From Candidatus Hermodarchaeota archaeon (lineage in GTDB: Archaea > Asgardarchaeota > Lokiarchaeia > Sigyniarchaeales > SOKP01), in NCBI GenBank assembly GCA_048885525.1, contig JBHLLP010000012.1, positions 24,785 through 88,784 of the forward strand: a DNA stretch of 64,000 nt, read 5' to 3'. The notes beneath the pieces were generated by a model that worked only from the letters and a program-made list of their open reading frames with translations, was not told the origin of the DNA and ran no database searches. This document shows positions 1-64,000 of this stretch, one piece after another. The position numbers and the translations under genes were made by a program. The number at the start of each line of letters is the position of its first letter. Position 1 is the stretch's first letter.

Positions 1-486
1 CTCTATTTTACCACCTTCAAGTTCATTACCTTCATAATCAGTACCTTCATCAATCATTATAGAGAGCATTTCAGCAAACTGAGTACTATCGATATCATAT
101 ACTGGACGGCCTTTTTTATGATCTCCAAGTGCTGTATGGTCTCCTGTAAGTGTAAGAATATTTTTTAATCCAAGAACGGCTCCCGCGATGACATCACCAA
201 AGAGAGCAACGCGGTTTCTGTCTCTTACGGTTACTTGCCACACAGCTTCAATGTTTGCTTTTTCTTGAACAAGATAACTTGGTACCATTGAAGACATATA
301 GGCATCACCTTGGGGACCATCTGTTACGTTGGCAGCTACTATCCTACCTGTTTTTTTCATCTCTTTAGCAGAATGAATAATTTCATCAAGGCTTAAGATT
401 TTTTTAGGCTCAAGTTCTCCAGTAAACACAAAATGGCCGGCCTCAATTGCTTTACATAAATTGCTATATGCTGTTCTTTTTGCCAT
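1..486 (-). CDS. metF: Methylenetetrahydrofolate reductase MetF, 3' end truncated by window edge
   Basis: Not in ORF track. Manual translation from ATG at 486: MAKRTAYSNLCKAIEAGHFVFTGELEPKK...ANVTDGP...VRDRNRVAL...NILTLTGDH. MTHFR motifs; directly after the metV stop. Confidence 0.9.
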   Translation of the reverse strand, partial: MAKRTAYSNLCKAIEAGHFVFTGELEPKKILSLDEIIHSAKEMKKTGRIVAANVTDGPQGDAYMSSMVPSYLVQEKANIEAVWQVTVRDRNRVALFGDVIAGAVLGLKNILTLTGDHTALGDHKKGRPVYDIDSTQFAEMLSIMIDEGTDYEGNELEGGKIE

Positions 487-1182
487 TTATTTGCTCTCCT
501 CCTTTTTTTCTTCAATATTAGTATAATCTTTGTAAATATTGTTATATCCTGGGCTTGTTGAGGTTCTAAAATCTCTTGGACCTCTATATTTTTTGAAAAG
601 ATCGATTCTACCAAATTCTTTTAACCGTTGCCAAATACTTACCCATGCACAAGGAATTGTATATCCACCAACTTCACACATTCCTTCAACCATTCCTCCA
701 CAAGGACCGTTACTCAAATGTTTAGCACATCCTGCTCGAGGACATATCCCACCAGTCTCACCAATTATACAATCTCCACAAGATTCACAGAATTCGATAT
801 AATTATTTTGACTGTTGTCTTGAGCTCCACCGAACATACTGTTTTGAGCAGGGTATGTTAAAATCTTCGGAAGAACTCTGTTCATCATAACAACACCAAG
901 ACCGCACGCTAGAGTAACTATAGCATCAAAATCCTCTTCATAAGGACGACATGTCGTGGCAGCAATCCTATCATCGCATTGTCGTAGAACTGTTATTGCT
1001 TTCCATTTTAATTCTTTACCTTCAGTTCTAGCTTTTAATTCTAAAAGTTGTCCTAGCACCTTTGCTTCATTAAGCGATCGAGGAGGTTGGCAACAACCGT
1101 CGCAACCAGTAATTAAAATCTTATTGTATGGCTTTATTAGCTCATATATTTCGCTTATATCTTTTTGTTGCGTAATTATCAT
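487..1182 (-). CDS. metV: MetV, Cys-rich partner subunit of MTHFR
   Basis: GCDGCC, RQCD, ACGLG, CESCGDC, GICPRAGCAKHLSNGPCGG, CAW motifs; adjacent to metF. Confidence 0.88.
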   Translation of the reverse strand: MIITQQKDISEIYELIKPYNKILITGCDGCCQPPRSLNEAKVLGQLLELKARTEGKELKWKAITVLRQCDDRIAATTCRPYEEDFDAIVTLACGLGVVMMNRVLPKILTYPAQNSMFGGAQDNSQNNYIEFCESCGDCIIGETGGICPRAGCAKHLSNGPCGGMVEGMCEVGGYTIPCAWVSIWQRLKEFGRIDLFKKYRGPRDFRTSTSPGYNNIYKDYTNIEEKKEESK

Positions 1183-1277
1183 ATTACTAAACTCCTTTTT
1201 TTACATTTTTGTATTAATTTTTACTTTTAAATTTAATTTATTAATAGCTTTATTAGTGTTTAAAAAATTCACACATC

Positions 1278-2159
1278 TTAGGTTGTTAATTTCTGAATTA
1301 ACTTATTCGGTTTAACACTTCTGTTCTTCAAACTGAGATCTTGAAGATCAACTCCTAAAGCGACCGCAATAATTTCGGGTAAATATAGGATAGGAATATC
1401 AAGTTCCTTTCCCGTCTTTCGAGAAATTAATTTTTCCTTCCTATCATATTGAGTCACACAAGCGGGGCATACCGCAATTAGGGCATCAACATCTTGCTCA
1501 AGTTCACATAATTCCGTCATCTTATCCTCAACAAGTTTTTCGCCTATTTCTTCTTGTAATCGGGCGCAAAAACCGCAGCATTCTAATTTATTTGCAAACT
1601 CAATCGTTTTAGCACCAAGTGCTTGAAGAATATTATCGATTTTTTCAGGTTTCTCGGGATGATCAAACTGCATAATTTTACTTGGTCTAACAAGATGGCA
1701 GCCATAATGCACAGCGAGAGTTAAGTCGTCAAGGGGTTTAACTGTTAAATCTTTAAGTTTTTCTATCCATTCTGGCTGACTAAACAGTTCTACAAAATGA
1801 TACACTTTAGTTTTTCCAGTATAGTGATAGTTAATCTTCTTTAATATCCTATCTATTTTTTCCAAATATTCTTCATCTTCTTCTAATAACACACTTACCG
1901 TTTTTAATGTTTCATAGCAACCTGAACAGATGGTAAGGATATCCAAACCCATTTTTTCAGCAATGGCTAGATTTCGTGCTCCTAAAGTGACCCATGTATC
2001 AATATTTAATGATTGAAGAGATACAGGTTCAGGGCAACAACTTACTCCTTCCATTTCTTTCAATTTCATATCTAAAATGCTTGCGACATCTCGAAATGCT
2101 TTCTCTAAATGAGGCATCTTTAAAGGTATTGTACATCCTAAATATAATGCAAGTTCCAT
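1278..2159 (-). CDS. hdrB: Heterodisulfide reductase subunit B
   Basis: YLGC, CCP, CSGC, HYGCH, CCG, CPAC: two CCG domains. Confidence 0.92.
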   Translation of the reverse strand: MELALYLGCTIPLKMPHLEKAFRDVASILDMKLKEMEGVSCCPEPVSLQSLNIDTWVTLGARNLAIAEKMGLDILTICSGCYETLKTVSVLLEEDEEYLEKIDRILKKINYHYTGKTKVYHFVELFSQPEWIEKLKDLTVKPLDDLTLAVHYGCHLVRPSKIMQFDHPEKPEKIDNILQALGAKTIEFANKLECCGFCARLQEEIGEKLVEDKMTELCELEQDVDALIAVCPACVTQYDRKEKLISRKTGKELDIPILYLPEIIAVALGVDLQDLSLKNRSVKPNKLIQKLTT

Positions 2160-2161
2160 TT

Positions 2162-2692
2162 TTAATCATCCTCCTTTTTTTTTGCGAGATCTCCTAATCC
2201 CGTTTCTTCTATTATATATCTAATTTCATCTAGATTAGGGGGTATAAGTTGGGGTAACCCCATCCTACTTCTTCTTCTATCAATATTATCTTTTAAGCCA
2301 CCAGTATAAGGTACTACATATCCATTATCATAGATTGTAACAACAGTTCCTGAATATTCTTTGGGAATTTTTCCCAATTTAACTGCCATGTTACGAAGAA
2401 GAGCAAGAATAAAAGAGTAATCTACATTCTTTGGACATCTTTCAGTGCATCTATGGCATAAAGAACACGTCCAAATTGCTTGACTTGAAAGAACTTCATC
2501 TTTTAAACCTAAAAGACAGGATGCAACAACTCTATGTGGTTGCATATCAACATATTCCGTTACAGTACAGCCTGAGCTACATACACCACATTGGATACAG
2601 TTTAGAAGTGATTTTGCACCAACTTTTTGACTAATTTCATAACGAAAATTATGATCTAAATTTTTAGCATCTTTTTTCATCATTTCTGACAT
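2162..2692 (-). CDS. hdrC: Heterodisulfide reductase subunit C
   Basis: CIQCGVCSSGC and CSLCHRCTERCP 4Fe-4S motifs; lies between hdrA and hdrB. Confidence 0.92.
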   Translation of the reverse strand: MSEMMKKDAKNLDHNFRYEISQKVGAKSLLNCIQCGVCSSGCTVTEYVDMQPHRVVASCLLGLKDEVLSSQAIWTCSLCHRCTERCPKNVDYSFILALLRNMAVKLGKIPKEYSGTVVTIYDNGYVVPYTGGLKDNIDRRRSRMGLPQLIPPNLDEIRYIIEETGLGDLAKKKEDD

Positions 2693-2694
2693 TT

Positions 2695-5600
2695 TTAAGC
2701 AGCCTCCTTAGCTTTTTGTTTTTTTTCAATTTTATCACCTGTTTTAGGAAGTGGTCCTAATTCTTTAATTTGATTAACAAACTCAGTGATAACTTGAGAA
2801 AATCGTTTTCCTTCTGAAGCGCTTATCCATTCAAGATGATATCTATCGGAATTGATGCCAACACTTTCAAGTATATCTTTAAGCTCATTGTAACGTTGTA
2901 ACATGTCATAATTTCCTTCTAAATAGTGACAGTCACCGATATGACATCCTCCAACAAACACACCGTCAGCACCTTCCAAAAATGCTTGTAAAATAAAGCT
3001 TTTGGGTATTCTGCCAGTACACATCACTCGTATTGGTCGAATATTAGTTGGATATTGAAAGCGGCTTACACCACATGTGTCAGCACCAGCATAACTACAC
3101 CAATTACATAAGAAAGTTACGATTCTAGGCCTTTCATCTAAATATTCACCCTTGACAGCTTCACGGATCATAGGATAAATTTGATTATCTGCGAAATGAC
3201 TCATTGTTATCGCTCCTGCGGGACATGCAGCCGAACAATCGCCACAACCTTTACATAAAAGAGGATTAGTTTCTGAAACTAAAACATTTTTATCAAAGTT
3301 AACTCCTATAGCTCCAAAGTTGCAAACTTCTTCACATTTTTGACATGCAATACATAGTGCTGGATCAACAAGCGATACGAGCGGTTCATTTTCCACTTCT
3401 CCTGAGATTAATGGAATTAAAGCATGAGCTGCCGCACCTCTACCTTGTGAGATTGAATCTGCAATTCCTTTGGGACCATGGCAAGTTCCTGCTAGGTATA
3501 TACCATCAGTTGCAAAATCTACTGGTCTTAATTTAATATGAGCTTCTAAGAAAAAACCATTTTGATCTCGAGCACATTTTATCATCTCACCTAATTTTTG
3601 AGTATCATGAGGTATTAAGGGTGTAGATAAAACTACTTTGTCAGTCTCAATAGTAAGGTTAGTTTGAGTTAGAATATCTTTAACCATTACATTCAATTTA
3701 CCATTTTTAACATCAACAGTAGGATATTCGTTAAAACGTATATAGTTTACATTCTCACGTGCTTCCCAGTAAAAAGGTTCTTCATTGGTCCCTACTCGGA
3801 TATCTCTATATAAAACATAAATAGTTGAGTGTGGATATGTTTCTCTTACGTATAAAGCATGTCTGATTGACTCTGAACAACAAATTAATGAACAATATGT
3901 GACCCCATTTCCACCTTCTGGTTGTCTAGAACCCACACAATGGATAAAAACAAGAGTTTCTCCATCTTTTAGTTCATTATTCCTAAGTTTTTCAGATAAT
4001 TCAAGTTGTGTCATAACATTATTATTTTCACCATAATGAAACCATCCAATGGGTTTATACTCATAAGCACCAGTAGCAGCTATAATTGTACCAATATTCA
4101 AACTAATATCTTTCCCTTCAAAATTGTTTGTAACTCTGACTTTAAAATCTCCAATAGATCCTTTCACATCAGTAACTTCAGAATTTAAATAAATAGTAAC
4201 ATTCTTATGTTCATTGAATTCTTTTAACTCTGCTTCTATAAACTCCTTTGAGTCAATTCTATCGAAATTGATTTTATAGATTGAGTTTAATTGCCCTCCT
4301 AGTTTATCATCTTTTTCTATTAAATGCACTTTAAAGCCCTTATTGGCGATTTCCAGAGCTGCACTCATTCCAGCTATCCCTCCACCTATTACCATTGCTT
4401 CGGGAATAACATTACCTTTAATTTTTAACTCTGCTTTTTGTGCTGCTACACGAGCAACACCCATTCTGATAAGGTCCTTTGCTTTATCGGTTGCTTTAGG
4501 GTTATCATTCATATGTACCCATGAATCTAACTCTCTAATACTTACGAAATTAAACAAATATTCATTTAAACCTGCTTCCCTAATGGTCTTTTGGAATAAT
4601 GGTTCGTGAGTTCTTGGTGTACATGCTGCAACTACAACCCTATTTAAGTTTAATTCTTCTATCTTTTCTTTTATAATGTCTTGGGTTAATTGTGAGCAGC
4701 TATACTTATTTTCCATTGAATAAACTACATTTGGAAGTGTTTTTGTATAATCAACTAATTTAGGAACATCCATATATCCTGCAATATTAACACCACAGCG
4801 ACATATGAATACACCAATTCGAGGTTGATCCTTTGGATTTATGGGTTTAAGAGGAGGAAGATCTACTTTCGTTTCTTCGGCACTTAATGGAACAGCATGA
4901 GTTGCTGCTAAAGCTGCTGCTCCACCCGCCTTTGCCACCGAATTTGCAATATCATCAGGAGATTGGCATGAACCAGTCACATATATTCCTTCTCTTGTAG
5001 AACATAGATCTTCTATAGAATCTTTGGTTTTGAAAAACCCGAAATCATTTTGTTCAATTCCTAGTATCTTCGCTAATTGTTCAGTGTCTTTTCGGGGAGT
5101 AACAGCATTTGCAAGGACAACTAGGTCAAATTCACTAACTTCAACCTCACCGGTATCAAGGTTTGCATGCTTAACATATAGATTATGATTTTCTGGATTT
5201 TCACGGATATCTCCAGGAATTCCTCTATAATACAATATATTATACTCCTCTTTAGCTCTTTCAATAAACTCCTCTTGATTTTTTCCTATAACTCTAGTAT
5301 CGTTGAAGAAGATCGTTACATTTGTATCGGGAGCATGCTCTCTCGTAACTACTCCTTCTTTAGTTTGATACATACAACAAAATTTAGAGCAATAAGGACA
5401 TAAATCTATGTTTCTCGAACCTACACAACTAATAAAACCTATATTATACGCATGCTCCTTATCTGAGGGTCTTAATATTTCACCTTCAGTAGGACCAGAT
5501 GCACTTAGTAATCGTTCATACTGCATCGCAGTAATAACATTTGGATATTCCCCATAATGATAACGATCAAGAACACTAGGGTCTAGTTGATCATATCCAG

Positions 5601-6177
5601 TAGCACAAATGATAGATGCTACGTTATACTCAACAATTTCATCTTTCATATCCCAATTAATAGCTCCTGCCTCACATTCTTTTTCACAGAGTTTGCAAGC
5701 GTTTTTCGTAAAAAATAAGCATCTTTCTGCATCAATGACTGCTTTTCTTGGTACTGCTTGCGGAAATGGAATATAAATAGCTGTACGATAACCCATACCT
5801 TCTTCAAATTCTGAAGGTATTTTTTTCATAGGACATTTCTCCATACATTGTCCACAACCAGTGCACACATCCCAATCAACATATCTAGACTTTTTAAGTA
5901 CTTTTATGTTAAAATTTCCAGCTTCACCTGAAATTTCCTGTATTTCTGAATATGCTATGAGTTCTACATTAGGATGCCTAGACACTTCTACCATTTTAGG
6001 AGCCAGAATACATATACTGCAGTCTAATGTTGGAAAGGTTTTATCGAGTTGTGCCATTCGGCCTCCAACAGAAGGAGTTTTTTCAACAAGAATTACTTTA
6101 TATCCTTGTTCAGCTAAAGTTAATGCTGCTTCGATTCCACTAATACCTGCACCGATAATTAATATTTTACTATTCAT
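2695..6177 (-). CDS. hdrA: HdrA-like flavoprotein with two FAD modules and ferredoxin inserts, fused to a C-terminal MvhD domain
   Basis: GAGISG and GGGIAG FAD motifs, KTFPTLDCSICIL, two CVGSR...CS..CC motifs, PRIGVFICRCG, ACTPRTHEPLF; C-terminal FLCNWCSYAGAD, RVMCTGR, GGCHIGDCHY, WISASEG (MvhD). Confidence 0.93.
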   Translation of the reverse strand: MNSKILIIGAGISGIEAALTLAEQGYKVILVEKTPSVGGRMAQLDKTFPTLDCSICILAPKMVEVSRHPNVELIAYSEIQEISGEAGNFNIKVLKKSRYVDWDVCTGCGQCMEKCPMKKIPSEFEEGMGYRTAIYIPFPQAVPRKAVIDAERCLFFTKNACKLCEKECEAGAINWDMKDEIVEYNVASIICATGYDQLDPSVLDRYHYGEYPNVITAMQYERLLSASGPTEGEILRPSDKEHAYNIGFISCVGSRNIDLCPYCSKFCCMYQTKEGVVTREHAPDTNVTIFFNDTRVIGKNQEEFIERAKEEYNILYYRGIPGDIRENPENHNLYVKHANLDTGEVEVSEFDLVVLANAVTPRKDTEQLAKILGIEQNDFGFFKTKDSIEDLCSTREGIYVTGSCQSPDDIANSVAKAGGAAALAATHAVPLSAEETKVDLPPLKPINPKDQPRIGVFICRCGVNIAGYMDVPKLVDYTKTLPNVVYSMENKYSCSQLTQDIIKEKIEELNLNRVVVAACTPRTHEPLFQKTIREAGLNEYLFNFVSIRELDSWVHMNDNPKATDKAKDLIRMGVARVAAQKAELKIKGNVIPEAMVIGGGIAGMSAALEIANKGFKVHLIEKDDKLGGQLNSIYKINFDRIDSKEFIEAELKEFNEHKNVTIYLNSEVTDVKGSIGDFKVRVTNNFEGKDISLNIGTIIAATGAYEYKPIGWFHYGENNNVMTQLELSEKLRNNELKDGETLVFIHCVGSRQPEGGNGVTYCSLICCSESIRHALYVRETYPHSTIYVLYRDIRVGTNEEPFYWEARENVNYIRFNEYPTVDVKNGKLNVMVKDILTQTNLTIETDKVVLSTPLIPHDTQKLGEMIKCARDQNGFFLEAHIKLRPVDFATDGIYLAGTCHGPKGIADSISQGRGAAAHALIPLISGEVENEPLVSLVDPALCIACQKCEEVCNFGAIGVNFDKNVLVSETNPLLCKGCGDCSAACPAGAITMSHFADNQIYPMIREAVKGEYLDERPRIVTFLCNWCSYAGADTCGVSRFQYPTNIRPIRVMCTGRIPKSFILQAFLEGADGVFVGGCHIGDCHYLEGNYDMLQRYNELKDILESVGINSDRYHLEWISASEGKRFSQVITEFVNQIKELGPLPKTGDKIEKKQKAKEAA

Positions 6178-6746
6178 AATTATTCTATTTCAATTTTTCT
6201 TTAGATTTTATTGTAATTTATTAATTTGTTAGAAATATTCAATCAAATTTGAAAATTGTTTTTAATTTTGATAAGACATTTATATATTTTTTAATGACTA
6301 TCTACGACAAAAATATTAATAAGGCTTTCTATTTATAACTAATTTCAAAAATTCAAGGTTTATACTTTTTAGAAAAAGTTACTCATAGATCAAGCTTTCT
6401 AAAAAAGTTATCGAATATAGGAACCTTTTGTATAAAACTTGAAAGTTAAATAAATGACAATTTTCGTAAATAAGAATACTTTTTTGTGATAATTTTTTTT
6501 TTTTTGAAAAATTAGCAATATACGTTAAGCATCAGAAGAATAACGTAAAAATCTGTTAATCTAATTGTTCATTAATTTCCTTATTTATATACGAAAACTT
6601 GAAAAAATACTTAAGATTTTAATATTTAAAGCATAAAATAACTTATTAATAAAAAATTAATTAATATCTTGGTAATATTCTACTATATAAATATTTAAAG
6701 TAAAATCTAAATGTTCATTGCATTATTAAAATTTTGGTGAAAAAGT

Positions 6747-7427
6747 ATTAAAATTCTTGTTTCTGGGCCACTTCAATCAGGAAAGTCAAGTTATATTAAA
6801 GCTTTAGACGATAATGCATTGAATGTTGAAGCACAAGGTAAAGACCAGAAGTTTTATACAGTTGCGATGGATTTAGGATGCGTTAAATTAAATGGATTTG
6901 AATGTTACTTATTTGGTACACCGGGTCTTTTGCGGTTTTCTGTAATGAGAAATATCGTTACTAATGGTAGTGATGGATTAGTTTTTATATTCGATGCTGC
7001 TGCTCCTGAAAAAGATGATAGTGCAATTATGATATTAAATTCTATTAGAAAAATATTACCGACCAATATCCCAACTGTTTTTTTGGCAAACAAACAAGAT
7101 GTTGAAGGTGCTCGAACCCCAGAAGTTATCCGATCACAGAATTATTTACCCGAAGATAGTAGAATCTTTCCAACAAGTTCAAAAACAGGATTAAACATAA
7201 GAGAATCTATTACACACTTAGTTAATCATATATATGAAAAATATTCATCATTACTACAAACTCTTCGTGTGTATGAGAATGATATTGAAGGTTTAGCTGA
7301 AGAATTAAAAAAAGATACAATTCAAATGCGAGATTTCTTAAATAATTTAGAAATTAAACGATTTATTGAAATAGATAGGATTTCTAAAACATATAAGGTA
7401 CGACAAGGATTAAAATATTTAGTATAA
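6747..7427 (+). CDS. Small GTPase (MglA/conservon-type ATP/GTP-binding family) with probable C-terminal winged-helix; start uncertain (track start 6819 omits the P-loop)
   Basis: In-frame upstream of 6819: KSIKILVSGPLQSGKSSYIK (G1). Then TVAMDLG, LFGTPG (G3), ANKQD (G4), TSSK (G5). Confidence 0.8.
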   Translation: MKILVSGPLQSGKSSYIKALDDNALNVEAQGKDQKFYTVAMDLGCVKLNGFECYLFGTPGLLRFSVMRNIVTNGSDGLVFIFDAAAPEKDDSAIMILNSIRKILPTNIPTVFLANKQDVEGARTPEVIRSQNYLPEDSRIFPTSSKTGLNIRESITHLVNHIYEKYSSLLQTLRVYENDIEGLAEELKKDTIQMRDFLNNLEIKRFIEIDRISKTYKVRQGLKYLV

Positions 7428-7437
7428 TTAGCTCTTT

Positions 7438-9324
7438 TTAATTAGCTCTTTTTCTAAATAACAACGGGGAAATTTCTTCTCTGCCATAGTCTTTTATTAA
7501 GTTCGCTAATTCTATCCTGTGGTTATTAAGAATATCCCAAAAAAATTCTGGTACTCCCTCTTCTTTTTTATAAATCGCTTCAATGCGATCAAATTTTTCT
7601 AAAACTTTTTTGGGTTTTATAGAAAATTGTTCAATATAATGCTCTTCTTGATAATCTTCATTAAGATATTGTTTAAACAATGTTCTTAAATCCATATACT
7701 CTGGAATATAACCAATGGGTGTTGTTATAGCTTTAAAATCATTATGAATTCGCCCTTCAGCCCAGATTACCCAACATAATTTATCTAAAATCCCGTTTAA
7801 ATATTTTCCTTCTTTATTTTTAAGAAAATAATTAGTAGCAAATACTTTTGGGGGATGTTCTAATCTATTGCCAAATTTTTGATGATTTTTGAGGTATTTT
7901 CCCAAACTAACAACCATGAAGTCAAGATTGGCCATGGGTTGTTGCATCCTCACCCCTTCAGCACCTAGAGTTGCAGAGGTTGTTTCAGATTCAATTGAAG
8001 CCCCTAGAAAAACTCCATGCTCCCAATTTTTACTTTCTAGTACAGGTGGCATAGTATCGCTATCTCGCCCTCCATAAAGAATACCATGTACTGGTACTCC
8101 ATCTGGGTTATGTAAATTGGGATCTGCGTTATTTAATTGTTCAATACCAATTGTGTAACGAGCGTTTGGGTGTGCATGAGGAATTTCTTTACCATCTCTA
8201 TCTTTTTTTCCTTTAAACCAATTTCCTGAAAAATTGAATCCATCATCTGGGGTTGACCTTCCATCTCCAATCCAATAAGGAGTTCCATCTTTTAATAAAA
8301 CATTTGAAAAGATAGTTTCCCGAGGTGTTGTAAGGGCTTCAAAAATTACTGGATCATCTTTTGCATTTACATCTTTAATGATTCCAAAGATACCCTTCTC
8401 AATATTTACTGCATGTGCATAACCGTCATTCCAAACTCTAAGATATGCAATATCATCTCCTATTATACTTTGCCCCGGTAACATAGCAGTACTAGTTTTA
8501 CCACATGCAGAAGGAAAAGCACCACAGAAATATGAAACTCTAGATGTTCCTTTTGGATGAACACCCATTAAGAAGTAATGTTCTGATAACCAATCTTCAT
8601 TGTTAGCCTTGTAAATTGCTAAACGTAAGGCGAGCTTTTTTAATCCGAGCGAATTTCCAGCATATTGATTATTTACTGAAAGCACACATCCTTCTTTTAA
8701 ATCTATATAAACTCTTCTTTTATCAAGATTTTTAGTTACTGGAGGATCTCCAGTTAGTTCACCCGAAGAGTGAATGAAATAGAAGAAATTATTAGACCCA
8801 TTTAATCTTTTGAATTCCTCATACCCTGCTCTATATAGAAGATCTTCTGAATGAGCAACATAAAAAGAATCGGTTAATTGAAGAGCAAGTATTGAGAATT
8901 CTGAATTTTTTGGACCTAAACAAAAAAATCGTACTACACACTCATGGTCTTTCATACACCCATCCATGATTTCTAAGATTTCTTTTAATCCTTTTTCTCT
9001 TTCCATCGTATTTATCCAAGGGTATGCATCTATTTCATCTTTAGGCACTAAAACTTGAGTATTATCTTTATCTCTTGCTTGATCATGATTTGACATTGTA
9101 AAAAATCCATCAAAATGGTTTGTGTGCCCCTCAATTGCTAATATTAGCTCTTCCCCGAGATTAATTGCTTTTTGTCTGCAGTAATCAATATCGTCTTTAG
9201 AATCCGTTATAACTGTCACTTTAGATGGTTTACATAAAGATACAAATTCGTTTACGATTTTTAAGATATGTTTATTATTTAAAGTCTTAATCTTTTCAAG
9301 ATTATTGTTATCAATAACTTCCAT
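7438..9324 (-). CDS. pckG: Phosphoenolpyruvate carboxykinase (GTP)
   Basis: YAGNSLGLKK, FPSACGKTS, IGDDIA, HPNARY, YGGRDS motifs. Confidence 0.95.
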   Translation of the reverse strand: MEVIDNNNLEKIKTLNNKHILKIVNEFVSLCKPSKVTVITDSKDDIDYCRQKAINLGEELILAIEGHTNHFDGFFTMSNHDQARDKDNTQVLVPKDEIDAYPWINTMEREKGLKEILEIMDGCMKDHECVVRFFCLGPKNSEFSILALQLTDSFYVAHSEDLLYRAGYEEFKRLNGSNNFFYFIHSSGELTGDPPVTKNLDKRRVYIDLKEGCVLSVNNQYAGNSLGLKKLALRLAIYKANNEDWLSEHYFLMGVHPKGTSRVSYFCGAFPSACGKTSTAMLPGQSIIGDDIAYLRVWNDGYAHAVNIEKGIFGIIKDVNAKDDPVIFEALTTPRETIFSNVLLKDGTPYWIGDGRSTPDDGFNFSGNWFKGKKDRDGKEIPHAHPNARYTIGIEQLNNADPNLHNPDGVPVHGILYGGRDSDTMPPVLESKNWEHGVFLGASIESETTSATLGAEGVRMQQPMANLDFMVVSLGKYLKNHQKFGNRLEHPPKVFATNYFLKNKEGKYLNGILDKLCWVIWAEGRIHNDFKAITTPIGYIPEYMDLRTLFKQYLNEDYQEEHYIEQFSIKPKKVLEKFDRIEAIYKKEEGVPEFFWDILNNHRIELANLIKDYGREEISPLLFRKRAN

Positions 9325-9560
9325 TTTATCTTTTTTTGCTCATTATATTGTTGAATCAATTCATTATGACTCTAGAGGTGTTACAAGAAAAGTTTTGAAC
9401 TTTTTTAATTTTTGTTTTTTATTCTGTTATGGTTGTTAGCTTCAGTTAAAGAATTGGGAAGATATAAATCTCGAAATCGTGCTAAATTTGAATTTAGTTC
9501 ATTCAATAGATATTAAATTGATAATAAAACAAAAAAGAAATAAAAAAGATTTAGTAGTTA

Positions 9561-11153
9561 TTAATCTAAGCCTGCAGGTTTACTACCTTTAGCACTTATT
9601 ATTCTATCAACTCTTAAGATTAAATTGGCCAGCTCGCTCCCAGATTTAATAATGTGATTTATTAATTCCGCTGGTTCAACAATTCCTCTTTGAAAGTTAT
9701 CTCCTATCGTGTTAGTAATAGTATCAATGCCAATCCATTTATCATCTATTGTTTTATGCGATGCTCTTAATTCTGTTAACATTTCTATTTCTTCTAATCC
9801 AGCATTTTTGATTAAAGTTTTAGGTATTTCTTCAAGTGCTAAGGCAAAAGCATTTACAGCAAGTTGTTCTTTACCACTAATTTCATTCGCATATTCTCTT
9901 ATTCTTTTGGCAAGTTCAATATATATTGCTCCTCCTCCAGCAACAACAGTTTTTGTATCAATTATTTTAGCGATAACTGACAACACATCGTTCAGAGAAA
10001 CTTCAGCTGTACTTAGAATCTTATCAAGACCACCTTTGAGTAAAATTGAAACAGATTTAGGATTTTTACATTCTGAAAATAATGTATATTCATCATCTCC
10101 TAATTTTTCAAAATGGATTTTTGCAGCAAATCCTAAATCATCTTCTGAAAGCGAAGTTAAATCATCTACAAGTTTTGCTCCAACAGCTTTTAGTATCGAT
10201 TTATAATCACTTTCACCAACATTTTTAATACCAGCAATACCTTCTCTTGCTAAATAAGCACCAAATTTATCTGAGATATCACTACTATTAACAACCATAT
10301 TGACCCCAAGATTCTTAAAGATCTTCAAATAATCCATTAGTATTTTGTCTTCTTGATCGAGAAATTTTTGAATTTCAGAGGGACTAGAAATTCGAACCTG
10401 AGCATCGAATTCTGTTTTTTTAACATCTAACTTGCGTCGAATAACAGCGATTTTTGCGTTTTTTATAGTATCTGGCATCATCGAATTTACTTTTTCTTTT
10501 TGAGTATATACTCCATTAATCAATTCTGTTTCTCTAAGGGATTTACCTGGAGCTTTTACGATTTTTACATTGCTAACTTTTGCAAATGTATTTCCCTTAT
10601 CATCAGCTATATGTTTAATTGCTTTTAAAGCAAGATTGGCAAAGAAATCTTTTAATGGAGCAATATCTTTGGCATTCATTGCAGTTTTGGCAGCATTTTT
10701 AAGAAGATTATCATCATCACTCGATATTTTTGCCGCAATTTCTTTAATAATTGAAAGGGCTTTATCTCCTGCTAATTTATATCCATGAGTAATAGGTTTA
10801 GGATGAATATCTTGTTCAATCAATTCTAAAGCATTATTTAGTAAAGCAGCAGAAAAAATTACGGCAGAAGTAGTACCATCACCAATATCTTCATCAATTG
10901 ACTTTGCTACATTAACCATCATATTCGCAGCTATATTTTCAATGTCAAGATTCTTCAAGATTTCTGCTCCGTCATTAGTAATGGTAACATCTCCCATAGA
11001 ATCAACGAGCATCTTTGACATGCCTTTTGGGCCAAGAGTAGACCGAACAGTCTCCGCAATTGCAACCATTGCTGTAATATTCTGCTTTCGAGCTTCTCTC
11101 TCACGAACTTCCTCTGTTCCTTCTTTTAAAATAATTATTGGAACATTACTCAA
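9561..11153 (-). CDS. Thermosome (group II chaperonin) subunit
   Basis: STLGPKGM, ITNDGA, GDGTTS, VAGGGA, LILRVD. TTG start preceded by an AGGTGA SD-like sequence. Confidence 0.95.
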   Translation of the reverse strand: MSNVPIIILKEGTEEVREREARKQNITAMVAIAETVRSTLGPKGMSKMLVDSMGDVTITNDGAEILKNLDIENIAANMMVNVAKSIDEDIGDGTTSAVIFSAALLNNALELIEQDIHPKPITHGYKLAGDKALSIIKEIAAKISSDDDNLLKNAAKTAMNAKDIAPLKDFFANLALKAIKHIADDKGNTFAKVSNVKIVKAPGKSLRETELINGVYTQKEKVNSMMPDTIKNAKIAVIRRKLDVKKTEFDAQVRISSPSEIQKFLDQEDKILMDYLKIFKNLGVNMVVNSSDISDKFGAYLAREGIAGIKNVGESDYKSILKAVGAKLVDDLTSLSEDDLGFAAKIHFEKLGDDEYTLFSECKNPKSVSILLKGGLDKILSTAEVSLNDVLSVIAKIIDTKTVVAGGGAIYIELAKRIREYANEISGKEQLAVNAFALALEEIPKTLIKNAGLEEIEMLTELRASHKTIDDKWIGIDTITNTIGDNFQRGIVEPAELINHIIKSGSELANLILRVDRIISAKGSKPAGLD

Positions 11154-11379
11154 TTTTTTTTTTCACCTATAAATTTGATTTAAGATCTAAAAATTACTTT
11201 AAATAGATCTCTATGTCATAAAAATTTTATCAAATTTCTTTGAAATTTTGAACAACTTTAAATACGAAACCTATTAATCAGGAATTCTAATTGAAATTTT
11301 TCTAAACTTTTATATAGTTCTCAAAATAAAATATATTGATCTTAGTAGTTCATTATAATTTTTTCAGAGTTGATTCTTC

Positions 11380-11838
11380 ATGAAAAAGGAGAAAGTTCTT
11401 GACGAAATCGATAGAAATATCCTTAGAATATTACAAAACGATGCTCGTACAAGCTATAGGGAAGTTCAAGATCAATTAGGTATATCAATCGGTACAATAC
11501 ATAATAGGATTTCAAAGCTCAAAAAAAGAGGAATCATCGAGGGATACACTTTAAAGCTTAATAATGAGAAACTTGGTTATAAACTTTCTTTTTTGATAAG
11601 AATTAACTGCGATGGCAAATTTACTGAAGAGATACTTAATGAAATTGCTGAAATACCTGAGGTATGTAGCGTTTTCCATACAACTGGAGATCAATCTGCT
11701 GCTTTAATTTGCAGGTTTAAAGAATCAGCAGATGTACATAGTTTCATTAGAGAATTAAACCAAAAAGAATATATTACGAGAACAAATTCCAATATGATCC
11801 TTAAAGAGTATAAAAACGCTTCTTTTGTGCAAATTTAG
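11380..11838 (+). CDS. Lrp/AsnC family transcriptional regulator
   Basis: LDEIDRNILRILQNDAR wHTH plus C-terminal RAM domain (TTGD). Confidence 0.92.
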   Translation: MKKEKVLDEIDRNILRILQNDARTSYREVQDQLGISIGTIHNRISKLKKRGIIEGYTLKLNNEKLGYKLSFLIRINCDGKFTEEILNEIAEIPEVCSVFHTTGDQSAALICRFKESADVHSFIRELNQKEYITRTNSNMILKEYKNASFVQI

Positions 11839-11999
11839 TCATTCTAAAAAAATTTTAACATTGAAAATTTTTTAGATATTATTTTCTTGATTATTTCTAA
11901 GATTATCAGTTTTTATACTTTTTATTTTGAAATGAAATCAAAATTTATTATGCTAGATATATTTCTATTATTATCAAACATTAACTGTAGGAGAAAAGC

Positions 12000-13100
12000 A
12001 TGACTGAGGATTTCAAAATAGATCCGTGGGGGGCTACTTCACTTGAGGAGGAAGATTACTCTAGATTAATAAAAGAATTTGGTATCAATGAAATAACAGA
12101 ATCTCTTAGACAGAAAATGATCAAAAATAGATTTGTAAGGAGGAAGATCATCTTCGGCCATCGTGATTTAGGTCTTATTTATAAAGCTATAGAAAAAGGC
12201 CAACCCTGGGCAGTAATGAGTGGCATTAAACCTTCTGGGCCATTTCACTTAGGTACAGCAACTACAGCCTTAGAGATTGTTGAATTTCAGAAAATGGGAG
12301 GTAAAGCTTATTATGGAATCGCAGATATTGAAAGTTGGGAAGATAATGGAATACCATGGGAAGAAGCAGAAGAAACCGCGGTAGATAATATTGCTGATAT
12401 ATTGGCTCTAGGTTTGGATCCGTCTCCAGAAAAAGCATATATTTGGAGACAATCAAAAGAGCCAAAAGTAAAAGACATTTGTTTTAAGGTTAGTAGACTA
12501 GTTACCCAAAATATGTTGACCGCTATTTATGGCGAGCGGACATTTGGACTTTACATATCTTCTTTAATACAAGTAGGAGATATCGTACTCCCCCAAGTAG
12601 TAGAAGGACCTCAACCAACTATAGTACCTGTAGGAATAGATCAAGATCCTCATATTCGTCTAACTAGAGATTTAACTCGTAGAAATTACAAGAATTTTTT
12701 TTTACCAGGGGCAACATATCATTATTTATTAGCAGGAATTGATGGTTCAGAAAAGATGGCTAAGAGAAGCCCTAACAGTTATTTTACATTCAATGAATCG
12801 CTTGAGTCAATTGAGAGAAAAGTTAAGGGTGCTTTAACTGGAGGTAGACGAAACTTAAAAGAGCAACGTGAATTAGGCGGTGAACCTCAAAAATGCATGG
12901 TCTATAAAATGTTAATGTATCATTTTGAGGAAGATGATGAAAAATTATCGAGAGATTTTGAAATGTGTGTGAAAGGAGAATTGATGTGCGGAGAGCATAA
13001 ACAAGAATGCGTTGAGAAAGTTCTGAAATTCATAGAAAACCATAGAATGAAAAAAGAAAAACTAATAGATAAGGCAAAAGAAATTTTAAATATTGATTAA
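12000..13100 (+). CDS. trpS: Tryptophanyl-tRNA synthetase (archaeal/eukaryotic type)
   Basis: IDPWG, IIFGHRD, PSGPFHLG, PVGIDQDPHIRLTRD, KMAK, ALTGGR. Confidence 0.95.
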   Translation: MTEDFKIDPWGATSLEEEDYSRLIKEFGINEITESLRQKMIKNRFVRRKIIFGHRDLGLIYKAIEKGQPWAVMSGIKPSGPFHLGTATTALEIVEFQKMGGKAYYGIADIESWEDNGIPWEEAEETAVDNIADILALGLDPSPEKAYIWRQSKEPKVKDICFKVSRLVTQNMLTAIYGERTFGLYISSLIQVGDIVLPQVVEGPQPTIVPVGIDQDPHIRLTRDLTRRNYKNFFLPGATYHYLLAGIDGSEKMAKRSPNSYFTFNESLESIERKVKGALTGGRRNLKEQRELGGEPQKCMVYKMLMYHFEEDDEKLSRDFEMCVKGELMCGEHKQECVEKVLKFIENHRMKKEKLIDKAKEILNID

Positions 13101-13113
13101 TAACTTCTAAATC

Positions 13114-14037
13114 TTATATTAATTGTTCTAAAATCTTAACCAAACTATCAAGAAAAACTGGGAACTTTTCAAAGAATTTTTCTTTATATTGGTCTTTAAG
13201 TACTGCTGAAATGAAAAACGTGTCATTTTTAATTTTCTTTTTTAGTAGATATGAAAAGAGCTTACCTTCAGTTGAGGTAAAATCAAAATTTCCTTCATAT
13301 TTTTCCTCTTCCATCCGTTTAAGTAAAAAGAGATGCTCTTTAATGGATTCTAACAACTCAACATATACTTCGGCTTCTATATCGCTGTAATATTCAGAAA
13401 CAATAATTCCATTCCGATCGAATAAAATAAGAGCTTGACTTTGAAATATTTCTAAATAATATTCTAATAATTCTGAAAGCTCAAAGAATTTTTTATCAAA
13501 AACAGATAAGCCATATGAGACTAACTGAACGATCGAAATGATATCATAAATTGATGATTGTTGAAATAAAATATTGAAATTCGGATAATCATTCAAAATT
13601 TTTTTTCTTAATTTTTCAATATTAGCTAAAATTTTAACATCAGCTTTTAAATCTGGATCATATTTATGAAAAGTGATAATAATGGGGACATTCATTTCGC
13701 TTTTTTCAAAAAAACTTAGAATTGCATTTAAATATTCAAGTGAGTCATCAAATCGATCTGGATCTTGAATATCGATAACATAGATAAGTAAATCAGTAGC
13801 ATCAAAATACACATCTTGATAATTGACGTAAATCTCTCTATAAGTTTCTTGTCCTCCCATATCCCAGAATACAGTATTACTTTTTAAAAAATTCATCTTA
13901 TGGTATTCTACTCTAATAGTAGGTTTAAGTTGGACAATATCCTTTTCAAAATCATATTTTTTATCTAAGGCTGTTAAGATTGAAGTCTTTCCGGCGTTAT
14001 CAAGTCCTGAAATTATACACTTTAATAGACCTTCCAA
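13114..14037 (-). CDS. Arf/Rag-like small GTPase with C-terminal roadblock/longin-like extension
   Basis: GLDNAGKT, PTI, WDMGGQ, HKYD; about 130-aa C-terminal domain (LILFDRNGIIVSEY). Confidence 0.85.
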   Translation of the reverse strand: MEGLLKCIISGLDNAGKTSILTALDKKYDFEKDIVQLKPTIRVEYHKMNFLKSNTVFWDMGGQETYREIYVNYQDVYFDATDLLIYVIDIQDPDRFDDSLEYLNAILSFFEKSEMNVPIIITFHKYDPDLKADVKILANIEKLRKKILNDYPNFNILFQQSSIYDIISIVQLVSYGLSVFDKKFFELSELLEYYLEIFQSQALILFDRNGIIVSEYYSDIEAEVYVELLESIKEHLFLLKRMEEEKYEGNFDFTSTEGKLFSYLLKKKIKNDTFFISAVLKDQYKEKFFEKFPVFLDSLVKILEQLI

Positions 14038-14351
14038 TTGTTTTCAGCTCTTATTTATTTTAGCAAATAGTTGAATTTAATAAAATAATAGATTCATTTA
14101 AATTTAAAGTTCTGGGAATAGCAAAAAGAGTTTTTCAAATTTAACCTTGAGATGACTTAAGATATTGTTTGCTATAATATCAAGGAAACATTCAAATATT
14201 ACTCTTATGTTTATAATTTCAATTTCTTGATGGAAATTACTAAAAGAATAATGATTTTAGAGTCATTTCGATGACATTTATATGATATTTATATTTTTTA
14301 AACCAGATCTATTGATTTTACTTAAGAATATAATTCATAAAAGAGGATGAT

Positions 14352-14588
14352 GTGTTTTTGATAGAAGTTGAAAATAAATTTTTAGAATTTTTAGAGTATC
14401 AAATTAGTCTAAAAGAAAATACTTATAAAACAATGAAAAAGATTCCAGTTTTCTCTGAGCAGGTGAAACAGTTAGATAAATCTGTTATTGACCTTACAGA
14501 AAAATTTGATAGAATTCGTCTTCGGGATAAATATCGGATAATCATAACAGAATTGGATAATTTAATAAAAAGCGCTAAATTAAAATAA
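14352..14588 (+). CDS. Hypothetical small helical protein
   Basis: 78-aa ORF filling an intergenic gap, with a GAGGA SD-like sequence upstream; no motif recognised. Confidence 0.45.
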   Translation: MFLIEVENKFLEFLEYQISLKENTYKTMKKIPVFSEQVKQLDKSVIDLTEKFDRIRLRDKYRIIITELDNLIKSAKLK

Positions 14589-14618
14589 ATTTAAATTTTT
14601 TTTTATATTCCTAAAATA

Positions 14619-15041
14619 TTACTCGCCAACAATCATACAATAGATTTTTCTTGATCTTGCTTTTTCATCGCATTCGATAAATATAATCTGCTGCCACGTA
14701 CCTAATATCAATTTTTGATTACTAAAAGGAAATACTTGAGATGTTTTAATTAAGAAACTACGTAAATGTCCAGCTCCGTTATAATCATGCCATGTTTCAT
14801 GATGCTTATAGCGATCATCATATGGTATAAGTTTTTCTAAAAGATTTTTGATGTCATACTTAACAAGACCTGGTTCGTATTCTACAGTAGAAATTGCTCC
14901 TGTGGATCCAGCTACATGCAAATTTACAATTCCGCTGTTTATTTGACTATCGCTTATGCATTGCTGAACTTGGTCTGTTATATTAATGACATCGCAATAG
15001 GCTTTAGACCTTAAATCAAAGGTTTTTAATACAACTGTCAT
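14619..15041 (-). CDS. yjbQ: YjbQ/UPF0047 family protein
   Basis: GSTGA, EYEPGL, YKHH, NGAGHLRS, LGTWQQI. Confidence 0.9.
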   Translation of the reverse strand: MTVVLKTFDLRSKAYCDVINITDQVQQCISDSQINSGIVNLHVAGSTGAISTVEYEPGLVKYDIKNLLEKLIPYDDRYKHHETWHDYNGAGHLRSFLIKTSQVFPFSNQKLILGTWQQIIFIECDEKARSRKIYCMIVGE

Positions 15042-15044
15042 TTT

Positions 15045-16088
15045 TTATTTCTTAAATCGCTCACATTTGTTTAAATTTTTAATTTGCTTTAATACTGATT
15101 TAGGTAAAGTATTTTGATTTCCCTCTTTTAACGCAAGTATTTTAGTTATGATAAGAAGTTCATTTTGATCAAATCCATCAATATTAGTCCATCCTGTCGA
15201 TTCTCCCGCTTCAATACATATAAAAAATGGGGCTTTTTTGCATTTCAAGCATCTGCTGTCCATACATTTCTTACATATTTTAGGATAATAATACACATTC
15301 CCATTTTTAAGGAAAATTGAAAATTGACCAAATTCTTTGTTATTAACTCTAAGCCAATTAGTAGATTCAAATTGAACGTCTAACTTTAAATTTAAAATAA
15401 ACTTAACTAATTGTTCTGTATTTATAGTTTGAGTGAGATTTGCATTGTGAGATTCAGGTTCATAATAATCATTACATTCATCACTTATATTAGAATGAGA
15501 GAAGAGAAGGTTTAAGGGAATAAAGTCGATTATGTAAACATTATCTATTTCTTTACATTTAGATTTTTTAAAAAAAAATGAACAAATTTGGTATAATATG
15601 TTTGAGGGTTTAGATATTTCATTAATTTCAATATTGTTTGATTTTATTAATGAGTTAAAATTCTCGTTATTAAAATACCTATTACTAATCTCAGCTTTTG
15701 TGGATTGCTCAAGAATTATGCAAAATATTATAGTAATTGATGGTAAACGGGTCTGGATTTCATTAAAATATTGTAGAATCTGATCTATTTTTGTTTCAGA
15801 TATGAATATTATTATAGCTTCAGCCCCATTGTAAAATACTGTACGCAAATAAGATCTCTGTTGTCTACAATCAATATTCCACAAAAGAAATTCAAATCTT
15901 TCATATTTTTTAAATAAATAATCAATTTTACTAATATTTACTCCAATGTTTACCTTATTTTCTAAAGGTAAGGAATTTGAACTTAATTTCTTTTGAAACT
16001 CATCTTTATAATTTTCCATCCCTCCAAGGATGCAGATTTTTTTTTTAATGAGGGGATTACTTAAAAGTGGAGTTTCTAATGAGCTCAT
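15045..16088 (-). CDS. Rab/Ras-like degenerate GTPase domain plus Cys-rich C-terminal region
   Basis: KKICILG, NIGVN, FLLWN, FYNGAEAIIIF resemble the Rab scaffold, but G1/G3/G4 are degenerate; tail CKKC..C..C..C. Confidence 0.65.
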   Translation of the reverse strand: MSSLETPLLSNPLIKKKICILGGMENYKDEFQKKLSSNSLPLENKVNIGVNISKIDYLFKKYERFEFLLWNIDCRQQRSYLRTVFYNGAEAIIIFISETKIDQILQYFNEIQTRLPSITIIFCIILEQSTKAEISNRYFNNENFNSLIKSNNIEINEISKPSNILYQICSFFFKKSKCKEIDNVYIIDFIPLNLLFSHSNISDECNDYYEPESHNANLTQTINTEQLVKFILNLKLDVQFESTNWLRVNNKEFGQFSIFLKNGNVYYYPKICKKCMDSRCLKCKKAPFFICIEAGESTGWTNIDGFDQNELLIITKILALKEGNQNTLPKSVLKQIKNLNKCERFKK

Positions 16089-16203
16089 TTTACAATCTTC
16101 TAATTAATAAAGAATTTAAGCTAAATCTATTAAATAATAAATTTATTTATGAATTTTAATTTATCTATCTAGCTTTCAACTATATCAACTTTTTGAATCA
16201 ACT

Positions 16204-16626
16204 ATGAGTAAAAGACTTGATGAATTTTATAAGAAAATACACAACCCGAAAAATTCCATTCCTGAGTATGCCAGTATAATCATTCGCCCGGGTAAAAAGT
16301 TAATCGACTTTAAAATTAGAAAAGAAGATGCTAATATCTTGAAAGTGATTGGCCATGAAGAGAAAAAAACTGGTTGGTTCCTACATTCTGTTCACATTCC
16401 ATTAAAAAACTTAGGTTTATCTGAGGATTCAAAAGATAAAGAAATATTAGAATATTTATCAGAACCTAGCAGAATTACAAGTAATAAAATAACTAAAGAA
16501 TACGTTGAAGATTTATTAAGGAAATATGTAGAAATTTTACCTGAAAAAAAGAAGCATTTCTTTAGAACTGAAAGGTTTAAGAAAAAGAGAGAGTTTAAAA
16601 CTGGGACTCAGTTAAAAGGCTTTTAA
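16204..16626 (+). CDS. Hypothetical protein
   Basis: 140-aa ATG ORF with no overlap; no motif recognised. Confidence 0.7.
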   Translation: MSKRLDEFYKKIHNPKNSIPEYASIIIRPGKKLIDFKIRKEDANILKVIGHEEKKTGWFLHSVHIPLKNLGLSEDSKDKEILEYLSEPSRITSNKITKEYVEDLLRKYVEILPEKKKHFFRTERFKKKREFKTGTQLKGF

Positions 16627-16959
16627 CTACTTTATTTTAGATCCAGGTGGAATTGGTTTCCTCTCATCGATTTTTAATAAGAATGGTTCGTTATTAAGAT
16701 CAACAGCAAGGAGCATACCTTGACTATCAAAATTCATAAATTTTCTTGGTTTTAAATTTGTTAACACAATAATCTTTTTATTAAGTAATTCTTCTATTGA
16801 ATAAAATGGTGCTATCCCAGTAATAATTTGCCTAAAGTTTTCTTCTCCACAATCTACCATTAATTTATAGAGTTTTTTTGATTTTGGTACTTTTTCACAG
16901 CTTTTAATTAATCCAACTCGAATATCCAATTTTGAAAAATCTTTATAATCAATTTCCAT
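16627..16959 (-). CDS. tRNA-binding OB-fold protein (Trbp111/CsaA/MetRS C-terminal-like)
   Basis: DFSKLDIRVG, KLYKLMVD, RQIITGI, NLKPRK, SQGMLLA. Confidence 0.9.
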   Translation of the reverse strand: MEIDYKDFSKLDIRVGLIKSCEKVPKSKKLYKLMVDCGEENFRQIITGIAPFYSIEELLNKKIIVLTNLKPRKFMNFDSQGMLLAVDLNNEPFLLKIDERKPIPPGSKIK

Positions 16960-16965
16960 AAATTT

Positions 16966-17832
16966 TCACTTTCTTAAGGGCATTCCATTCATATCTATCT
17001 TTTGATTTCCTATTGGCTTTTTTTCTCTATAGGGATTTCTTATATCATTAATTTTTCTACAAAAAGTTAAATACCCTGTATGACCAATCATTCTCACTTC
17101 TGGTCTTGTTGCATTTTCTTTTACTTGTATCTTTCTTTTTATTAATTCATAGGTATTTATCTCAATAAAATCATTTTTTTTCATTGATGAAACAGTCTTT
17201 TTAACTTGTTCAATTGTGGGTGAGAAAGATACCAAGGTACCACTAAATTTTAAATATCTCTTAACTTTTTCGATCACGTGCCAAGGAGTAGCTAAATCTA
17301 AAACAATAGCATCCACATTCTCGTGTTTTAGATTGTCTTTTACTAAATCTCCATAATTAATTGTTACTATATCTTCTAACTTTACTCTGACTACATTTGC
17401 ACTCGCTCTTTTAAGTGATTTTTCACTGATATCATATGAGTAAATATGCCCATTTGGACGAACATAATTACCCAAAATACATGTTAGAGCTCCAGAACCA
17501 CATCCCGCTTCAATAACAACACTTCCTGGTCCGATTCCTGAATAAAGTAAAATCATACCAGCATCTTTAGGATAAATAATTTGAGTTTTCCTAGTCATAT
17601 GAAGAATATAATCAGACGGTAACGGTTTTAGTACATAAAATTTATACCCTTGAGTTTCAAGAGGCTTTGAAAAGACTACTGATCCAAAATTCTTTCCAAT
17701 TATGTCATCGAACTCAATAATTCCTTTATGTGAATGAAAATTTTCACCGGGTTTCACCTGAACAAGCCATCGCCTTTTATCGTCAAGAATTAAAAAGATT
17801 AAGTCGTTCTCTTTAACAATTTCTGAGCCCAT
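16966..17832 (-). CDS. trmI: tRNA (adenine-N1)-methyltransferase TrmI
   Basis: RKTQIIYPKD, EAGCGSGAL, LDLATPW, SPTIEQV, MIGHTGYL. Confidence 0.93.
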   Translation of the reverse strand: MGSEIVKENDLIFLILDDKRRWLVQVKPGENFHSHKGIIEFDDIIGKNFGSVVFSKPLETQGYKFYVLKPLPSDYILHMTRKTQIIYPKDAGMILLYSGIGPGSVVIEAGCGSGALTCILGNYVRPNGHIYSYDISEKSLKRASANVVRVKLEDIVTINYGDLVKDNLKHENVDAIVLDLATPWHVIEKVKRYLKFSGTLVSFSPTIEQVKKTVSSMKKNDFIEINTYELIKRKIQVKENATRPEVRMIGHTGYLTFCRKINDIRNPYREKKPIGNQKIDMNGMPLRK

Positions 17833-18004
17833 TTTAAATGCAATCTTTTTTTATTTCTAAAGTATCTAAATCTTTAATTGGATATAAGAAGGCTTTCTTT
17901 TATTATTAATTTATTTACAAAAAATATATAAAAAATCTATAACTCTCAAATATATTAAACATATAAAAAAGCTTTTTCATAAATACTTTCTAATAAGATA
18001 AGTT

Positions 18005-18922
18005 ATGAGTAGAGAGAGACAGCATAATACTCAAACATCTCGAACATCTGTTAGATCCCTTCAGACTCAGATTGAAGATTTACGACAAAAAAGGGATGAA
18101 TTAAATAAGAAAACAAAGCAATTTATCAACGATCTCCAGAACATTGAAACTGAAATTGCAAATTCACTGAAAATCGCCAAAGAAAAACACAAAAAAAAAA
18201 GAGACTACTGGAATAATAAAGTTAAACAATTAAAGGAAAAGAAGATTGAGTATAAATCGCTATTGGATAAATTTGTAGAGGAAAAGAAAATTTTACAAAA
18301 ATCAGACGCTAAAGATCAAGAAAATACTCAAGTTCTCTCAATAAAACAAATAGAACGGAAAATAGATAATTTAGAGAGAAGAATTGAAACAGAAAAGCTT
18401 GATATTACTGAAGAAAATGCAATTATTGATAAAATAAGAGAATTAGCATCAATAAAACAAGAATATTTGTCAGAGCAAAAAAACACTGAAATTTTGAAAA
18501 TCGAGAGAAAAATAGAAATAGTTAAAATTAATCTGAATAAGATTTATGAACAATTAAATAAATGGTCAGATAAATCTCAAGAAAATCATGCAAAAATGCT
18601 ACAAGAGTTCCAAAACATTGATAAATTGAAGGAAGACAAAAAAAAACTGGAAGAAGAATTAATTGAAAATAAAAAAACTGCTGATCGATATCATGAACAA
18701 TATTTACTCGTAAAGAATCAAAGAAAGAAAATATATAAAGGTAAAAAACCTTATAGACCGATCAAAAAACCTCCACCAAAATTAGATCAAATTTCGAAAA
18801 AGAATGAAATGATAGAAAAGATTAAACAAGATAAATTAGCAACAGCATTAGAAAAGCAAAAAGCTGGAAAAAAATTAAATCTATTCGAAGCTAGGCTGAT
18901 TCTTGAGAAGTCTAAGGAATAA
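18005..18922 (+). CDS. Archaeal long coiled-coil protein (COG1340-like)
   Basis: Heptad-rich; KRDELN, IERKIDNLERRIET..L...EE, C-terminal GKKLNLFE. Confidence 0.75.
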   Translation: MSRERQHNTQTSRTSVRSLQTQIEDLRQKRDELNKKTKQFINDLQNIETEIANSLKIAKEKHKKKRDYWNNKVKQLKEKKIEYKSLLDKFVEEKKILQKSDAKDQENTQVLSIKQIERKIDNLERRIETEKLDITEENAIIDKIRELASIKQEYLSEQKNTEILKIERKIEIVKINLNKIYEQLNKWSDKSQENHAKMLQEFQNIDKLKEDKKKLEEELIENKKTADRYHEQYLLVKNQRKKIYKGKKPYRPIKKPPPKLDQISKKNEMIEKIKQDKLATALEKQKAGKKLNLFEARLILEKSKE

Positions 18923-19101
18923 TTACTTTTTTTATATTTGGATATTTTTTATATTCCTCCAATTTAAAGCAATTTTAATTAATTTCGTAATTTATTTAAA
19001 GATATCTTATCAAAAAATTAAGAGAGCTGAATAAGGTTTAAAAAAATTGTATATTTATTATTTAATTAACGTTTAAAAATAATGGAAAGGATTGATTAAA
19101 T

Positions 19102-20430
19102 TTGAAGAAAAAAATAGCTGAAATCCGAAATCTATTACTTGAACATCATGAATGGTTTCAAAGATCAATACCTCTGATTGCTTCTGAAAATATTACGAGT
19201 CCAGCAGTGGATGAAGTTTGTGCATCAGATTTCTCACATCGATATGCAGAAGGATGGAGTGGACAAAGAGTTTATGCCGGATGCACCTATATTGATAAGG
19301 TTGAAGATATTTGCATGGAACTTACAAAAGAGTATTTTAAATGCTTACATGCCGATGTAAGACCTGTTTCCGGCGTTGTAGCAAATTTAGTTATGTATAA
19401 TGCATTTACTTCAGATAATAATGGTAAAATGTGTTGCATGTCTATCGTTAGGGGGGGCCATATTTCACATGGTCCTAGATTTGCTAAAAGTGGGAGAGAA
19501 ATATTTGGTACTGCTGGAACAACAAGAGGAATAGATGTTGAATATTTAGCGTTTGATAATGATGAAATGAATCTTGATATTGACGCTTCAGCAAAAATTA
19601 TTAGAAAATTTGAACCTGAATTAGTTTTGTTTGGAGGTTCTGTATTTTTATTCCCACATCCCGTTAAAGAGCTTGGTGATGTAGCAAGAGAAGTTGGAGC
19701 TTATGTTGGTTATGATGCCGCTCATGTGGCGGGCTTGATTGGTTCAGGATATTTCCAAGATCCATTAAGGGAGGGGGCAGATACCATGACAATGAGCACT
19801 CATAAGACACTTCCAGGACCTCAACATGGGACTTTAGTATCAAATAGAGAAGATTTAATTGAAACTCTGAGATCTTGTGCCTTTCCTGCTCTTTTATCTA
19901 ATCATCATTTACATAATGTTGCTGGATTAGCGATCGCATTAGCAGAAATGCTAGAATTTGGAAAGGATTACCATAAAAATGTTATTCAAAATGCAAAGGC
20001 TCTTGGTCAAGCTTTATCTGAGCATGGTTTGAAAGTTTTAATGGAACATAAAGGTTTTACTGAATCTCACCAGATAATAGTTGATGTTACTGAATTTGAG
20101 AAAACTATCGGGTTAGGTGGAGATATTGAGAAATTATTAGAACAAGCAAATATCATACTTAATCGTAATCTATTGCCCTATGACATTGCTCAAGGCAGAC
20201 ATTATCAAAATCCAGGTGGTTTAAGAATAGGCACATCTGAAATTACTAGACTTGGTATGGGTAAAAGTGAAATGATCGATATTGCTGAATTTTTTAAGAA
20301 ATTATTAATTGAAAAAAAAGACCCTAAAGAAGTTAAAGATGAAATAATGGATTTTAGAAAAGATTTCCAAGAAATTAAATATTGCTTTCAGTCTTCAAAT
20401 AAGGCTTATGAATATTTAAAATTTTATTAA
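19102..20430 (+). CDS. glyA: Serine hydroxymethyltransferase (archaeal type)
   Basis: LIASEN, HRYAEG, GGHISH, YDAAHVAGL, STHKTLPGP, SNHH, GLRIGT. Confidence 0.96.
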   Translation: MKKKIAEIRNLLLEHHEWFQRSIPLIASENITSPAVDEVCASDFSHRYAEGWSGQRVYAGCTYIDKVEDICMELTKEYFKCLHADVRPVSGVVANLVMYNAFTSDNNGKMCCMSIVRGGHISHGPRFAKSGREIFGTAGTTRGIDVEYLAFDNDEMNLDIDASAKIIRKFEPELVLFGGSVFLFPHPVKELGDVAREVGAYVGYDAAHVAGLIGSGYFQDPLREGADTMTMSTHKTLPGPQHGTLVSNREDLIETLRSCAFPALLSNHHLHNVAGLAIALAEMLEFGKDYHKNVIQNAKALGQALSEHGLKVLMEHKGFTESHQIIVDVTEFEKTIGLGGDIEKLLEQANIILNRNLLPYDIAQGRHYQNPGGLRIGTSEITRLGMGKSEMIDIAEFFKKLLIEKKDPKEVKDEIMDFRKDFQEIKYCFQSSNKAYEYLKFY

Positions 20431-20516
20431 TCTTCTTTATTCTTGTTTTTTCTTTAGAATAAATAATAAAACTTATCTTAAACGATTCATTTCAGACTTA
20501 TTATAATTTTGAATTA

Positions 20517-21359
20517 ATGAAAGTCATGAATCTCGAAGTTCTTGAAAAAAGTGATAGAAAACTCATATTTGTAGTTGAGGGGATATCAATTGAGATGGCT
20601 AATGCAATTCGTAGAATTATTATTTCTGAAATTCCTGTTATGGCTGTAGATGAAATTATCATTCTGAAAAACGATAGTCCATTATATGATGAAATAATAT
20701 CACACAGGCTCGGATTAATCCCTTTGACAACAGATTTAGAGGTTTACAAATTACCACGTGAATGTGAGTGTGGTGGATATGGTTGTCCTCTCTGTCAAGT
20801 TTCCTTAACATGTGAAGTTACTAACACATCAACCGCTCCTCTAGAAATTTACTCGGGTGACCTCAAATCAAATGACCCTAAGATAATTCCTGTTGATCCA
20901 AATATTCCAATAGTAAAAATAGATAAAAATGATAAAGTAATAATTGAGGCTTATGCTATACTAGGTTTAGCAAAAGATCACGTTAAATGGCAAGCAATTT
21001 CAAATATATTTTACAGATTTTATCCCCAAATCGATTTTAATAATAGTAAGTGTGCTAAATGCCCGGATAAATGTATAGTATCAAGAATGTGTCCTGAAGA
21101 TTTATATGATTTCTCAAGTAAAAAAACTACAGTGTTAATAGAAGATTATTGGAAAAAATGCACATTATGTAATTCTTGCCAGAATGATTGTCCAGAAGAA
21201 GCTATTAAAGTAGGTTGGAAAGAAAATACTTATATATTTTCAATTGAAAGTGATGGAGTTCTTCCATTTGAGACAATTATTAAGAAAACATTTGATATTT
21301 TTTTAGAAAAGATTGATGAATTTGTAGAAAGACTTGAAGAAGCAGAGATAGAATCGTGA
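20517..21359 (+). CDS. rpoD: DNA-directed RNA polymerase subunit Rpo3 (D)
   Basis: ANAIRR, NDSPLYDEIISHRLGLIPL, HVKWQ, FSIESDG; Zn-like and ferredoxin-like Cys inserts. Confidence 0.96.
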   Translation: MKVMNLEVLEKSDRKLIFVVEGISIEMANAIRRIIISEIPVMAVDEIIILKNDSPLYDEIISHRLGLIPLTTDLEVYKLPRECECGGYGCPLCQVSLTCEVTNTSTAPLEIYSGDLKSNDPKIIPVDPNIPIVKIDKNDKVIIEAYAILGLAKDHVKWQAISNIFYRFYPQIDFNNSKCAKCPDKCIVSRMCPEDLYDFSSKKTTVLIEDYWKKCTLCNSCQNDCPEEAIKVGWKENTYIFSIESDGVLPFETIIKKTFDIFLEKIDEFVERLEEAEIES

Positions 21360-21429
21360 TTTATCAAAAAATTATTTAAATATTATAAATTTAAGATATC
21401 AGAATTAATAAATTAGAGCGTCGTTTTAC

Positions 21430-21786
21430 ATGTCTCACAAGGTAACTGGTCCATCAAATTATTACGTTAGAAAGCTAATTAGAGATTTATGGAAGACAAA
21501 GATAAATATATGGAAAACTGTATCAAAAAAATTAAGTGGTCCAAGAAGAAATAGAGTAAAAGCAAATTTATATCGTATTAATAAGAAGACAAAGAAGAAC
21601 GATATAATTGTAATTCCCGGAAAAATTTTAGGACTAGGAGAATTAGATCATACTCTTACTATAGCATGCTTAGATTATTCAAAATCAGCGAAGAAAAAAA
21701 TTGAATCCTCTGGAAGCACGTTAATGACAATTGAAAAATTATTAGAACAAAACCCTAAAGGTAGTGGTGTAAAGATCTTATATTGA
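21430..21786 (+). CDS. rpl18e: 50S ribosomal protein L18e
   Basis: IWKTVS..L.GPRR, NLYRI, IPGKILG, SAKKKI, NPKGSGV; follows rpo3. Confidence 0.95.
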   Translation: MSHKVTGPSNYYVRKLIRDLWKTKINIWKTVSKKLSGPRRNRVKANLYRINKKTKKNDIIVIPGKILGLGELDHTLTIACLDYSKSAKKKIESSGSTLMTIEKLLEQNPKGSGVKILY

Positions 21787-21819
21787 AATAACAAATATCT
21801 TATTTAAAAGTGATAAAAC

Positions 21820-22293
21820 ATGGTAGTTGAATATCAATTATATGATGCTTCGAATAAAATTTTGGGTCGTTTTTGTAGTCACATAGCAAAAAAAGCTTTA
21901 TTGGGTGAGTATATAGTAATTATTAATGCGAAAGATGCAATTGTCAGTGGAACAAAAAGAAATATTCATGAGAATTATCTTGCTAAATTAAAAATTTCAA
22001 CAGCTACTAATCCACGTAGGGGACCATTTCATGAAAGGAGACCAGATACTTTTATGAGAAGAGTTGTAAAACAAATGTTACCAAGAAAGAAACTGCGAGG
22101 AAAGGAAGCTCTTAAGAGAGTCCACGTTTATATATCGGATATTCCAGAAAGATTTAAGAAGAGATATCAAACCTTAGTACCTAATGAAATTAATAATGTA
22201 GACAAGAAGAGACTTTCATATTACAATCGATATATCACTTTAGAAAATTTATGTCAAAGAATAGGTTGGAAGAAAACCGAGGTTGAAGTTTAA
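21820..22293 (+). CDS. rpl13: 50S ribosomal protein uL13
   Basis: DASNKILGR, NPRRGPFH..RPD, MLPRK..RGKEALKR. Confidence 0.95.
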   Translation: MVVEYQLYDASNKILGRFCSHIAKKALLGEYIVIINAKDAIVSGTKRNIHENYLAKLKISTATNPRRGPFHERRPDTFMRRVVKQMLPRKKLRGKEALKRVHVYISDIPERFKKRYQTLVPNEINNVDKKRLSYYNRYITLENLCQRIGWKKTEVEV

Positions 22294-22296
22294 AAT

Positions 22297-22707
22297 ATGT
22301 CAATGAAAGTTATTCAAGCATCAGGAAAAAGAAAATCTGCTATTGCAAGAGCTGTTTTGAGACATCCTGCTAAAGGTCAAATAAAAATAAATAATACACC
22401 TCTACAATTATATGAACCTGAAATAGAGCGATTAAGAATCCAAGAAGTAGTTGAAATAGTAAACCATCCAAAAGTTGATAAATGTGACATTAATATTAAT
22501 GTGAAAGGTGGTGGAAAGAGTGGACAAACTGATGCTGTACGTATGGCTATTGCGAAATCAATATTTAAGTTTTTAGGTACAAAAACAATAGAAAGAATTT
22601 TTAGAGAATATGATGACTCCTTATTAAGTGGAGATTCGAGACGAACAGAACCAAAGAAATTCGGAGGCAAAAAAGCTAGATCTCGAAGACAAAAAAGTTT
22701 CAGATAA
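22297..22707 (+). CDS. rps9: 30S ribosomal protein uS9
   Basis: GKRKSAIARA, VKGGG..GQ, D.RRTEPKKFGG..AR..QKSFR. Confidence 0.96.
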   Translation: MSMKVIQASGKRKSAIARAVLRHPAKGQIKINNTPLQLYEPEIERLRIQEVVEIVNHPKVDKCDININVKGGGKSGQTDAVRMAIAKSIFKFLGTKTIERIFREYDDSLLSGDSRRTEPKKFGGKKARSRRQKSFR

Positions 22708-22720
22708 AATTTTAAAAATC

Positions 22721-24037
22721 TCAAAGAATTTCGATATTTGCTCCTAATTCTTTCAAATCCTCATAAAAGCTAGGATATGAATCTTTTACGATATTACTGT
22801 TATGAATAGATGAACTTGAATCAGCAAATAAAGCTGCTATGCTACAAGCCATAGCTATTCTATGATCATTATTATGATTAATTTTTATTCCCGAAATTTT
22901 ATCACAGTGAAAGATCGTCAATTTATCTTTCTCTTCAATAACTTTAACACCCATTTTAGTTAATTCTCGAGCCATTGCAGCAATTCTGTCAGTTTCTTTC
23001 AATCTTTGGTTAGAAGCGTTGTAAAGAACGGTTTTTCCTTCTGCGAAAGCACCAATGACAGACAAAATCGGAAATAAATCGGGAATTTCAATACAATTAA
23101 TCTCAATGCCATTTAAAGGTGAGTTTCTATTATCTCCGTTTATGAGTACCCAGTCGTTTTCTTGGTCAATTTTAATTTTTGCTCCCATTTGTGTAAAAAT
23201 CTCAAGAATTATTTTGTCTCCTTGGTAATTATTAATATTAAGGTTTTTAATAATTATAGATGATGGTTTATTAGATAGAACTGCAGCTGCTAAAATGTAT
23301 GCGGCAGAACTAAAATCTCCCGGGATTGTAATTGATTGTGATCTATAAATCTGTTCATTTGTTATATAGAACTTTCTATCTTTGAAATTAGCTTGAATAT
23401 TAATTCCAAATGACTCTAATATATCTAAGGTAATATTAATAAAAGGTTTAGAGGATAATGGAGTTAATGATTCAATTTCAATATAGTCTATGTTTTTGCA
23501 TTTTATTAAGGGACACAATATTAACAACGCAGTTATAAACTGTGAGCTTATATCGCCTTGAATCTTAATTTTATTGCAAACAACTTTTTTACGTTTTATT
23601 TTAAGTTTTTTATCTGTTAATTTGAAAACTCCTCCTAATTGTTCAAGTGCATTGAGAAGTGGAAGAATAGGTCGTTTAAAGTTAAAAAAATCTCCTTTTA
23701 AAGTTAATCCTCCCTCAATAAGCAAACCTAAAGCACTGAAAATTCTGACTGTTGTACCTGAATTTCTGCAATCTATTGCTTTTTTATAAGATCTATAGGC
23801 ATCTTTAACTCGTTTAACGATGTAAGTGTTACCATCTTTTTTAAGAATTCTCACTCCTAATAATTGTAATAAATTCATTGTAACAGCTACATCTCCACTC
23901 GTCAAGGGATTTTTAATTATTGAAATGCCATCAGCTAAACTAGCAGCAATAAAAGCTCTATGGGAATAACTTTTAGATCCAGGTGCTATGACTTCACCAT
24001 TTAAACCGTTTTTTATCGGAGTAATTTTGAGATTCAT
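22721..24037 (-). CDS. aroA: 3-phosphoshikimate 1-carboxyvinyltransferase (EPSP synthase)
   Basis: PGSKSYSHRA, NSGTT, SSQFITALL, PGDFSSA, RLKETDRI, DHRIAMA, SYP. Confidence 0.96.
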   Translation of the reverse strand: MNLKITPIKNGLNGEVIAPGSKSYSHRAFIAASLADGISIIKNPLTSGDVAVTMNLLQLLGVRILKKDGNTYIVKRVKDAYRSYKKAIDCRNSGTTVRIFSALGLLIEGGLTLKGDFFNFKRPILPLLNALEQLGGVFKLTDKKLKIKRKKVVCNKIKIQGDISSQFITALLILCPLIKCKNIDYIEIESLTPLSSKPFINITLDILESFGINIQANFKDRKFYITNEQIYRSQSITIPGDFSSAAYILAAAVLSNKPSSIIIKNLNINNYQGDKIILEIFTQMGAKIKIDQENDWVLINGDNRNSPLNGIEINCIEIPDLFPILSVIGAFAEGKTVLYNASNQRLKETDRIAAMARELTKMGVKVIEEKDKLTIFHCDKISGIKINHNNDHRIAMACSIAALFADSSSSIHNSNIVKDSYPSFYEDLKELGANIEIL

Positions 24038-24127
24038 TAAATAATAAATAGAAACTTATAGATATAATATTATTTAAATAATCATATAAGACTATTGTTA
24101 AATAATTCCTTAGAGAACGTGAAAAAG

Positions 24128-25234
24128 ATGCATAATTCATTGGGTACCATCTTTAGAATAACTTCATTTGGAGAGAGTCATGGAGAATTAGTTGGAATTA
24201 TATTAGATGGAGTACCAGCGGGATTAGACTTTGATTTAAGTATAATTCAAAACGAACTCGATAGAAGAAAACCGGGTCAAACACTAATTAGTACTAACCG
24301 TTTAGAGGAGGATCGCGTTAAATTATTATCTGGTGTTTTTGATAATAAAACAACAGGAGCTCCCATTTGTTTAATAATTGAGAATAAAGATGTAGATTCA
24401 TCAATATATAAAACATATAAAAATTTCTTGCGTCCATCACATGTAGATTACTCTGCATTCAAAAAGTATGGTGGTTATTCAGATTATCGAGGATCGGGTA
24501 GGTTTTCTGGTAGAATAACTGCAGGGTTTGTTATGGCTGGAGCCATAGCGAAACAGATATTAAAAAAATATAATATCTTGATATTTGCCTATACAAAGAG
24601 TATCGGGAATATTATTGATGAACAAAATTATTCTTCAAATGAGCTTAAAGAATTATATAAAATTAGAGAAGAAAATACTGTTAGAGCTATTAGTTCCAAA
24701 AAGGCCAAATTAATGGAAGAACTAGTTAAAAATGTGAAAAATCAAAATGATTCTATTGGAGGAACAGTTAGATGTATAGTAATAAATTTTCCAGAAGGAA
24801 AAGGGAACCCTATTTTTAACAGTATTGAGTCAAATATAAGTAGCGCGATTTTTGCAATTCCGGGAATAAAGGGTATAGAGTTTGGAGCTGGTTTTAAGGG
24901 AACTAGAATGAAAGGCTCGGAGCACAACGATCCATGGGTTTTTAAGGATGGAAAAATCCAAACAACTAAAAATGACTCCGGGGGAATTATTGGGGGGATT
25001 TCTACAGGAATGCCAATTGAATTTACAGTTGGAATTAAACCAACTGCTTCCATAGCTATTCGACAGAGAACTGTTAACATTGAAACAATGAAAAATGTAG
25101 AAGTTGAATTTCCTGGTCGTCATGATCCATGTATAGTCCCAAGGGTGGTGTCAGTAATTGAAGCTATGACCGCCAATGTTTTACTTGATTGTTTATTAAT
25201 TGAGGGTTATATTCCTAGAATTTTAAATTCTTAA
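24128..25234 (+). CDS. aroC: Chorismate synthase
   Basis: FGESHG, RRKPG, TTGAPI, RPSHVD, GRFSGR, GGIIGGIS, KPTASI, GRHDPC. ATG at 24128 preferred over TTG at 24095. Confidence 0.96.
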   Translation: MHNSLGTIFRITSFGESHGELVGIILDGVPAGLDFDLSIIQNELDRRKPGQTLISTNRLEEDRVKLLSGVFDNKTTGAPICLIIENKDVDSSIYKTYKNFLRPSHVDYSAFKKYGGYSDYRGSGRFSGRITAGFVMAGAIAKQILKKYNILIFAYTKSIGNIIDEQNYSSNELKELYKIREENTVRAISSKKAKLMEELVKNVKNQNDSIGGTVRCIVINFPEGKGNPIFNSIESNISSAIFAIPGIKGIEFGAGFKGTRMKGSEHNDPWVFKDGKIQTTKNDSGGIIGGISTGMPIEFTVGIKPTASIAIRQRTVNIETMKNVEVEFPGRHDPCIVPRVVSVIEAMTANVLLDCLLIEGYIPRILNS

Positions 25235-25329
25235 AAGAATAACCTAATTATAATTTGTCATAAGATAGAATAAAAATTAAAAATTATTAATTATAAATTG
25301 AGTATAATAAGAAGTAAATTGAGTTAATA

Positions 25330-25569
25330 GTGTCTATACAAGAAAAATTTATTAAAGACGTAATTAAAGTAATAGATAGATGGTCTTTTGAGCAGTGTGC
25401 TTTTTGTGAAAATGGGACAATGGTATCAATTGAAGGGATGGTTGATTTCAAATGTAGCAAATGTGGAAATACCATGAACCCCCTTAATTATTTAGGAGAG
25501 ATTGCTAAGTATGTTTTTAATTATAGAGAACAAAATCCACATCTTAATAATGAACCCGGGTATGATTAA
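25330..25569 (+). CDS. Small zinc-ribbon protein
   Basis: CAFC...CSKCG pair in 79 aa. Confidence 0.7.
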   Translation: MSIQEKFIKDVIKVIDRWSFEQCAFCENGTMVSIEGMVDFKCSKCGNTMNPLNYLGEIAKYVFNYREQNPHLNNEPGYD

Positions 25570-25666
25570 TCTCATCTAAAATTAGGAAATTATTAATTAA
25601 ATTGCATAATTTATAATTATAAACTCAATTCTTTAAAAAATTAAATAAATTTCTTAGGTATTTAAA

Positions 25667-27091
25667 ATGGAATTACCTATTACAGCAGTTTTATTAGGAG
25701 CAGGTAGGAGAGGATTTCATGTCTATGGTAATTATGCTCTAAAAAATAAAGAAAAAATAAAATTTGTAGCTGTAGCAGAACCTATCAAAAATACACGTGA
25801 AAACTTTGCCAAATTACATAATATCCCTACTAATAGATGTTTTGAAAGCTGGGAGGATTTGCTTATTAAGGAGAAACTAGCAGAAGTTGCTTTTGTGTGT
25901 ACTCAAGATCAAATGCACACAGCACCTACATTATTGGCATTAGAGAAAGGATATCATATATTACTAGAAAAACCCATGGCACATAGATTAACTGATTGTA
26001 TTAAAATAGTGAAAAAAGTAGAGGAAACGGGTAAAATTTTAGGAGTTTCTCATGTATTAAGATACACCGAATTTTTTTTAACGATTTTAAAAATTATTAA
26101 TAAAGGATTGCTTGGAGATATTGTTAATATCTCACATCGAGAAAATGTTTCATGGTATCACATGGCACACAGTTTTGTCCGAGGACCATGGGCAGTTAGA
26201 GAAAAATCTTCACCCATGATTTTAGCAAAAGCTTGTCATGATTTAGATTTATTATATTGGATGGTGGGGTCCATTCCGAAAAAAATTAGTTCTTTTGGTA
26301 GCTTATTCCATTTCAAAGCAGAGAATGCACCTCAAGGAGCTCCAAAATTTTGTTTAGATGGATGTCCTGTAAAAAATACATGTAAATACTACGCTCCAAG
26401 GACTTATATTGATATAATCCCAATAATTCAAATTATGCAAAAAGGAAAAAACAGAGGACTTAAATTTTTGAGTAATTTACGTAAGAATTATATTAAATTA
26501 TATACGTTCTTAGCTAAAATAATTCCTGCATTTAAGAGATTGAGATACTGGAGTGAATGGCCTGTTTATTATTTATATTCTGGACAACAAGAAGACTATT
26601 CAGACCAGGCAAAATTAAAAATTCTTAAAACAAGTCAATATGGGAGGTGTGTGTATTTTAGTGATAACAACGTAGTTGATCATCAAGTAGTCAATATAGA
26701 GTTTGAAAATGGTGTTACAGCTAATTTTACTATGCATGGATTTAGTGAGAGAGAAGGTAGAACTCTGAGAATTGATGGTACAGAAGCAACTTTAATAGGA
26801 GAATTTCATGATTCCAATAAAAAGTTAACTCTCTATAATCATTTTTCTGGAGATAAAAGAATTATTTTAGATCAAAAACTTACACTTAGTACAGCTGAAC
26901 ATGGTGGAGGAGACCCTAAATTAATTGATGCTTTTATCGAATCATTGAATAACCCAAACTTTGTTCAACCTTTAACAAATGCTAGAGCTTGTCTTGAAAG
27001 TCATTTAATGGCTTTTGCCGCTGATGAATCTCGAATAAAAGGAACCGTGATTAATATGGATGAATATCGCAAGAGATCAGATAATCTTTGA
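25667..27091 (+). CDS. Gfo/Idh/MocA family NAD(P)-dependent oxidoreductase
   Basis: GAGRRG, LLEKPMA, HSFVRG.W, KACHDLD, HGGGD. Confidence 0.9.
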   Translation: MELPITAVLLGAGRRGFHVYGNYALKNKEKIKFVAVAEPIKNTRENFAKLHNIPTNRCFESWEDLLIKEKLAEVAFVCTQDQMHTAPTLLALEKGYHILLEKPMAHRLTDCIKIVKKVEETGKILGVSHVLRYTEFFLTILKIINKGLLGDIVNISHRENVSWYHMAHSFVRGPWAVREKSSPMILAKACHDLDLLYWMVGSIPKKISSFGSLFHFKAENAPQGAPKFCLDGCPVKNTCKYYAPRTYIDIIPIIQIMQKGKNRGLKFLSNLRKNYIKLYTFLAKIIPAFKRLRYWSEWPVYYLYSGQQEDYSDQAKLKILKTSQYGRCVYFSDNNVVDHQVVNIEFENGVTANFTMHGFSEREGRTLRIDGTEATLIGEFHDSNKKLTLYNHFSGDKRIILDQKLTLSTAEHGGGDPKLIDAFIESLNNPNFVQPLTNARACLESHLMAFAADESRIKGTVINMDEYRKRSDNL

Positions 27092-27204
27092 ATATTTTAC
27101 TAGAGATAAATGTTAATATTGTGAAAAAAATATAGATAATTTATTATTATTAATAACATAAAATATCTTATAATTAAAACTAAATTTTGGTCTGTTAAAA
27201 TAGA

Positions 27205-27432
27205 ATGGATAAAAAAATTGACACTTCTCAGCAATTTATCGAATTCTACAAAAAAAAGGGTGACTACTTAGTATCTCTTTCAGAAAATCATTTCAAGAAT
27301 ATAGAATATCGTAAATGTCTTGAATTATTAAATCAAGCATATGGAATGTACATGAAGGGAAATTATATTGAACTTGCTGAAAAAACTAAACAAAGATTCT
27401 TAGAAATCAAAAAAAAATATATTAAAAAATGA
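27205..27432 (+). CDS. Small helical (TPR-like) hypothetical protein
   Basis: 75-aa ATG ORF with a TPR-like pattern (YRKCLELLNQAY). Confidence 0.6.
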   Translation: MDKKIDTSQQFIEFYKKKGDYLVSLSENHFKNIEYRKCLELLNQAYGMYMKGNYIELAEKTKQRFLEIKKKYIKK

Positions 27433-27437
27433 ACTTA

Positions 27438-27944
27438 TTAATTAATTTCTAAAGAATTACCTAATTTATATTCAATATCTTCAATATGAGAACCTTGCCA
27501 ATATACTTTTTTACATTGAAGATTTGAACATTGATAAAATTCAGTATAATTATTATATGTTTCTTCTAAAACGTACATTTTTATAGAATTCTTATTTTGT
27601 ACTCTTTCTAACTGTGAATTACACATTGAACATCTCGCCTGTTTAAGATTAAATTTAAAATTTAAACCTAACTTTTTATTGAGTTGTTTTAAGTAGTTAT
27701 ATATGCCTTCTCCACTGAGAAAAATACTCTTATCTTCATAATGCTTGTATAAGACATAATCTTTAGTAACGATAATTCTTCTATTTCTTTTTGCATAATC
27801 TATTAACTTTTCATCAGGAACTGGATCTATATTAAAATAACCAATTAAATCATTGGCATAAATTGTGTCAAAACCAAATATTCTAAGGAATCTTGATAAT
27901 TTACCTAACATCGCATCGACTAAAAATTTCATATTATTTATCAT
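27438..27944 (-). CDS. Mut7-C RNase (PIN-like) domain protein with Zn ribbon
   Basis: FLVDAMLGKLSRFLR..GFDT, VTKD, RCSMCN, C...C.KVYWQGSH. Confidence 0.92.
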   Translation of the reverse strand: MINNMKFLVDAMLGKLSRFLRIFGFDTIYANDLIGYFNIDPVPDEKLIDYAKRNRRIIVTKDYVLYKHYEDKSIFLSGEGIYNYLKQLNKKLGLNFKFNLKQARCSMCNSQLERVQNKNSIKMYVLEETYNNYTEFYQCSNLQCKKVYWQGSHIEDIEYKLGNSLEIN

Positions 27945-28030
27945 ACGCTTTTTTTATTTATTAATAGGATAAATATATTTAAAGCATCTTATTATTTTAC
28001 TTAAACCAAATAAAAATCATATAGATTTAA

Positions 28031-28558
28031 ATGGAAGCTAAGGAATTAATGGAAAAAGCTGCAAGATTTCATGGGCATATTTGTCCGGGTCTTGCAATTG
28101 GTGTTTTAGTTGCTAAACATGTCTTAGAGCATGGATATAATTATTCTCCAAATGAAGAGTTAGTTGCTGTCGTTGAGAATGATAATTGTAGCGTTGATGC
28201 TCTCCAAGTAATTTTGGGCACAACATATGGGAAGGGTAATCTTGTGCATAGAGATTATGGGAAGATGAATTACTCTATTTATGATAGAAGAACTCAAAAA
28301 GGTATAAAATTAGCATTAAAAAGTAGACAACTTAATGGTGAAAAATTAACAAGAGATGAAAAAATTCAATTTTTATTGAAATCAAAACCAGAAGATGTAT
28401 TTAAAATTGATAAGATTGAATTTAATCCTCCAGGATTAGCCCAGATTGAAGAATCTGCACCATGTGAGATATGTGGAGAAATTACTATGAGTAGTCGACT
28501 TATGATATATAATGATTCTGAAATGTGTGTTCCTTGTTATAAAAAAATAAGGGGATAG
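28031..28558 (+). CDS. fwdE: FwdE/FmdE family protein with C-terminal Zn finger
   Basis: FHGHICPGLAIG, NCSVDALQ..GTTYGKGNL, CEICGE...CVPC. Confidence 0.9.
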   Translation: MEAKELMEKAARFHGHICPGLAIGVLVAKHVLEHGYNYSPNEELVAVVENDNCSVDALQVILGTTYGKGNLVHRDYGKMNYSIYDRRTQKGIKLALKSRQLNGEKLTRDEKIQFLLKSKPEDVFKIDKIEFNPPGLAQIEESAPCEICGEITMSSRLMIYNDSEMCVPCYKKIRG

Positions 28559-28673
28559 ATAAAAATAATATCATTTCATGTATTAGATTTTATGGTATAT
28601 TTCTTAATGCTTCTTTCAATATGAAGAAATTTACTTATTATTTGATTGAAACTAAATAATGATGTAAAATGAA

Positions 28674-29438
28674 ATGGTTGATAAAAATCTGATGATAATG
28701 GATGGTGCGGGTCCTTTTCTTTTTGAAGGAAATAAAGTTGGAATCCTCATGATACATGGAGGTGGTGGAGGAACATGTGCAGATTTAAAACCTTTAGCAG
28801 AGTATTTGTATGCAAAAGGAGGTTATACTGTAAAAATTCCCTTACTTCCTGGTTTTGGAACTTCGCCTGAAGATTTAAAAAACATTAAGATTAATGATTG
28901 GAAATCAGCTTTAAAGGAAGAAATAACAATATTAAAGGATACTTGCGATAAAATAATTGTAGGGGGGCATTCTATGGGGGGTCTTTTAACTTTAATATTA
29001 GCAGCAAATTATAATTTTGATGGAATTTTTACGATTAGTGCCCCCGCAGGAGTTCAATCATTTTTGATTAACTTAGTTCCTTTATTCCAAATTTTTGTAA
29101 AATATCATAAAACCCCTTCTGAAAAATTCAGAAAAGACACAAATGGAAAGTGGGTTGGGTATGATAAGATTCCCGTAAATATTGGAATAAAAGCAAAAAA
29201 ATTGATGATAGAGATGAAACAATCTTTATTCAAAATTAACTGTCCAATAATATTATTTCAAGGTCGATTAGATTCTGATATTAAAAAAAATAGTATGGAT
29301 TATATTTTCAGTAAAATCAGTTCTAAAACTAAAAAAAAGATATGGTTGGAACATAATGATCATCCAATATTAGACAGCCCCGATTACAATCAAATTGCGT
29401 CTGAACTTTTTAATTTTATTCATGAAATTTGTCCTTAA
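28674..29438 (+). CDS. Alpha/beta-hydrolase (carboxylesterase)
   Basis: IHGG, LPGFG, GHSMGG nucleophile elbow, QGRLD, DH. Confidence 0.88.
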   Translation: MVDKNLMIMDGAGPFLFEGNKVGILMIHGGGGGTCADLKPLAEYLYAKGGYTVKIPLLPGFGTSPEDLKNIKINDWKSALKEEITILKDTCDKIIVGGHSMGGLLTLILAANYNFDGIFTISAPAGVQSFLINLVPLFQIFVKYHKTPSEKFRKDTNGKWVGYDKIPVNIGIKAKKLMIEMKQSLFKINCPIILFQGRLDSDIKKNSMDYIFSKISSKTKKKIWLEHNDHPILDSPDYNQIASELFNFIHEICP

Positions 29439-29550
29439 ATTATTTATTTATGATTAAATTACTAAAAATATCGAAGAGTAGACTTTAGCAATTTTAAAAA
29501 GTTAAACTTATGAGATTTTTTAACGCTTTCAAATATGAGAGGAATCATCC

Positions 29551-30774
29551 ATGATTAAGAATATAAATAAAGGGAATACTTTATTAGTTAAAGGTCCAGC
29601 AAGAATAACTTTACTAGAAGGAAAAGTAGATGTTATTGGTAAGATATTTTCTCAGGATAAAAATATCCAGTCTGCTAATTCTACCGATAAAAATACATTA
29701 ATTGTCCCTAGTGCCCAAGTTTATCCTCTATATGCCCTAGTTAAATCAAAGTTAGAAATTTATACTAATAATGAAGAAAATCTTAAAGAAATCCAAGAAA
29801 ACACGATCTCCTCCAAGTGGAATGAAATTAAAGACTTGATAATAAACGAATTGAAAATAACTACAAATAAGCCTTTAAAAATAATGGTGTTAGGAATTAG
29901 TAGTGGAAAAACAACATTTATCAAATACTTAGCAAATAACTTTCTTAAAGAAGGACTGAAGGGTGCATATTTAGATTCTGATTTAGGTCAACAAATTATA
30001 TATATACCCACAACAATTAACATTGGTACAATTGATGATTATATCATTTCAAGTGAGGATATTATATCTGAAAAAACCATTTTTATTGGTGCTACGTTCC
30101 CGAAAGGAGATAATAAATTTATTATCTCTCTTTCCTGTAAAGGTTTAGTCTCTGATTATGTTGCAAAATATAAAGATGTTGATTTTATTCTTATTGATAC
30201 AGATGGCTGGATTAAGACTGAGGCAGGGATCATTTATAAGAATTTTTTTATTAAAGTATTAGATCCAGATATCATAATTGTGTTTCACGATGAGACAATT
30301 GAAGAATTACTCGCTATAGAGAAGAGTTTCTCGAATTTAAGAAAAGATAGAACAATGTATTTAATTAAGGAGAAAAATATATATTTTTATGAAAAAGATA
30401 AGGAAGAAAGAAGATTTTTACGCCAAAGTCAATTCTCTAAAAAATTTGAGGTGTTTAGGAAAATATCAATCCCTTTAAATGACACGAAATTTATAAAAAC
30501 TGAATATGATAAAGAAAGAGATCAAATTATCGAAAAGAAAATTGATGTTAATGACCTTGTTACGCTTCCTTACCATTATGTAATAATAGGTTTAATGACT
30601 GAAGAATCAGATTTATTAGAAATAGGTCTCTTATTTACAGTAAATATTGAAAAAAACTATATTTTATTATATTCAAACATTTCATATAAAGAACAACTAA
30701 AAGTAAAAAAGATATTGCTTGGAAGCTTAAGACTTAGCACGAAGGGTAACCATCAAGGATATCTATATCTTTAA
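29551..30774 (+). CDS. Clp1/Nol9(Grc3)-like polynucleotide 5'-kinase
   Basis: TLLVKGPA, SGKTT, LDSDLGQ..IPTTI, IDTDGW, ERRFLR. Confidence 0.85.
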   Translation: MIKNINKGNTLLVKGPARITLLEGKVDVIGKIFSQDKNIQSANSTDKNTLIVPSAQVYPLYALVKSKLEIYTNNEENLKEIQENTISSKWNEIKDLIINELKITTNKPLKIMVLGISSGKTTFIKYLANNFLKEGLKGAYLDSDLGQQIIYIPTTINIGTIDDYIISSEDIISEKTIFIGATFPKGDNKFIISLSCKGLVSDYVAKYKDVDFILIDTDGWIKTEAGIIYKNFFIKVLDPDIIIVFHDETIEELLAIEKSFSNLRKDRTMYLIKEKNIYFYEKDKEERRFLRQSQFSKKFEVFRKISIPLNDTKFIKTEYDKERDQIIEKKIDVNDLVTLPYHYVIIGLMTEESDLLEIGLLFTVNIEKNYILLYSNISYKEQLKVKKILLGSLRLSTKGNHQGYLYL

Positions 30775-30789
30775 TTTTTAATTTTTTCA

Positions 30790-30843
30790 ATGAATCCCTT
30801 ATTATTTCTTAATTTTGAAAAATCATGATATGAATCCCTTATT
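30790..30843 (+). promoter_or_regulatory. Perfect 14-bp direct repeat ATGAATCCCTTATT (30790-30803 and 30830-30843) upstream of the ATP-grasp gene; putative operator
   Basis: Two exact copies 40 bp apart, upstream of a TATA-like TTTATTTAAA (about 30869-30878) and the ATG at 30902. Confidence 0.55.
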
Positions 30844-30901
30844 CAATTTTTACAAACATGGGATAAAATTTATTTAAATTATGATGTAATTATAATAAGT
30901 T

Positions 30902-32344
30902 ATGGACGAACTTCTCACAAAGTTTTTAAAATTGATGTCCGCAAGAATTACAGATTCAGATTTAGAATTAATTAATTTAGGAAAATCTTTAGGATTAGAT
31001 TTAGTATCTTTTGCCGATTTAAGAGCCTCACAAGAAGATATATTTGCTGATGAAGTAAGACAAAAAGCTTTAGAGATAATGGAAAAAAATAAGGATAATG
31101 TTTTAAGTACTTTAGATTCATTTTATGCTGGAAGTATTGATTTTATGGTCTCAGATGAAGCCGAAGAGAAAAAGTTTTTTTTATTAGAAACTAATGGAGG
31201 ATCTCATCGAGGACTTTCAATAATTACTGAAAAACAACAAATTCTTCTATATGATGGATATTTAGAAGCTATTAAACAAGCAATTAAAAGAAAAGAGAAT
31301 ACTATAGATAATGTATTTGTAATAATTGGAGTACCAATTAACGATGGATTAATTCATGAAAAAGTTATAATGATTGAATATTTCAGAAAAACACTTAAAG
31401 CTAATGGGTATTCTGTAAAAATTTTTAATACGGATAATTACAATAAGGACTTTAAAGCTGAAATCATTGTTTTAATAGCTGATTATCAGCAACTATCCTC
31501 ATCTCTTTCATTTTCTAATAATTGGATTAAATATAAAGGAGAGAACGTAGGAGTATTAATAGGAGATGGTATTACAAGACGTTTTAAGAATAAAAAATTT
31601 TCAAAATTAGTGAAAAAAGAGTTTCGAGAAATAAAATCAATTTTAGTTAACCCTATATTTCATATAACAGATGATAAATCTCTAACATATTTAGCAAGCT
31701 ATTTTAGTAAAGATCTCCTCAAAAAATATAATTTAAAATATCTTTTATTCACAAAAGCTTTTAATGAAAAGGATTTGATCGATAAATTAAAATATCTTAT
31801 TAAGGAATATAAAAAATCTTTTATTATTAAACCTAGTGGGGGTTCTGGAGGAGCTGGCGTCATTCCCGTTTCTAAGGATGAAGATCCTCTTAATATTAAA
31901 AATATTGTTGAAGAAAGTAAAAAGGAATTTTTTGCTAAGTTCATGAAGTCGCGCGATCCTTTTCCATATACGATTCAAGAAATGGCCGATTTCTCATTAA
32001 TAGAGTGGCAGGAAGGGAAACACACATTTGATTTACGGATTTATTTAGCTCAAAGAGATGGTAAAGTTATCCCAATTGGAGGGTTAGCTAGAATTGCCCG
32101 AGAAGAATTTATTCATAAAAAAAGACTGAATAAGCAAGAATTTGTAGTCAATCTATCTGGCTACAATGGTCAAATTGAAGTTAAACGTGGAATAGGTTTC
32201 TCGGAAAAAAACTGTAAACTATTAAACTTAACAAAAGATGATTTTACAAATATGTTTTGCATAGGTTGTGTTTTATTTTCGGGAATGGTTAAAAATTATC
32301 ATAAAATCATCAATTTTACAAATTGGGAAGAAATATTCGATTGA
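30902..32344 (+). CDS. Circularly permuted ATP-grasp amidoligase (type 2-like)
   Basis: N-terminal GSIDFM...LLETN; C-terminal FIIKPSGGSGGAGV, YTIQE, FDLRIY, GGLARIA, VVNLS. Confidence 0.8.
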   Translation: MDELLTKFLKLMSARITDSDLELINLGKSLGLDLVSFADLRASQEDIFADEVRQKALEIMEKNKDNVLSTLDSFYAGSIDFMVSDEAEEKKFFLLETNGGSHRGLSIITEKQQILLYDGYLEAIKQAIKRKENTIDNVFVIIGVPINDGLIHEKVIMIEYFRKTLKANGYSVKIFNTDNYNKDFKAEIIVLIADYQQLSSSLSFSNNWIKYKGENVGVLIGDGITRRFKNKKFSKLVKKEFREIKSILVNPIFHITDDKSLTYLASYFSKDLLKKYNLKYLLFTKAFNEKDLIDKLKYLIKEYKKSFIIKPSGGSGGAGVIPVSKDEDPLNIKNIVEESKKEFFAKFMKSRDPFPYTIQEMADFSLIEWQEGKHTFDLRIYLAQRDGKVIPIGGLARIAREEFIHKKRLNKQEFVVNLSGYNGQIEVKRGIGFSEKNCKLLNLTKDDFTNMFCIGCVLFSGMVKNYHKIINFTNWEEIFD

Positions 32345-32345
32345 G

Positions 32346-33506
32346 ATGAATGCTGAAACCCTAAAATCATTATTAGATATTTCTAAACGTTACAATTTAT
32401 ATACAAAGATTCTGAAAGAATTAGATATTGTAAGAAATTTAGAATATACCAGCTATCGAATTTATAATACTTCTGAAGGCATTATTCCTCTAATAAAAAT
32501 TGCTAAAAATTCCAATTTTGATGAATTAAAACATATTAAAATCTTTATTGGTGCACAGCAAAATGAATATAATGGTTTATTTAGTATCCTGAAATTTTTT
32601 AAATTAATACAAGATAATAAAATTCAAATCAATAAATTAATCAGAGAAGATCAAGTTCTTTTCTTTTTGCCATTATTAAATCCTTATGGGTTTTTGAATC
32701 CTAGTAAAAATAATAAATCTGGTTATTATTTAAAAAATGGTTCAAATCTTAATAGATTTTGGGTTAGAGCTTTCGTCCCTGAATATAAAAATGGGATTAT
32801 AGATTTAGATACAATTAAAACACCCGAACAAGTTATTATTGTGAAAGAATTACTTCAAAAATATTGGGATAACGAAGATATTCATATATACATACTCGAT
32901 TTCCATGAGACTTCTTTATTGAATAGATTTCCAGTTGAATTAAGTACAAATCTAAATCCCTTTTATAAATTTGATCATTGGTTAAAAGAGGGTATTATAC
33001 TAAATATTATTAAGCTATACGATATCCCTTATTATCGAAAACCTTTATTCTTTAAATGTAATCCTTCCGCCGATCACACGCATCTAAATTTAACTTATAA
33101 ACAAATTGAGACCGTTCATGAAAAACTTTATGACTATATATCAAGGAATTTGGGGATGGGCAAATTACCTTTCTATTTTTGCTACAGCGACAAGAGTAGA
33201 GATTTCTGTCTAAAACTTGCAAATAAAGTTTATAATAAACTGAAAGACAAATTATGGGAAACTTACTTTCCTGCTTTTGATCATAGTTTTAAAAATCATG
33301 GTTGTTTTGTAAGAATGAGTGATGCGACATCTCGAGCTAGAGTTTATAGCATGGAATTAGAATCTCAAAAACATTTCTTCAACATCTTTGAAGAAATAAA
33401 AAAATTAAAATCAGTTCCTAATTACATTGAAAATAAACTTGATCTCATTAATGTGAGTATTGAATTAGCACTTGAGACTATAAAGGAGATGATAGAATTA
33501 TTTTAA
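32346..33506 (+). CDS. M14 zinc carboxypeptidase/AstE-AspA-like protein
   Basis: GAQQNE (HxxE position), PLLNPYG, NLNR, LDFHE, MELE. ATG 1 nt after the ATP-grasp stop is preferred over track start 32268. Confidence 0.72.
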   Translation: MNAETLKSLLDISKRYNLYTKILKELDIVRNLEYTSYRIYNTSEGIIPLIKIAKNSNFDELKHIKIFIGAQQNEYNGLFSILKFFKLIQDNKIQINKLIREDQVLFFLPLLNPYGFLNPSKNNKSGYYLKNGSNLNRFWVRAFVPEYKNGIIDLDTIKTPEQVIIVKELLQKYWDNEDIHIYILDFHETSLLNRFPVELSTNLNPFYKFDHWLKEGIILNIIKLYDIPYYRKPLFFKCNPSADHTHLNLTYKQIETVHEKLYDYISRNLGMGKLPFYFCYSDKSRDFCLKLANKVYNKLKDKLWETYFPAFDHSFKNHGCFVRMSDATSRARVYSMELESQKHFFNIFEEIKKLKSVPNYIENKLDLINVSIELALETIKEMIELF

Positions 33507-34501
33507 TTGTTTATAAAACTGAGAATTGCCCCAACTAAAATACATTCATTTTTTTTATTTGAATGACCACCTTTTTTTAATATTAGTATATTCTTCGCTG
33601 GTGATTCTAAAATTAGTTTATTTTCTATTAAATTTTTGAATTTTGTTACTTTATCGTTTTTACAATGGATTAGCATAACTTTTTTAGATAATTCTTTCCA
33701 TTCTTCTGATGTTAGTTCCTTTTTAGCATTTTTTATCAATAAATAAGGAGATAATTGACTATTCTCTTCCAAAGTTGGAAATAATTTCACCCCCTTAAAT
33801 AAATAATTTAGGATAACAACTGGATTGTATTTTGGAATGTTTTCTTTATAATGTGATATAGAAGCAATTGCAATAATTTTCTCAACATCTATATTCATAA
33901 AACCTCCTGATAAAACGGTAATAGCACCTATACTAAAACCAATACAAAAAATCTTCTTATTTGAAAATTTTTCTTGATTTTTTACCCATTGAATTATTTT
34001 TTTAAAATCTTCAATTCTTTGTAAAAAATCGCTTCTCCTTCCTGTTTTTTTTGATTTTCCCGTACCTCTTGCATCATAAGCTAAAATAATATAACCTTGA
34101 TAAGCAATTGGAAAATATAAATATTGAAGTCTTTCTTTTGTGTCAGAAAAACCATGACAAATTATAATTACTGCATTTTTTGAATCAATTTTAGCTTGCT
34201 CCCTACTTTTTACTAGATTTACCGATAAAAATCCATCAGAGACATTAATTTGTAAATTTAAGACTTGCAAATCCTTGAGAAAAAGCTTTCTCCACCGATC
34301 GAACCAGAGATCTCGAAAAGACCAATAAATTTCGAATGGTGTGTAGACAATTAAAAAAGTTGTTAAAGATAAGATAAAACACTGTGAGAAAGCCGTTGTA
34401 TAACAAGGATTTCCTAATGAAATATTGACCTGCCAAATATACCAGCTAAATAAAATATCAATAAAAATTAAAATTATACGTTTTAGAGTATTTCTTATCA
34501 C
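33503..34501 (-). CDS. Alpha/beta-hydrolase with N-terminal transmembrane segments
   Basis: Two hydrophobic N-terminal stretches; CHGF, YDARGTGKS, GFSIG, HCKND, GGH. Confidence 0.85.
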   Translation of the reverse strand: MIRNTLKRIILIFIDILFSWYIWQVNISLGNPCYTTAFSQCFILSLTTFLIVYTPFEIYWSFRDLWFDRWRKLFLKDLQVLNLQINVSDGFLSVNLVKSREQAKIDSKNAVIIICHGFSDTKERLQYLYFPIAYQGYIILAYDARGTGKSKKTGRRSDFLQRIEDFKKIIQWVKNQEKFSNKKIFCIGFSIGAITVLSGGFMNIDVEKIIAIASISHYKENIPKYNPVVILNYLFKGVKLFPTLEENSQLSPYLLIKNAKKELTSEEWKELSKKVMLIHCKNDKVTKFKNLIENKLILESPAKNILILKKGGHSNKKNECILVGAILSFINN

Positions 34502-34642
34502 AGATTTTCACAGCAATAACTTATCTTAAGAAATCTATACTTTTAATTTTTAAAAGATAGAAATGGTGTAGAAATAAAATATTTTTCTTAGTAAAATAGG
34601 AAGAGATTTATAATGTCTCTTCTCAGATTGATTTATTGTGTG

Positions 34643-34963
34643 TTATTTTTTAGCTTTATCTGGAGGACATCCGAAATCATCCCTTACTTTACAATTTCTT
34701 TTGCTAGAACTGCCTGGGCATGGAGCACATTTAACTTTTCGCATAAGAGCTTCAACTTCATCTATCTCATAACCAAAAGATTCCTCCTCTGTCTCATCTA
34801 CTAGCATATCATCCTTAATTTTACTCAGATCATAATCTATATCTTCTTCTAGATTATCTTTCCAATCTTCCAAATCTAAAATCTCATCCCCATCTTCATC
34901 AATTTTTCCTGATGGAAGTTCTAAATCTTCATCCTCAACAGGAGCACTCTTTTTTTTAGCCAT
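34643..34963 (-). CDS. Small, highly acidic protein with C-terminal Cx2Cx8Cx7C motif
   Basis: D/E-rich N-terminal two-thirds; KCAPCPGSSSKRNCKVRDDFGCPP. ATG 34963 (track start 34972). Confidence 0.75.
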   Translation of the reverse strand: MAKKKSAPVEDEDLELPSGKIDEDGDEILDLEDWKDNLEEDIDYDLSKIKDDMLVDETEEESFGYEIDEVEALMRKVKCAPCPGSSSKRNCKVRDDFGCPPDKAKK

Positions 34964-35118
34964 GTTATTCACATATATTAAAAATATATTTTTACAATTG
35001 AATTTTTTTTATATATAATATTTGCTAAAATTTAATTTTATTAGTTTTAAGTATGGTAAATTCAAAAACACCATGACTATCTAATCGTATATAATAAAAA
35101 ATTAATAGAAGAAGTGTC

Positions 35119-37209
35119 CTAGGATACATCTTTAATATAGATCTGATTAATTTGATCCAAGAGAGGTTCATTCTTGTATATAATGTTGAATATGTTCTTA
35201 ATTTCATCTAAAGTAGGCTCCAGCTCTTCTATTAAGTACGTTTCATAATTATCAATCTTATATCGCGGTATGAGGTACTTAAATTGAATGTTTTTCAGTT
35301 CTATTTTCGAGTATAAGAATTCTCTTATAAAACTGAAATCAATATTAGATTCTAAATATAACTCATCTAAATATATTAGTTTTACTAAGGAATTACATAA
35401 TTTTATAAAAAATCGTAATAATCTTTTAAGTTCCAGTTGATATTTTTGATTTAGAAATTTTAGATCTAGAGTTCTATAGATAAATTTTGAACTTAGATCA
35501 TAATGCAATTGAGATAAAATTTGAATAATTTTTCCACAATTGGATAATGATAAAGGAAGATTTTTTGGTATTGGCAATCTTCTTATAAAACTTCCATTGA
35601 ATCTTAAATAGCCACCGGCCATGTGAAGAGAACTAAATAATGTTTTAAATACAGTATCTAATAGTGTTGAGTTCAATAATGCTAAGAGACAATATAACTG
35701 CTGAGTATTTATCGAAGGGATCCTCATTAAATATAAACCAGTTATATTAGCAAAGATTCCAGGGTCATACACACAGGTTAATTCTTTGGCAATTTCTCTA
35801 AAAATAATTTTTTCATTTTTTAGGTCCTGCCAAATAGGATTAAAAGTAGGATTATAATTAAAATAACAGATTTCAAGATCTCTCTTAGCTATCTTTATCC
35901 TTTTATTAAATTTAAGATAATATTTGTCGACATTTCCTGTCCCAATTAATAGTAAATCAAGATCAGATTGGGGTTCATCGCTGATATTATCAAAATATTT
36001 GCCATATTTTAAAAAACCAAAAGGGCGATATATAATTTTCAAATCTTTGAAAGTTTCAGATAACGTTTTAAAGTTTCTAAACAAGTATGAAATTATGTTA
36101 ATATTTCCTGAGATCGGTATTACTTTTGACGGGAATATATTGATTAGATTTTGATTGAATTTTATTATCTTTATACTATTATTTTCATTTAACTCATTTA
36201 GGTTATTAAAAGCTTTAACATTCACCTCATGTTCCTTTTTTTGCTTAACCTTTTTTAGCGATAAAATAATTGGATATGTAGCTACATTTTGAAATATAGA
36301 TATCGACGATATATTTATGATTTCTTTAATTTCTGATTTATTTAATATTAACTCTCTAATTTTGATACCATAATCAGCAGATAAGAATTTATTAGGTAAA
36401 ATGAATGAAAGATATCCATTACTTTCTAATAATTCTAACGCTCTCTCAATAAAGAGGATTGAAAGATCAAATAAACGATAGGCTGTTTTATATCTTTTAG
36501 TTAAATTGTTCTTGAATTCAATTGGTTTTATCTTTTTATTTTCTACATAAGGAGGATTTCCAATTATTATATCGAATTTATCAGAATTAAACTCTAAAAG
36601 AAAATCTAAATTAAAAAGATTAAAACTTAGATTTAAGAGCTCAATGATTTGGTTAAAATTTGTGATTTTTATGTTTTTAAAATTATCATTTTGAAATGTA
36701 AAGTTATTGTTATCTGTTATTAAAAGCCATTTAATTAATCGCAGTTTTGAGATAAGAATACCTGATTTTTCAATTTCAATTCCATACAGATTTTTTTCAA
36801 TTATTAATTTCTTTATATCAAAATCAGATAATTTTGGCTCTAACATTCTATAAATATAATACAATTTTTCAGCTATAGATACTAAAAATCTCCCAGAGCC
36901 ACAAGAAGGGTCTAGAATCCTTATATTTTTAATTATTTTAATTAAATTCTCTTTAGTTTTTAGATTTTTAATTAGTGTATGAATAACTTCTTCTAAATCC
37001 GATCCATTTTTAATTTCTTTATTAAAAGAAACAAATTTTTCGAAATAGATTCTAAAGATCTTAGTTACTATATAATCTACAACTTGGTTCGGTGTATAGA
37101 TTATTCCAAGATTCCGACTCTTATCCTTTTCGAGAAATTTTTCATTTTCAAATCTCTCAATTCGTTTCTCAATATTATTTAATAATTTTTTAACTACTGA
37201 TCCTTCCAT
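35119..37209 (-). CDS. N6-adenine DNA methyltransferase (gamma class, TaqI/Eco57I-like) with target-recognition domain
   Basis: YTP, LDPSCGSGRFL, YGIEI, FDIIIGNPPY, GGYLRF. Confidence 0.88.
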   Translation of the reverse strand: MEGSVVKKLLNNIEKRIERFENEKFLEKDKSRNLGIIYTPNQVVDYIVTKIFRIYFEKFVSFNKEIKNGSDLEEVIHTLIKNLKTKENLIKIIKNIRILDPSCGSGRFLVSIAEKLYYIYRMLEPKLSDFDIKKLIIEKNLYGIEIEKSGILISKLRLIKWLLITDNNNFTFQNDNFKNIKITNFNQIIELLNLSFNLFNLDFLLEFNSDKFDIIIGNPPYVENKKIKPIEFKNNLTKRYKTAYRLFDLSILFIERALELLESNGYLSFILPNKFLSADYGIKIRELILNKSEIKEIINISSISIFQNVATYPIILSLKKVKQKKEHEVNVKAFNNLNELNENNSIKIIKFNQNLINIFPSKVIPISGNINIISYLFRNFKTLSETFKDLKIIYRPFGFLKYGKYFDNISDEPQSDLDLLLIGTGNVDKYYLKFNKRIKIAKRDLEICYFNYNPTFNPIWQDLKNEKIIFREIAKELTCVYDPGIFANITGLYLMRIPSINTQQLYCLLALLNSTLLDTVFKTLFSSLHMAGGYLRFNGSFIRRLPIPKNLPLSLSNCGKIIQILSQLHYDLSSKFIYRTLDLKFLNQKYQLELKRLLRFFIKLCNSLVKLIYLDELYLESNIDFSFIREFLYSKIELKNIQFKYLIPRYKIDNYETYLIEELEPTLDEIKNIFNIIYKNEPLLDQINQIYIKDVS

Positions 37210-37320
37210 TGAAATTATATTATGTATTTTAAATTTCTTTATTTATAAAAAGAAAAGTAACTATAATAAAAATAATAGAGTTATTAAAAAGATAATTAAA
37301 GGAAAACAACCAGATCAATT

Positions 37321-38226
37321 TTGAATTTTGTAGACAATTCAGCTTTATATGAATTAATAAATAACCCACAGAAAATCTCTGCACTAAAATTTGATATTAT
37401 TTTAAATATCATAAAGACATTTAAATGTATTTTAGAAAAAGAAAATTTACTCTTGGAGGTTAATTTTAAAGAAAAAAAGGAAGAAGCTTATGTAATAGGG
37501 GATATACATGGAAATTTGGAGACTTTAACAAAATTGATTGAAATAATTAACCATAAAAATCCAAAAATCATCATTTTTTTAGGAGACATTGTCGATCGTG
37601 GACCAAAACAATTTGAATGCTTAATGATAGTCTTAATTTTAAAGATTCTTCACCCATCAAAATATTATTTATTAAGAGGAAATCATGAAACATTAGAAAT
37701 GAATGAATATTACGGTTTCTTTCAGGATTTTATTTCAAGATTTAAAAATCAGAGCAAATTCAATGAAATTTTGAGTATTTATAATCTAATACCGATATGT
37801 GCATTAATTAATAAAGCAATATTATGTTTGCATGGAGGGATTCCAGAGGATTTTGACATTTTAAAAAAATTGCAAGGTCAAAGATGCATGAACTTTAAAG
37901 AAGTTTTCAATTTAAATATGCAAGGGATTTATCAAATTATGTGGAATGATCCTAAATCTGGATTAGAAGGATTTTCAGACAGTTTTAGAGGTCCAGGAAT
38001 TAAATTTTTTGGATATGATGTTTTTGAAAATTTTATGAAATATAACAATCTTAAATACATAATTAGATCACATGAATGTTTTTCTGAAGGATATCGATGG
38101 TTTTTTAACAAAAGATTATTATCTATATTTTCATCCGCAAATTATCGAGGATTTTATAGTCCAAATCCCGCATCTTATGCAATAATAAGAAATAATGAAA
38201 TAGTTCCAAAATTATTGGTTTTATAA
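37321..38226 (+). CDS. PPP-family Ser/Thr protein phosphatase
   Basis: GDIHG, GDIVDRG, LRGNHE, HGG, WNDP, RG, IIRSHE, IFSSANY. Confidence 0.93.
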   Translation: MNFVDNSALYELINNPQKISALKFDIILNIIKTFKCILEKENLLLEVNFKEKKEEAYVIGDIHGNLETLTKLIEIINHKNPKIIIFLGDIVDRGPKQFECLMIVLILKILHPSKYYLLRGNHETLEMNEYYGFFQDFISRFKNQSKFNEILSIYNLIPICALINKAILCLHGGIPEDFDILKKLQGQRCMNFKEVFNLNMQGIYQIMWNDPKSGLEGFSDSFRGPGIKFFGYDVFENFMKYNNLKYIIRSHECFSEGYRWFFNKRLLSIFSSANYRGFYSPNPASYAIIRNNEIVPKLLVL

Positions 38227-38308
38227 AACTATGATAAATCATAGATTCATTAATTTGGGAAATTTGATGCTAAACATAAGGAATAAGTAACACAAATTCC
38301 CTATAAGA

Positions 38309-38572
38309 TTAAGTAATTTGAGAAGCATCTGGCTTAATAAATAAGAGATTATTACCTCGAATAAATATCTCGTTGTATTTAGCCACAGGAGTTCCTTCTA
38401 ATAACTCCGTAGCCTCTTCAAGAATCATATTCATGTATGCATCTATTTCCTTTAATAATCCTCTATATTCAGTTCCATCTTTTAATCTGAGAAGTATAGT
38501 TGAACCTTGCGCATTCTGGAGTATTGTTAACGGATTCTTTGACCTTTGCTGAGTATTATTTTTATTTGACAT
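38309..38572 (-). CDS. Sm/Lsm RNA-binding protein
   Basis: PL..L, LKDGTEYRG.L...DAYMNMIL (Sm1), IFIRGNN (Sm2). Confidence 0.93.
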   Translation of the reverse strand: MSNKNNTQQRSKNPLTILQNAQGSTILLRLKDGTEYRGLLKEIDAYMNMILEEATELLEGTPVAKYNEIFIRGNNLLFIKPDASQIT

Positions 38573-38683
38573 TTTTAATTCTTATATCAAAAAATTATTA
38601 TTATATTTATTGAAAAGATAATTTAAAGATAGAATTTTTTGAATTAAAACCTTACGACATAAAAAATAAGAGCTAAAATTTAT

Positions 38684-39301
38684 TTGGTTATCATTGTGGA
38701 AGAACACTTTAAAAATAAAAATAAAAAGAAAACCATAATAGAAAAATACAATTCATCATCGCATTTTTATGACAAAAGGTACAAGGCACTACAAAAAGAA
38801 AAATATGAAATAATATTAAAAAACTACATAGCTAATGGAAAAACTATCTTAGATCTAGGGTGTGGTACTGGTTTATTTTTTGAATATATAGTATTATCGT
38901 TAAAGAAGCAACATGAAATAAGAATTAACTACATAGCATTAGATATCTCTAGGAATATGCTATTACGTTTCAAATCCAAGGTTATATTTCATAATATAAA
39001 ATCTATAAATTTGATACTATCAGATATTGAACATTTACCTTTCAGAGATAATATTTTTCATTCAATTTTTTCAATTACTTCTTTCCAAAATTTACCACAT
39101 ATTCAGATTGGAATCAGAGAATCATTTAGGGTAAGTAAAAATAATGCAGAGTATAAATTTTCAATATTAAGAAAAAAAATAGAATTGCAATTGTTATTAA
39201 AAATATTTAAACCTAAGATTAAAGAAATAGAAATAATAAGTAAAGAAAATCTAGAAGATATTATAATTCAAGGAAAAATTTCAAAAGATCAAGCAATTTA
39301 A
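38684..39301 (+). CDS. Class I SAM-dependent methyltransferase
   Basis: YD.RY, ILDLGCGTG, LDIS..ML, DIEHLPFRD. Exact start uncertain. Confidence 0.88.
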   Translation: MVIIVEEHFKNKNKKKTIIEKYNSSSHFYDKRYKALQKEKYEIILKNYIANGKTILDLGCGTGLFFEYIVLSLKKQHEIRINYIALDISRNMLLRFKSKVIFHNIKSINLILSDIEHLPFRDNIFHSIFSITSFQNLPHIQIGIRESFRVSKNNAEYKFSILRKKIELQLLLKIFKPKIKEIEIISKENLEDIIIQGKISKDQAI

Positions 39302-39303
39302 AT

Positions 39304-40182
39304 TCATTTTTTATAAAAATAGCTAAGGATCTTATCCATATTACTTTCAATGTTAAACTTTTTTTGAAAATACGTACATATATTCTCAAGATCCCTCTCC
39401 AAAAGTAAATTAGCATTAGGATGGTCAGTTGGAACCCATTGCAGCCAATCAATTATTAAAATATTGCCTTTCTCATCCAAAACAACATTGAATTCACCCA
39501 AATCACCATGAATCATTTTTGCTTTTTTATAGATTATTCTGTATTGTTTTATAATTCTATTGAAAATTTTGATAGGATTTTTAATACTTTTATAATAAAC
39601 CAATTCTTTTCCTCTTAGATATGACATTACAATAATATGTCTATTATAGGCTATTGGTTTTGGAGTGTTAAGTTTGAGTATATAGATTTTTTCAAGAGCT
39701 TCATATTCTTTTTTGGCAGCAAGCCTATTTACATAAAGCCAAGAAAGATGTGATCTCTCTCCAATAATGTCTCTAAGTTGTTTGATGCTTTTAAAACTTG
39801 TTCTTCCAATTCGATAAAATTTAGCAGCATAAATGTTTTCATCATCATCCATACAACTATAAACATCTGATTCTTTGCCTTTACCTATTAAAGGCCCTAA
39901 TTGACTAATGACATTTTTTTCGACTAGGGTATGTAAAGCAAGCAAATCATATGCCTTAGAATTAAGAGTATAAGCAATTTCATACTTAGAGGCATCTCTA
40001 ATTATTAGCCCGAGCTTATGAACTTTTTTCAACCGAAAAAGAGTCTCTTCCATCTTATATCTTGAATAAAATTTTATATTGTTGACTGTAACATACTCGG
40101 ATCTTTTCATTCCAATTTCAATTGCCATAAGTATTCTTAGATCTTCCTTTTCCAATTCAGTAAGAAGATTTGCTACTTCCAC
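39304..40182 (-). CDS. rio2: RIO2-type Ser/Thr kinase
   Basis: N-terminal wHTH (DLRILMAIEIGM), GKGKESDVY, GRTSF, HGDLGEFNV, IDWLQ. Confidence 0.93.
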   Translation of the reverse strand: MEVANLLTELEKEDLRILMAIEIGMKRSEYVTVNNIKFYSRYKMEETLFRLKKVHKLGLIIRDASKYEIAYTLNSKAYDLLALHTLVEKNVISQLGPLIGKGKESDVYSCMDDDENIYAAKFYRIGRTSFKSIKQLRDIIGERSHLSWLYVNRLAAKKEYEALEKIYILKLNTPKPIAYNRHIIVMSYLRGKELVYYKSIKNPIKIFNRIIKQYRIIYKKAKMIHGDLGEFNVVLDEKGNILIIDWLQWVPTDHPNANLLLERDLENICTYFQKKFNIESNMDKILSYFYKK

Positions 40183-40194
40183 ACTTTTTTCAGC

Positions 40195-40977
40195 TTAAAA
40201 TATGAATTTACGATATGTTTTGAAAAAAGATATTAATTTATATATATTTGGTATTTCAAAAATCAGAATTGCAGTTAAAACTAAAAGCAAAAAGACTGAG
40301 ATATCTTTCTGTAATATTAAATAATTAGTTAAAGTCCAACCTTCTTGAAATAAAAATAAAAAAATACCTTGGTTTAGATATATAAATAATCCAACTGAGA
40401 TAATGAGACTAATTAATGAGAAAATTATAACTTGATGTTCATTTTCAATAAATCCAATTATAATGTTAATGATAAATAAGATTATTGTAATTAATGTAAT
40501 AATTTTTGAAAGATTAATCCAATTCGTGTAAATTATACTACTCACCTGATAAGTTCCATTTGAAATTGGCCAAAATAATGATGTACTTAAATTTATAAAA
40601 GACAAAATTGGTAAAACTACCCCAATGATTATTGAAATACTATAAATCCGTATTGTTGTAAATTTGTTGAATTTCAATATATTCTCCTTTCCCAATTTTG
40701 TAGATTCTAACAGATAATTAAGTTTGTTTTGAATCTCAATTGGAAAATTCTTTTTTACCATGACAATTTGGATGCTTATTTCAGGAAATTTCGAAACTAA
40801 TTCGTTAATTTGGCTATATGCTTTCCTAAATTTTGTTTTCTTACTTTTAGGACCGTTCCAAAGATAAATAATTTCCTTTTCTTCATCCAATACGGCACAA
40901 ATATCGTGTGATAGTAGTTGATGTTCTACTTCTATCCAAAAAGATTTAGAATCATCAAATATAAAAGTTCTCAGCAT
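40195..40977 (-). CDS. Gelsolin-like domain fused to about 4 transmembrane helices
   Basis: aa 1-90: LLSHDICAVLDEEKEIIYLWNGPKS..KA matches the gelsolin-repeat pattern; four hydrophobic stretches in the C-terminal half. Confidence 0.7.
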   Translation of the reverse strand: MLRTFIFDDSKSFWIEVEHQLLSHDICAVLDEEKEIIYLWNGPKSKKTKFRKAYSQINELVSKFPEISIQIVMVKKNFPIEIQNKLNYLLESTKLGKENILKFNKFTTIRIYSISIIIGVVLPILSFINLSTSLFWPISNGTYQVSSIIYTNWINLSKIITLITIILFIINIIIGFIENEHQVIIFSLISLIISVGLFIYLNQGIFLFLFQEGWTLTNYLILQKDISVFLLLVLTAILIFEIPNIYKLISFFKTYRKFIF

Positions 40978-41091
40978 TTATAGTCTACTTAACTTAACTA
41001 AAATTAGCTTTTATTTTTTTCGATGACATATTAACGCTCAAAAAGAGAAAAAAAAATTATAAATTTTACTCATCCTTTGAGATTAGTAGAA

Positions 41092-41991
41092 TTACTTAGT
41101 TTCAAGTCTGTTTTTTATTTCTTTCCATATGTTATCGATATACTCTTCATAAATTTGCACCGTCTTTTCATCAATGGATTTAAATCGTTTTTGAGCTTTT
41201 AAATATTCTGTTATTGGTTTTCGTTTTAATTTATCTAAATATCTTTTACTAGGTTTCGAAATTTCAAATTTTCCATTAATAACCTCATAAAGAGGCCAAA
41301 AACCTGTTTCGGTAGCCAATCTACCAATTAAAATTGTATCCTTTGGTTCATATCCCCATCCAGGAGGGCAAGGGGATAATATATGAAAATATTTTGGTCC
41401 AAATATATTCTTGGCTCTTTTGAATTTTTCAAATAAATCAAGAGGATAAGCAGCATTAGCCGTAGCTACGTATGGGATACCATGTGCTTCTAGTATCTTA
41501 GGCATATTTTTTTTATGGACATCCTTTCCCTCTGGAGTTGTTGTTGTTTTAACGCCTAGGGGGGTTGAACCACTTCTTTGGACACCCGTATTCATATAAG
41601 CTTCATTATCATAACACGCATATATGAAATTAGTTCCCCTTTCTGCAGCACCACTTAAAGCCTGCAATCCTATATCAGTTGTTCCTCCATCACCGGCAAA
41701 CGCAAGAACTGTAATTTCATCTGCTAAACCTTTATCTTCTAATGAAGCCAAGATACCAGATGCTGAAGCCCCAGTTGTTGCAAAAGGAGTGTGATAAACT
41801 GATATTTTTGTTGAACAGAATCCCTGCATACCATGTAATACTGTTAAACAAGAAGCGGGTACGGTTACTAATGTCTTATTTCCTAGCGCTTTTAGAGCAA
41901 TTCTATAAATTAATGCCATACCACATCCCGCACATGCACGAGTGCCAGGATAAATAAATTCCTCTTCAGGGAGATCCATTACATTTACCAT
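41092..41991 (-). CDS. porB: Pyruvate/2-oxoacid:ferredoxin oxidoreductase beta subunit
   Basis: ACAGCG, GDGGTTDIG, YDNEAYMNTGVQRS, SPCPPGW. Confidence 0.93.
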   Translation of the reverse strand: MVNVMDLPEEEFIYPGTRACAGCGMALIYRIALKALGNKTLVTVPASCLTVLHGMQGFCSTKISVYHTPFATTGASASGILASLEDKGLADEITVLAFAGDGGTTDIGLQALSGAAERGTNFIYACYDNEAYMNTGVQRSGSTPLGVKTTTTPEGKDVHKKNMPKILEAHGIPYVATANAAYPLDLFEKFKRAKNIFGPKYFHILSPCPPGWGYEPKDTILIGRLATETGFWPLYEVINGKFEISKPSKRYLDKLKRKPITEYLKAQKRFKSIDEKTVQIYEEYIDNIWKEIKNRLETK

Positions 41992-41997
41992 TCTTTT

Positions 41998-43290
41998 TTA
42001 CCCCCTTTTAAAGTAAGTTGATTCATCATAATCACTTAATTCATCTAATCTTAAACCCAAAAATTCAGTCTTATTAGTAAATATTCCTTGTTTAAATTCA
42101 TTCAAAGCTTTATGGATACCAGTAATGATATGCTCTGTTTTTACATCTCTACCGCCTAATCCAACAATAAAACCCTTTATATTTGGTCTATTTTTTAATC
42201 CATAAAGCGCAGCTTTTAATTCATAAGAGAGAACTCCTTCATATCCATATCCAATATCCCTATCAAAAACTATAATATTTTCTTTATCTTTGAAAAATTC
42301 TCTTAATTCCTCTACTGGAAATGGTCTAAATAATCTGAGACTTATTAACCCAACTTTTAGCCCTTCAGACCTAAGAATTTTAATAGCTACTCTTGATTGA
42401 GAAGCTACTGAACCCATTGCAAAAATAATTATATTTGCATCATCTGTTTGAATTAATTTAAATACTCCATTTCCATAGGATCGACCGAATTTTTCTGCAA
42501 ATTCATCATGAACCTCTTTAATTATATCGATTGAACTTTCTAAAGATCTTTGAAGGGCATATCTATATTCATAATAACCCGGAGCTGTTCCTTCTTCTCG
42601 CTTTACGATGTGAGGAGTAGTTACTGGATCAACACCTTTTACCTGTGAAATGTCTGATAAATTAATATGGTGTTTAAGAGGTGGTAAAAAATCATCAATC
42701 ATCTCCTGGCTTTCTAATTCGACTGGTTGGGCAGTATGTGAGATTATATACCCATCATATCCGCATACAACTGGTAAAAATAAACGAGGATCTTCAGCGA
42801 TTTTAAATGCTTGAAGATTAGTATCATAAACTTCTTGGTTATTTTCACACATAAATTGTATCCATCCTACATCCCGAATAGTTATGAAATCTTGATGATC
42901 TGTCCAAACACTCCAAGGTGCTCCAAGACTTCTTGTTGCTAAATTAAGTACAATAGGTAATCTATTCCCTGATGCCCAAGGTAACATTTCGTACATCAGC
43001 TCTAGACCATGGGCAGATGTTGCTGTAGCGACTCTGGATCCTGTTGCAGATGCAGCACATAAAACAGCCATCGCACTATGTTCAGATTCAACTTTTACGA
43101 ATCTTGCTTTTAATTTTCCTTCAGAAATGAACTCCGCAATTTTTTCAACAACAGGACTTTGAGGAGTTATAGGATAAGCAGAAACAACACCAACCCTAGA
43201 TTGACGAATTGCATGTGCAGCAGCATGATTTCCCGTCAAAATCATTACATTTTTATTAATTTTAAGTTTATCTTCATCACTCACAATCAT
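41998..43290 (-). CDS. porA: Pyruvate/2-oxoacid:ferredoxin oxidoreductase alpha subunit
   Basis: AYPITPQ, VESEHSA, TATS..GL, RLFRPFP, GLGGRD. Confidence 0.93.
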   Translation of the reverse strand: MIVSDEDKLKINKNVMILTGNHAAAHAIRQSRVGVVSAYPITPQSPVVEKIAEFISEGKLKARFVKVESEHSAMAVLCAASATGSRVATATSAHGLELMYEMLPWASGNRLPIVLNLATRSLGAPWSVWTDHQDFITIRDVGWIQFMCENNQEVYDTNLQAFKIAEDPRLFLPVVCGYDGYIISHTAQPVELESQEMIDDFLPPLKHHINLSDISQVKGVDPVTTPHIVKREEGTAPGYYEYRYALQRSLESSIDIIKEVHDEFAEKFGRSYGNGVFKLIQTDDANIIIFAMGSVASQSRVAIKILRSEGLKVGLISLRLFRPFPVEELREFFKDKENIIVFDRDIGYGYEGVLSYELKAALYGLKNRPNIKGFIVGLGGRDVKTEHIITGIHKALNEFKQGIFTNKTEFLGLRLDELSDYDESTYFKRG

Positions 43291-43586
43291 TCCAATTTCA
43301 CCTCTTTCATTGTTATAGCTTTAACTGGACATTCTTCCATACAAATTCCACACCCTTTACAATGTTCTAGATCAATCTGAGGTGGGATTGTTCTGGTAAT
43401 TACAGCCTCGGGACAATAAAGCCAGCAATTAAAACAGCTATGCTTTCCGGACTTAACTGGAATGCATTTATTTAAATCAATAATCGGTTTATTTGAACTC
43501 CAAGTTCCAGTTTTACCAGCTTCACCAATTACTGGTTTTTGAACTGAACCTAATATTTTTTGATAATCTTTTTTCGAGTTAGTCAT
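43287..43586 (-). CDS. porD: 2-oxoacid:ferredoxin oxidoreductase delta (ferredoxin) subunit
   Basis: KTGTW, C..CWLYCPE, CKGCGICMEECP. Confidence 0.9.
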   Translation of the reverse strand: MTNSKKDYQKILGSVQKPVIGEAGKTGTWSSNKPIIDLNKCIPVKSGKHSCFNCWLYCPEAVITRTIPPQIDLEHCKGCGICMEECPVKAITMKEVKLE

Positions 43587-43897
43587 CTATTCATCAAAAA
43601 TAGTTATAAATCAGATTCTGTATGAAATCAAACGTAGATAAGTTTTTAATTCTTATCATTTACAATAATAAAAGTTTGAGGCAAATTTCGGTTAGTTCAT
43701 TAACAACTTTATTAAATTTATCAAGTTAAGTAAAGAGTATTAAATGAAAGGTATTACTTGTTTTTAAATAAAAAATAAATAGTTGATATTTCATTAACCT
43801 CATAAAAAGTAGTTAAATATTTTAGTATTATTAGATTAATTTCTGAATTTATTTGGTTTTTGAGAATTTTTAATGTAACAGTAGGTTAAGGGAAAAG

Positions 43898-46174
43898 GTG
43901 GAATTTTCTAAAGATAAATTTTTACAGATAATTGAGAGCATTAAAGAATGTTACTTTGAAGTTGATTTAAAAGGAAATTTAATTTTCTTTAATGAATCAA
44001 TGTGTAAACTAACGGGATTTTCAAGACAGGAACTTCAAGGATTAAATTATAAATATCTAACTGATGAATTTAATAGAAAAAAAATATTTAAGGGATTTAA
44101 TGCCGTTTTCAGAACAACTGAATCATTAACTGATTTTGAATATCAATTTAGGAAAAAAAATGGAGAGAAAATTATTGGTGAAACTTCTGTATATTTAAAA
44201 TGTGATTCCAATGGAAATAAAATCGGATTTTATGGGATATTTCGAGACATTACCAAAAGAAAAGAAAGGGAAGAACAATTTAGACAAGAATTGGAACAAT
44301 TAGTAAATCAAAGGACTCAGGAGTTAAGAGTGTCTGAAGAAAAATACAGTAATTTATTCCATCATTCAAATGATGCGATTATTCTTCATGATTTAGATGG
44401 TAATATTATAGACATTAATCAAAGAGCTTTAGAACAATTTGGATATACAAGATCAGAGATATTAAAATTAAAAATTCCTCAACTTCATCCAATAAGCGAA
44501 CTGGGGGCATCTAAAAAAGCTTTTGAAGAAATTTCGAAAAAAGGTGTAATTAAGTTTGAAATAAGTTTTAAAAAAAAAAATGGAAAAATTTTTCTTGCTG
44601 AAGTCTCATCAAGTTTATTTTATATGGGAGGAGAGCAAGTTATCCAAGGAAATATTCGTGATATTACAGTTCGAGTTCTAACCGAAAAAATGCTCAAAGA
44701 ATCAGAAGAGAAATATAGAAACATGATAAACCATTTGGATTTAGGCTTTTATCAACTGAAATGGGATGGTATTTTATTAAATCATAATCCTCGATTTTGT
44801 GAGATATTAGGATATAATCCATCTGAAAATTTAAAAAACAGAGATGTACATGACTTTTGGCAAAGACCTGAAGAAAGATTAACATATTTAAAAGAACTAA
44901 AAGAAAATGGTTTCGTTAAGAATTACTTAGTTCACGCAAAGAAGAAAAATGGAGAAAAGATAGTTGTGCAATTAAATTCTCATATATTAGAAATGAGCGG
45001 TGGAAAGCCGACTATAATTCAAGGGTTAATATCTGATATTACTGAAAAATTTGAATTAGAACAAAAAGTAATGGAATCAGAAGAGAGATACCGGAATTTG
45101 ATTGAATCTGTACCATTTTCAATCGCTTTAATTGACCAAGATGGAAAGATCATTTATTGTAATCCTCCTATTGAAAAATTACTAGGATATCGTCAGGATG
45201 AATTAATTGGACATAAATTCAAAGATCTTCCAGTACTACATCCTAAATATATATCAATGTTGCTTAAGCGATTTCAAAGGGTTTTTAAGGGTGAGATGTT
45301 ACCCCCAATGGAGATAGAGTTATATATGAAGGATGATAGTCCGATTTGGATAAAATATCAATCTAGTTTAGTTAAATTAGGAAATCAAGTCTTACTACAA
45401 GCAGTTATAAATGACATTACAGAACAAAGAAAAGCAGATCTTCTCATTGAAGAAGAAATCATTAAATTAAAAGAATTAGATCAGATTAGAAAGGATTTAA
45501 TTTCTAGAGTTTCACATGAGCTCAAAACGCCCCTGGTCTCCGTTTGCGGAGCTGCTGAACTTCTTTTAGATTTATTTATAGAAGAGTTTAAAGGTGAGTC
45601 AAAAGAACTAATTGAAATGATCGAAAAAGGGGGTAAAAGACTAAAGCACCTAGTTGATAATTTGGTTGATATAACTAGAATTGAATACAAAAAGTTTGAA
45701 TTAGAGAAAGAAAAAAGTGACTTTAGTCAAGTGATTAGAGATTGCACCAAAGAACTAATGTATCTTATAAAAAAAAGAGAGATAAATTTAAATCTTGACT
45801 TGAAAGATAATTTGTTTTTAGAATTTGATAGAATAAGAATTGAACAAGTAATATTAAATCTTTTATCAAATGCAATAAAAAATACCCCACCGAATGGGAG
45901 GGTTACAATTAAAACCTTGAAAAGAGATTATTTTGTTGAATTATCAATAATAGATAATGGTATTGGTCTAACTAAAGAAGAAATAGAAAAATTATTTACT
46001 AGATTTGGAAAGATAGAAAGATATGGAAATGGATTAGAATATATTGATATCCAAGGAACTGGACTTGGATTATATATATCAAAAGAAATAATAGATTTAC
46101 ATCAGGGTGAAATTTGGGCTGAATCTGTTGGTAGGGGTAAAGGTAGCACATTCACAATTAGATTACCAAGATAA
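43898..46174 (+). CDS. Cytoplasmic multi-PAS (about 4) sensor histidine kinase
   Basis: Repeated PAS/PAC ends (RDIT, SDIT, NDIT); SHELKTPL, NLLSNAIK, DNGIG, GTGLGL, GKGSTF. Confidence 0.93.
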   Translation: MEFSKDKFLQIIESIKECYFEVDLKGNLIFFNESMCKLTGFSRQELQGLNYKYLTDEFNRKKIFKGFNAVFRTTESLTDFEYQFRKKNGEKIIGETSVYLKCDSNGNKIGFYGIFRDITKRKEREEQFRQELEQLVNQRTQELRVSEEKYSNLFHHSNDAIILHDLDGNIIDINQRALEQFGYTRSEILKLKIPQLHPISELGASKKAFEEISKKGVIKFEISFKKKNGKIFLAEVSSSLFYMGGEQVIQGNIRDITVRVLTEKMLKESEEKYRNMINHLDLGFYQLKWDGILLNHNPRFCEILGYNPSENLKNRDVHDFWQRPEERLTYLKELKENGFVKNYLVHAKKKNGEKIVVQLNSHILEMSGGKPTIIQGLISDITEKFELEQKVMESEERYRNLIESVPFSIALIDQDGKIIYCNPPIEKLLGYRQDELIGHKFKDLPVLHPKYISMLLKRFQRVFKGEMLPPMEIELYMKDDSPIWIKYQSSLVKLGNQVLLQAVINDITEQRKADLLIEEEIIKLKELDQIRKDLISRVSHELKTPLVSVCGAAELLLDLFIEEFKGESKELIEMIEKGGKRLKHLVDNLVDITRIEYKKFELEKEKSDFSQVIRDCTKELMYLIKKREINLNLDLKDNLFLEFDRIRIEQVILNLLSNAIKNTPPNGRVTIKTLKRDYFVELSIIDNGIGLTKEEIEKLFTRFGKIERYGNGLEYIDIQGTGLGLYISKEIIDLHQGEIWAESVGRGKGSTFTIRLPR

Positions 46175-46203
46175 ATGTATAAAAATAAATTAACAATAAA
46201 TTT

Positions 46204-48840
46204 GTGCCTTTAATGACATATAATAGAGAAGAAATAAGAGAAAGTTTTAAGGATTTGTTTGAACGTTCATTAGATTTAATTTACGTAAGTGATTTAAATG
46301 GAAATTTTCTAGATGCTAATGATCTTGCCTTATTGACATTAGGTTATGAAAGAGAGGAAATAAAAAATATTAAATTTTTAGATCTTATTGAAGAAGATGA
46401 ATTAAAAATAGCCTATGGGGCTTTAAAGGAAATAATTAAGAAAGGAAAGCAATCTAGACGTAGAGAATATAGAATAAGAGCAAAAAATGGTAATTTTATT
46501 TTTGTAGAAACATACGCTATGCCCTTAAAGAGAAAGGGTGAAATATATGCAATTTTAGGTATTGGTAAAAATATCACAGAACGTAAAAAGGCGGAACTTA
46601 AGTTAATTGAATCTGAAGAGATGTTTAGAGCGTTATATAAAGAAAGTCCTATTCCAACCTATATATGGAAAAAACTTAATGATAATTTTGTTTTTATAGA
46701 GTTTAATAATGCTGCTGAAAGGATTACCAAAGGGAATGTCTCTAAATTTTTGGGTTATAAGGCTTCTGAAATGTATGAGGATAGACCAGACATACTGGAG
46801 GATTTATATAGATGTTTTAACAAGAAAACTAATATTACAAGAGAAATGAAATATAAATTTCATTATACAGGAGAAGAAAGGTTTTTTTCAGTAAATTATG
46901 GTTATGTTAAACCAGATTTAGTAATTGTTCAAACTGATGATATAACTGAAAAAAGAGTGGCAAAAGAAAAATTGAAACAATCTGAATTAAAATATCGAAA
47001 TATGATTAATAATTTAGATGTTGGATTTTACCAAGTAACTCTAGACGGTATTCTATTAAACCATAATTCCGCTTATAATACAATCTTGGGATTTGAAGAA
47101 TCCAAAGATTTAAGTAATTCAAAAGTAACAGAGTTATGGCAACAACCTGAGCTTCGAAATGAATACTTGAACCAAATTTTAAGAGATAATTATGCTCGAG
47201 GCTATATTTGTCATGCATTTAAGAAGAGTGGTGAAAGAATTGTATTAGAATTAAATTCACATTTGATTAGAGATAAACAAGGAAACCCAAAAAGAATAGA
47301 TGGAACATTCATTGATATTACTGAAAAATTCACTTTAGAACGTGAGTTAAGAGAATCTGAAGAAAAGTTCAGAAATATTGCCGAACAATCATTATTAGGG
47401 ATAGCAATTCTACAAAATGGAAAATTTAAATATGCTAATCAAAAGTTTGCTGCAATTGGAGGAAGAACTCCCGAGGAATTGAAGGAATGGGGAACCGGAG
47501 AATTTCTTAATATTGTTCATCCTGAGGATAGAGAATTAATTGCAGAACAAGCAAGTAAAAAGCAAAAAGGGGATAAAGATGTTATAAGTCATTATCAATT
47601 TAGAGGTTTTAAGAAAACAGGGGAATTACTCCATGGAGAGATATTTTCAAAAACGATTAATTATGGAGGACAACCGGCAGATTTTATTACAGTTATTGAT
47701 ATTACTGATAAAGTTGAAGCAGAGAGAAAACTTCTAGAATCTGAAAAAAAGTATCGATTTTTTTATGAGAATACTCCATTTTCTATAGTTGTTATAAATT
47801 CTAAAGGAATAATTATTGATTTTAATCCTACAACAGAATTAATGTTTGGTTATTCAAAGGAAGAATTAGTAGGTAATAAATTTCATAAGATCTCAGTGAT
47901 TCATCCGGATTATCTACCATCTATTATGGATCATTTTCAAAGATTCATAAGAGGTGAAAAAGTTCATCGAATTGATTTACAAATGTATAAAAGAGATAAA
48001 AGTTTACTTTGGGTAAATTTACAAGCATCTTTAATAAAAATAGAAGATGAATATTTTGTTCAAGCACTATTTACTGATATCACAAATAGAAAACAAGCAG
48101 AAGTTTTGGTTAATGAAGAGATTAAAAAATTGAAGGAGCTTGACCAAATTAGAAAAAATCTAATTTCTAGAGTTGCCCATGAATTAAAAACTCCACTTGC
48201 TACAGTTTGTGGAGGTGCAGAGCTTTTTTCAAATTTTTATAATACAGAATTAAATAATAAGCAGTTAGAATTAATCAACTTAATTGAAAAAGGCGGAGAA
48301 CGATTAAGATTTTTAGTAGAGAATTTAATTGATATATCAAGGATTGAATATGACAAATTCCAATTAAATAAACAGATAAGTGATTTATCTGAGCTAATCA
48401 AAGAATCCACTATGGAAATGATTCATTTCGCAAAAGAAAGGAAGCTATCTCTTAATTTGGAGTTTACAGACAAATTAAATTTATATATTGATAGAATTAG
48501 AATAGAGCAAGTGATAATGAATTTATTGTCAAACGCTATAAAAAATACACCTCCTAACGGAAAAATCAATATTAATCTAGAAAGAATTGATAATTGGGCT
48601 CAGATCACTGTAACTGATACGGGAGTAGGTTTAACCACAGATGAAATGAATGTTTTATTTACTAGATTTGGTAAAATAGAAAGAGATGGAGATGGACTAG
48701 AATATATCAATATTCAAGGTTCTGGGCTTGGATTATTTATATCAAAAGAAATCATTGAGTTACATGGGGGTAATATTAGAGCGGAATCAGAAGGTAGAGG
48801 CAAAGGAAGCAGTTTTATTGTGAAATTACCTATAAATTAA
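46204..48840 (+). CDS. Cytoplasmic multi-PAS (about 5) sensor histidine kinase
   Basis: PAS repeats; AHELKTPL, NLLSNAIK, DTGVG, GSGLGL, GKGSSF. Confidence 0.93.
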   Translation: MPLMTYNREEIRESFKDLFERSLDLIYVSDLNGNFLDANDLALLTLGYEREEIKNIKFLDLIEEDELKIAYGALKEIIKKGKQSRRREYRIRAKNGNFIFVETYAMPLKRKGEIYAILGIGKNITERKKAELKLIESEEMFRALYKESPIPTYIWKKLNDNFVFIEFNNAAERITKGNVSKFLGYKASEMYEDRPDILEDLYRCFNKKTNITREMKYKFHYTGEERFFSVNYGYVKPDLVIVQTDDITEKRVAKEKLKQSELKYRNMINNLDVGFYQVTLDGILLNHNSAYNTILGFEESKDLSNSKVTELWQQPELRNEYLNQILRDNYARGYICHAFKKSGERIVLELNSHLIRDKQGNPKRIDGTFIDITEKFTLERELRESEEKFRNIAEQSLLGIAILQNGKFKYANQKFAAIGGRTPEELKEWGTGEFLNIVHPEDRELIAEQASKKQKGDKDVISHYQFRGFKKTGELLHGEIFSKTINYGGQPADFITVIDITDKVEAERKLLESEKKYRFFYENTPFSIVVINSKGIIIDFNPTTELMFGYSKEELVGNKFHKISVIHPDYLPSIMDHFQRFIRGEKVHRIDLQMYKRDKSLLWVNLQASLIKIEDEYFVQALFTDITNRKQAEVLVNEEIKKLKELDQIRKNLISRVAHELKTPLATVCGGAELFSNFYNTELNNKQLELINLIEKGGERLRFLVENLIDISRIEYDKFQLNKQISDLSELIKESTMEMIHFAKERKLSLNLEFTDKLNLYIDRIRIEQVIMNLLSNAIKNTPPNGKININLERIDNWAQITVTDTGVGLTTDEMNVLFTRFGKIERDGDGLEYINIQGSGLGLFISKEIIELHGGNIRAESEGRGKGSSFIVKLPIN

Positions 48841-48860
48841 GCATCTTTTTCTTAAAAGAA

Positions 48861-49448
48861 TTACTTAATTTTTGCCATTTTGTATCCTTCTTCGATTAAT
48901 TCATAATTAATTTTACCTAATTTGTCTCCCATTCGTTTAAGAACAACAGACTTTAAATTATCTAAATTTAAATCAGGTAATGCCTTTGAAAGTAAACCGA
49001 GAATGGGAGTATTGATTACAGGATTTCCATCAATAGTTAAGTCTTTTTCTAGTGCTAGTTTGCTGATATCTGCAACAATTATTTTAGTATTTCCGCTTAA
49101 ATTGAATTCATTAAGAAAAAAATCGGGATCTTTTTCAGAATTGATAATAAAAATTCCATCTTGTCTTAATGTAGAGGCAATTTCTTGGTTTAAAACAGTC
49201 TCATCAAATACAATTAACACATTAGGATTTTCTATTTGTGCTCTATCCCATATAATATCTGTTCGAGAGAGTTTCGCATATGCTTGAACGGGAGCGCCCC
49301 TTCTTTCTGCCCCAAATGAGGGATATGCATGTACATCAACAAAATTACCACTTAAATAAGCTGCTTCTGCAATAATTTCACAAGCAGTTACAGCACCCTG
49401 TCCTCCTCGCCCATGGATGATGATTTCAATATTTTCTGTTTCAGTCAT
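48861..49448 (-). CDS. porG: 2-oxoacid:ferredoxin oxidoreductase gamma subunit
   Basis: HGRGGQGAVT, PSFGAERRGAPV, INTPILG. Confidence 0.93.
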   Translation of the reverse strand: MTETENIEIIIHGRGGQGAVTACEIIAEAAYLSGNFVDVHAYPSFGAERRGAPVQAYAKLSRTDIIWDRAQIENPNVLIVFDETVLNQEIASTLRQDGIFIINSEKDPDFFLNEFNLSGNTKIIVADISKLALEKDLTIDGNPVINTPILGLLSKALPDLNLDNLKSVVLKRMGDKLGKINYELIEEGYKMAKIK

Positions 49449-49637
49449 ATTAAAAGCCTAAAAAATTTGAATAAATATTATTTATTATGGAGTTTACCGA
49501 ATAATATAAAATTTTTTTAAATTTCAATGGTAATTTAATTATTATTTCACTAAAAGAAATAATATTAAGAAGATAAAGATATTATAAATTAACATTAACC
49601 CAATAAAGACCGGTTTTAAAATCTATGTGATAAAATT

Positions 49638-50483
49638 ATGAAAAATGAAACTGGATATTTTGAAGGAAGAGAAGTGAAAAAGTTATTCTATCAATGTTGG
49701 TTACCTGATTCTGATGAGATTAAGGCTTATATCATTGCAATTCATGGATGGGGAACTCATTCTGATAGATTCAAAACCCCTGCGGAATACTTTATAGAAA
49801 AAGGTTATGCCATCTATGCATTTGACATACGAGGGCATTGGAGAAATGCAGGTGATATACCTGGGCATGTTGATAGCATGGATCATATCCAAAAAGATAC
49901 GCTTCTTTTTATGGATTTTATTCGTGAAATTGCAAAGGATAAAAAAATTTTTTTAATGGGACACTCTTTTGGTGGTTTAGTCAGTTTGATTTTTGCAATA
50001 CATCATCCAAAGTTGCCAGGAGTGTTAATTTCATCTCCACTATTAGGACTGTTTTTAAAGTTATCAATAGGTAAAAAAGTAATAAAATCTCTATCAAAAA
50101 CTCTTGTCAAATTATCTCCTAATAAGATATTAGATAACATTATTGATCAGAATCAATTAACAAGTGATTTAAAGATTTTGCGAAAACATATTGCAGATAA
50201 GCACAAAACAGAAGTAATATCAGTTAAATCTGCTACAGAAATTGATAAATTTTCAAAATGGGCAATGGATAATGCATCAAATTTATTATGCCCTGTATTA
50301 ATAATGCAAGCTGGTGATGATAAAATAGTAGATAAAGAAAAGACAAAAGAGTTTTTCGAACAAGTTAATAGCAAAGACAAGACTTACCGAGAATATGAAG
50401 GATTCCTTCATGAGCTATGGAACGAAAAGGGTAGAGCTCAAGTATATCAGGATATGTTTGTATGGCTTGAAAAACATTTATAA
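49638..50483 (+). CDS. Lysophospholipase/monoacylglycerol lipase-type alpha/beta-hydrolase
   Basis: HGWGTHS, DIRGH, GHSFGG, DKIVD, HELWNE. Confidence 0.9.
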   Translation: MKNETGYFEGREVKKLFYQCWLPDSDEIKAYIIAIHGWGTHSDRFKTPAEYFIEKGYAIYAFDIRGHWRNAGDIPGHVDSMDHIQKDTLLFMDFIREIAKDKKIFLMGHSFGGLVSLIFAIHHPKLPGVLISSPLLGLFLKLSIGKKVIKSLSKTLVKLSPNKILDNIIDQNQLTSDLKILRKHIADKHKTEVISVKSATEIDKFSKWAMDNASNLLCPVLIMQAGDDKIVDKEKTKEFFEQVNSKDKTYREYEGFLHELWNEKGRAQVYQDMFVWLEKHL

Positions 50484-50821
50484 TAAAATAACAAAAACTG
50501 TTATATAGAAAGATTTATTATTAATTCCTATTTTAAAAAGTTGTCATTCTCCTATTAGCCAGCCTTAAATCTATGTAAAAAGTTACAGAATTATATTTAA
50601 AATTATAATAAATTGATATTGAATATTATTTACATATTTTTTATTAATCTGGATCTTTTATTAATAGTACTTAGTATTTTGGAAGTCTCTTAAAAATAAT
50701 AAAAAACCTAGTTAACTTCTATAATATTGTTATTAAAAATTTAACAAATGCAATTAATATTGATTTACTGTTATAATAGATTATATTAATTTTTATGATT
50801 TATCTTTGAAATGAGTGAATC

Positions 50822-53677
50822 ATGGAGGAAATAAACCCAAAGAAACTAACTCCTATGTTGAGACATTGGTATTCTATTCGGAAAAGATATCCTCCAGAAC
50901 ATCTCATTGCTTACCGGATGGGTGATTTTTATGAATTTTTTTACGATGATGCAGAAAAAATTTCAAAACTTTTAGGCATAACCTTAACAAAGAGAGGAGA
51001 TGTTCCTTTAGCAGGGATTCCGCACCATTCTGGTCATAATTATTTTAATAATCTTATGAATCTTGGAGAAACTCTAGTTATTGTAGATCAGCTAGAAGAT
51101 CCATCAACAGTAAAGGGGAGAATTGTAAAACGAGGAGTAACTAGGATAGTTTCTCCAGGAACTGTTACAGAACCAAATTTGTTAAGATCCAATGAGAATA
51201 ACTATATCGCTTCTATGGTAAAAGAGAGAAATGGTTATGGCGTTGCTTTTGCAGATATATCTACAGGAGAATTCATTGCAACAGAATTTTCAACTAGAGA
51301 GCAAGATCCACAAGAGAAACTACTCAGCTTATTTTCTCAATATGATCCTGTAGAATTAATTATTCCTACTGATTTGAAAAAAGAGGAGAGACTTTTTATA
51401 ATTTTAACGGATTTAACAAAAGCAATCATTAAATCCTATGAGGAAAATGTTTTTTTGCATGAGGAAGCTTATACATTAATTACTCGTCACTTTAAAATCT
51501 CAAATTTGAAAAGTTTTGGATTAGAAGATAAAGAAATAGCTGTTCAAGCAGCTGGGGGTCTTTTAGCATTTTTAAAAGACACTCAACGAGATGTAATTCC
51601 AAACATTTTTAAAATTAATCTTATCCATGAAGAAGGCGTGCTCCATTTGGATTATATTACTCAAAGAAATTTAGAGTTAATTAATTCTTTATGGGAGAGA
51701 GGAAAAGATGTTACATTGTATTCTATTTTTAACAATACTCATACTCCAATGGGAGCACGTTTATTAAAAAAGTATATTCTCCAACCCTTAACAAATGAGG
51801 AGGAAATAAATCAAAGACTCAATATTGTTCAGAAATTTAAAGATGACATTTTTCTAAGATCAGATTTAAGGGAAGAATTGAGAATAATTGGTGATCTTGA
51901 GAGATATATTAATAGAATTAATTATGGGGGTCGTGCAAATGCTCGAGATTTAATAAATATCAAGCTTTCGTTAGAAAAAATTCCAAAAATTATAGAATTA
52001 TTAGAAAAAGCAGATATTCCCGAAATTTCCAAATTTGTAACAAAAATACGAGCTTTTGATGAAATAAAAAACTTGATAGATGTCTCAATAAAAGATAATC
52101 CACCAAACACCATTAGAGAAGGAAATATTATTAAAGATGGTTTCAACAACGGTGTAGACGAACTGAGGGATATAATTCATAATGGGAAAAAATATGTCTT
52201 AGAATATGAACAAGAACAGAAGAAAAGGTTGAATTTAACGACGGGGTTAAAAGTTGGATATAATAATATCCTTGGTTATTATATTGAAATAACCTTAAGA
52301 ACACTTAAAAGTATCAAGATAATTCCGGAAGAATATGTTGAAAGAGCAACGCTCAAAAATGCAAAAAGATTTACTACTAAAAAACTAAAAGAACTTGAAG
52401 AAAAAATAGTCAATGCTGAGGAAAAAATCAATGATTTAGAATATGAAATTTTTAATACTATTCGAGAAAATGTCGAAAAGGAAACAAAGGATATCCTTGA
52501 AACAGCGCAAAATATAGCAATCATTGATGTTCTTTCATGCTTCGCTGAAATTTCAGAACGATATAATTATTGTCGTCCTAAGATAAATATTGAAAATAAA
52601 ATTGTAATTAAAGCAGGTAGACACCCTGTAGTTGAGCAGATAAACTTGGATGAACAATTTATACCTAATGAATGTTATTTAGATAATGAAAATGACCAAT
52701 TATTAATTATTACAGGCCCTAATATGGCAGGTAAAAGTACATATCTTAGACAAGTAGCATTAATATGTATAATTGCACAGATGGGATGTTTTGTTCCTGC
52801 TAAATCTGCAACAATAGGAATAATTGACCAAATTTTCACACGCATAGGAGCTTCGGATGATCTTGCAAGAAAATTAAGCACTTTTATGATTGAAATGACA
52901 GAAACAGCTAAAATATTAAATTATGCTACACCAAAAAGCCTTATAATAATAGATGAATTAGGAAGGGGAACAAGTACTAGTGATGGTCAGAGTATAGCAA
53001 TGGCGACTCTTGAAAAACTCCATGAATTAAAAATTAAGACTTTATTTAGTACTCATTATCACCAATTGACAGAAATAAATTTACCAGGAGTAAAAAATTA
53101 TCATTTAGATATTATTGAAAATGATGATGGGAGTATAAATTTTGTGAGAACTTTAAAACCAGGAAGCACAGATAAATCATATGGTATTCATGTAGCAAAA
53201 TTAGCTGGGATTCCAGACGATGTAATTATAAGGGCATTTGAAATTCTTGAACAAATAGAAGAAAAGGATTCTTTTAGAACAACAATAAGAGAAAATGGGG
53301 ATATCGTTTCTTCTGGCAAATATTATGACAAAATAATTAATGGAAAGAAAAATGAACTTGCGAAATTAAACTTAGAATTAAAAGGTATTAAAGAATCTCT
53401 GAGTGAATGCTATGAAGATTTAAGAAAAACAGAAAAGAATCTTGAAGAAAAAAAGAGAAAAGTTAAAGATTTAGAAATTAAAAGTGAATCTAAAAGAGCT
53501 AAAATTCCAAAAAAGAAAAAGTATGTACAAACCAGTTTATTTGAACCAATAGCTAGTAAAGAGAAAATTTCCGATTTACTAGATTTTATTAATGAAATGA
53601 ATATAAAATCAGATATTCCAGATACATTAAAAGAACAATTGGCAGAACTTAAAAAAAAAATAGAAAAACTTGGTTAA
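50822..53677 (+). CDS. mutS: DNA mismatch repair protein MutS (MutS1)
   Basis: TPM, RMGDFYEFF, GRHPVVE, TGPNMAGKSTYLRQ, STFMIEM, DELGRGTS, STHYH, SYGIHVAKLAG. Confidence 0.97.
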   Translation: MEEINPKKLTPMLRHWYSIRKRYPPEHLIAYRMGDFYEFFYDDAEKISKLLGITLTKRGDVPLAGIPHHSGHNYFNNLMNLGETLVIVDQLEDPSTVKGRIVKRGVTRIVSPGTVTEPNLLRSNENNYIASMVKERNGYGVAFADISTGEFIATEFSTREQDPQEKLLSLFSQYDPVELIIPTDLKKEERLFIILTDLTKAIIKSYEENVFLHEEAYTLITRHFKISNLKSFGLEDKEIAVQAAGGLLAFLKDTQRDVIPNIFKINLIHEEGVLHLDYITQRNLELINSLWERGKDVTLYSIFNNTHTPMGARLLKKYILQPLTNEEEINQRLNIVQKFKDDIFLRSDLREELRIIGDLERYINRINYGGRANARDLINIKLSLEKIPKIIELLEKADIPEISKFVTKIRAFDEIKNLIDVSIKDNPPNTIREGNIIKDGFNNGVDELRDIIHNGKKYVLEYEQEQKKRLNLTTGLKVGYNNILGYYIEITLRTLKSIKIIPEEYVERATLKNAKRFTTKKLKELEEKIVNAEEKINDLEYEIFNTIRENVEKETKDILETAQNIAIIDVLSCFAEISERYNYCRPKINIENKIVIKAGRHPVVEQINLDEQFIPNECYLDNENDQLLIITGPNMAGKSTYLRQVALICIIAQMGCFVPAKSATIGIIDQIFTRIGASDDLARKLSTFMIEMTETAKILNYATPKSLIIIDELGRGTSTSDGQSIAMATLEKLHELKIKTLFSTHYHQLTEINLPGVKNYHLDIIENDDGSINFVRTLKPGSTDKSYGIHVAKLAGIPDDVIIRAFEILEQIEEKDSFRTTIRENGDIVSSGKYYDKIINGKKNELAKLNLELKGIKESLSECYEDLRKTEKNLEEKKRKVKDLEIKSESKRAKIPKKKKYVQTSLFEPIASKEKISDLLDFINEMNIKSDIPDTLKEQLAELKKKIEKLG

Positions 53678-54612
53678 GCTAAAATAACTGGTATTACAAA
53701 GACGATTGTTGTAAGATAAACATAATATATTGTTATTATTGAAACAAGAATTATTCGATATAAATTCTTATTCTTTTCATTTTTAATATTCTCTAAAAAT
53801 ATGATAAACAACAGACCAATGAATGTTAAATGAGAAGGTTGTAAAGCCTTCCATAAAATTGAATCGATGAATAAAAAGCCTCTTATTTCAGCATCGCTAT
53901 GTCCCCAATTATTCAGCATTTGAAAGAAATAATCAGGAAAAATCAAATAAGGAATACAAATTACAAAAAGTGGAACTAAAAAGTAAATAAGATCTTTCCA
54001 CTTTACTTTTTTAATTATAAGTAAAATTGGAAGAAATAGTAGTGCGGTTATTTTAAACGTAGCAAGTGTGAATAAAATACCAGCAATCCACTTTCTATCT
54101 CTTTCGAAAAAAACATAAGAATAAAATAATAAGAATAAAATTAAAAAATTGACATTATTATAATAAGCGTCAATAGAATACCCTACAATGCACATTAAGT
54201 AAAAAATTAGTAAATCTTTTTTATTTTTAAATATTTTCGGTGATTCTTTTACAACCAATATCGTTAAAGCTAATCTTAGAACATCCCAGATATACACTCC
54301 TATAATAGTATTAAAAGGTATTATATATATGAGGTAAAATATAAAATACCAAAAATAAAGATAATAAGGAGGCCAATCTGAAATTGGAACAGGATCGTAG
54401 AAATCAATCAAATTATTATCCATGCCTGCTATAAGTATTTTAAAATCAATATCCTTAGTTTGTTGAATCCACTCAGAGATTTCGAAGAAATATAAAAATA
54501 TTCGTAATATTACGAGGGCAATTGTGATAATTATAAAAATAATTATAAAATAGAAATTAAAGGAATATTTTTTCTCCTCGTTGATTGTATGTTGATTACC
54601 CATAATTTTCAC
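53674..54612 (-). CDS. Polytopic membrane protein, GT87/DUF2029 (GT-C fold) glycosyltransferase-like
   Basis: Many TM helices; DIDF, WPPYYLY, NNVNFL, AGILFTLATFKI pattern typical of GT-C enzymes. Confidence 0.6.
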   Translation of the reverse strand: MKIMGNQHTINEEKKYSFNFYFIIIFIIITIALVILRIFLYFFEISEWIQQTKDIDFKILIAGMDNNLIDFYDPVPISDWPPYYLYFWYFIFYLIYIIPFNTIIGVYIWDVLRLALTILVVKESPKIFKNKKDLLIFYLMCIVGYSIDAYYNNVNFLILFLLFYSYVFFERDRKWIAGILFTLATFKITALLFLPILLIIKKVKWKDLIYFLVPLFVICIPYLIFPDYFFQMLNNWGHSDAEIRGFLFIDSILWKALQPSHLTFIGLLFIIFLENIKNEKNKNLYRIILVSIITIYYVYLTTIVFVIPVILA

Positions 54613-54812
54613 ACAATAGAATTATAATAAAGTATTAAAAGAAATTTATAAGACTTACCTTCAATTTAATGGGTAAATTAGAAATAATCATAAATCTAAA
54701 TTTCATTTAAACTTTAATAGAGTACTATTTTAAATTTGATTGTAATGAGAAATATATTAGTCTTGCAATCCTATCATATTATTGAAAAAATTAGGAAAAC
54801 TGTTTTATAATT

Positions 54813-56678
54813 GTGAAAGTAAGAAAAATTGAAAAAATTATAGATGCAGAAAAAATCGCAGCGGGAGAAGTCGTTGATAGACCTGCTAATATCGTTAAAG
54901 AACTTATAGAGAATAGTATCGATGCCCTAGCATCAGAAATAAGAATTATAGTAAAAAGAGCTGGGAAATCGTTAATTCATGTAATAGATAATGGTTATGG
55001 CATTCCATCAGAAGATATAGTAATGGCTTTTGAGAGACATACGAGTAATAAAATAAGAAGTATCAAGGATTTAGAATATCTTTCTACTTTAGGATTTAGA
55101 GGGGAAGCACTTGCAAGTATCGCTGCTGTAAGCAAAGTAGAAGTGACTTCGAGAGTAGATTATGAAGAGAAAGGCGTAAACTTACATATTGAAGGCGGTA
55201 AAATCATAGATCATAAAAAAGTTTCATGCCCTGTTGGAACAAGTATTCAGGTGAAAAATTTATTTTATAATTTACCAGCAAGACAAAAGTTTCTTAAAAC
55301 AGATGCTACAGAATTGAGTCATATTACAGATATTGTTCAGAGATATTCGTTAGCATACCCCAAACTTCATTTCTTATATCGTCATAATGATTTAGACATC
55401 CTCAACTGTCCTGCCTTCAATGATTTAAAAACAACTGTATTTCATATCTATGGAAAAAAAATAGCACAATTAATGGAATCTTTTGACTACACTGAGAATG
55501 ATACTAATTTTAAGGTTTCGGGCTTATTAGGCCATCCACAAATTGCTAAAAAGAATAGGTCTTATTCCAGCTTATTTATTAACAAACGCTATATTATTAG
55601 TGATACATTATTTCGAGCTATTCACGAAGCATATGAAGGAACATTAATGAAAAGTAAGTATCCTTTTTTTATTATAAATATTGAGCTTGATCCTTCTGTA
55701 ATTGATTTCAATGTTCACCCAAAGAAGCTTCATGTAAGATTTGAAAGAGAAGAATCAATATATAATAAAATATATAACGTTATTCAAAGTATTGTGGAAG
55801 ATAAATTTATAACCAAAGAGGCAAAATATGTATCCACAGAATTAGAGGATTTTATACCTAAAGAAGAGAAAGAATTAACTAAAGTTTCAAAAGAATTAAT
55901 CGAAGTAAAAGGAAGAAATAGCAAAAAAGAAAAAGTGTCCTCAGAAGAACTTAAAAAACCCGAAGAAAGTGTCCAATTAATTTTAAGCGATCAACTTTTT
56001 GATGAGGAGGCTCAAAAAAGAATGCCTTCTGAAACTTATCTGCGTGGAAAATATATAATTTCTGAGAATTTTCCAAAATTGCGCTTAATCTCTCAAACGG
56101 GTCAACTAAGTAATAAAATATATGTCGTTTTAGAGGGAATCAATGAAAATGATGAAGAGGGATTATTTATTTTGGATCAACATGCAGCTTCAGAAAGGAT
56201 AAATAAGGAAAAATTCTTAGATGCTTATGAAACTTCAAAAATGAGTAAACAAAGACTAATAGTGGCTTTAAAAATCGATGTTTCTCCCAGTGAAAGGATA
56301 TTTTTAGAATCTAATCTATCTGAAATTAGAAAGTTAGGATTCAATTTTGAACACTTTGGTGGAAACACGTTCATTTTGAGAGAAATACCAACTATTATGG
56401 AAAAAGTTCCAGACATTCATATTATAAAAGATATAATCAGTGACATAACGAAAATTGGAAAAGAAAAGAGTTTTTCAGAAGTTAAAGAAGATATAATCAA
56501 TTATTTATCATGTCATAAAAGTATTAGAGGAGGTGATGATCTCTCATTGAAGGATATTAGAAATTTATTGATTGAATTAGCAAAATGTAAGGATTCCTAT
56601 CATTGTGCCCATGGAAGACCTACCTTAAGATTTTTCTCATATAAAGAATTAGATAAATTATTTAAAAGGATAGTATAA
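54813..56678 (+). CDS. mutL: DNA mismatch repair endonuclease MutL
   Basis: IAAGEVVDRP..VKELIENSIDA, GFRGEALASI, DFNVHP, DQHAASERINKE, CAHGRPT. Confidence 0.97.
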   Translation: MKVRKIEKIIDAEKIAAGEVVDRPANIVKELIENSIDALASEIRIIVKRAGKSLIHVIDNGYGIPSEDIVMAFERHTSNKIRSIKDLEYLSTLGFRGEALASIAAVSKVEVTSRVDYEEKGVNLHIEGGKIIDHKKVSCPVGTSIQVKNLFYNLPARQKFLKTDATELSHITDIVQRYSLAYPKLHFLYRHNDLDILNCPAFNDLKTTVFHIYGKKIAQLMESFDYTENDTNFKVSGLLGHPQIAKKNRSYSSLFINKRYIISDTLFRAIHEAYEGTLMKSKYPFFIINIELDPSVIDFNVHPKKLHVRFEREESIYNKIYNVIQSIVEDKFITKEAKYVSTELEDFIPKEEKELTKVSKELIEVKGRNSKKEKVSSEELKKPEESVQLILSDQLFDEEAQKRMPSETYLRGKYIISENFPKLRLISQTGQLSNKIYVVLEGINENDEEGLFILDQHAASERINKEKFLDAYETSKMSKQRLIVALKIDVSPSERIFLESNLSEIRKLGFNFEHFGGNTFILREIPTIMEKVPDIHIIKDIISDITKIGKEKSFSEVKEDIINYLSCHKSIRGGDDLSLKDIRNLLIELAKCKDSYHCAHGRPTLRFFSYKELDKLFKRIV

Positions 56679-56700
56679 TAAAAATTAGAGAACGTTTTTC

Positions 56701-56967
56701 TTATGCTTTTGAAAATGCGATAGCTTCAATACCTTGTATTCCCTCTACTTGCCTAAATAATTCTTCCAATCTATCTGTTCCACCCCATTCTTCTGGGTAT
56801 CTTACTCGAACTCTAGCTTTCTTCAATCCAAAGGCAACAGGCATTATATCATACTGTTCCATAATACAAGTATTAGGTAATACATTTTTTAATTTGCCTA
56901 TAAAATCCTCAAAATTAATATCAGTTTCATCTGGAACAACATCAATTAACGCAATAAATTCTCCCAT
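56701..56967 (-). CDS. ef1b: Translation elongation factor 1-beta
   Basis: MGEFIALIDVVP, PVAFGLK, GGTD..E; ATG at 56967. Confidence 0.9.
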   Translation of the reverse strand: MGEFIALIDVVPDETDINFEDFIGKLKNVLPNTCIMEQYDIMPVAFGLKKARVRVRYPEEWGGTDRLEELFRQVEGIQGIEAIAFSKA

Positions 56968-56992
56968 TTTAATCTTTCCATTACAATTTGTT

Positions 56993-57169
56993 TTAAGGTC
57001 CTGAAAAGTCACATTTCAAACAACGGTATTCCTTCCCCATTTCTCTGCAACGCTCACATCGCCAAATAGTAACGTCTCCACACAAAGGGCAAGGAAAATG
57101 AACTGCATCTTCATATGGAGCAATCGGTTTTTGGCATCCAAAACAGAAATTCTTTTTGAAAATGCTCAT
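56993..57169 (-). CDS. Small zinc-finger protein (DUF1610-like), 58 aa
   Basis: Not in ORF track. MSIFKKNFCFGCQKPIAPYEDAVHFPCPLCGDVTIWRCERCREMGKEYRCLKCDFSGP: four CxxC pairs, at the usual archaeal position upstream of EF-1beta. Confidence 0.9.
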   Translation of the reverse strand: MSIFKKNFCFGCQKPIAPYEDAVHFPCPLCGDVTIWRCERCREMGKEYRCLKCDFSGP

Positions 57170-57420
57170 AGATTAGTTATATATTACTTTAATAGAACTT
57201 AGATTTTAAAATATATTATAACTTTAATTATTTTTGGTTTTAAAAATTGACCTTAATAGAATTAGGTTTATTCGCACCTTTTTCAATGATTAACTTGTTA
57301 ATTTAAATTGATTAATTCATTCTAGGAAAAAAAAGCAAATTAAATTTTAAATTAATAAACACCTTAATTTGCATATAAAATATCTATTAAATTTTAAATT
57401 CCTTTTTAAAGAGAACTAAG

Positions 57421-57951
57421 ATGCCAGAAAATAAAGTGAAGAAATACTTTTCATTAATAGAAGCATGGGCATGGTGCGATATATGTAATGATATGGTTGC
57501 TCTAAATATAGATAAAAAAGAGATTATCGATGGATTGAAGATGAGTATTTACACTAAAGAGCATAAACATTCAAATCCTTATCCAGATGTTGAAGATCCA
57601 GAGGATTTATCAGGACAAGAGCACACAATATATATTTATATAAATGATAATTATGATATTACAGGAGTAAAAGCTTTTTTTGGAGAATCACCGACTACTG
57701 AGGAAATTGGTGCTGAAACCATTCAAGAAGGAGGTGAAGTAAGAATCCCAATTGTTGTAAAGGAAATCCCTCCCATGGCTGTACAATTTGGAATGTTAAA
57801 CAAGGAGCAATTTAAAGTGTTAAAGATATGCGATGGAATGAATACTCTTGAACAAGTAGCGAGTATTGCTGAAAAGAGTGTAAAAGAAGTAGAGAAAATG
57901 ATGGATCAGCTCAGAAAGAAAGGATTAGTAAAAGTTATTAAAAGAACTTGA
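57421..57951 (+). CDS. Hypothetical protein with N-terminal CxxC and C-terminal winged HTH
   Basis: WCDICND; EQFKVLKICDGMNTLEQVA...LRKKGLVK. Confidence 0.75.
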   Translation: MPENKVKKYFSLIEAWAWCDICNDMVALNIDKKEIIDGLKMSIYTKEHKHSNPYPDVEDPEDLSGQEHTIYIYINDNYDITGVKAFFGESPTTEEIGAETIQEGGEVRIPIVVKEIPPMAVQFGMLNKEQFKVLKICDGMNTLEQVASIAEKSVKEVEKMMDQLRKKGLVKVIKRT

Positions 57952-57989
57952 GGATTATTCTCTTTTTATTAATTAAAAATTTTTAATAA

Positions 57990-58541
57990 TTAACTGACAT
58001 TTTCGATCATTTTCTTAGAGATAGATTCAAAAATCTCTTCTACTTTATCTCCAGTTTTGGCAGAGCATTCAAAATATCCGTTTAAATTATAAGCTCTTGA
58101 TAATTCTAATGCCTCTTCAGTATCAACTGTTCTTTTATCGATTAAATCAATTTTTCCCCCAACCATAAAGATAGGAATTTTAATTGTTGATTCAGACACG
58201 AAATATTCGAAAATGGAGAGCCAGTCAGCAATATCTTTTATACTTGAATATCTTGTAGTATCAAACATAAAAATACCTCCATTTGCCCCTTTAGCAAAAC
58301 TAGGAAGGAGCACTCTAAATCGTTCTTCTCCTGCAAAATCCCATATACGAAGTGAAACTGTTTTTCCTTCAACTATAACATTTTTAACACTGAAATCTGC
58401 TCCTATTGTCATTTTGATATCTTCTTCAAATACTTTTGTTACGAATCGTCTTATTAATGTTGTTTTTCCAACCCCTCCTGCCCCAAAAATACACAGTTTA
58501 AAAGCAATTTTTGAGCTGTTGTCTTCCTGTGTGCTATACAT
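57990..58541 (-). CDS. Rab-like small GTPase
   Basis: GAGGVGKT, TIGADF, WDFAGEERF, GKID, ECSAK; no C-terminal Cys prenylation motif. Confidence 0.93.
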   Translation of the reverse strand: MYSTQEDNSSKIAFKLCIFGAGGVGKTTLIRRFVTKVFEEDIKMTIGADFSVKNVIVEGKTVSLRIWDFAGEERFRVLLPSFAKGANGGIFMFDTTRYSSIKDIADWLSIFEYFVSESTIKIPIFMVGGKIDLIDKRTVDTEEALELSRAYNLNGYFECSAKTGDKVEEIFESISKKMIENVS

Positions 58542-58919
58542 GATTAGATTAATCCTACTAAATTTAATTTAGGTTTAGGAAAAAATTAAACCCGATTTCT
58601 TTTTGTTTGGACTTTTTTTTGTTCAACAAAAAACAATTTCTATTGAAGTTATCACCGTATTTAAAGTCAAAAAACATTTCTTTTTCTTAATAATCTGTTC
58701 TGATCTGTAAAAATATTTTTTCTATCTAAAGTAATTAAAATTTTATTATGAATACTATTTATTTTTTATGTTCTTTAGAGATATTATGTAATTTTTATTA
58801 GTCTCATCAAAAACTAATTCCAAAAATTCGGTTACAAGTACCATTAATTTAATTTTAGTTCTTAAACTATTTCTAAAAAATCTGAAAGATCCAAGAACAA
58901 TGGCAATTCTATATCAATT

Positions 58920-59339
58920 CTACTTAATGATATCAGTTATGAAACAAGTTTCGATTATTTTTATCCCTGAAATCTGTGATATTTTTTCTTCGATTAAAGG
59001 GTTAAATTTATCAATTGAATCGATATCAACTTTTAAAAGAAGTCCACAATCACCTGAAAGTCGCCAAATGTTTGCAATTTCATCTATTTCTATTAGCTCT
59101 TTCAATATTCGTTTAATATCCTTGAAATCAGGTTCAATTTTTATAGTTGCATGAATCATTTGTTTTGAATCAATTTCATAATTAATAGTGAATTTCTTTA
59201 TTGTTCCTTCTTCTATTAATTTTTTAACACGTCTTCTAACGGTTGCTTCTGTTTTTTTAACTTTTTGAGATATATCATTGTATGATAACCTGCTATTTTC
59301 TTTCAGAAGTTCCAAAATCTTTAAGTCAATAATATCCAT
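58920..59339 (-). CDS. Lrp/AsnC family transcriptional regulator
   Basis: DLKILELLKENSR...TVRRRVKKL..G.I, RAM domain LSGD. Confidence 0.92.
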   Translation of the reverse strand: MDIIDLKILELLKENSRLSYNDISQKVKKTEATVRRRVKKLIEEGTIKKFTINYEIDSKQMIHATIKIEPDFKDIKRILKELIEIDEIANIWRLSGDCGLLLKVDIDSIDKFNPLIEEKISQISGIKIIETCFITDIIK

Positions 59340-59748
59340 ATCTATATCTCAAGTTATCTAATATCTGTAATTAAAGTTTATATTATTCTATTATTAAATT
59401 ATATTAATGCATTTATAATTTCAAATTTATTGATCTGTTAGGAGGGGTTTATATCTCATCAAATTATCAGTTTATAAATAACTTCTAAATGTTTCTTAAG
59501 TTCAGTAATAATTGTCTCATCTTTTTTCAGGCTATTAAAATTTATTTAAATCCTACTATTATACAACATCAAATATGATCATTTAATGTATAAATTACTA
59601 GAATTTCTGTGACTAATTTACAAAAATTCATTATGTATTTTTTAAAAAAAATTTAATATTTTGATTAATTTTTTTTCATAGAAAATTTTAAAACTAAAAT
59701 TATTGTTAAATTTTATTTCTGAACTTAAATTGAAGAAAAAATATAGGT

Positions 59749-61245
59749 ATGATTGATGAGAATATGAGTGAAATTTTGTATGATTTAGCTGTTATAGGAG
59801 GGGGACCTGGGGGTTATCATTCAGCTATTAGAGCAGCTCAATATGGAGCAAAAGTAGCCCTGATTGAGAAAGAAAAGTTAGGAGGAACGTGCCTTAATTG
59901 GGGATGTATTCCTACAAAAGCCTTATATGCATCTGCTCACTTAATCGAAAATATTAAAAAAGCAAATGACTTTGGGATAGAAATATCAGATTATAAAGCA
60001 TCTTTTGCTCGGGCAGTAGAAAGAAAAAATAAAGTTGTTCAGGAATTAGTAGAAGGAATTGAAGCATTAGAAAAGGGTTGGAAAAATGATGTTTATTATG
60101 GATTCGGGAAAATAATTGGAGGAAATATGAATACTGGATTTGAAATTTCAATTGAAGGTAAAAATAACTCAATAATTAAAGCAAAAAGTGTTATTATTGC
60201 CACAGGATCTTCTCCAGCATTAATTCCTGCCTTCAATATTGACCATGAAAGAATCTTGACAAGTGATGATATTCTAGATCCTAACTTTAAATCGGTTCCA
60301 GATAGATTACTCATTATAGGTGCTGGGGTAATTGGGTGTGAATTTGCAAATATCTTTGCAACATTTGGGAGTAAAGTTACTATGTTAGAATACCTAGCCT
60401 CACCAATTGCAACCGAAGAACCGATGATTGTTAAAGTTCTTCAAAAAAAATTTGAAGAGGATGGGATCGAGATACATACTTCGCAAAATGTATTATCAGT
60501 AGAAAATACTGGCACTGGTATAAGAGCTACAACTTGCTCAGCAGAAGTTCCAAGAGATCAAATAGATAATGCTGAAAAACATACATTTGAAGCTGACCTT
60601 TGCTTAGTTTCTATAGGTCGGGCAAAAGAATCTAAAGACATTGGACTTGAACAGCTTGGTATTGAAACTGATCGAGGTGCTATAAAAGTTAATTCTGACA
60701 CATTAGAGACTGCAGTGAAAGGCATCTATGCAATAGGAGATGTTACAGGTGGAATTATGCTTGCCCATGTAGCAAGTTATGAGGGATATGTTGCTGTAGC
60801 GAATGCATTAGCAAGTATTGGCGGATTTCCTGTACATGAAATGAAAACGAATTATACAGTAGTCCCAGCAACAATATTTACTTCCCCAAACATAGGTTCT
60901 GTAGGATATAGAAGACAAATGGCAAAAAATTTAGGTTTTGAAGTTTTATTAGGACAATTTCCTTACCAATCCCTTGGTAAAGCTAAATGTATGGGTGAAG
61001 AGGAAGGTTTTATTATGGTTCTCGCCGATAAAGAAACTCATAAAATTTTAGGTGCTTCTTGTATTGGAACTGAAGCCCCAGAATTAATTGCTGAAATAGC
61101 TTTGGCAATGCAACATGGTTTAACTATTCATGATGTTACAGAAACCATACATAGCCACCCAACTATTTCTGAAATGGTGCTTGAAGGTTGTGAATCTGTT
61201 GTAGGTAAATCTATCCATAAAAAAGGACGCCCAATTCATCATTAA
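59749..61245 (+). CDS. lpdA: Dihydrolipoyl dehydrogenase
   Basis: GGGPGGY, GGTCLNWGCIPTK, GAGVIG, LAHVA, HSHPTISE. Start could be ATG 59764. Confidence 0.95.
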   Translation: MIDENMSEILYDLAVIGGGPGGYHSAIRAAQYGAKVALIEKEKLGGTCLNWGCIPTKALYASAHLIENIKKANDFGIEISDYKASFARAVERKNKVVQELVEGIEALEKGWKNDVYYGFGKIIGGNMNTGFEISIEGKNNSIIKAKSVIIATGSSPALIPAFNIDHERILTSDDILDPNFKSVPDRLLIIGAGVIGCEFANIFATFGSKVTMLEYLASPIATEEPMIVKVLQKKFEEDGIEIHTSQNVLSVENTGTGIRATTCSAEVPRDQIDNAEKHTFEADLCLVSIGRAKESKDIGLEQLGIETDRGAIKVNSDTLETAVKGIYAIGDVTGGIMLAHVASYEGYVAVANALASIGGFPVHEMKTNYTVVPATIFTSPNIGSVGYRRQMAKNLGFEVLLGQFPYQSLGKAKCMGEEEGFIMVLADKETHKILGASCIGTEAPELIAEIALAMQHGLTIHDVTETIHSHPTISEMVLEGCESVVGKSIHKKGRPIHH

Positions 61246-61326
61246 TTCTATTTACTTTTTTTTAATTTTGTTTAAAAGATAACTTACAGTTCTAATAAAA
61301 AATTAGAGAAAGACCAATGTTTAAGG

Positions 61327-63876
61327 TCATAAAAAGATAAAATAGTAATAAAGAGTAAATAGTGGCATTCCAATTAAACATAAAATAAACTGTGCTACTA
61401 TACTTGGTAAAATACTGTTTGCTTTAAAACTCAAATATGTAAATAAAAAACAAGGAAAAGAAAAAAATACAAGTATAAAAATTAAATAAAAATAAGAGAA
61501 AAGAATTAGGGGAAAAATTACAAAGTTTAAAAAAACTATATAATAGAATATTAGTAGCAATGTATCTATAACTATTGCTTTTCTTTTATTCAAATTCTCT
61601 AGTAGAATTGTTAAAATAATACCATGAAAGAAAACTTCTTGCCAGATTATATTAGAAAAAAACAAACTTAAGGTAAGAATATCCCAAAATTCAAAGTAGA
61701 TTTCTGCATCAATTATTAAATTTGCCAAAGAAATAAGAAATATTAGAAAAATTAATATTGAGACACCCCAAATAAAATATTTAGTTAATGATTTAGGCCA
61801 CCTAGCTTTAATGCTGATTAAATATTTTCTGATTGATTGTTGTCCATGTGGTAAATTGAGAACTTTTGGAATAATGATGATTAATAATGCAATAGAACTT
61901 AAATTATATAAAATGAGTAATATTAAATTTTTAATCACAAATTCAATTTGATATATACCATAAAAGTGGTAATAATAATAAGGAACAGGAAATAGTGTTC
62001 GATTTAAATAATATAATTGATAAATAGTTCCAAAAAACAATATGATTAGTAAAAATATAGAAATCCATGGATGTCTTAATAAGTATGTTCTTTTTGTTCC
62101 TTTCATGTATTTGGGTTCTTTTTTAAGATATAGTTTTGATTCTGGAATAATTGGTAGAATTTTATTGAAGAGAAGAATGGCACAAAGAAGACCTGTAATG
62201 GATATTGATAATAAAAAAATTACTAAATTAAGAAATTCGGTGTATGTGTAAAAAAGCCTAAAAAAAAATATTATTCCTAAGGAGATACTATACTGAATCC
62301 CTATGATTAAAATCCATTTTAAAAGGCGGTTGCCTTGGTTAATTTCTTCTATAACATAATGATGTTTAAACTTGCCAAAAAAAATAATTCTTAAATCAAA
62401 TATCAAAATAATAAACATCCAGCAAAAAAATAAAGAAGTTATTGCTGTTAAAAGTAAAATTATGAATTTAGGTGTAAAAAGATATAAAAAAATTGGAGCA
62501 AAAACAGCAAGAGTTTGTAGAAAAATTAATAAAATTAATTTTGCTTTTGCTTGATCACGACCGTTGATAGGCAATGAAGCAAGAACAGATTCTCCAGAAA
62601 TTTCTATGTTTAATATACCATATACTAACATACTTGAGATAACAGGGTTAATAAGTAATATGCTTATTAAATTTAAGAGAAAATCTCTCTCTATTACGGT
62701 TTTTTCACCCATATTAATAAGACCGAAGGAAAATGTAAAAATACATGAAAAAATTATTGGGATTATCATACTTAAGAGCATTTTGAGATCTCTTGTAGCA
62801 ATAGATAAATCTTTATGTAAATATGCCAAAATTGGTGAACGTGTTTTAATATTGATTTGGTTTTCATCTTTAAATGATTTGATTCTATTTCTTTCCTTAA
62901 TTTCTTGAAGATTAGAATATGTTATCCTTTCAAGAGATTTTAATGCTCTTAGATGGATCAACCATGTTAAAGATATAAAAAATCCTAATCCAATAAAAAT
63001 ACTTATCAATAAGAATATGGGTATTCCTTTATTCACAATAATAAATGATATGAGGTAACTTGGATTAAATGGATAAGGTAATATACTTAGAAATGTAGTT
63101 ATTATTGAAATATCTTCAATTGTAATAATTAATTGAATAACTTTATCAAATGAAAATAAAATCCCCTGAATCATATAAATTCCTCCAAGAACTACTATAA
63201 TATAACTAAGATTATGAAATAATCGAATTATAAATCCTTTTTTTGAACTACTTTTATTGAAAGCTAAGAATCGACTTAGTTTTTCTCCAAATATTATAAT
63301 AATATCAAAAGAAAGTATGAAATTCAAAAATGAGATACCTAAAGATACTAAAAAAATAATGATGCTTTGAGTTAAAGCTATCATTGTAATTGGAAATGCT
63401 AATATTAGTACGACTATTGGAATATCAAAAGTTCTAAAAATAGTTAAAGCAACTAACTTATGTAACTTATCTCTTGAAATTGGTAAAGTCTCAAACCACC
63501 GAAAAACACTACCTGATAGAATCATACTAGATTCTAATAACCCCATTAGAAAGAAATTTAAAAATTGTAAAATAAAATATAACGTTAAGATAACACCTCC
63601 AATTAAAATTACACGTTCCACAGAAACATTAAGATCCAATAAATTATCAACAATATTTGAATAAACTAATGAAGGTATTATAGGTAGAAAGCCAAAAACT
63701 AAAGCATAAATGATTTTGGAAATTAATACCTTTATTTTGAGAATTCTCTGTTGTTTTTTGTATCTTTCTAAAATTTTTAATTGATAAATTCCCTTGGTTT
63801 GAAGTAAGGATTCAAGATAAAGCTCTTTGTTCACTTTTTTTGCTATTGAAAACAAACTCAATTTTTTGTCACACAT
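61327..63876 (-). CDS. Large polytopic membrane protein: ABC-2/export permease-like region plus degenerate CPBP(Abi)-like C-terminal domain
   Basis: Many TM helices; permease-like TLPIS, KDLSIATRD, LASLPI...AKAK; C-terminal WQEVFFHGII and SILPSI resemble the CAAX protease EExxFRG region. Confidence 0.6.
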   Translation of the reverse strand: MCDKKLSLFSIAKKVNKELYLESLLQTKGIYQLKILERYKKQQRILKIKVLISKIIYALVFGFLPIIPSLVYSNIVDNLLDLNVSVERVILIGGVILTLYFILQFLNFFLMGLLESSMILSGSVFRWFETLPISRDKLHKLVALTIFRTFDIPIVVLILAFPITMIALTQSIIIFLVSLGISFLNFILSFDIIIIFGEKLSRFLAFNKSSSKKGFIIRLFHNLSYIIVVLGGIYMIQGILFSFDKVIQLIITIEDISIITTFLSILPYPFNPSYLISFIIVNKGIPIFLLISIFIGLGFFISLTWLIHLRALKSLERITYSNLQEIKERNRIKSFKDENQINIKTRSPILAYLHKDLSIATRDLKMLLSMIIPIIFSCIFTFSFGLINMGEKTVIERDFLLNLISILLINPVISSMLVYGILNIEISGESVLASLPINGRDQAKAKLILLIFLQTLAVFAPIFLYLFTPKFIILLLTAITSLFFCWMFIILIFDLRIIFFGKFKHHYVIEEINQGNRLLKWILIIGIQYSISLGIIFFFRLFYTYTEFLNLVIFLLSISITGLLCAILLFNKILPIIPESKLYLKKEPKYMKGTKRTYLLRHPWISIFLLIILFFGTIYQLYYLNRTLFPVPYYYYHFYGIYQIEFVIKNLILLILYNLSSIALLIIIIPKVLNLPHGQQSIRKYLISIKARWPKSLTKYFIWGVSILIFLIFLISLANLIIDAEIYFEFWDILTLSLFFSNIIWQEVFFHGIILTILLENLNKRKAIVIDTLLLIFYYIVFLNFVIFPLILFSYFYLIFILVFFSFPCFLFTYLSFKANSILPSIVAQFILCLIGMPLFTLYYYFIFL

Positions 63877-64000
63877 ACACTTTTTTCATAAATTTTCATT
63901 TCTAAGAGCTTTATTAAAATAGTTAATCTATATTTTTAATAATTACAAATTTGTCATCTGCAATACAAATGATATCTTATTTAAATAATTTTGAAGAGTA

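Follow-up and report, generated by a model that had tools for sequence, protein, structure and literature searches.

Two adjoining genes in a 64,000 nt stretch of Lokiarchaeial DNA (hereafter the window) appear to encode a ligase and a peptidase, which raises the question of whether their products make and break the same bond and, if so, in what kind of molecule. Permuted ATP-grasp ligases include those for glutathione, trypanothione and peptide-polyamine conjugates; to our knowledge, few families of this class have a known product. A first-pass annotation, made from the nucleotide sequence, had described the two genes as an archaeal writer/eraser module. Inspection of the locus confirmed two genes on the + strand, for proteins of 480 and 386 aa and separated by 1 nt, and all the motifs quoted for their products were present in the order given. 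The features of the locus are as follows (positions are those of the window):

30866..30901, + strand: AT-rich region upstream of LIG with the TATA-like element TTTATTTAAAT, read from the sequence
30902..32344, + strand: LIG, circularly permuted ATP-grasp carboxylate-amine ligase of a family without a name, 480 aa (assigned from profile alignments and a structural model)
31130..31195, + strand: permuted Mg/ATP-binding strands of LIG, GSIDFM...LLETN, residues 77–98 (D80, E96, N98), from conservation and HMMER alignment
31823..31858, + strand: ATP-binding Lys and glycine-rich loop of LIG, IIKPSGGSGGAG, residues 308–319, from conservation and HMMER alignment
32342..32348, + strand: LIG/PEP junction, TGA-g-ATG, with a 1 nt spacer, read from the sequence
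32346..33506, + strand: PEP, M14-clan zinc carboxypeptidase-like hydrolase, 386 aa (assigned from a structural model)
32559..32561, + strand: codon 72 of PEP, CAA (Gln), at the position that aligns with the zinc-ligand His of HGNE, from motif scan and alignment
32904..32906, + strand: His187 of PEP (DFHET), predicted second zinc histidine, from the M14 motif order
33354..33356, + strand: Glu337 of PEP (SMELE), likely general base, from the M14 motif order

The start of LIG at position 30902 is backed by the conserved N-terminus of homologues of 479–482 aa. The AT-rich region, in which TTTATTTAAAT lies ~23–33 nt ahead of the LIG ATG, is a possible archaeal promoter, as judged from its sequence.

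Motif order and fold of the ligase

In LIG, the GSIDFM...LLETN block is followed by the IIKPSGGSGGAG (residues 308–319), TIQEM (357–361), FDLR (376–379), GGLAR (393–397) and VVN (415–417) motifs. Alignments of the LIG family showed D80, E96 and N98 to be nearly invariant and K310, G314–G319, E360 and R379 to be conserved; GDGxxRR and TDDK are conserved motifs of LIG's own. The conserved ATP-grasp residues aligned in HMMER comparisons with the equivalent elements of pyruvate carboxylase (PC), MCC, biotin carboxylase and TTLL7. When the family profile was used, the D..E.N block aligned to the C-terminal Mg-binding block of PC, MCC and TTL, and the Lys/Gly-loop block to the same loop in TTLL7, PC and biotin carboxylase; profile positions 38–88 corresponded to residues 255–294 of the PC chain, and positions 276–331 to residues 149–201. 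The Mg-binding block of LIG lies N-terminal to the Lys/Gly loop, the reverse of the order in non-permuted ATP-grasps, and the permutation is real.

The AF2 model of LIG (pLDDT 92) matched ATP-grasp structures at Z 8–15, and its best structural matches in the PDB were all permuted ATP-grasps. Permuted structures aligned to LIG from residue 17–57 onwards, while non-permuted ones did so only from about residue 125–139. Both the order of the HMMER blocks and the ranges of the fold alignments bear out the permuted motif order proposed in the first-pass annotation and, as judged from the profiles and the model, LIG is a circularly permuted ATP-grasp ligase. Foldseek ranked glutathione and homoglutathione synthetases of eukaryotes highest (E 1e-14 to 1e-11); these show the same circular permutation and three-domain layout as LIG, and no common sequence-family membership was found. 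The best structural match overall was PDB 3k1t (VIA Z 15.2, 331 residues), of the PF08886 ‘GshA’ family, whose title reads putative gamma-glutamylcysteine synthetase. Identity to these structures was 10–14%. LIG resembles eukaryotic glutathione synthetase in fold only, and no special relation to eukaryotes was found.

On whether LIG falls within a characterized family, a point raised by the first-pass annotation, searches of Pfam and NCBIfam gave sub-threshold matches only, and no cut-off was passed. Against CP_ATPgrasp_2 (PF14403) LIG scored 16 bits (the cut-off is 32), and only two of 35 family members matched this model, weakly; the LIG match sits at the end of the model, as expected for the same permutation. 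PF03133 (TTL) was not matched by LIG, and by one of 35 relatives at 2.7e-5. The match to prokaryotic GSH-S_ATP covered the loop only (E 0.003), and eukaryotic GSH synthetase Pfam models were absent among the LIG matches listed at E ≤ 1. Among 1.84 billion, only 70 cluster representatives reached E ≤ 1e-3. These results support the placement of the LIG family outside every characterized family. CP_ATPgrasp_2 genes are accompanied by alpha-E and transglutaminase partner genes. LIG differs from that family (PDB 3n6x) both in falling below its cut-off and in its surroundings: in agreement with the first-pass annotation, alpha-E and transglutaminase-like genes were not among the conserved neighbours in the window, in the best 80 Lokiarchaeial loci or in the distant loci described below.

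Fold of the peptidase and its substituted putative zinc ligand

PEP contains the motifs NPYG (residues 112–115), NLNR (134–137), DFHE (185–188) and ELE (337–339). His187 and Glu337 were invariant in the alignment of its family, which retains H187, E337, N136-R137 and H72-x-E74, the last a motif shorter than HxxE by one residue. The AF2 model (pLDDT 88) matched CPA, CPB, CPT and bacterial and human cytosolic carboxypeptidases (CCPs) at VIA Z 18–19 over ~250–255 residues (rmsd 3.5–3.8). On the basis of this model PEP has the M14 carboxypeptidase fold and is a member of the M14 clan, as had been proposed from its motifs. In sequence searches Pfam Peptidase_M14 (PF00246) did not match the window PEP but matched five of 24 relatives (best E 6e-6), and four of the 24 weakly matched AstE_AspA_cat (PF24827; 6.7e-4); the PEP profile retrieved nothing from the PDB at E ≤ 10.

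AstE, AspA and DoeB are N-acyl-amino-acid amidohydrolases. Their structures matched the PEP model at Z 11.7–14.0, below the values for the classical M14 enzymes, to which PEP is structurally nearer. hhalign paired the PEP family with an AstE-like family that accompanies distant relatives of LIG (see below) at Prob 92% and E 5e-7, the alignment having a gap of one residue within HGNE. The two have QH(G)NE(W/Y)NG, NP, NR and H motifs in common; PEP has HxE where the AstE/AspA family has HxxE and, by motif positions, its second His and catalytic Glu stand ~95 residues further apart than those of the AstE-like partner.

The first zinc motif is QH-NE in the PEP family and QQNE in the window copy (H72Q), hhalign pairing GAQH-NEYNG of PEP with aGQHGNEWNG of the AstE-like partner. 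A motif scan found His at position 72 in 118 of 120 PEP homologues, with one further homologue giving no motif match; the window PEP alone carries H72Q. This is its sole deviation at the 79 columns that are ≥97% conserved. From the substitution we infer that the window PEP is probably weak or inactive. No sign of relaxed selection on it was seen, dN(PEP)/dN(LIG) being 1.41 as against 1.38 in other pairs. Omega was about 0.1–0.2 in both genes, indicating purifying selection, with dS near saturation and the values therefore rough.

Linkage, loss and distant relatives

LIG and PEP were almost confined to one GTDB family of Lokiarchaeia, in which LIG was present in 63 and PEP in 44 of the 68 genomes. 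The gene pair, whose conservation had been proposed as a check on the first-pass reading, proved to be linked: PEP lay directly downstream of LIG, on the same strand, in 73 of 110 related loci, and was never found away from it in the genomes searched. In all 73 loci with both genes the reading frames nearly touch or overlap (measured stop to stop), and the NCBI locus tags of the two are adjacent in at least eight MAGs. The neighbours were surveyed by scanning genome contigs for related loci, the best 80 of which were all from Promethearchaeota. In the window and in these 80 loci they included Clp1-like proteins, alpha/beta hydrolases, FmdE, a methylase and others, and in the Lokiarchaeial family the pair belongs to a syntenic block of 11 genes, GFO-Mut7C-FmdE-ABH-Clp1-LIG-[PEP]-ABH-acidic protein-MTase-PPP. 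Since the whole block is syntenic, adjacency within this family carries little weight by itself.

PEP has been lost at least seven times, with relics bearing stop codons remaining beside an intact LIG, and about one third of the ligase-bearing genomes are without it. LIG thus does not need PEP, which is an accessory part deleted in many close relatives that kept the ligase. An apparent loss of LIG in one genome (G071) was rejected, as the gap coincided with a contig end.

Distant relatives of LIG were examined in 10 metagenome loci, in each of which the ligase is flanked by 1.3 kb or more on either side; the neighbourhoods of 50%-cluster representatives, including the outgroup clade P0289–P0310 and the Hodarchaeales protein P0249, were left out. 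All 10 loci had an AstE/AspA-type hydrolase near the LIG relative, in several orders and orientations. This AstE-like partner is a clear member of PF24827 (E 1e-17 to 1e-29). The presence of an M14-clan hydrolase beside distant ligases in shuffled orders argues that the coupling is functional and old, beyond what inherited synteny would give, and speaks more strongly for a functional pair than any other finding. The description of the module as archaeal has to be widened: alanine racemase and SpoIID genes, typically bacterial, flank some related loci, and the Lokiarchaeial ligases are nested among their distant relatives in the tree.

Candidate reactions and rival explanations

The reading that we favour, with a probability of roughly 0.55, is that LIG and PEP form a functional maker/breaker pair for one kind of amide bond to an amino acid. 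Following the general chemistry of the ATP-grasp superfamily, LIG would use ATP and Mg to phosphorylate the carboxylate of its substrate, in a site predicted to comprise K310, the Gly loop 314–319, E360 and R379 together with the N-terminal D80, E96 and N98. It would then join an amine to this carboxylate; the likeliest donor is a free amino acid, through its alpha-amino group. In PEP, Asn136 and Arg137 would clamp the terminal residue by its free alpha-carboxylate, and zinc, which H72, E74 and H187 would bind, would act with Glu337 to cut the bond ahead of this residue. PEP may in this way turn over, edit or recycle the product of LIG. The writer/eraser idea of the first-pass annotation is partly supported by the linkage to an M14-clan hydrolase, but its eraser is dispensable, as the repeated losses and the H72Q change in the window copy indicate.

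As to the target, for which a protein, a cofactor or a small peptide had been considered, a small peptide-like or N-acyl-amino-acid metabolite seems more likely than a protein. A small molecule is favoured over a protein tag on account of two closer parallels, namely glutathionylspermidine synthetase/amidase, and N-acyl-amino-acid synthesis as opposed to its hydrolysis by AstE/AspA. The characterized permuted ATP-grasps matched by LIG (eu-GS/hGS, GspS/TryS, YgiC/YjfC and Cp1B) are all small-molecule enzymes. The permuted ATP-grasp fold of GspSA, YgiC/YjfC and trypanothione synthetase aligned over nearly the whole of LIG (Z 12.7–14.4), at 11–13% identity and with no HMM match. The LIG/PEP pair would share with GspSA a logic in which a partner hydrolase undoes what an amide ligase makes, but the GspSA hydrolase is a fused CHAP-type amidase and PEP a separate M14 enzyme. 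Cp1B (PDB 9cjn), a fungal enzyme of E-64 biosynthesis, has an hGS-like ATP-grasp fold and couples an L-amino acid with a dicarboxylic acid; it is encoded in a secondary-metabolite cluster, without a hydrolase partner (PMC12568646). Its structural match to LIG was weaker (Z 10.6), and N-acyl amino acids, its type of product, are substrates of AstE/AspA-type hydrolases. Our literature search, which did not extend to the amidoligase survey of Iyer et al. (2009), did not find ‘circularly permuted ATP-grasp’ and carboxypeptidase together.

An alternative with an appreciable though minor chance of being right is that the pair writes and erases a protein or peptide tag. LIG would then extend a protein or ribosomal peptide by one or more amino acids, either C-terminally or on an acidic side chain, and PEP would trim these back, a function comparable to that of TTL/TTLL with CCP or to that of RimK. 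TTL/TTLL and the M14D CCPs do embody the same idea of adding and trimming amino acids. TTLL7 was the top sequence-level PDB match of the LIG profile (E 1.8e-4), one family member matches Pfam TTL (see above), and in fold the PEP model lies no further from cytosolic carboxypeptidases (4a37, Z 18.7; CCP5, Z 17.7) than from any other M14 enzyme. The similarity to TTL is, however, limited to the ATP-binding loops. TTL and TTLL enzymes are not permuted and their structures align only to LIG residues ~136–468, the fold and topology of LIG being those of the small-molecule permuted class. CCPs share the M14 fold with PEP but not their N-domain: the PEP model opens with helices (residues 3–31) followed by the catalytic sheet, with no N-terminal beta-sandwich, and the matches to 4a37, 3l2n and 4b6z begin at chain residue ~78–81, past the N-domain of these structures. 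Further, the distant partners are of the AstE/AspA type, and inspection of the distant loci turned up no conserved neighbour of the pair that might encode a substrate. The TTLL/CCP analogy drawn in the first-pass annotation consequently fails as a statement of membership. PEP is nonetheless nearer to true carboxypeptidases, CCPs included, than to AstE/AspA, which gives the C-terminus of a peptide or protein some chance of being the substrate.

A third partner does not fit a simple metabolite cycle. A family of ~400 aa with RtcB-like motifs (invariant PNxCGM, NHF, H..E, HQG and PHGGGY) was encoded beside the ligase in nine of the 10 well-flanked distant loci. Its comparison with RtcB by hhalign gave weak matches (E 2e-4 to 7e-4, Prob 26–44%), as did that by HMMER with PDB RtcB 2epg (E 1.7), and no Pfam match was found; among its ESM features, 25 of 30 feature matches fell in the RtcB set. 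In a genome of a sister family (G282), the RtcB-like gene lies upstream of LIG on the same strand, the order being RtcB-like, arginine decarboxylase, deoxyhypusine synthase, LIG, PEP. A role in polyamine or hypusine metabolism was considered from this order and set aside; the order is probably incidental, since G083 and G210 also carry the first three genes together, with no ligase beside them. The RtcB-like family repeatedly has an HD-domain gene as neighbour, and at one distant locus (L121) a beta-CASP/RMMBL RNase-like gene adjoins the ligase. PADLOC returned no match for the ligase, peptidase, RtcB-like, AstE-like, HD or Clp1 proteins. There is a small chance that the pair represents what is left in Lokiarchaeia of an old and so far undescribed RtcB-like/permuted ATP-grasp/M14-clan module, which might couple the reversible conjugation of amino acids or peptides to the repair or processing of RNA; the proposed three-gene module would span bacteria and archaea and recur beside an HD phosphohydrolase, a beta-CASP RNase and a Clp1 kinase. 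We know of no precedent for such a coupling.

That LIG and PEP themselves work with the RtcB-like enzyme in the repair or processing of RNA ends, for example through reversible conjugation of an amino acid to an RNA-repair component, a cofactor or the RNA end, is quite unlikely. Besides the RtcB-like, HD-domain and beta-CASP genes just described, it is favoured by a Clp1-type polynucleotide kinase directly upstream of LIG in the window and in 72 of the best 80 Lokiarchaeial loci, and by the joint absence of LIG and the RtcB-like gene from three near-complete genomes of the family. Against it, the assignment to RtcB is weak, the RtcB-like family is far wider than the ligase (141 of 301 Asgard genomes) and unlinked to LIG in the window's genome, where its copy lies at G000:C63:2280–3482 on the minus strand, and the Clp1 adjacency falls inside a fully syntenic block. 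Further, no chemistry linking LIG, PEP and RtcB-like or Clp1 enzymes is known to us.

It is improbable that the two genes lack any functional coupling and are neighbours through inherited synteny only, serving unrelated pathways. The synteny of the entire block and the deletion of PEP without loss of LIG would suit this explanation, but not the near contact or overlap of the frames wherever both genes are present, the confinement of PEP to the side of LIG, or the linkage of distant ligases to an M14-clan hydrolase in rearranged contexts. Finally, a glutathione synthetase or other gamma-glutamyl-cysteine-type thiol enzyme is very improbable in spite of the Foldseek and 3k1t matches, given the low structure identity, the lack of eukaryotic GSH synthetase models among the listed Pfam matches and the absence of GCS2 (PF04107) and Glu_cys_ligase (PF04262) homologues from the 99.3%-complete genome (control genomes responded), which leaves no source of gamma-Glu-Cys.

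The maker/breaker reading concerns a further family of permuted ATP-grasps, one with no Pfam or NCBIfam name and with a consistent zinc-hydrolase and third partner. The RtcB-like link, if real, would point to a new chemistry between amino-acid ligation and RNA repair. In Lokiarchaeia the system appears to have been caught mid-decay, its hydrolase repeatedly deleted and, in the window's genome, changed at the active site; the family would thereby be a natural experiment showing which enzyme, maker or breaker, can be dispensed with.

Ligase and hydrolase genes in the window

The gene pair consists of LIG, encoding a ligase (P0001), and PEP, encoding an M14-clan hydrolase (P0002), with a TGA-g-ATG junction:

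30902-32344, + strand: LIG, ORF of 480 aa
32346-33506, + strand: PEP, ORF of 386 aa
32559-32561, + strand: CAA codon, Gln at PEP residue 72 in place of the family's His (unique among 120 copies)

All the motifs cited for both genes in the first-pass annotation were found, in the order given there. Some gene callers start LIG at Met12; the longer form starting at 30902 is supported by the conservation of its N-terminus in homologues of 479-482 aa.

Searches of Pfam and NCBIfam returned sub-threshold matches alone for LIG, restricted to residues ~270-400 (YheCD, 1.5e-5; also ATPgrasp_ST, GARS_A and GSH-S_ATP); CP_ATPgrasp_2 scored 0.006, with its final 95 model positions covered. LIG belongs to a small, distinct and as yet unnamed family; HMMER detected 70 cluster representatives at E<=1e-3 among 1.84 billion. 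Across 35 aligned full-length sequences of the family (17-64% identity), the ATP-grasp residues D80, E96, N98, K310, G319 and R379 are conserved, and so are the family-specific residues Q44, E153, D222, N250, K259 and Y263, which fall within motifs such as GDGxxRR and TDDK.

The permuted motif order proposed for LIG was confirmed by profile-block alignments and fold comparisons. Profile positions 276-331 (Lys/Gly-loop) aligned with chain residues ~150-200 of pyruvate carboxylase, MCC and TTL, and the N-terminal block 38-88 (GSvDFmv...ilEtN) with residues ~255-295 of the same proteins. For the AF2 model (pLDDT 92, pTM 0.92), the best Foldseek matches were eukaryotic glutathione/homoglutathione synthetases (E 1e-14 to 1e-11), while VIA ranked 3k1t first (Z 15.2, 331 residues aligned), other permuted enzymes scoring 14.4 (YjfC), 13-14 (eu-GS) and 12.7-13.0 (GspS). 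Alignments with permuted enzymes spanned the model from residue 17-57 to ~440-470; the non-permuted ArgX/LysX, Ddl, TTL/TTLL, RimK and GshB aligned from residue ~125-139 on (Z 8-13). LIG has the features that define the ATP-grasp superfamily and its permuted class, and this part of the initial assignment stood; the membership tests placed it outside PF14403, eu-GS and TTL.

P0002 matched no Pfam model, and among 24 relatives Peptidase_M14 was detected in five (best 6e-6) and AstE_AspA_cat in four. The AF2 model of PEP (pLDDT 88, pTM 0.90) aligned with CPA, CPB, CPT, CPD and bacterial and human cytosolic carboxypeptidases at Z 17.7-19.4 (~240-260 residues), and with AstE, AspA, DoeB, MpaA and CphZ at Z 11.7-14.9. 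The M14 description of this protein holds for the fold; PEP passes no family cut-off. The family keeps the motifs QH-NE(Y/F)NG, NP(Y/F)GF, NLNR, DFHETS and (S/T)MELE; its predicted zinc motif is HxE.

Partners of distant ligases

A metagenome scan with non-Loki ligases as queries (30-50% mutual identity, ~30% to P0001) yielded 42 loci with distant ligases. Two neighbour families recurred in varying orders and orientations: an AstE/AspA-type hydrolase (PF24827, E 1e-17 to 1e-29; motif aGQHGNEWNG) and a ~400-aa family. Ten loci, two of them near-duplicates, had 1.3 kb or more of sequence on each side of the ligase; the hydrolase was present in all ten and the ~400-aa gene in nine. Tandem or inverted ligase duplicates were seen in three GC-rich loci (L122, L123, L139). 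A beta-CASP/RMMBL RNase-like gene (L121:3081-4637) and two metallo-beta-lactamase-fold genes (L117:1760-3902) lay directly beside ligase-hydrolase pairs, and a fused Eco57I-methylase/BsuBI-PstI nuclease gene was found near the three-gene module in L129 (7170-9704) and L131.

Profile-profile comparison matched PEP to the AstE-like partner family (Prob 92%, E 5e-7) and paired GAQH-NEYNG with aGQHGNEWNG, so that H72 corresponds to the first histidine of the HGNE zinc motif. The small sister clade of the Loki ligases in the tree contained proteins from G282 (a sister-family genome), from L137 (a GC-poor metagenome locus in which the ligase neighbours a PEP-like gene) and from a Lokiarchaeota MAG; a Hodarchaeales protein branched next. 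All these ligases were nested among those with AstE-like and ~400-aa partners. The sequence comparisons favour descent of PEP from the AstE-like partner. By its predicted structure PEP is nearer to classical M14 enzymes, and replacement of the AstE-like partner within the clan would be the alternative.

The ~400-aa family matched nothing in Pfam or NCBIfam. Its invariant motifs (PD...GYG, PNxCGM, NHF, H...E, HQG, PHGGGY and YRG) resemble the metal-site and nucleophile motifs of RtcB. The window's genome has a strong member:

L155:2274-3518 (G000:C63), - strand: ~400-aa family gene, on another contig, adjoining MetRS

The sole other match of the profile in that genome was canonical RtcB (E 0.003), and T. 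thermophilus RtcB (2epg) was one of two PDB matches (E 1.7). Comparison with RtcB by hhalign gave E 2e-4 and 7e-4, and 25 of 30 ESM-Atlas feature neighbours fell within the RtcB set; the tools consistently, if weakly, point to RtcB. The family occurred in 141 of the 301 Asgard genomes, often adjoining an HD-domain gene, and is widespread, with records (L111-L152, L156-L173) from Asgard, Bathyarchaeota, DPANN, Chloroflexota and Spirochaetales. In the sister family (G282, L162, L163) the RtcB-like gene is followed by genes for a pyruvoyl arginine decarboxylase and deoxyhypusine synthase. The G282 locus (L156:1013-6703) has these three in that order, then LIG and a diverged PEP, all on the same strand.

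Distribution of the pair and decay of PEP in Asgard genomes

Among 301 genomes of the phylum, a full-length ligase was found in 63 of the 68 belonging to the window's GTDB family and in one of seven of the sister family, other families giving weak partial ATP-grasp matches alone. PEP was found in 44/68 and 1/7, respectively, and was absent from all other families. Full-length copies of PEP invariably lay directly downstream of LIG, and no copy away from LIG was detected in any of the 301 genomes. Three genomes of the window's family, 98-99% complete (G099, G249, G264), had neither the ligase nor the RtcB-like gene; they are of the same genus, and this may reflect a single event.

The best 80 loci retrieved from named MAGs share a syntenic block, GFO-Mut7C-FmdE-ABH-Clp1-LIG-[PEP]-ABH-acidic protein-methylase-PPP. 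In the window, a Clp1-type kinase gene lies upstream of LIG, and two other block members are:

34643-34972, - strand: small, very acidic protein whose Cys-rich tail is basic, no Pfam match; same position in 70/80 loci
35119-37209, - strand: Eco57I-type methylase without a nuclease partner; in the block in 62/80 loci

Ten MAGs titled Thor-, Hod-, Hermod- or Odinarchaeota (L036, L044, L047, L050, L058, L065, L070, L072, L075, L076) had ligase loci that share the synteny of Promethearchaeota (Loki) loci and nest among them; these submitters' labels therefore look unreliable.

PEP was present in 50 of the 80 loci and gone from 30, where the gap between LIG and the next gene was 3-387 bp. Several PEP-less sites retained fragments (residues 1-84, 1-54, 1-30 or 329-386), which in-frame stops or a frameshift interrupt:

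Directly downstream of LIG in L026, L019, L023, L009, L033, L034 and L042: PEP pseudogene relics

By these relics, PEP has recently decayed more than once within the genus to which the window belongs. On the ligase tree PEP presence requires at least eight changes, seven of them forced by well-supported branches; those at relic-bearing sites are losses, and the others, by the tree alone, are losses or gains. The LIG catalytic motifs were intact in 29/29 PEP-less loci, and omega was ~0.1-0.2 for both genes.

H72Q is the sole deviation of the window's PEP at 79 columns at least 97% conserved. The same protein sequence was found on three contigs, making a sequencing error unlikely. The substitution probably weakens zinc binding and, since PEP has repeatedly been lost in the same genus, may mark the onset of decay; neither the conserved columns nor omega indicated relaxation in the rest of this PEP.

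Possible function of the pair

Neither the LIG/PEP pair nor the three-gene module was found described in a paper or in a curated family; the survey of Iyer et al. 2009 lay outside the scope of this search.

To our knowledge, all characterised permuted ATP-grasps (eu-GS/hGS, GspS/TryS, YgiC/YjfC and Cp1B) use small-molecule substrates. eu-GS/hGS synthesize tripeptides and GspS/TryS ligate peptides to polyamines; N-acyl amino acids are the substrates of the hydrolases AstE, AspA and DoeB. YgiC/YjfC carry out peptide-polyamine ligation, and Cp1B joins a dicarboxylic acid to an L-amino acid (PMC12568646). Most simply, LIG and PEP would be a maker/breaker pair (probability about 0.55) whose substrate is more likely a small molecule.

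A protein or peptide tag as the target is rather unlikely. The proposed analogy with the TTLL/CCP writer/eraser pair fails on family membership: LIG lies outside TTL, and PEP has the M14 fold of the cytosolic carboxypeptidases but lacks the CCP N-domain. A role linked to RNA repair, in keeping with the RNA-end enzymes near the ligase (the beta-CASP/RMMBL protein in L121 and the Clp1-type kinase in the window), is less likely still. That LIG and PEP are functionally uncoupled seems improbable. Their adjacency within the window's family is by itself weak evidence of coupling, the whole block being syntenic; the stronger evidence comes from the distant ligases, with the AstE/AspA-type hydrolase in 10/10 well-flanked metagenome loci. 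The genome has no gamma-Glu-Cys ligase, making a glutathione-type synthetase very improbable.

As a maker/breaker pair acting on a small molecule, LIG would link an amino acid, through its amino group, to a carboxylate; PEP would cleave the bond so made, its Asn-Arg gripping the free carboxylate.

Follow-up and report, generated by a model that had tools for sequence, protein, structure and literature searches.

Actin-filled protrusions and crawling have been described in cultured Asgard archaea (PMC9834061, PMC13716822), and such protrusions are known from Candidatus Lokiarchaeum ossiferum (PMC13716822). The Asgard gelsolin architectures reported so far, ProGel, 1DGelX and 2DGel, include none that spans a membrane (PMC7444086), and actin is bound by every architecture tested, that is, by all three of these (PMC7444086, PMC9433394). 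ProGel binds actin loosely, on the filament side and in a cofilin-like orientation, and affects actin only at very high concentration, while gelsolin-like domains without actin binding also exist, for example in Sec23 (PMC7444086). In L. ossiferum, nine GH-domain proteins were reported in 2026, five of them in the Lokiactin Co-IP, and no transmembrane one is mentioned (PMC13716822); this Co-IP is biased against membrane proteins, according to the preprint of the same study.

The gene described here lies in the window, the whole stretch of 64,000 nucleotides that was analysed, and its product joins a gelsolin head to a four-helix membrane domain (Table 1). This is a new domain architecture of a known fold, and it is real and conserved. 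No description of an integral-membrane gelsolin, or of the L. ossiferum accession given below, was found in open-access full text and bioRxiv, and an earlier mention is possible; within these sources, the statement of the initial annotation that no integral-membrane gelsolin has been characterised holds. That annotation had placed the open reading frame at exactly the positions found, omitting the strand, which is minus; the plus strand across the same interval is full of stops. An A-rich, TATA-like stretch lies about 30-45 nt 5' of the ATG, suggesting that the gene may possess its own promoter, and it is probably co-transcribed with rio2.

A word-indexed search of 5.8 billion proteins gave 211 homologues at E<0.01, nearly all of exactly 260 aa, with identities of 53-80%, from Asgard MAGs, and annotated throughout as "hypothetical protein". 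Among 1.84 billion cluster representatives, searched exhaustively with HMMER, 76 clusters (formed at 50% identity) were matched, and even the distant ones (20-34% identity, 270-340 aa) align end to end. The core alignment has 22 invariant columns and zero internal indels. Given this number of homologues, the full-length clusters and the indel-free core, the gene is, by the evidence of these alignments, real and subject to purifying selection. A scan of the protein against NCBIfam matched no family. Within the genus, the gene diverges much faster than its flanks, copies sharing 57-78% identity compared with 82-88% for rio2 and 82-91% for porB.

Table 1. Positions of the gene, of the parts of its product and of related loci; numbers without an L prefix are window positions.
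Feature	Position	Strand	Basis or remark
Whole gene	40195..40977	(-)	260 codons plus stop, ATG start; ORF list and translation
Gelsolin-fold head, aa 1-95	40693..40977	(-)	AlphaFold2 model, Foldseek, VIA, profile against PDB, Pfam, hhalign
Linker, aa 96-105	40663..40692	(-)	short, flexible, basic; family consensus K/R-F-S-R-F
TM helix 1, aa 106-135	40573..40662	(-)	AlphaFold and hydropathy
TM helix 2, aa 147-177	40447..40539	(-)	AlphaFold, conservation; preceded by outer loop 1
TM helix 3, aa 181-201	40375..40437	(-)	AlphaFold, conservation; preceded by short, predicted cytoplasmic turn I-E-N-E-H-Q
TM helix 4 and basic, predicted cytoplasmic C-terminal end, aa 223-259	40201..40311	(-)	AlphaFold, conservation; preceded by outer loop 3
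Spacer, porB stop codon to ATG	40978..41091	(-)	114 nt, AT-rich, gene start 3' of porB; from sequence reading
rio2 (RIO-type kinase)	39304..40182	(-)	begins 12 nt past the end of the gene; Pfam Rio2_N and RIO1
PP1-type metallophosphatase, LSM protein, SAM methyltransferase, rio2	37321-40182		last two convergent
Host Lokiactin-type actin	L001:1480-2601	(-)	own genome
Canonical 2DGel, 335 aa	L004:1447-2454, contig C25	(+)	own genome
Subfamily B loci	L020:1498-2349 (L. ossiferum B-35 chromosome); L036:1492-2337	(-)	
Third, divergent copy with adjoining genes	L047:601-3722		one sister genus
G058 ORF	L022:955-2091	(-)	begins mid-head at Y-I-W-N-G-P-K-S, then linker and start of TM1

A family-profile search over 400 genomes of the phylum (Asgardarchaeota) found full-length members in 133/153 genomes of the window's own order of Lokiarchaeia, with 114/134, 1/1, 14/14 and 4/4 genomes positive in its four families; outside the order, only the gelsolin domain was matched. 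The distribution across Asgard genomes, which the initial annotation had proposed to check, is thus that of a full-length family confined to one order. One apparent exception, from another family of the phylum (genome G058), was rejected as a truncated half-domain with an EamA-type transporter. Its first strands are missing, the reading frame continues as a ten-helix EamA/DMT-type transporter and the upstream DNA does not hold the first half of the head, so it was judged a rearrangement remnant or an assembly chimera and gives no evidence of wider distribution. A "long form" of 488-496 aa in one genus was likewise rejected, being no fusion but a divergent copy and a CDP-alcohol phosphatidyltransferase read through the stop.

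Two subfamilies can be distinguished. Subfamily A is the 260-aa form of this window, and stands in a rigidly conserved block of porD-porA-porB, the membrane-gelsolin gene, rio2, a methyltransferase gene on the opposite strand, and LSM. The order and orientation of the genes at 37321-40182 are kept even where the membrane-gelsolin copies are only 55-59% identical. Members of subfamily B have 270-320 aa and an extra charged, predicted cytoplasmic tail with the motif S-K/R-P-T/S-I-L-R/Q-D-K, in its extended form S-K/R-P-T/S-I-L-R/Q-D-K-x-P-V, which faintly recalls the Asgard WH2-like motif L-K/R-D/R-V without matching it. Their gene adjoins the TFIIB gene (tfb), directly downstream, in both contexts examined. 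Candidatus Lokiarchaeum ossiferum B-35, counted within the same order, has a subfamily B member (UYP46179.1, NEF87_002464, 283 aa, "hypothetical"), and another is encoded by Candidatus Harpocratesius. A third, divergent copy of 263 aa was seen in one sister genus, between the TBP gene and that for a CDP-alcohol phosphatidyltransferase, an enzyme of lipid head-group synthesis; the latter starts 34 nt past the copy, and a Rab-like small GTPase is encoded just downstream. No cytoskeletal gene, actin included, was adjacent to the subfamily A or B copies examined, and since the neighbours are housekeeping genes, the neighbourhood was rejected as a clue to function.

Profile, fold and motif evidence combine to identify the head, in its modelled form, as a gelsolin-homology domain that is genuine though divergent and belongs to the ProGel type. 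In the AlphaFold2 model of the protein (mean pLDDT 82), it consists of five strands (residues 2-8, 13-17, 26-31, 36-41 and 70-74), forming a sheet between a long helix (47-62) and a shorter C-terminal one (80-95), which is the arrangement of the gelsolin fold. The top match of a Foldseek search against the PDB was Thorarchaeota ProGel (7c2f_B; E 4e-4, TM 0.74 by target, rmsd 2.7 Å), and the top 50 were gelsolin, villin, adseverin, CapG, severin or fragmin, and one ADF protein. VIA, which is independent of Foldseek, aligned 84/88 residues with 7c2f_D (Z 10.5, rmsd 2.3 Å). When the family profile was run against PDB sequences, 7c2f_B again came first (E 0.0012), followed by villin V3, gelsolin G3, CapG and adseverin A3. 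Comparison of the head profile with the genome's own 80-aa ProGel-like protein by hhalign gave a probability of 91%, and a search of the ESM Atlas independently led to a cluster of 97-aa "gelsolin-like domain" proteins from Promethearchaeota. Pfam Gelsolin (PF00626) scored 13.1 bits with the full protein and 15.3 bits with the head alone, short of its gathering threshold of 21 bits; among 28 relatives it was matched in 17 at E<1, also below threshold (best E 1.3e-4), and no other family recurred comparably in that scan. Foldseek, VIA, profile, Pfam and hhalign therefore agree on the gelsolin fold that had been proposed for the N-terminal domain.

The gelsolin-repeat pattern that had been noticed at aa 1-90 is indeed present, as L21-L-S-H-D25...L30-D31...I-Y38-L-W40-x-G42-x-x-S45...A53, and W14, E16, D25, Y38, G42 and P79 are kept in at least 96% of 46 aligned homologues. 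A WxG after strand D is the signature used to recognise gelsolin domains (Akil et al. 2022). The head carries it as Y38-L-W40-N-G42, with G42 in 98% and Y38 in 96% of the 46 homologues, and it aligns with the WxG of the genome's own gelsolins.

Thorarchaeota ProGel (PDB 7c2f chain B/D; Akil et al. 2020, PMC7444086) is likewise a single Asgard domain of the gelsolin/cofilin type, about 90 aa long, and has the fold and the WxG in common with the head; both lack the canonical residues of type I and type II calcium sites. ProGel, however, is a soluble, stand-alone domain of about 80-95 aa, whereas in the present family four TM helices follow the head in every member as a conserved domain, and the identity between the two heads is only 19%. 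Binding of actin by ProGel is known from a crystal structure, whereas that of the present head is predicted from its fold. The 2DGel and 1DGelX proteins of Thor, Loki and Heimdall archaea (PMC7444086, PMC9433394), which belong to the same host lineage as the present protein, and the genome's own 2DGel share with the head a gelsolin homology domain in which the core reads Y-x-W-x-G and the strand-helix junction E/x-P-x-E-F/I. 2DGel consists of two domains and carries both a WH2-like motif (LKDV) and the D/E/D residues of the Ca2+ signature, in contrast to the one domain of the present head, which is without a calcium signature; 1DGelX has a soluble coiled-coil X domain, and neither has TM helices. 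The domain fold is also that of eukaryotic gelsolin, villin, adseverin and CapG (PF00626), but these are soluble proteins of three to six repeats that are regulated by Ca2+ and PIP2, and the present protein scores below the threshold of their Pfam family. ERM proteins and talin couple cortical actin to the plasma membrane, and do so as peripheral adaptors that bind separate transmembrane receptors. The job proposed here would be alike, but the folds are unrelated, and in the present family the actin-type module and the membrane span would form one polypeptide.

Calcium sites of gelsolin domains are recognised by an Asp and a Glu (type II) and by an Asp (type I), following the signatures of PMC9433394. 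In the alignment, the type II columns are an Asp before strand C and a Glu at W+9, and the type I column is an Asp at W+21. Domain 1 of the genome's own 2DGel, aligned with the head, has D, E and D in these columns. In the present protein the column before strand C holds C27 (or has no Asp in register), the type II Glu is replaced by K49 and the type I Asp by V61, so that the loss of acidic residues described in the initial annotation is borne out by comparison with a gelsolin of the same genome. The genome's own ProGel-like protein is likewise without the signature residues. The invariant pair H24-D25 is displaced by one or two residues from the canonical Asp, and a Glu at W+9 does occur in part of subfamily B, the L. 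ossiferum protein included.

The hydrophobic segments that had been placed at roughly aa 110-135, 157-177, 183-202 and 227-243 match both the hydropathy peaks and the four AlphaFold helices. Residues 90-99 are modelled with pLDDT <50, but the TM part (aa 106-259), folded alone with 46 sequences, gave a pLDDT of 94.9 and a pTM of 0.87, as a bundle of four helices running up and down, and outer loops 1 and 3 each contain a short strand. The strand of loop 1 (142-146) lies beside that of loop 3 (218-222), a loop (aa 202-222) that carries a conserved G-I-F-L-F-x-F-Q motif. W136 and W153 at loop 1 are conserved, and Y200 of TM helix 3 is nearly invariant.

The topology of the protein is predicted to be N-in/C-in, with the head placed in the cytoplasm by charge bias. 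Residues 100-111 have a K+R of 2.5 and a D+E of 0.0, and the C-terminal tail a K+R of 3.8 and a D+E of 0. Across the subfamilies, K+R is 2.5-2.9 in the linker before TM1, 1.7 in loop 2 of subfamily B and 3.0-11.3 in the C-terminal tail, whereas few K/R and an excess of acidic residues mark outer loops 1 and 3; a positive-inside bias is thus seen in both subfamilies. By hydropathy, the N-terminus has neither a signal peptide nor a hydrophobic signal-like segment in either of them. Charge distribution and the missing signal peptide together argue that both ends are cytoplasmic, as the initial annotation had expected of the N-terminus, and the long charged tail of subfamily B points to C-in, from which N-in follows for a protein of four TM helices. 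An extracellular head (N-out), acting at the cell surface and not on the cytoskeleton, can be imagined in general terms, but the same three features, the N-terminal sequence, the distribution of basic residues and the tail of subfamily B, all speak against it and make it highly improbable.

The membrane part may be more than the "anchor" label suggests, because in these alignments the bundle matches the head in conservation (mean column identity 49% and 48%, respectively) and its best-kept positions, W136, W153, Y200, F208, F210, I221 and D225, are at the outer ends and loops. Compared across subfamilies, the head is kept no less well than the TM part: identity between subfamilies is 25% for the head and 21% for the TM part, and within subfamily B it is 38% and 27%, which counts in favour of the actin reading preferred below. 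It could be argued from the conservation of the bundle, from the outer position of the best-kept residues and from a model at pLDDT 95 that the four-helix domain carries the activity, acting for instance as a small channel, as part of a transporter, in lipid handling or as an organiser of the surface layer, with the head appended for regulation or assembly. This seems unlikely, as N171, E178, E241 and N244, which are polar residues within the membrane in subfamily A, are lost in subfamily B, the domain was never found without a head among the 76 clusters, and its structure matches no channel or transporter fold above generic helical bundles. Searches with VIA (whole model), Foldseek against the PDB and the ESM Atlas returned for it only designed or generic four-helix bundles, the best VIA match being a de novo bundle (Z 14.5), and Foldseek with the TM domain alone gave no PDB match below E 0.3. 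The absence of a specific relative is no proof of a new fold.

The host genome (3.58 Mb; completeness 99%) has genes for a Lokiactin-type actin, which shares about 90% identity with the actins of other Lokiarchaeia, and for five soluble gelsolin-domain proteins, and the partner system is therefore present. In the canonical 2DGel, the WH2-like motif LKDV lies between the two domains; the protein also has an acidic linker and, at its C-terminus, a zinc-ribbon-like (Cys4) module, CxxC...CxxC, a layout equal to that of the Loki 2DGel of PMC9433394. Co-folding of the head with the host actin gave a score of 0.00, which was counted neither for nor against binding.

The reading preferred here, with a probability of about one half, is that the protein is a calcium-independent, membrane-fixed actin-binding module that tethers filaments or regulates them locally. 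It is favoured because the characterised Asgard gelsolins bind actin and because the membrane would raise the local concentration of the head; actin binding is plausible given the fold and given what other Asgard gelsolin domains do. A ProGel-type head free of calcium sites would sit in the cytoplasm, some ten residues from the membrane, on a conserved four-helix bundle. Its contact with Lokiactin would probably be weak and, as for ProGel, made with the side of the filament. Avidity would come from being held at the membrane, at a high local concentration beside cortical filaments, and perhaps also from oligomerisation, and actin would in this way be tethered or locally regulated under the membrane.

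Several observations lower confidence in a role with actin. On the long helix, the face turned to the solvent is basic in subfamily A and acidic or mixed in subfamily B, so that a common, helix-mediated contact with actin is not obviously conserved, and the residues kept across the whole family, W14, E16, H24 and D25, are specific to this family and are not known functional positions of gelsolins. To these are added the sub-threshold Pfam score, the low identity to ProGel, the very high concentration at which ProGel itself acts on actin, the lack of linkage to cytoskeletal genes, the existence of non-actin binders of the Sec23 type and a co-folding score that gives no verdict. The fold may instead have been turned to a non-actin partner, as happened with the gelsolin-like domain of Sec23/24, making the protein a membrane scaffold or receptor for a cytoplasmic protein or for lipid head groups. 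All of the sequence features just named would suit such a role, as would the lack of cytoskeletal linkage and the position of the divergent third copy beside a CDP-alcohol phosphatidyltransferase and a small GTPase. However, the nearest structural and profile matches of the head are actin-binding gelsolins and not Sec23, and all tested Asgard gelsolin domains bind actin (PMC7444086), so that a non-actin partner is regarded as a possible, though less probable, explanation.

Published Asgard actin regulators are soluble profilins and gelsolins, and the attachment of filaments to the membrane is a question that this family may address. A conserved gelsolin-type head on a membrane span offers a concrete hypothesis for such attachment, and one that is open to testing in a culturable organism, as L. 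ossiferum has a member of the family. A stronger version, at present speculative and rather doubtful, is that the protein is a direct link between Lokiactin and the membrane in Lokiarchaeia, a transmembrane tether made of one polypeptide whose conserved outer face contacts surface structures. If this were true, actin forces could cross the membrane as protrusions form and cells crawl. Even with a head that does not bind actin, the family would still show that the gelsolin fold was recruited to a membrane protein before eukaryotes arose.
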